From Eledone cirrhosa (taxonomy: Eukaryota): 64,000 nucleotides of DNA. Numbering within the stretch: position 1 is the first letter of the stretch; each line of letters opens with the position of its first letter. The translations under genes were made by a program, and so were the position numbers. The stretch lies in NCBI GenBank assembly GCA_964016885.1, contig OZ024740.1:228284001-228348000 (forward strand), read 5' to 3'. This document shows, one piece after another, positions 1 through 64,000 of this stretch. The notes under the pieces were generated by a model. The model saw only the letters and a program-made list of their open reading frames with translations. It had not been told where the DNA came from and ran no database searches.

Positions 1-1200
1 CCCTCTCTCTCTTACACAGACACATACACACTGTCACACATACACACTCTCTCACCCTCTCTCTCTTACACAGATACATACACACTCTCTCACCCTCTCT
101 CTCTTACACACACACATACACACTGTCACACATACACACTCTCTCACCCTCTCTCTCTTACACAGACACATACACACTCTCTCACCCTCTCTCTCTTACA
201 CAGACACATACACACTCTCTCACCCTCTCTCTCTTACACACACACATACACACTGTCACACATACACACTCTCTCACCCTCTCTCTCTTACACAGACACA
301 TACACACTGTCACACATACACACTCTCTCACCCTCTCTCTCTTACACACACACATACACACTGTCACACATACACACTCTCTCACCCTCTCTTACACACA
401 CACATACACACTGTCACACATACACACTCTCTCACCCTCTCTCTCTTACACATACACATACACACTGTCACACATACACACTCTCTCACCCTCTCTTACA
501 CACACACATACTCACTGTCACACATACACACTCTGTCACCCTCTCTCTCTTACACACACACATACACACTGTCACACATACACACTCTCTCACCCTCTCT
601 CTCTAACACAGATACATACACACTGTCACACATACACACTCTCTCGCCCCCTCTCTCTTACACATACACATACACACTGTCACACATACACACTCTCTCA
701 CCCTCTCTTACACAGACACATACACACTGTCACACATACACATACACACTCTCTCACATACACACTCTCTCACCCTCTCTCTCTTACACACACACATACA
801 CACTGTCACACATACACACTCTCTCACCCTCTCTCTCTTACACAGACACATACACACTGTCACACATACACACTCTCTCACCCTCTCTCTCTTACACAGA
901 TACATACACACTGTCACACATACACACTTTCTCACCCTCTCTCTCTTACACAGACACATACACACTGTCACACATACACACTCTCTCACCCTCTCTCTCT
1001 TACACAGATACATACACACTGTCACACATACACACTTTCTCACCCTCTCTCTCTTACACAGACACATACACACTGTCACACATACACACTCTCTCACCCT
1101 CTCTCTCTTACACACACACATACACACTGTCACACATACACACTCTCTCACCCTCTCTCTCTTACACACACACATACACACTCTCTCTCTTACACACACA
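1..1200. repeat. CT/CA compound minisatellite, ~54-bp unit with shorter variants
   Basis: Unit ccctctctctcttacacagacacatacacactgtcacacatacacactctctca recurs throughout; 18-aa periodicity in the spurious ORFs. Confidence 0.95.
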
Positions 1201-1263
1201 TTATCCAATGTATCCTGTCACAATAGAAGTTGTTATATAAGGGTACGTATGTAATTTGAGGGA

Positions 1264-2787
1264 AACTTGCCTCTTATTTCTAGTAGTTGATGGACCACGT
1301 AGTCTCCTATTTGACTCGTGTAATGAAAGTAATAGTGAGTGATACAAACAGCAGCAGCAGTTGCAGCAGCATTAGCAGTAACAACAACAACACCTCCAGT
1401 AGCACCATGGCACCACCACCACCACCACCACCACCACCACCGATACCCACAGCAGCAGCAACAGCGCCACCACCACTACTGACACCCACAGCAGCAGCAG
1501 CAGCAGCACCACTACTGACACCCACAGCAGCAGCAGCAGCAGCACCACTACTGACACCCACAGCAGCAGCAGCAGCAGCAGCACTACTAACACCCACAGC
1601 AGCACCACCACCACCACTGACACCCACAGCAGCTGCAGCAGCACCACTACTGACACCCGCAGCAGCAGCAGCACCACTACTGACACCCACAGCAGCAGCA
1701 GCAGCACCAGTACTGACACCCTCAGCAGCAGCAGCAGCAGCACCACTACTGACACCCTCAGCAGCAGCAGCAGCAGCACCACTACTGACACCCTCAGCAG
1801 CAGCAGCAGCAGCACCACTACTGACACCCACAGCAGCACCACCACCACCACCACCACCGACACCCACAGCAGCAGCAGCACCACCACCACCACCGACACC
1901 CACAGCAGCAGCAGCACCACCACCACCACCGACACCCACAGCAGCAGTAGCACCACCACCACCACCGACACCCACAGCAGCAGCACCACCACCACCACCA
2001 CCGACACCCACAGCAGCAGCAGCACCACCACCACCACCGACACCCACAGCAGCAGCGCCACCACCACCACCGATACCCACAGCAGCAGCAGTAGCAGCAG
2101 CACTACTGACACCCTCAGCAGCAGCACCACCACCACCACCACCACCACCACCACCGACACCCACAGCAGCACAGCAGCACCACCACTGACACCCACAGCA
2201 GCAGCGCCACCACCACCACCACTGACAACCACAGCAGCAGCGCCACCACTACTGACACCCACAGCAGCAGCACCACCACCGACACCCACAGCAGCAGCAG
2301 CGCCACCACCACCACCGACACCCTCAGCAGCAGCAGCGCCACCATCACCACCACCTCTAGTAACTTGCCTCTTATTTCTAGTAGTTGCCTCTTATTTCTA
2401 GTAGTTGATGGACCACGTAGTCTCCTATTTGACTCGTGTAATGAAAGTAATAGTGAGTGATACAAACAGCAGCAGCAGTTGCAGCAGCATTAGCAGTAAC
2501 AACAACAACACCTCCAGTAGCACCATGGCACCACCACCACCACCACCACCACCACCACCACCGATACCCACAGCAGCAGCAACAGCGCCACCACCACTAC
2601 TGACACCCACAGCAGCAGCAGCAGCAGCACCACTACTGACACCCACAGCAGCAGCAGCAGCAGCACCACTACTGACACCCACAGCAGCAGCAGCAGCAGC
2701 AGCACTACTAACACCCACAGCAGCACCACCACCACCACCGACACCCTCAGCAGCAGCAGCGCCACCATCACCACCACCTCTAGTAAC
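1264..2787. repeat. Tandem segmental duplication containing a CAG/CAC-derived minisatellite
   Basis: Unique leader aacttgcctcttatttctagtag...gatggaccacgtag at 1264 and 2363; both copies end in ccatcaccaccacctctagtaac. Confidence 0.92.
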
Positions 2788-2899
2788 ACCACGACACCAT
2801 CGACATCAACACCCGTACCACCAACAGCATCACCACTACATCCACCATCACCATGACCTTTACAATCACCATCACCGGCAACACCAATAACATCATCAT

Positions 2900-4152
2900 C
2901 ACTCTAGCACGATCACCACCACCACCACCACCACGGTCACAACCATCACCACCACCACTACCACCACTACCAACACTACCAACACCACCACCACCACCAC
3001 GGTCACAACCATCACCAACACCACTACCAACACCACCACTACCAATACCACCACCACCATCATGGTCACAACCACCACTACCACCACTACCAACACCACC
3101 ACTACCACCACTACCAACACCACCACCACCATGGTCACAACCATCACCACCACCACTACCAACACCACCACTACCACCATGGTCACAACCATCACCACCA
3201 CCACTACTAACACCACCACTACCAACACCACCACCACCACCATGGTCACAACCATCACCCCCACCTTACCAACACCACCACTACCAACACCACCACCACC
3301 ACCATGGTCACAACCATCACCACCAGCACTACCAACACCACCACTATCACCACTACCAACACCACCACCACCACCATGGTCACAACCACCACCACTACCA
3401 ACACCACCACTACCACCACTACCACCACTACCAACACCACCACCACCACCATGGTCACAACCATCACCACCACCACTACCAACACCACCACTACCACCAC
3501 CATCACCACTACCAACACCACCACCACCACCATGGTCACAACCATCACCACCACCACTACCAACACCACCACCACCACCATGGTCACAACCATCACCCCC
3601 ACCTTACCAACACCACCACTACCAACACCACCACCACCACCATGGTCACAACCATCACCACCAGCACTACCAACACCACCACTATCACCACTACCAACAC
3701 CACCACCACCACCATGGTCACAACCACCACCACTACCAACACCACCACTACCACCACTACCACCACTACCAACACCACCACTACCAACACCACCACCACC
3801 ACCATGGTCACAACCATCACCACCACCACTACCAACACCACCACTACCACCACCATCACCACTACCAACACCACCACCACCACCATGGTCACAACCATCA
3901 CCACTACCAACACCACCACTACCACCACTACCACCACTACCAACACCACCACTACCAACACCACCACCACCACCATGGTCACAACCATCACCACCACCAC
4001 TACCAACACCACCACTACCACCACCATCACCACTACCAACACCACCACCACCACCATGGTCACAACCATCACCACCACCACCAACACCACCACTACCAAC
4101 ACCACCACCACTACCACCACTACCAACACCACCACCACCACCACCACCACCA
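2900..4152. repeat. CAC/CAA-derived minisatellite (ccatggtcacaaccatcacc motif)
   Basis: Recurring catggtcacaacc marker among CCA/CTA triplets; several frames are open and swap peptide register. Confidence 0.92.
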
Positions 4153-4216
4153 TTTATATCACTTCCACGTGCATTACCACTACTTTATATCACTAAAGAA
4201 CGTGATAGTGATATAA

Positions 4217-4450
4217 TGTAGTAATGGTGGTTGTGGTGGTGGTAATGCTGGTGGTGGTGGTGGTAGTGGTGGTGGTGGTAGTGGTAGTGGTGGTGGTGGT
4301 AGTGTTTGTAGTGGTGGTGATGGTGGTGTTGTGGTGGTTGTAGTAGTGGTGGTAGTGGTGGTGATGGTGGCGATGGTGGTAATGGTGGTGGTGGTGGTGG
4401 TGGTAGTGGTGGCAGTGGTGGTGGTGGTGGTGGTCGTGGTGATGGTGGTG
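4217..4450. repeat. Degenerate (GGT)n block in opposite orientation to the preceding array
   Basis: GTG/GTA triplets directly after a short inverted repeat at 4185-4216. Confidence 0.88.
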
Positions 4451-4989
4451 CAAAACCTCCATCAGCCAGCCAGGGTTTGCATCGCACCCATCCCCAACCC
4501 CACCACCACTGCCACTGCCACTACCACAACCACAACAACAACAACAGCCACCTTCACCACCACCATCAACAACACCATCCATAGATCAGAGTGTAACACT
4601 AAAGCAACCAATGACGTAGATTGAAAATAGTGTGGGGGAAGACAACAATGAATCCTCCCTGTCCCCTCCGCCACCCTCATCCAATTTACCCCGCCACCAT
4701 CATCACCCTGGCCTCAATCTCTCTATCTCTCTATCTCATACTCTGTCTCTTTCTTTCACTCTCTGTCTTCCGCTCGCTCACCTGATTTCCCTACCTACCT
4801 AGTTCCCTCCCTTTTCTCCCCTTCTCTTCGTCTCTCTCTCTCTCACCCTCACTCTCTATCTCTATCTCTTTCACTCACTCTCTCTCTTTCTCATAGGCTG
4901 TGTATGTATATGTCTCCTTCCATCTTTCCCTGTCTCTCCTACTTGTCTCTTGACGTCATCAATGTTTAGAAACACACTCGCATACGTGT

Positions 4990-6920
<1,931 letters not shown>

Positions 6921-6925
6921 GAATA

Positions 6926-6974
6926 GCTTCTACAGGACTAGAACTGTTTCATTCGTGAGAAATCATCAGGAAGC
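6926..6974 (-). ncRNA. Type I hammerhead ribozyme (mirror copy)
   Basis: Exact reverse complement of 6975-7023. Confidence 0.78.
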
Positions 6975-7023
6975 GCTTCCTGATGATTTCTCACGAATGA
7001 AACAGTTCTAGTCCTGTAGAAGC
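6975..7023 (+). ncRNA. Type I hammerhead ribozyme
   Basis: Stem I GCTTC/GAAGC; core CTGATGA at 6980-6986; stem II TTC-TCAC-GAA closed by a T.T mismatch; GAA; stem III ACAG-TTCTAGTC-CTGT; GUA cleavage triplet ending at 7018. Confidence 0.8.
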
Positions 7024-7244
7024 TATTCTATATTAAAACATTTATACTCTGCTATCTATTGAGTACCTTACTTACTGTGGTTACCCACGATTGAACTCGG
7101 AATAACTTATATATATATATATATATATATAGTAATAATAATAAAATTGAAGACTAAAATCCAAAGAGGGCTCGATAAGGAAAATATATATCAAATATAT
7201 AAGAACCGTAGAGCAAATATTTATTAAAATAACAGATTAAAGTT

Positions 7245-7302
<58 letters not shown>

Positions 7303-7330
7303 AAATATATAGAAAGATAGATATACATAT

Positions 7331-7620
7331 ATAATTGTTTCTACTTTTGGCACAAAGCCAGAAATTATTCAGTGCATTACTGGTACTTTATTTTATCGAC
7401 TCCGGAAGGAAGAAAAGCAAAGTTAACCTCGGCGGGATTTGAACTCAGACCGTAAAGGGACGTAACTACGCTGGAAAGCATGTCTGATCCTCTACCAATA
7501 CTGCCAATTCACCATATATAATTGTTTCTACTTTAGGCACAAGGCCAGCAAATACCCAGTGCATTACTGGTACTTTATTTTATCGACCCCATAAGGATGA
7601 AAGGCAAAGTCAACCTCGGC
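7331..7620 (-). mobile_element. Two tandem copies (one truncated) of SINE family A
   Basis: ataattgtttctact...tggtactttattttatcgac...gttaacctcggcgggatttgaactcag; B-box-like GAGTTCAAATCC on the minus strand; about ten related copies in the window. Confidence 0.88.
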
Positions 7621-8024
7621 TATATAGTATATAGGTATATATGGTGTGCATATATACCTATATACTTATGTATATGTATGTGTGTGTACTTTATAGTATG
7701 TGGACGTTTATTTCATCTATCTATGTGGGTACCATGTGGGTACTATCTGATAATGACAATTATATTCCTAGCTCACTGTACGTAGTTCCCTATAATCCTA
7801 TTTTATTAGGGGTTTTCAATAATAAAGTCCTGGGTTCAAATCCTACTTAGGGGCATCCCGAGGAAATGTCTGTTAACGTCGATTCATGTTGACCCACATC
7901 TTGTGATTGAAACTCAAAATCTATGTGGGGTTATGTATGGAATTCAAAAGGCTAGTCTTGTTCTACGTGAGAATTACAATAAAGGTCACAACCCGCGTGA
8001 CACACTGTATAGCCAAGTTGGCGC

Positions 8025-8141
<117 letters not shown>

Positions 8142-8188
8142 GAGGGCAACAGACTGTGGCAGAGGTCAACTTTTGGTATTCATCTCTG

Positions 8189-8305
8189 AAGGCACGTGGC
8201 TTTGTGGTTACAGAATTGAATTCGCAATCATGAGGTTGCAAGTTCGATACCCTGACCGGGCAATGTGTTATGTACTCTCTCAAGACACTTTATTTCACGT
8301 TGCAC
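8189..8305 (+). mobile_element. tRNA-derived SINE family B, 5' part
   Basis: A-box-like tggctttgtgg, B-box-like agttcgatacc, then caagacactttatttcacgttgc, which matches the reverse complement of 11447-11470. Confidence 0.75.
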
Positions 8306-8482
8306 TTTCTCTCAGGAGCTGCGACCGGTAGATAGTATCAGCAATGGAAAGATCAATGGAAGCTTCCAATTAGACGAGTAACCTCATTCACTTACTCATT
8401 CGGTAAGTGTGTATTATCGTTAGTATTATCCTTTCCTCATCCCTTGTTGTTTTCTGTAACTGCATCTGCAGAGTTCTCAGGT

Positions 8483-9037
8483 GAAGAAGAAGAAGAAGAA
8501 GAAGAAGAAGAAGAAGAAGAAGAAGAAGAAGAAGAAGAAGAAGAAGGAAAAGGAGAAGAAGAAGAAGAAGAAGAAGAAGAAGAAGAAGAAGAAGAAGAAG
8601 AAGAAGAAGAAGAAGAAGAAGAATGAGAAGAAGAAGAAGAAGAAGAAGGAGAAGGAGAAGAAGAAGAAGAAGAAGAAGGAGAAGGAGAAGAAGAAGAAGG
8701 AGAAGGAGAAGAAGAAGAAGAAGAAGAAGAAGAAGAAGAAGAAGAAGAAGAAGAAGAAGAAGAAGAAGAAGAAGAAGAAGGAAAAGGAGAAGAAGAAGAA
8801 GAAGAAGAAGAAGAAGAAGAAGAAGAAGAAGAAGAAGAAGAAGGAGAAGAAGAAGAAGGAGAAGGAGAAGAAGAAGAAGAAGGAGAAGGAGAAGAAGAAG
8901 AAGAAGGAGAAGGAGAAGAAGAAGAAGAAGAAGAAGAAGAAGAAGAAGAAGAAGAAGAAGGAGGAGAAGAAGAAGAAGCAGAAGAAGAAGAAGAAGAAGA
9001 AGAAGAAGAAGAAGAAGAAGAAGAAGAAGAAGAAGAA
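8483..9037. repeat. (GAA)n/(GGA) polypurine tract, ~555 bp
   Basis: Direct inspection; source of the poly-E/K/R ORFs. Confidence 0.98.
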
Positions 9038-9150
9038 TGGCAGGGTTATTAGAGTGTAGGAGAAAATGCTAAACGGTATTTGCTCTGAATTTAAATCCTG
9101 CTGAGTTTAACCTATCTTCACACTTTCGGGCTTGTTAAAATAAGGAATAA
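9036..9150 (+). mobile_element. Degenerate SINE family A copy
   Basis: tctgaatttaaatcctgctgagtttaacctatcttcacactttcggg...aaaataag resembles the family A core. Confidence 0.55.
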
Positions 9151-10710
9151 TTACATCTTAAAGAAAATGCTTCATATTCATTCACCAAGAAGTGTTGATG
9201 TCATCACACGGTGTCCAATGGTGTCTTTTTTTTTCTCTCTCTCTCAGCTAGTTTCTGACACAGTTGACAGCTCATTTCCAGATGAACCAGTCGTTTATCC
9301 TTAAGGCACTGCTGCAGGCCGACTAGAGTCTCTGGTCAGTACATCTTCCGTGCTCAATGTAATATCTTATCTCAGCCAACATCTCCGTATTCACACATTT
9401 ACTCACAATATTCTAACATATTCCAACAAAACACTTTGATCTATAAACATTACACCTAGCAACCTGTTAACGAGAAACTCTTAGTTATATCAAACCTCTT
9501 ACGTATCCTGGTTGTGTAATATTTTGTTACGTGGTGTTGTCGTATACCATGACAAATAAAAATATTAAAGTGACAACATGTAAATAAACACTGTTGCGTC
9601 GAGTGAGTTTAAATGTTTGGAAATTCCAACTGAGTTGTTGAGAAGTACAGAGTTCGATTCTCAGTAACAGCTGCTGGTCATATTTTCCGTTTATAGGGAT
9701 ATATTACCCAATATTTTAAAACTGTGTTCACGGCTATTTTTCTGCTTTCGGGATTTTCTACAATCCTAAAAGCATCAAAATTAACAGTTTGGTTTTCTTT
9801 ATTGGTTTGTCTCAATCTATTATTGACCCTGATCGTTTTTTTAACAACATACGACAAAACATCCAACAATATTTCCCTAACACTTCAACCACATAAACAC
9901 TAGAATGGCAACCAACATACCAACAAAGCTTCCTGCTAAAGGAACGTTTACAGGAGAACTTGTTCTTCAAGTATTTGTTTTTGGTATTGTTGTGGTTGAT
10001 TTTACTGTTTGGTGGCGTCTTTCCTATGTTTTTTTTTTCTAGGTAATTTTTCAACTGTTTTTTTTTTTACGTAATCTGTTTAAAATATTTTTGGCTGAAT
10101 CTGGCGGAAAGAAGTTTCTTTCTGCTTTTTATTTTCTGAGAGTGAAATCGACCTTCTTATAATCAAGAACAAATTTATTGTTGATGTAACTATAAACTGG
10201 TCAAACATACAGAAAAAGAAAGCAGTATTAGAAAGGATTATAAATGCCATAAATGAGAGGAAAGGGGCGGGAAAGAGCAAAGACTATTAGGCAAAGGAAT
10301 TTAGAAAGGGGGAAGGGGAGAGGGTGACAGACTCTACACCTAGGTTAGAACGGTGTTTCGGTTGCACCCCACGGACAAAATGGCATTTTGTAGACAGGAG
10401 AGGATTTGTGAGCAGTTTTTAATGGAGTTTTATGTAAGTTAAGATATGCACAAAGTTATTGTAGTGTTATTGTAGTACTGTGGGAGTGTTATGAGAATGT
10501 TAGTATTATGGGAGTGTTGAGAACGTATGCTGTATATGTGGAGTGTTGTGCTGATAAGAGATGATTCGTGTAGAGTGTTAATCATGCAGGATAGAGAGAG
10601 ATAAAGAGAGCCTATTATATTGAATGTTATGAACAGCGTTATGCTGCGTATTATGTAAACTGTTATGTAAAGTGTTATGTGGACTGTTACGTAGAGTGTT
10701 ATATAGAGTA

Positions 10711-11188
10711 CTAGCAGTGGTACCTGGCGCTGCACGGGATAAGGTATTTTGGAACGTGGGCCGCCAACAGACCTAATCGTGGAAAAACTGCATGCCTGGA
10801 CAATATGTAAAGAAAATAAACCGAATACTTTGATGGCTGGATAATCTTTAAGATTTTCCTCGATGAAGCAGGAATAATGCAGGTTTTCACCTAGGGGATA
10901 AAAAAAATGAATTTTTTTATGTGCATAATATGCCTTGAAATTTCGGGAAAAATCGGCTAGATGTAACGCCTCAAAAAAGCCCTAAAAAGATGAAAAAATG
11001 AAGTTTTTCACCTAATGCGGGCCCTAGGGGATAAAAAAATTGAATTTTATGTGTATAACACTCCCTGAAACATAAGTAATACACATGTAAAGTTTGAAAA
11101 AAATCGGTTGGGTACTTCTCGAGTTTTAGGGATTCGAACTCACAGGCACACATACACAGACAGACATCGTCTGTTTTATATATAGAGA
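10711..11188 (-). mobile_element. Non-autonomous Helitron (478 bp)
   Basis: Minus strand starts A|TCTCTATATATAAAA and ends with a GC-rich imperfect hairpin (cccgtgcagcgccagg) then CTAG|T. Inserted between A and T with no TSD; removing it restores the flanking minisatellite. Confidence 0.88.
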
Positions 11189-11275
11189 TTATGTAGAGAG
11201 GTATGTAGAGTGGTATGCTAAGTGTTATTTGGAGTGGTATATAGTGTTATTTAGAATGGTATGTACAGTGGTAGC

Positions 11276-11554
11276 TAAAGTCTGTTTTGAGCCCGAAGGT
11301 TGATCAGGCTGGGGCTTATTCCAGTTTCCATGGCGTTAAGCAACCGAGAGTTCAAGATTCCCCCTGGACAGGACGCCAGTCCTTTGCAGGGTAAAAACTC
11401 TCAGCTACTGCTGGTACTCATTTTCAGCTGAGTAGACAGGAGCAGCGTGAAATGAAGTGTTTTGCTCAAGAACACCACACACAACTTAGTCCAGGACTCG
11501 AACTCATGACATTATAATCGCAAGTCCAGCACACCGCCAGGCCACGAGCCTCCA
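11276..11554 (-). mobile_element. tRNA-derived SINE family B, near full length
   Basis: Minus-strand head tggaggctcgtggcc...gagttcgagtcc (A/B boxes), CORE-like gttcttgagcaaaacacttcatttc, and tail segment gactggcgtcctgtccaggg. Confidence 0.85.
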
Positions 11555-11884
11555 TATATGTGGAGTGTTATGCCGAGTGTTGAATGATAGGTGATGTAGA
11601 ATTATAGAAAGTGTTGGGAAGAACGGTATATGAATGGCAGGACTCGATGAAATATATAATCGTTAAGTGGTATGTTGGACTGAAAATCACCCGCTGGTAC
11701 ACTGATAGTAAGTTTCCTTCCTACCAATGAAAACATATAAAAGCAGAAGAAATCAATCAGTTAACTGATCGATATCTATTTATTCTCCGTAAGTGTGATA
11801 AATAGAGCCAATTGCTTTGACTATCCCTAATCAGCGGCATCCATCAGCAATGATTAGGACTATCAACTTGATGTGATAGTGAAT

Positions 11885-12520
<636 letters not shown>

Positions 12521-12714
12521 AGTTGTATGTTAGTATGTGTTATATACCGTGACAATAGCTAATCTATTTGATGACATACACACTTAGTCTGTTATAGATA
12601 CACACCATTGACTTCTTGCTCGAGGACAGCGACAAGTGTCATTCAACGCAGTGGTCTATCTACCGATCTATGACAATTTTATTATTATAGTAATTGCTCT
12701 GCAGCCGCAATTAG

Positions 12715-12830
12715 GGAAGGTGTATGGCTTGGTGGCTAGGGTGCTGGTCTCACAATCGTGAGTTTCACTCCCGTCCATTGTGCTCTTGAGCAACATACTA
12801 TATTCCACATTATTCCAGATAGTTCAGCTG

Positions 12831-12867
<37 letters not shown>

Positions 12868-12948
12868 TATATATATATATATGAAAAATGAGTTGCAAGG
12901 ACAGGACACAGGTGTCAAACTGTATAAGCCTTTACCTTCTCCTTGGAA
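12715..12948 (+). mobile_element. Degenerate SINE family B-like copy with internal poly(A)/(TA) expansion
   Basis: tggcttggtggctagggtgctggtctcacaatcgtgag head, ttgtgctcttgagcaa, cagctggc followed by poly(A). Confidence 0.65.
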
Positions 12949-13257
12949 TTTCGAATGATTCATTCGATATGCCAATGGGTAGACTGGAGATGTCTCCTAT
13001 CCTGTGAAAGGATTGAATTTCGGATATATTCTGCTGCAATCTAATACATTTTAATACTCCGAAGACGGAGAAGTCCGAATATATACCTATATATCATTTT
13101 GTATGTACAGATCTTGATTATACGAATTTTACATAACATTCTACCATTAATTCGATGTATTAATCTCTTGAAACATGTGTAAGGAAATAAAAATGATTTA
13201 AAGCTAATTTTTCCATCTATATATTTGATCTATATATATATATATATATATCAAATA

Positions 13258-14025
13258 CATATAAAAATGAGAAACCGCATCGCTGCAACAGCCGTTAAAA
13301 CATCTAAATGCTGTCAAAGACAGCGATGGGCAAAGAGGCCCCAGAAGACAGAGACCAGTGGCCAGTGGTCAACAGAGAGACAATCCACAAGGTGAGTGAT
13401 AGGCAGACGAAATATAGAAAAGATTGAAAGAGAAAGAGGCGGAGGATAAGAAGTGCACTGGTACACAGAAGTGACTGAAAAAAGGAAATCAGAGACAATG
13501 ATTAGCCATGATTAGCTTTCTATTTAAGAGAGATACCACAGCTTGCGGTCCACTATCCCATTCTTTTCTTTTCTGGGGTTTTTTTCGACCTTCTATTTGT
13601 GCTGTTTGTTTTATTACACACACACCATACCAGCAGAAAGATTTATTTTTCTGTTGCACGATCTAACATTTTAATATGGTACTGTCAATGAAATCGTGTG
13701 AAACCATTTTGTTGGTTTGAGAGCTGATGAGGGTGAAGATATGTGTAACTATAAACTTGTCTTTTACATCGTCTTTCTTTATTTCCTCTTCCAGTCACTT
13801 CTGAGTGCCAGTGTACTTCTGTGCATCAGCACACTTCTCCTTGTCCTCCTCTTTCAATCTTTTCTATATTTCGTCTGCCTGTCACTCACCTTGTGGAATG
13901 TCTCTCTGTTGGCCACTGGTTGCTAGTCTCTGTCCTCTGGGGCCTCTTTGCACATCGCTGTCTTTGACAGCATTTAGATGTTTTAACGGCTGTTCTAGCG
14001 ATGAGTTTTCTCAATTTTATATGTC
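13258..14025. repeat. Diverged ~230-bp inverted repeat (13258-13489 versus 13781-14025), probable PLE pseudo-LTR pair
   Basis: cagccgttaaaacatctaaatgctgtcaaagacagcgatg is the reverse complement of catcgctgtctttgacagcatttagatgttttaacggctg; the ORFs at 13304(-) and 13717(+) give similar peptides. Confidence 0.9.
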
Positions 14026-14044
14026 TGTCAACTAAAAGAAGAGA

Positions 14045-14233
14045 AACCCCTGTGACATAACATGGAAAGCGCTTGAAAACCCAACGCCATATAAAAATGG
14101 AAGCAAAAAATGCTTGCTCTGCCTAAGTGAGAAATTCAGGATCTTATAGGGTCTATACTCACCGGATGTGTACTTAGACTTCAAAACAGAAATCTTCAGG
14201 GAATGCTTGCAAAGGACCCAATTTTTATCCAAT
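14045..14233 (+). pseudogene. C-terminal GIY-YIG endonuclease/zinc-finger fragment of a Penelope-like (Naiad-type) retroelement
   Basis: Manual translation NPCDITWKALENPTPYKNGSKKCLLCLSEKFRIL*GLYSPDVYLDFKTEIFRECLQRTQFLSN fits the recalled pattern IxW...PY...KxCxLCLxEK..I...LNxxxE...CxH; one in-frame stop. Confidence 0.78.
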
Positions 14234-14595
14234 CAGCGTCAACGGATCCAATTTTTATCTAATTGGAAGCTCGCGCCCATCGGACCTCCGAAACCTCCAT
14301 GACATCCCTCCCACCAACGAGCGCACGATGAACATACACACATTTGAAAATTGATGAACGAGACTCCGAGATCACAACATCACACTGTATCCTACATCTC
14401 AGATCCTCAAAATAGTTGACGCCACAATAAGGGCACAAATGAGGAGTGAACAAGCTTGTCCATGAACATGCATATATGCATATATATGTAGATCTAGGAA
14501 CGTCTATGTACATGTATGTATATGATTCTGTGCATGATTTGTGCATACATATATATATATATATATTATTACACAAATATGACCCTCCCCAAGTA

Positions 14596-14600
<5 letters not shown>

Positions 14601-52100: not shown

Positions 52101-55100
52101 TGGCGTTAGTGTTGTTGTTGTTGTTGGAGTTAGTGTTGTTGTTGTTGGAGTTAGTGTTGTTGTTGTTGGAGTTAGTGTCGTTGTTGTTGTTGGAGTTAGT
52201 GTTGTTGTTGTTGGAGTTAGTGTGGCTGTTGTTGTTGGAGTTAGTGTTGTTGTTGTTGTTGGAGTTAGTGTTGTTGTTGTTGGAGATAGTGTTGTTGTTG
52301 TTGTTGTTGGAGTTAGTGTTGTTGTTGTTGTTGGAGTTAGTGTTGTTGTTGTTGGAGTTAGTGTTGTTGTTGTTGTTGGAGTTAGTGTTGTTGTTGTTGG
52401 AGTTAGTGTTGTTGTTGTTGGAGTTAGTATTGTTGTTGTTGGAGTTAGTGTTGTTGTTGTTGTTGGAGTTAGTGTTGTTGTTGTTGGAGTTAGTGTTGTT
52501 GTTGTTGGAGTTAGTGTTGTTGTTGTTGTTGGAGTTAGTGTTGTTGTTGTTGGAGTTAGTGTTGTTGTTGTTGGAGTTAGTGTTGTTGTTGTTGTTGGAG
52601 TTAGTGTTGTTGTTGTTGGAGTTAGTGTTGTTGTTGTTGTTGGAGTTAGTGTTGTTGTTTTTGTTGGAGTTAGTGTTGTTGTTGAAGTTGGCGTTAGTGT
52701 TGTTGTTGTTGGAGTTAGTGTTGTTGTTGTTGGAGTTAGTGTTGTTGTTGTTGGAGTTAGTGTTGTTGTTGTTGGAGTTAGTGTTGTTGTTGTTGGAGTT
52801 AGTGTTGTTGTTGTTGGAGTTAGTGTTGTTGTTGTTGGAGTTAGTGTTGTTGTTGTTGTTGTTGGAGTTAGTGTTGTTGTTGTTGGAGTTAGTGTTGTTG
52901 TTTTTGGAGTTAGTGTTGTTGTTGTTGTTGGAGTTAGTGTTGTTGTTGTTGGAGTTAGTGTTGTTGTTGTTGTTGTTGGAGTTAGTGTTGTTGTTGTTGG
53001 AGTTAGTGTTGTTGTTGTTGTTGGAGTTAGTGTTGTTGTTGTTGAAGTTAGTGTTGTTGTTGTTGAAGTTAGTGTTGTTGTTGTTGGAGTTAGTGTTGGT
53101 GTTGTTGTTGGAGTTAGTGTTGTTGTTGTTGAAGTCAGTGTTGTTGGTGTTGGAGTTAGTGTTGTTGTTGTTGAAGTTAGTGTTGTTGTTGTTGGAGTTA
53201 GTGTTGTTGTTGTTGGAGTTAGTGTTGTTGTTGTTGTTGGAGTTAGTGCTGCTGTTGTTGGAGATAGTGTTGTTGTTGTTGGAGTTAGTGTTGTTGTTGT
53301 TGTTGGAGTTAGTGTTGTTGGTGTTATTGGAGTTAGTGTTGTTGTTGTTGGAGTTAGTGTTGTTGTTGTTGGAGTTAGTGTTGTTGTTGTTGGAGTTAGT
53401 GTTGTTGTTGTTGTTGGAGTTAGTGTTGTTGTTGTTGGAGTTAGTGTTGTTATTGTTGGAGTTAGTGTTGTTGTTGCTGGAGTTAGTGTTGTTGTTGTTG
53501 GAGTTAGTGTTGTTGTTGTTGTTGGAGTTAGTGTTGTTGTTGTTGGAGTTAGTTTTGCTGTTGTTGGAGTTAGTGTTGTTGTTGTTGGAGTTAGTGTTTT
53601 TTGTTGGAGTTAGTGTTGTTGTTGTTGGAGTTAGTGTTGTTGTTGCTGGAGTTAGTGTTGTTGTTGTTGGAGTTAGATTTTTTGTTGGAGTTAGTGTTGT
53701 TGTTGTTGGAGTTAGTGTTGTTGTTGTTGGAGTTAGTGTTTTTTGTTGGAGTTAGTGTTGTTGTTGTTGGAGTTAGTGTTGTTGTTGTTGTTGGAGTTAG
53801 TGTTGTTGTTGTTGTTGGAGTTAGTTTTGCTGTTGTTGGAGTTAGTGTTGTTGTTGTTGGAGTTAGTGTTTTTTGTTGGAGTTAGTGTTGTTGTTGTTGG
53901 AGTTAGTGTTGCTGTTGTTGGAGTTAGTGTTGTTGTTGTTGGAGTTAGTGTTGTTGTTGTTGGAGTTAGTGTTGTTGGTGTTATTGGAGTTAGTGTTGTT
54001 GTTGTTGGAGTTAGTGTTGTTGTTGTTGGAGTTAGTGTTGTTGTTGTAGTTGGAGTTAGTGTTTTTGTTGTTGGAGTTAGTGTTGTTGTTGTTGTTGGAG
54101 TTAGTGTTTTTTGTTGGAGTTAGTGTTGTTGTTGTTGGGGTTAGTGTTGTTGTTGCTGGAGTTAGTGTTGTTGTTGTTGGAGTTAGTGTTGTTGTTGTTG
54201 GAGTTAGTGTTGTTGTTTTTGGAGTTAGTGTTGTTGTTGTTGTTGGAGTTAGTGTTGTTGTTGTTGGAGTTAGTGTTGTTGTTGTTGGAGTTAGTGTTGT
54301 TGTTGTTGGAGTTAGTGTTGTTGTTGTTGGAGTTAGTGTTGTTGTTGTTGGAGTTAGTGTTGTTGTTGTTGTTGGAGTTAGTGTTGTTGTTGTTGGAGTT
54401 AGTGTTGTTGTTGTTGTTGGAGTTAGTGTTGTTGTTGTTGGAATTAGTGTTGTTGTTGTTGGAGTTAGTGTTGTTGTTGCTGTTGGAGTTAGTGTTGTTG
54501 TTGCTGGAGTTAGTGTTGTTGTTGTTGGAGTTAGTGTTGTTGTTGTTGGAGTTAGTGTTGTTGTTGTTGGAGTTAGTGTTGTTGTTGTTGGAGTTAGTGT
54601 TGTTGTTGTTGGAGTTTGTGTTGTAGATGTTGTTGGAGTTAGTGTTTTTTGTTGGAGTTAGTGTTGTTGTTTTTGGAGTTAGTGTTGTTGTTGTTGGAGT
54701 TAGTGTTGTTGTTGTTGGAGTTAGTGTTGTTGTTGTTTTTGGAGTTAGTGTTGTTGTTGTTGTTGGAGTTAGTGTTGGTGTTGTTGTTGGAGTTAGTGTT
54801 GGTGTTGTTGCTGGAGTTAGTGTTGTTGTTGTTGGAGTTAGTGTTGTTGTTGTTGGAGTTAGTGTTGTTGTTGTTGGAGTTAGTGTTGTTGTTGTTGTTG
54901 GAGTTAGTGTTGTTGTTGTTGGAGTTAGTGTTGTTGTTATTGTTGGAGTTAGTGTTGTTGTTGTTGTTGGAGTTAGTGTTGTTGTTGTTGGAGTTAGTGT
55001 TGTTGTTGTTGTTGGAGTTAATGTTGGTGTTGTTGTTGGAGTTAGTGTTGGTGTTGTTGCTGGAGTTAGTGTTGTTGTTGTTGGAGTTAGTGTTGTTGTT

Positions 55101-58100
55101 GTTGTTGGAGTTAGTGTTGTTGTTGTTGGAGTTAGTGTTGTTGTTGTTGGAGTTAGTGTTGTTGTTGTCGTTGGAGTTAGTGTTGTTGTTGTTGGAGTTA
55201 GTGTTGTTGTTGTTGTTGGAGTTAGTGTTGTTGTTGTTGTTGGAGTTAGTGTTGTTGTTGTTGGAGATAGTGTTGTTGTTGTTGTTGTTGGAGTTAGTGT
55301 TGTTGTTGTTGTTGGAGTTAGTGTTGTTGTTGTTGGAGTTAGTGTTGTTGTTGTTGTTGGATTTAGTGTTGTTGTTGTTGGAGTTAGTGTTGTTGTTGTT
55401 GGAGTTAGTGTTGTTGTTGTTGGAGTTAGTGTTGTTGTTGCTGTTGGAGTTAGTGTTGTTGTTGCTGGAGTTAGTGTTGTTGTTGTTGGAGTTAGTGTTG
55501 TTGTTGTTGGAGTAAGTGTTGTTGTTGTTGGAGTTAGTGTTGTTGTTGTTGGAGTTAGTGTTGTTATTGTTGGAGTTAGTGTTGTTGTTGTTGTTGGAGT
55601 TAGTGTTGTTGTTGTTGGAGTTAGTGTTGTTGTTGTTGGAGTTAGTGTTGTTGTTGTTGGAGTTAGTTTTGTTGTTGCTGGAGTTAGTGTTGTTGTTGTT
55701 GGAGTTAGTGTTGTTGTTGTTGTTGGAGTTAGTGTTGTTGTTGTTGGAGTTAGTGTTGTTGTTGTTGGAGTTAGTGTTGTTGTTGTTGTTGGAGTTAGTG
55801 TTGTTGTTGTTGGAGTTAGTGTTGTTGTTGTTGGAGTTAGTGTTGTTGTTGTTGTTGGAGTTAGTGATGTTGTTGTTGGAGTTAGTGTTGTTGTTGTTGG
55901 AGTTAGTGTTGTTGTTGTTGGAGTTAGTGTTGTTGTTGCTGGAGTTAGTGTTGTTGTTGTTGGAGTTAGTGTTGTTGTTGTTGTTGGAGTTAGTGTTGTT
56001 GTTGTTGGAGTTAGTGTTGTTGTTGTTGGAGTTAGTGTTGTTGTTGTTGGAGTTAGTGTTGTCGTTGCTGTTGGAGTTAGTGTTGTTGTTGCTGGAGTTA
56101 GTGTTGTTGTTGTTGGAGTTAGTGTTGTTGTTGTTGTTGGAGTTAGTGTTGTTGTTGTTGGAGTTAGTGTTGTTGTTGTTGGAGTTAGTGTTGTTGTTGT
56201 TATTGGAGTTAGTGTTGTTGTTGTTGGAGTTAGTGTTGTTGTTGTTGTTGGAGTTAGTGTTGTTGTTGTTGGAGTTAGTGTTGTTGTTGTTGTAGTTAGT
56301 GTTGTTGTTGTTGGAGTTAGTGTTGTTGTTGCTGGAGTTAGTGTTGTTGTTGTTGGAGTTAGTGTTGTTGTTGTTGTTGGAGTTAGTGTTGTTGTTGTTG
56401 GAGTTAGTGTTGTTGTTGTTGGAGTTAGTGTTGTTGTTGTTGGAGTTAGTGTTGTTGTTGCTGTTGGAGTTAGTGTTGTTGTTGCTGGAGTTAGTGTTGT
56501 TGTTGTTGGAATTAGTGTTGTTGTTGTTGGAGTTAGTGTTGTTGTTGTTGGAGTTAGTGTTGTTGTTGTTGGAGTTAGTGTTGTTGTTGTTGGAGTTAGT
56601 GTTGTTGTTGTTGTTGGAGTTAGTGTTGTTGTTGTTGGAGTTAGTGTTGTTGTTGTTGTTGGAGTTAGTGTTGTTGTTGTTGGAATTAGTGTTGTTGTTG
56701 TTGGAGTTAGTGTTGTTGTTGCTGTTGGAGTTAGTGTTGTTGTTGCTGGAGTTAGTGTTGTTGTTGTTGGAGTTAGTGTTGTTGTTGTTGGAGTTAGTGT
56801 TGTTGTTGTTGGAGTTAGTGTTGTTGTTGTTGGAGTTAGTGTTGTTGTTGTTGTTGGAGTAAGTGTTGTTGTTGTTGTTGGAGTTAGTGTTGTTGTTGTT
56901 GGAGTTAGTGTTGTTGTTGTTGGAGTTAGTGTTGTTGTTGTTGGAGTTAGTGTTGTTGTTGTTGGAGTTAGTGTTGTTGTTGTTGGAGTTAGTGTTGTTG
57001 TTGCAGTTGGAGTCAGTGTTGTTGTTGCTGGAGTTAGTGTTGTTGTTTTTGGAGTTAGTGTTGTTGTTGTTGGAGTTAGTGTTGTTGTTGTTGGAGTTAG
57101 TGTTGTTGTTGTTGTTGGAGTTAGTGTTGTTGTTGTTGGAGTTAGTGTTGTTGTTGTTGGAGTTAGTGTTGTTGTTGTTGGAGTTAGTGTTGTTGTTGCT
57201 GGAGTTAGTGTTGTTGTTCTTGAAGTTAGTGTACTTGCTGTTGGAGGTAGTGTTGTTGTTGCTGGAGTTAGTGATGTTGTTGTTGTTGGAGTTAGTGTTG
57301 TTGTTGGAGTTAGTGTTGTTGTTGTTGTTGTTAGTGTTGTTGTTGTTGGAGTTAGTGTTGTTGTTGCTGGAGTTAGTGTTGTTGTTGTTGGAGTTAGTGT
57401 TGTTGTTGTTGTTGGAGTTAGTGTTGTTGTTGTTGGAGTTAGTGTTGTTGTTGTTGGAGTTAGTGTTGTTGTTGTTGGAGTTAGTGTTGTTGTTGCTGTT
57501 GGAGTTAGTGTTGTTGTTGCTGGAGTTAGTGTTGTTGTTGGAATTAGTGTTGTTGTTGTTGGAGTTAGTGTTGTTGTTGTTGGAGTTAGTGTTGTTGTTG
57601 TTGGAGTTAGTGTTGTTGTTGTTGGAGTTAGTGTTGTTGTTGTTGTTGGAGTTAGTGTTGTTGTTGTTGGAGTTAGTGTTGTTGTTGTTGTTGGAGTTAG
57701 TGTTGTTGTTGTTGGAATTAGTGTTGTTGTTGTTGGAGTTAGTGTTGTTGTTGCTGTTGGAGTTAGTGTTGTTGTTGCTGGAGTTAGTGTTGTTGTTGTT
57801 GGAGTTAGTGTTGTTGTTGTTGGAGTTAGTGTTGTTGTTGTTGGAGTTAGTGTTGTTGTTGTTGGAGTTAGTGTTGTTGTTGTTGTTGGAGTTAGTGTTG
57901 TTGTTGTTGTTGGAGTTAGTGTTGTTGTTGTTGGAGTTAGTGTTGTTGTTGTTGGAGTTAGTGTTGTTGTTGTTGGAGTTAGTGTTGTTGTTGCTGTTGG
58001 AGTTAGTGTTGTTGTTGCTGGACTTAGTGTTGTTGTTGTTGGAGTTAGTGTTTTTGTTTTTGGAGTTAGTGTTGTTGTTGTTGGAGTTAGTGTTGTTGTT

Positions 58101-61100
58101 GTTGGAGTTAGTGTTGTTGTTGTTGGAGTTAGTGTTGTTGTTGTTGTTGGAGTTAGTGTTGTTGTTGTTGGAGTTAGTGTTGTTGTTGTTGGAGTTAGTG
58201 TTGTTGTTGTTGGAGTTAGTGTTGTTGTTGTTGGAGTTAGTGTTGCTGTTGCTGGAGTTAGTGTTGTTGTTGTTGGAGTTAGTGTTGTTGTTGTTGTTGG
58301 AGTTAGTGTTGTTGTTGTTGGAGTTAGTGTTGTTGCTGTTGGAGTTAGTGTTGTTGTTGTTGGAGTTAGTGTTGTTGTTGCTGTTGGAGTTAGTGTTGTT
58401 GTTGCTGGAGTCAGTGTTGTTGTTGTTGGAGTTAGTGTTGTTGTTGTTGGAGTTAGTGTTGTTGTTGCTGGAGTTAGTGTTGTTGTTGTTGGAGTTAGTG
58501 TTGTTGTTGTTGGAGTTAGTGTTGTTGTTGCTGGAGTTAGTCTTGTTGTTGTTGGAGTTAGTGTTGTTGTTGTTGGAGTTAGTCTTGTTGTTGTTGGAGT
58601 TAGTGTTGTTGTTGTTGGAGTTAGTGTTGTTGTTGTTGGAGTTAGTGTTGTTGTTGTTGGAGTTAGTGTTGTTGTTGTTGTTGGAGTTAGTGTTGTTGTT
58701 GTTGGAGTTAGTGTTGTTGTTGTTGTTAGAGTTAGTGTTGTTGTTGTTGAAGTTAGTGTACTTGCTGTCGGAGGTAGTGTTGTTGTTGTTGGAGTTAGTG
58801 TTGTTGTTGTTGTTAGAGTTAGTGTTGTTGTTGTTGAAGTTAGTGTTGTTGTTGTTGGAGTTAGTGTTGTTGTTGTTGGAGTTAGTGTTGTTGTTGTTGG
58901 AGTTAGTGTTGTTGTTGTTGGAGTTAGTGTTGTTGTTGTTGGAGTTAGTGTTGTTGTTGTTGAAGTTAGTGTACTTGCTGTTGGAGGTAGTGTTGTTGTT
59001 GTTGGAGTTAGTGTTGTTGTTGCTGTTGGAGTTAGTGTTGTTGTTGCTGGAGTTAGTGTTGTTGTTGTTGGAGTCAGTGTTGTTGTTGGAGTTAGTGTTG
59101 TTGTTGCTGGAGTTAGTGTTGTTGTTGTTGTTGGAGTTAGTGTTGTTGTTGCTGGAGTTAGTGTTGTTGTTGTTGGAGTTAGTGTTGTTGTTGTTGTTGG
59201 AGTTATTGTTGTTGTTGTTGGAGTTAGTGTTGTTGTTGTTGGAGTTAGTGTTGTTGTTGTTGAAGTTAGTGTACTTGCTGTTGGAGGTAGTGTTGTTGTT
59301 GTTGGAGTTAGTGTTGTTGTTGTTGTTGGAGTTAGTGTTGTTGTTGTTGGAGTTAGTGTTGTTGTTGTTGGAGTTAGTGTTGTTGTTGTTGGAGTTAGTG
59401 TTGTTGTTGTTGGAGTTAGTGTTGTTGTTGTTGGAGTTAGTGTTGTTGTTGCAGTTGGAGTCAGTGTTGTTGTTGCTGGAGTTAGTGTTGTTGTTGTTGG
59501 AGTTAGTGTTGTTGTTTTTGGAGTTAGTGTTGTTGTTGTTGGAGTTAGTGTTGTTGTTGTTGGAGTTAGTGTTGTTGTTGTTGTTGGAGTTAGTGTTGTT
59601 GTTGTTGGAGTTAGTGTTGTTGTTGTTGGAGTTAGTGTTGTTGTTGTTGGAGTTAGTGTTGTTGTTGCTGGAGTTAGTGTTGTTGTTCTTGAAGTTAGTG
59701 TACTTGCTGTTGGAGGTAGTGTTGTTGTTGCTGGAGTTAGTGATGTTGTTGTTGTTGGAGTTAGTGTTGTTGTTGGAGTTAGTGTTGTTGTTGTTGTTGT
59801 TAGTGTTGTTGTTGTTGGAGTTAGTGTTGTTGTTGCTGGAGTTAGTGTTGTTGTTGTTGGAGTTAGTGTTGTTGTTGTTGTTGGAGTTAGTGTTGTTGTT
59901 GTTGGAGTTAGTGTTGTTGTTGTTGGAGTTAGTGTTGTTGTTGTTGGAGTTAGTGTTGTTGTTGCTGTTGGAGTTAGTGTTGTTGTTGCTGGAGTTAGTG
60001 TTGTTGTTGGAATTAGTGTTGTTGTTGTTGGAGTTAGTGTTGTTGTTGTTGGAGTTAGTGTTGTTGTTGTTGGAGTTAGTGTTGTTGTTGTTGGAGTTAG
60101 TGTTGTTGTTGTTGTTGGAGTTAGTGTTGTTGTTGTTGGAGTTAGTGTTGTTGTTGTTGTTGGAGTTAGTGTTGTTGTTGTTGGAATTAGTGTTGTTGTT
60201 GTTGGAGTTAGTGTTGTTGTTGCTGTTGGAGTTAGTGTTGTTGTTGCTGGAGTTAGTGTTGTTGTTGTTGGAGTTAGTGTTGTTGTTGTTGGAGTTAGTG
60301 TTGTTGTTGTTGGAGTTAGTGTTGTTGTTGTTGGAGTTAGTGTTGTTGTTGTTGTTGGAGTTAGTGTTGTTGTTGTTGTTGGAGTTAGTGTTGTTGTTGT
60401 TGGAGTTAGTGTTGTTGTTGTTGGAGTTAGTGTTGTTGTTGTTGGAGTTAGTGTTGTTGTTGCTGTTGGAGTTAGTGTTGTTGTTGCTGGACTTAGTGTT
60501 GTTGTTGTTGGAGTTAGTGTTTTTGTTTTTGGAGTTAGTGTTGTTGTTGTTGGAGTTAGTGTTGTTGTTGTTGGAGTTAGTGTTGTTGTTGTTGGAGTTA
60601 GTGTTGTTGTTGTTGTTGGAGTTAGTGTTGTTGTTGTTGGAGTTAGTGTTGTTGTTGTTGGAGTTAGTGTTGTTGTTGTTGGAGTTAGTGTTGCTGTTGC
60701 TGGAGTTAGTGTTGTTGTTGTTGGAGTTAGTGTTGTTGTTGTTGTTGGAGTTAGTGTTGTTGTTGTTGGAGTTAGTGTTGTTGCTGTTGGAGTTAGTGTT
60801 GTTGTTGTTGGAGTTAGTGTTGTTGTTGCTGTTGGAGTTAGTGTTGTTGTTGCTGGAGTCAGTGTTGTTGTTGTTGGAGTTAGTGTTGTTGTTGTTGGAG
60901 TTAGTGTTGTTGTTGCTGGAGTTAGTGTTGTTGTTGTTGGAGTTAGTGTTGTTGTTGTTGGAGTTAGTGTTGTTGTTGCTGGAGTTAGTCTTGTTGTTGT
61001 TGGAGTTAGTGTTGTTGTTGTTGGAGTTAGTCTTGTTGTTGTTGGAGTTAGTGTTGTTGTTGTTGGAGTTAGTGTTGTTGTTGTTGGAGTTAGTGTTGTT

Positions 61101-64000
61101 GTTGTTGGAGTTAGTGTTGTTGTTGTTGTTGGAGTTAGTGTTGTTGTTGTTGGAGTTAGTGTTGTTGTTGTTGTTAGAGTTAGTGTTGTTGTTGTTGAAG
61201 TTAGTGTACTTGCTGTCGGAGGTAGTGTTGTTGTTGTTGGAGTTAGTGTTGTTGTTGTTGTTAGAGTTAGTGTTGTTGTTGTTGAAGTTAGTGTTGTTGT
61301 TGTTGGAGTTAGTGTTGTTGTTGTTGGAGTTAGTGTTGTTGTTGTTGGAGTTAGTGTTGTTGTTGTTGGAGTTAGTGTTGTTGTTGTTGGAGTTAGTGTT
61401 GTTGTTGTTGAAGTTAGTGTACTTGCTGTTGGAGGTAGTGTTGTTGTTGTTGGAGTTAGTGTTGTTGTTGCTGTTGGAGTTAGTGTTGTTGTTGCTGGAG
61501 TTAGTGTTGTTGTTGTTGGAGTCAGTGTTGTTGTTGGAGTTAGTGTTGTTGTTGCTGGAGTTAGTGTTGTTGTTGTTGTTGGAGTTAGTGTTGTTGTTGC
61601 TGGAGTTAGTGTTGTTGTTGTTGGAGTTAGTGTTGTTGTTGTTGTTGGAGTTATTGTTGTTGTTGTTGGAGTTAGTGTTGTTGTTGTTGGAGTTAGTGTT
61701 GTTGTTGTTGAAGTTAGTGTACTTGCTGTTGGAGGTAGTGTTGTTGTTGTTGGAGTTAGTGTTGTTGTTGTTGTTGGAGTTAGTGTTGTTGTTGTTGTTG
61801 GAGTTAGTGTTGTTCTTGAAGTTAGTGTACTTGCTGTTGGAGGTAGTGTTGTTGTTGTTGGAGTTAGTGTTGTTGTTGTTGTTGGAGTTAGTGTTGTTGT
61901 TGTTGAAGTTAGTGTACTTGCTGTTGGAGGTAGTGTTGTTGTTGTTGAAGTTAGTGTACTTGCTGTTGGAGGAAGTGTTGTTGTTGTTGGAGTTAGTGTT
62001 GTTGTTGTTGTTGGAGTTAGTGTTGTTGTTGTTGTTAGAGTTAGTGTTGTTGTTGTTGAAGTTAGTGTACTTGCTGTTGGAGGTGGTGTTGTTGTTGTTG
62101 GAGTTAGTGTTGTTGTTGTTGTTAAAGTTAGTGTTGTTGTTGTTGAAGTTAGTGTTGTTGTTGTTGGAGTTAGTGTTGTTGTTGTTGGAGTTAGTGTTGT
62201 TGTTGTTGTTGGAGTTAGTGTTGTTGTTGTTGGAGTTAGTGTTGTTGTTGGACTTAGTGTTGTTGTTGTTGGAGTTAGTGTTGCTGTTGGAGTTAGTGTT
62301 GTTGTTGCTGGAGTTAGTGTTGTTGTTGTTGTTGGAGTTAGTGTTGTTGTTGCTGGAGTTAGTGTTGTTGTTGTTGGAGTTAGTGTTGTTTTTGTTGTTG
62401 GAGTTAGTGTTGTTGTTGTTGGAGTTAGTGTTGTTGTTATTGGAGTTAGTGTTGTTGTTGTTGGAGTTAGTGTTGTTGTTGTTGAAGTTAGTGTACTTGC
62501 TGTTGGAGGTAGTGTTGTTGTTGTTGGAGTTAGTGTTGTTGTTGTTGTTGGAGTTAGTGTTGTTGTTCTTGAAGTTAGTGTACTTGCTGTTGGAGGTAGT
62601 GTTGTTGTTGTTGGAGTTAGTGTTGTTGTTGTTGTTGGAGTTAGTGTTGTTGTTGTTGGAGTTAGTGTTGTTGTTCTTGAAGTTAGTGTACTTGCTGTTG
62701 GAGGTAGTGTTGTTGTTGTTGGAGTTAGTGTTGTTGTTGTTGTTGGAGTTAGTGTTGTTGTTGTTGAAGTTAGTGTACTTGCTGTTGGAGGTAGTGTTGT
62801 TGTTGTTGGAGTTAGTGTTGTTGTTGTTGTTGGAGTTAGTGTTGTTGTTGTTGAAGGTAGTGTACTTGCTGTTGGAGGAAGTGTTGTTGTTGTTGGAGTT
62901 AGTGTTGTTGTTGTTGTTGGAGTTAGTGTTGTTGTTGTTGGAGTTAGTGTTGTTGTTGTTGTTAGAGTTAGTGTTGTTGTTGTTGTTGAAGTTATTGTAC
63001 TTGCTGTTGGAGGTAGTGTTGTTGTTGTTGGAGTTAGTGTTGTTGTTGTTGTTAGAGTTAGTGTTGTTGTTGTTGAAGTTAGTGTTGTTGTTGTTGGAGT
63101 TAGTGTTGTTGTTGTTGGAGTTAGTGTTGTTGTTGTTGTTGGAGTTAGTGTTATTGTTGTTGGAGTTAGTGTTGTTGTTGTTGGACTTAGTGTTGTTGTT
63201 GTTGGAGTTAGTGTTGTTGTTGTTGGAGTTAGTGTTGTTGTTGTTGGAGTTAGTGTTGCTGTTGCTGGAGATAGTGTTGTTGTTGTTGGAGTTAGTGTTG
63301 TTGTTGTTGTTGGAGTTAGTGTTGTTGTTGTTGGAGTTAGTGTTGTTGCTGTTGGAGTTAGTGTTGTTGTTGTTGGAGTTAGTGTTGTTGTTGCTGTTGG
63401 AGTTAGTGTTGTTGTTGCTGGAGTCAGTGTTGTTGTTGTTGGAGTTAGTGTTGTTGTTGTTGGAGTTAGTGTTGTTGTTGCTGGAGTTAGTGTTGTTGTT
63501 GTTGGAGTTAGTGTTGTTGTTGTTGGAGTTAGTGTTGTTGTTGCTGGAGTTAGTCTTGTTGTTGTTGGAGTTAGTGTTGTTGTTGTTGGAGTTAGTCTTG
63601 TTGTTGTTGGAGTTAGTGTTGTTGTTGTTGGAGTTAGTGTTGTTGTTGTTGGAGTTAGTGTTGTTGTTGTTGGAGTTAGTGTTGTTGTTGTTGTTGGAGT
63701 TAGTGTTGTTGTTGTTGGAGTTAGTGTTGTTGTTGTTGTTAGAGTTAGTGTTGTTGTTGTTGAAGTTAGTGTACTTGCTGTCGGAGGTAGTGTTGTTGTT
63801 GTTGGAGTTAGTGTTGTTGTTGTTGTTAGAGTTAGTGTTGTTGTTGTTGAAGTTAGTGTTGTTGTTGTTGGAGTTAGTGTTGTTGTTGTTGGAGTTAGTG
63901 TTGTTGTTGTTGGAGTTAGTGTTGTTGTTGTTGGAGTTAGTGTTGTTGTTGTTGGAGTTAGTGTTGTTGTTGTTGAAGTTAGTGTACTTGCTGTTGGAGG
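40700..64000. repeat. Giant tandem array of GGAGTTAGT(GTT)n units, mostly 21 and 24 bp, with kb-scale higher-order repeats; runs off the window
   Basis: Direct inspection; diagnostic variants recur at about 2.45-kb and 3.8-kb spacing. Confidence 0.98.
54101..64000 (-). CDS. Candidate mucin-like PTS domain: stop-free frame of 3300 codons, open at the window edge
   Basis: ACA ACA ACA ACA CTA ACT CCA = TTTTLTP, with variants such as TTLPPTASTLTS. Register is constant from 64000 to about 54650, then shifts to NNNNTNS and stops at TAA 54103-54101. Confidence 0.4.
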   Translation of the reverse strand, partial: PPTASTLTSTTTTLTPTTTTLTPTTTTLTPTTTTLTPTTTTLTPTTTTLTSTTTTLTLTTTTTLTPTTTTLPPTASTLTSTTTTLTLTTTTTLTPTTTTLTPTTTTTLTPTTTTLTPTTTTLTPTTTTLTPTTTRLTPTTTTLTPTTTRLTPATTTLTPTTTTLTPTTTTLTPATTTLTPTTTTLTPTTTTLTPATTTLTPTATTTLTPTTTTLTPTATTLTPTTTTLTPTTTTTLTPTTTTLSPATATLTPTTTTLTPTTTTLTPTTTTLSPTTTTLTPTTITLTPTTTTTLTPTTTTLTPTTTTLTSTTTTLTLTTTTTLTPTTTTLPPTASTITSTTTTTLTLTTTTTLTPTTTTLTPTTTTTLTPTTTTLPPTASTLPSTTTTLTPTTTTTLTPTTTTLPPTASTLTSTTTTLTPTTTTTLTPTTTTLPPTASTLTSRTTTLTPTTTTLTPTTTTTLTPTTTTLPPTASTLTSRTTTLTPTTTTTLTPTTTTLPPTASTLTSTTTTLTPTTTTLTPITTTLTPTTTTLTPTTKTTLTPTTTTLTPATTTLTPTTTTTLTPATTTLTPTATLTPTTTTLSPTTTLTPTTTTLTPTTTTTLTPTTTTLTPTTTTLTSTTTTLTLTTTTTLTPTTTTPPPTASTLTSTTTTLTLTTTTTLTPTTTTTLTPTTTTLPPTASTLTSTTTTLPPTASTLTSTTTTLTPTTTTTLTPTTTTLPPTASTLTSRTTLTPTTTTTLTPTTTTTLTPTTTTLPPTASTLTSTTTTLTPTTTTLTPTTTTITPTTTTTLTPTTTTLTPATTTLTPTTTTTLTPATTTLTPTTTLTPTTTTLTPATTTLTPTATTTLTPTTTTLPPTASTLTSTTTTLTPTTTTLTPTTTTLTPTTTTLTPTTTTLTPTTTTLTSTTTTLTLTTTTTLTPTTTTLPPTASTLTSTTTTLTLTTTTTLTPTTTTLTPTTTTTLTPTTTTLTPTTTTLTPTTTTLTPTTTRLTPTTTTLTPTTTRLTPATTTLTPTTTTLTPTTTTLTPATTTLTPTTTTLTPTTTTLTPATTTLTPTATTTLTPTTTTLTPTATTLTPTTTTLTPTTTTTLTPTTTTLTPATATLTPTTTTLTPTTTTLTPTTTTLTPTTTTTLTPTTTTLTPTTTTLTPTTTTLTPKTKTLTPTTTTLSPATTTLTPTATTTLTPTTTTLTPTTTTLTPTTTTLTPTTTTTLTPTTTTTLTPTTTTLTPTTTTLTPTTTTLTPTTTTLTPATTTLTPTATTTLTPTTTTLIPTTTTLTPTTTTTLTPTTTTLTPTTTTTLTPTTTTLTPTTTTLTPTTTTLTPTTTTLIPTTTLTPATTTLTPTATTTLTPTTTTLTPTTTTLTPTTTTLTPTTTTTLTPTTTTLTPATTTLTPTTTTLTTTTTTLTPTTTLTPTTTTSLTPATTTLPPTASTLTSRTTTLTPATTTLTPTTTTLTPTTTTLTPTTTTLTPTTTTTLTPTTTTLTPTTTTLTPKTTTLTPTTTTLTPATTTLTPTATTTLTPTTTTLTPTTTTLTPTTTTLTPTTTTLTPTTTTLTPTTTTTLTPTTTTLPPTASTLTSTTTTLTPTTTTLTPTTTTITPTTTTTLTPTTTTLTPATTTLTPTTTTTLTPATTTLTPTTTLTPTTTTLTPATTTLTPTATTTLTPTTTTLPPTASTLTSTTTTLTPTTTTLTPTTTTLTPTTTTLTPTTTTLTPTTTTLTSTTTTLTLTTTTTLTPTTTTLPPTASTLTSTTTTLTLTTTTTLTPTTTTLTPTTTTTLTPTTTTLTPTTTTLTPTTTTLTPTTTRLTPTTTTLTPTTTRLTPATTTLTPTTTTLTPTTTTLTPATTTLTPTTTTLTPTTTTLTPATTTLTPTATTTLTPTTTTLTPTATTLTPTTTTLTPTTTTTLTPTTTTLTPATATLTPTTTTLTPTTTTLTPTTTTLTPTTTTLTPTTTTTLTPTTTTLTPTTTTLTPTTTTLTPKTKTLTPTTTTLSPATTTLTPTATTTLTPTTTTLTPTTTTLTPTTTTLTPTTTTTLTPTTTTTLTPTTTTLTPTTTTLTPTTTTLTPTTTTLTPATTTLTPTATTTLTPTTTTLIPTTTTLTPTTTTTLTPTTTTLTPTTTTTLTPTTTTLTPTTTTLTPTTTTLTPTTTTLIPTTTLTPATTTLTPTATTTLTPTTTTLTPTTTTLTPTTTTLTPTTTTTLTPTTTTLTPATTTLTPTTTTLTTTTTTLTPTTTLTPTTTTSLTPATTTLPPTASTLTSRTTTLTPATTTLTPTTTTLTPTTTTLTPTTTTLTPTTTTTLTPTTTTLTPTTTTLTPKTTTLTPATTTLTPTATTTLTPTTTTLTPTTTTLTPTTTTLTPTTTTLTPTTTTLTPTTTTTLTPTTTTTLTPTTTTLTPTTTTLTPTTTTLTPTTTTLTPATTTLTPTATTTLTPTTTTLIPTTTTLTPTTTTTLTPTTTTLTPTTTTTLTPTTTTLTPTTTTLTPTTTTLTPTTTTLIPTTTTLTPATTTLTPTATTTLTPTTTTLTPTTTTLTPTTTTLTPTTTTTLTPTTTTLTPATTTLTPTTTTLTTTTTTLTPTTTTLTPTTTTTLTPTTTTLTPITTTTLTPTTTTLTPTTTTLTPTTTTTLTPTTTTLTPATTTLTPTATTTLTPTTTTLTPTTTTLTPTTTTLTPTTTTTLTPTTTTLTPATTTLTPTTTTLTPTTTTLTPTTTSLTPTTTTTLTPTTTTLTPTTTTLTPTTTTTLTPTTTTLTPTTTTLTPTTTTTLTPTTTTLTPATTKLTPTTTTLTPTTTTLTPTTTTLTPTTTTTLTPTITTLTPTTTTLTPTTTTLTPTTTTLTPTTTTLTPATTTLTPTATTTLTPTTTTLTPTTTTLTPTTTTLNPTTTTTLTPTTTTLTPTTTTTLTPTTTTTTLSPTTTTLTPTTTTTLTPTTTTTLTPTTTTLTPTTTTTLTPTTTTLTPTTTTLTPTTTTTLTPTTTTLTPATTPTLTPTTTPTLTPTTTTTLTPTTTTLTPTTTTTLTPTITTTLTPTTTTLTPTTTTTLTPTTTTLTPTTTTLTPTTTTLTPATTPTLTPTTTPTLTPTTTTTLTPKTTTTLTPTTTTLTPTTTTLTPKTTTLTPTKNTNSNNIYNTNSNNNNTNSNNNNTNSNNNNTNSNNNNTNSNNNNTNSSNNNTNSNSNNNTNSNNNNTNSNNNNTNSNNNNNTNSNNNNTNSNNNNNTNSNNNNTNSNNNNTNSNNNNTNSNNNNTNSNNNNTNSNNNNNTNSKNNNTNSNNNNTNSNNNNTNSSNNNTNPNNNNTNSNKKH

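What the first reader, a model, noticed from the sequence alone, without database searches (positions are those of the whole stretch)
6916..7033. Perfect 118-bp spacerless palindrome made of two back-to-back hammerhead ribozymes
Seen: the arms are exact reverse complements about 6974/6975, and each holds a full type I hammerhead (CUGAUGA, GAAA, GUA site, 5-bp stem I, 4-bp stem III with a central CTAG in its loop). The symmetry axis lies at the 5' end of stem I. Established: PLE pseudo-LTRs carry short type I hammerheads, often acting as dimers, and show inverted ends. Inference: a transcript in either direction contains a ribozyme plus its perfect antisense, so it could switch between self-cleavage and a 59-bp dsRNA hairpin (an siRNA or ADAR substrate).
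Basis: partly seen in the sequence, partly recalled or inferred. Interest (0 to 1): 0.75.

Follow-up and report, generated by a model that had tools for sequence, protein, structure and literature searches.

The report
Penelope stub centred on RNA start
This mirror-image DNA is one of thousands of short back-to-back stubs of an abundant Penelope-type jumping gene, likely made when two DNA copies ran off the start of the gene's RNA and were joined, so it is likely an inert insertion scar and not a ribozyme switch, although the stubs together give a testable clue to how these elements copy themselves.

Summary
The 59+59 bp palindrome and the hammerhead motif are real, but the locus is ordinary. 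It is a 194-bp head-to-head stub (short arm plus long arm with a ~70-nt tail) of a young Penelope-like retroelement with Hydra-clade motifs, inserted in (TA)n. The genome holds 27,663 exact core copies, 3,487 head-to-head junctions at this point and 24 with this blunt join. The axis lies ~31 nt behind a TATA box of the parent element. In 100 consecutive copies, 68 5' ends fall there and none 6-19 nt upstream. 47 of 50 palindromes pair one long with one short arm, and either arm can be the complete one. Best reading: two cDNAs primed from both target strands ran off the capped RNA start and were joined. The proposed switch is not supported: the antisense arm is always transcribed first, the hairpin wins by ~90 kcal/mol, the promoter is missing, and no editing marks were seen. 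Inverted ends, tails and hammerheads are published Penelope traits. This scan reached the same reading before, in this and other genomes. No RNA data confirm the start site.

The parts
6900..6915 (.). (TA)n target, left flank; exact insertion edge and any target duplication cannot be read
   Evidence: sequence; most of the 50 junction loci also have (TA)n-type flanks
6916..6974 (-). Short arm: element unit positions 1 to ~59, inverted; inferred cDNA primed at the inner start site (family ends at ~59-65)
6926..6974 (-). Type I hammerhead motif of the short arm (predicted cut mirrored at 6931/6930)
   Evidence: activity untested
6974..6975 (.). Head-to-head junction, blunt G1|G1; inferred 5' end (transcription start) of the element's RNA, about 31 nt behind the TATA box of read-through copies
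   Evidence: start site inferred, no RNA data
6975..7023 (+). Type I hammerhead motif of the long arm: stem I 5-6 bp, core, U-U at 10.1-11.1, stem II 3 bp with variable tetraloop, stem III 4 bp with CUAG loop; predicted cut after 7018
   Evidence: activity untested
6975..7109 (+). Long arm: element unit positions 1-135; inferred cDNA primed at the outer start site
7034..7109 (+). Penelope 'tail' (about 70 nt between the two preferred ends); in full elements it continues into the ORF
7110..7129 (.). (TA)n target, right flank, shared with a fragment of a second hammerhead-bearing repeat family

Best explanation
The palindrome is a short head-to-head insertion of a Penelope-like retroelement's front end, likely built at this site from two cDNAs that were primed from the two cut strands of a (TA)n target and ran off the likely transcription start of the element's RNA. 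Shown: it is the element's pLTR unit, with one arm to position ~59 and one to 135, and the axis is a family-wide fixed point ~31 nt behind a TATA box and ~85 nt behind a CCAAT box that the stub itself lacks. Inferred: the RNA is capped at the base of hammerhead stem I; the element's protein nicks both strands and starts reverse transcription at two internal sites (the two ends of the tail), one per strand, likely on one RNA or on RNAs of one source copy; both cDNAs stop at the RNA's 5' end after 60 and 135 nt; their 3' ends are joined with 0-3 nt of microhomology or small templated inserts, here bluntly. The product has no promoter and no ORF, and any read-through transcript is predicted to fold into the long hairpin that masks the ribozyme, so it is likely inert. 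The hammerhead is inherited from the parent element, where it is under selection.
For: Parent element: 16 of 18 fetched loci gave an intact 758-759-codon frame with YRDD and GIY-YIG-type motifs, 95.9-99.7% identical, starting ~45 nt behind the same hammerhead unit; 8 of 8 copies followed downstream end in the same unit 2.5-3.9 kb after the ORF. Fixed point: 3,487 junctions with both cores within 16 nt, control 0; 24 blunt joins including this one. In the first 100 core matches on contig C1, 5' ends lie at -5..+9 in 68, at -19..-6 in 0, at -20 or beyond in 27 and at +10 or later in 5. Promoter: TATA-type box in 22 of 22 retained read-through copies (16 at -31, the rest at -33 to -38) and CCAAT at -85 to -92 in 18 of 22; TATA-type box in 8 of 12 and 9 of 10 older-subfamily copies. 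Two start sites, one per arm: 47 of 50 palindromes are long/short, 0 long/long, 3 short/short (p=4e-11 against a free 50:50 choice), while read-through copies end long 12 and short 12. Two independent run-offs: among 46 clear long/short loci the complete 5' end is on the short arm only in 16, the long arm only in 12, both in 14, neither in 4; a single fold-back from the long cDNA cannot give the 16. One source: arms agree at subfamily-diagnostic columns in 44/46, 46/47, 44/47, 45/46 and 46/47 loci (0.32-0.54 expected if independent); arm divergence is 4.3% within loci and 13.3% between loci. In vitro, a lizard PLE nicks and extends both strands and starts at two internal sites that bound the tail (PMC11167929, parts 1-2 read).
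Against: No RNA run holds the sequence, so the start site and cap are not observed. The 100-copy sample is from one 22.6-Mb stretch; both arms of a palindrome count separately, 8 of the 68 are one repeated context, and one of the 27 is a false extension into a TA run. The 50 junction loci were chosen by a pattern that forces intact cores, and two of them are a local duplicate. Untemplated C opposite a cap could not be told from microhomology. The young subfamily's upstream also reads like a 3' splice site, and in D. virilis an intron ends at this very position (PMC4209133). ORF-bearing copies behave differently: of 28 that reach position 1, 25 continue into the promoter, 3 end within about 7 nt upstream, and none has the head-to-head join; the simple linear-RNA model does not explain this without a second template type. 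In vitro, both strands used the same start sites without preference, unlike the strict long/short pairing here. Later gene conversion between arms could inflate arm agreement. A second family tested gave only 1 exact symmetric junction.
Confidence: 0.7

Rival explanations
1. Same twin priming, but the cDNAs stop at stem I for another reason: a strong pause at a structure or bound protein, or a 5' end made by processing at a 3' splice site, and not the transcription start.
For: An intron ends at the 5' end of helix I in D. virilis Penelope. The young subfamily and a second family have a pyrimidine tract and AG here. 27 of 100 copies do read through.
Against: None of the 50 junctions shows a shared upstream exon or leader sequence; most complete ends include G1 and some A0. 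The TATA distance is kept across subfamilies whose last 10 upstream bases differ. 25 of 28 ORF-bearing copies pass the point.
Confidence: 0.14
2. Single-molecule fold-back: one cDNA, or an antisense RNA as proposed in PMC3846280, self-primes at this point and the second arm is copied from the first.
For: It explains long/short pairing and arm identity; the commonest joins leave a 3-4 nt loop (about 20 of 50); it is the published proposal for head-to-head palindromes in rotifer PLEs (passages).
Against: In 16 of 46 loci only the short arm is complete, and in 14 both are; a fold-back cannot supply bases that the first strand lacks. Long copies show the long end on either the direct or the inverted side (3 clear cases).
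Confidence: 0.11
3. The palindrome is a selected functional RNA that toggles between ribozyme cleavage and a dsRNA hairpin.
For: Perfect arms, intact core, and a predicted -20 kcal/mol ribozyme dimer for the isolated arm. An earlier AI note reports edited Penelope hairpins in this genome (e1-8671701, not checked at its locus).
Against: The antisense arm always comes first; ribozyme pairs have probability <1e-22; there is no promoter. Perfect arms are common (21 of 50 loci have no arm mismatch over positions 17-55). No polarised A-to-G pattern in 50 loci.
Confidence: 0.03
4. The stub is a self-propagating fold-back mini-element (MITE- or retrozyme-like) copied as a whole palindrome.
For: Thousands of similar units.
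Against: Junction sequences differ from locus to locus, only 24 share this join, and arm variants track the parent subfamilies.
Confidence: 0.02

Closest known systems
Insertion architecture of endonuclease-positive Penelope-like elements (PMC8557442, passages and section 11; PMC3846280, passages)
   Same: Inverted 5'-truncated copy abutting the 5' end, one-sided tail, head-to-head palindromic junctions, (TA)n targets, TATA/Inr-like motifs in the pLTR.
   Different: The tail is ~70 nt rather than 30-40; the commonest product is a 190-200 bp stub with a fixed axis; the published explanation is self-priming on an antisense template, which the junction symmetry here does not favour.
Hydra clade of C-terminal EN+ PLEs (PMC8557442 section 11)
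   Same: DKT, CxCX5C linker, CxxC and CxH motifs, hammerhead, (TA)n insertion.
   Different: RWR instead of RWK; the element is longer than 3 kb because of a 2.5-3.9 kb microsatellite-rich 3' region; no tree was built.
PAc (Poseidon) in vitro system (PMC11167929, parts 1-2 of 4)
   Same: Both strands primed, two internal start sites bounding the tail, uncleaved RNA as template, hammerhead at the pLTR-ORF boundary.
   Different: That paper mentions no strand preference for start sites and, in the parts read, does not explain inverted junctions or map the RNA's 5' end.
PLE minimal/type I hammerheads (PMC4209133, parts 1-2 of 4)
   Same: Type I, short stem I, palindromic loop III, predicted dimer.
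   Different: U-U at 10.1-11.1 in 287 of 297 arms where G-C is described as highly conserved; 3-bp stem II; 4-bp stem III.
LINE-1 twin priming and retroviral strong-stop DNA (recalled, no call)
   Same: Two primers from one target break; run-off at a capped 5' end.
   Different: In L1 the two cDNAs cover different parts of the RNA; here both cover the same first 60 nt.

Membership tests
EN+ Penelope-like element (parent family) | Single ORF with RT followed by GIY-YIG endonuclease | tested here: met
   758-759-codon frames with YRDD and IVYKC..YIG. Pfam support is weak: GIY-YIG E=0.18 and no RT family for L120; homolog P0074 passes GIY-YIG at E=1e-5; no meaningful PDB match.
EN+ Penelope-like element (parent family) | pLTRs / partial tandem around the ORF | tested here: met
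   Same unit before the ORF and 2.5-3.9 kb after it in 8 of 8 copies followed
EN+ Penelope-like element (parent family) | Inverted 5'-truncated copy and one-sided tail | tested here: met
   the tail is about 70 nt
EN+ Penelope-like element (parent family) | Target-site duplication | tested here: inconclusive
   (TA)n flanks hide it
EN+ Penelope-like element (parent family) | RT groups with PLEs/telomerases in a tree | not tested
   No named reference sequences were held; 1,406 unnamed homologs at E<=1e-20
Hydra clade | DKG motif changed to DKT | tested here: met
   15 of 16 ORFs
Hydra clade | CxCX5C linker before the endonuclease | tested here: met
   15 of 16
Hydra clade | CxxC and CxH motifs late in the endonuclease | tested here: met
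   16 of 16
Hydra clade | RWK motif | tested here: inconclusive
   RWR in 16 of 16, a conservative variant
Hydra clade | Generally under 3 kb | tested here: not met
   ORF 2.3 kb plus 2.5-3.9 kb 3' region; a tendency in the paper, not a strict criterion
Hydra clade | Phylogenetic placement; absence of CCHH | not tested
   Supplements of PMC8557442 were not read; assignment is by motifs only
Type I hammerhead ribozyme | Core CUGANGA, GAAA, UH with three stems | tested here: met
   core positions 91-99% conserved in 297 arms (arms were collected by similarity to this core, so partly by construction)
Type I hammerhead ribozyme | Covariation of stems | tested here: met
   Stem I: C-G/A-U/U-G at 2-48 and A-U/G-C at 0-50; score 0.145 vs 0.068 shuffled, 0/500 (60 of 142 distinct arms, pre-filtered for stem I pairing; few independent events; stems II and III show no double changes)
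Type I hammerhead ribozyme | Purine-pyrimidine pair at 10.1-11.1 | tested here: not met
   U-U in 287 of 297 arms; no Rfam hammerhead hit
Type I hammerhead ribozyme | Self-cleavage | not testable with these tools
   Indirect only: 84 strand matches for junctions near the cut site, about 30 compatible with an end at it by eye, under 1% of the stem I class and confounded by microhomology
Non-LTR retrozyme | Tandem head-to-tail hammerhead units | tested here: not met
   Single head-to-head pair; definition from bioRxiv 10.64898/2026.07.22.740005, part 1
MITE / fold-back DNA element | Fixed unit with symmetric terminal repeats copied whole | tested here: not met
   Asymmetric arms and variable junctions
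microRNA precursor | Rfam family at gathering score | tested here: not met
   Best MIR444 40 bits vs 110: generic hairpin match

The most novel reading that the evidence does not exclude
Penelope-like elements use two template pools. The linear capped transcript, primed on both target strands near its 5' end, yields paired strong-stop cDNAs (these stubs, about two thirds of all core copies). Long promoter-bearing partial tandems come from a template with no end at that point, most simply a hammerhead-cut and ligated circle. The stubs would thus map the cap site, fix the template as sense RNA and show that each strand of a protein dimer takes a different start site; the contrast of 68 of 100 stops among all copies with at most 3 of 28 among ORF-bearing copies would be genomic evidence for the long-proposed circular intermediate.
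Probability: 0.3. Interest if true: 0.65.

Novelty: new member of a known kind. Interest (0 to 1): 0.38.

Why it matters
The single locus matters little: it is one of thousands and likely inert. The population matters more. How PLEs make inverted ends and partial tandems is open (PMC8557442 discussion passage; PMC11167929), and the published idea is antisense self-priming (PMC3846280). The stubs give sharp predictions for an existing in vitro system: RNA start at stem I, one start site per strand, junction made from two run-off ends. At least 3,487 hairpin-forming inserts are also a potential source of dsRNA wherever host transcripts read through them.

Tried and rejected
Rfam: no hammerhead hit, only sub-threshold miRNA hairpins. 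No RNA holder listed; contigs only, so no start, strand or level. Pattern had a wrong gap length and caught only 4 long-loop variants; not used. The 733 read-through count misses the young subfamily, so it is not used as a ratio. One search returned nothing (no coordinates in headers) and was redone. Cleavage-site junction class: small and ambiguous. Generalisation to the neighbouring second family: 1 exact symmetric junction; about a third of 30 copies end near stem I by eye, inconclusive. Cap-derived untemplated C: not separable from microhomology. Editing footprint: 0 of 50 loci polarised. Two-RNA palindromes: 5 of 50 loci differ at two or more variable columns, none cleanly a different subfamily. 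Pfam and PDB give no RT match for the ORF. Lunse et al. 2017, which may describe the U-U variant, is not held. No paper supplements were read; those of PMC8557442 bear on the clade and hammerhead variant. Paper searches listed no PLE-focused paper containing 'twin priming' or 'strong stop'; the library lacks most subscription journals.

Full report
Observation. The palindrome is exact, 6916-7033, with arms of 59 bp, and is the only complex perfect palindrome among 801 centres in the window. Each arm carries a type I hammerhead motif with the predicted cut after A7018. Positions 10.1-11.1 are U-U and stem II has 3 bp; Rfam finds no hammerhead. The right arm continues as a tail to 7109, and both ends lie in (TA)n. 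Below, unit position n is window 6974+n.

It is a repeat. A search of the own genome (3.0 Gb) with 6975-7110 gave 1,783 candidates, 40 scored, and 16 of these had an inverted partner abutting the same point. A 27-nt core motif occurs 27,663 times. Two cores head to head within 16 nt occur at 3,487 places, control 0, and the blunt join seen here occurs 24 times. Short-read contigs from two runs of one sample cross the axis with a few differences, so the class is not an assembly fold-back. The organism was not determined; its microsatellite-rich make-up recalls octopus genomes (recalled, untested).

Parent element. In one locus the tail runs on into a decayed ORF. A protein search with its start gave 8,025 candidates, 150 scored. 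Of 18 fetched loci, 16 held intact 758-759-codon frames, 95.9-99.7% identical, with RT and GIY-YIG-type motifs, and 8 of 8 followed downstream end in the same hammerhead unit 2.5-3.9 kb later. The motifs DKT (15/16), CxCX5C (15/16), CxxC and CxH (16/16) match the Hydra clade description, with RWR for RWK; no tree was built. Pfam and PDB support is weak; 1,406 unnamed homologs exist.

The axis is a fixed 5' end. For the first 100 core matches on contig C1, 5' ends lay at -5..+9 in 68, at -19..-6 in none, further upstream in 27 and further in in 5. These rows are not all independent: both arms count, 8 rows are one repeated context, and one upstream call is a false extension. Read-through copies carry a TATA-type box (22 of 22 retained; 16 at -31) and CCAAT near -85 (18 of 22); older subfamilies show the same. 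I infer that transcription starts at the base of stem I. No RNA run was listed, so this is not observed.

Two primings. In 50 junction loci (the first 50 of the 3,487; two are a local duplicate), 47 pair a long arm with a short one, none two long, 3 two short, while read-through copies end long or short equally (12 and 12). Among 46 clear cases the complete end is on the short arm only in 16, the long only in 12, both in 14 and neither in 4. Fold-back of the long cDNA cannot give a short arm holding bases that the long arm lacks. Arms agree at subfamily-diagnostic columns in 94-98% of loci against 32-54% expected, and 4 of 53 rare variants are shared; divergence is 4.3% within and 13.3% between loci. 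This points to one RNA or one source copy, though later conversion between arms is not excluded. A lizard PLE in vitro extends both strands from two internal sites bounding the tail and uses uncleaved RNA (PMC11167929, parts 1-2 of 4), which fits, although it showed no strand preference.

A result that the simple model does not cover. Among 37 distinct ORF-bearing copies, 28 reach position 1; 25 continue into the promoter, 3 end within about 7 nt upstream, none has the head-to-head join; the other 9 are truncated further in. Long copies therefore seem to come from a template with no end at this point: a tandem read-through RNA or the circle proposed in PMC4209133 (parts 1-2 of 4). This is the novel case.

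The ribozyme. Stem I covaries between subfamilies and loop II is hypervariable (60 of 142 distinct arms, pre-filtered for stem I pairing; few independent events), so the fold is kept in the parent element. U-U at 10.1-11.1 is fixed (287 of 297), against the G-C described as highly conserved; a second family shows the same U-U. The monomer fold is weak (-5 kcal/mol, 2% of the ensemble) and the dimer -20. Junctions near the cut site are rare and ambiguous. Activity is untested.

The proposed switch. In a head-to-head pair the antisense arm is transcribed first in either direction. Growing transcripts fold into the hairpin from the start of the ribozyme, and ribozyme pairs have probability below 1e-22 in the full palindrome. 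The stub has no promoter. Perfect arms are common (21 of 50), and no polarised A-to-G pattern was seen in 50 loci. A passive role as dsRNA in a host transcript remains possible and untested.

Known and new. Inverted 5'-truncated copies, tails and (TA)n targets (PMC8557442, passages and section 11), head-to-head junction palindromes with an antisense self-priming proposal and TATA/Inr motifs (PMC3846280, passages), pLTR promoters (PMC2377424 and PMC6765202, passages) and pLTR hammerheads are published. In eight searches I saw no PLE-focused paper with twin priming or strong-stop wording (in particular); the library is incomplete and no supplements were read. My reading was written down before I saw earlier AI notes, which state the same idea for this and other genomes; they are not independent support.

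Verdict. Real sequence, ordinary origin: a new member of a known kind. Interest 0.38, for the testable mechanism that the population offers and not for this copy.

Noticed in passing
window 7130-7245, minus strand: Fragment of a second hammerhead-bearing, (TA)n-inserting repeat family (156 exact core copies) sits tail to tail with the long arm; its 5' end falls exactly at that family's predicted cut site (n=1). Its core reads CAGAAGA (U4 to A) with the same U-U at 10.1-11.1.
   Followed up: partly
window about 15290-15334, minus strand: Another hammerhead-like motif with U-U at 10.1-11.1, a 2-bp stem II, a 5-bp stem I and almost no stem III; family not identified.
   Followed up: no
L120:2303-2450 (unit positions about 130-142): Just behind the tail end lies a branch-point-like and TTTTAG acceptor-like sequence, and two short upstream ATG frames lie within the hammerhead; a 5' UTR intron overlapping the tail is possible.
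   Followed up: no
L120:4620-7001 and L167-L174: The element carries a 2.5-3.9 kb 3' region rich in microsatellites whose length varies between 99%-identical copies, so it spreads microsatellites and its own targets.
   Followed up: partly
L021:2445-2496, L124:5382-5433: A subfamily variant extends the self-complementary part of loop III from 4 to 6 nt, in line with selection for dimer pairing.
   Followed up: no
L137, L141, L142, L143, L149, L157, L176, L203: One short stub (positions 7-59) is embedded in another repeat and has been copied with it at least 8 times in 22 Mb; a similar context appears in run X4 of another organism label.
   Followed up: no
window 7340-7620: Two similar ~130-nt repeats that recall a common mollusc SINE or LINE tail (recalled, no call).
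   Followed up: no
window 22000-38000 and 39400-64000: Very long strand-skewed simple-repeat or satellite arrays (GC skew above 0.9 over most of them).
   Followed up: no
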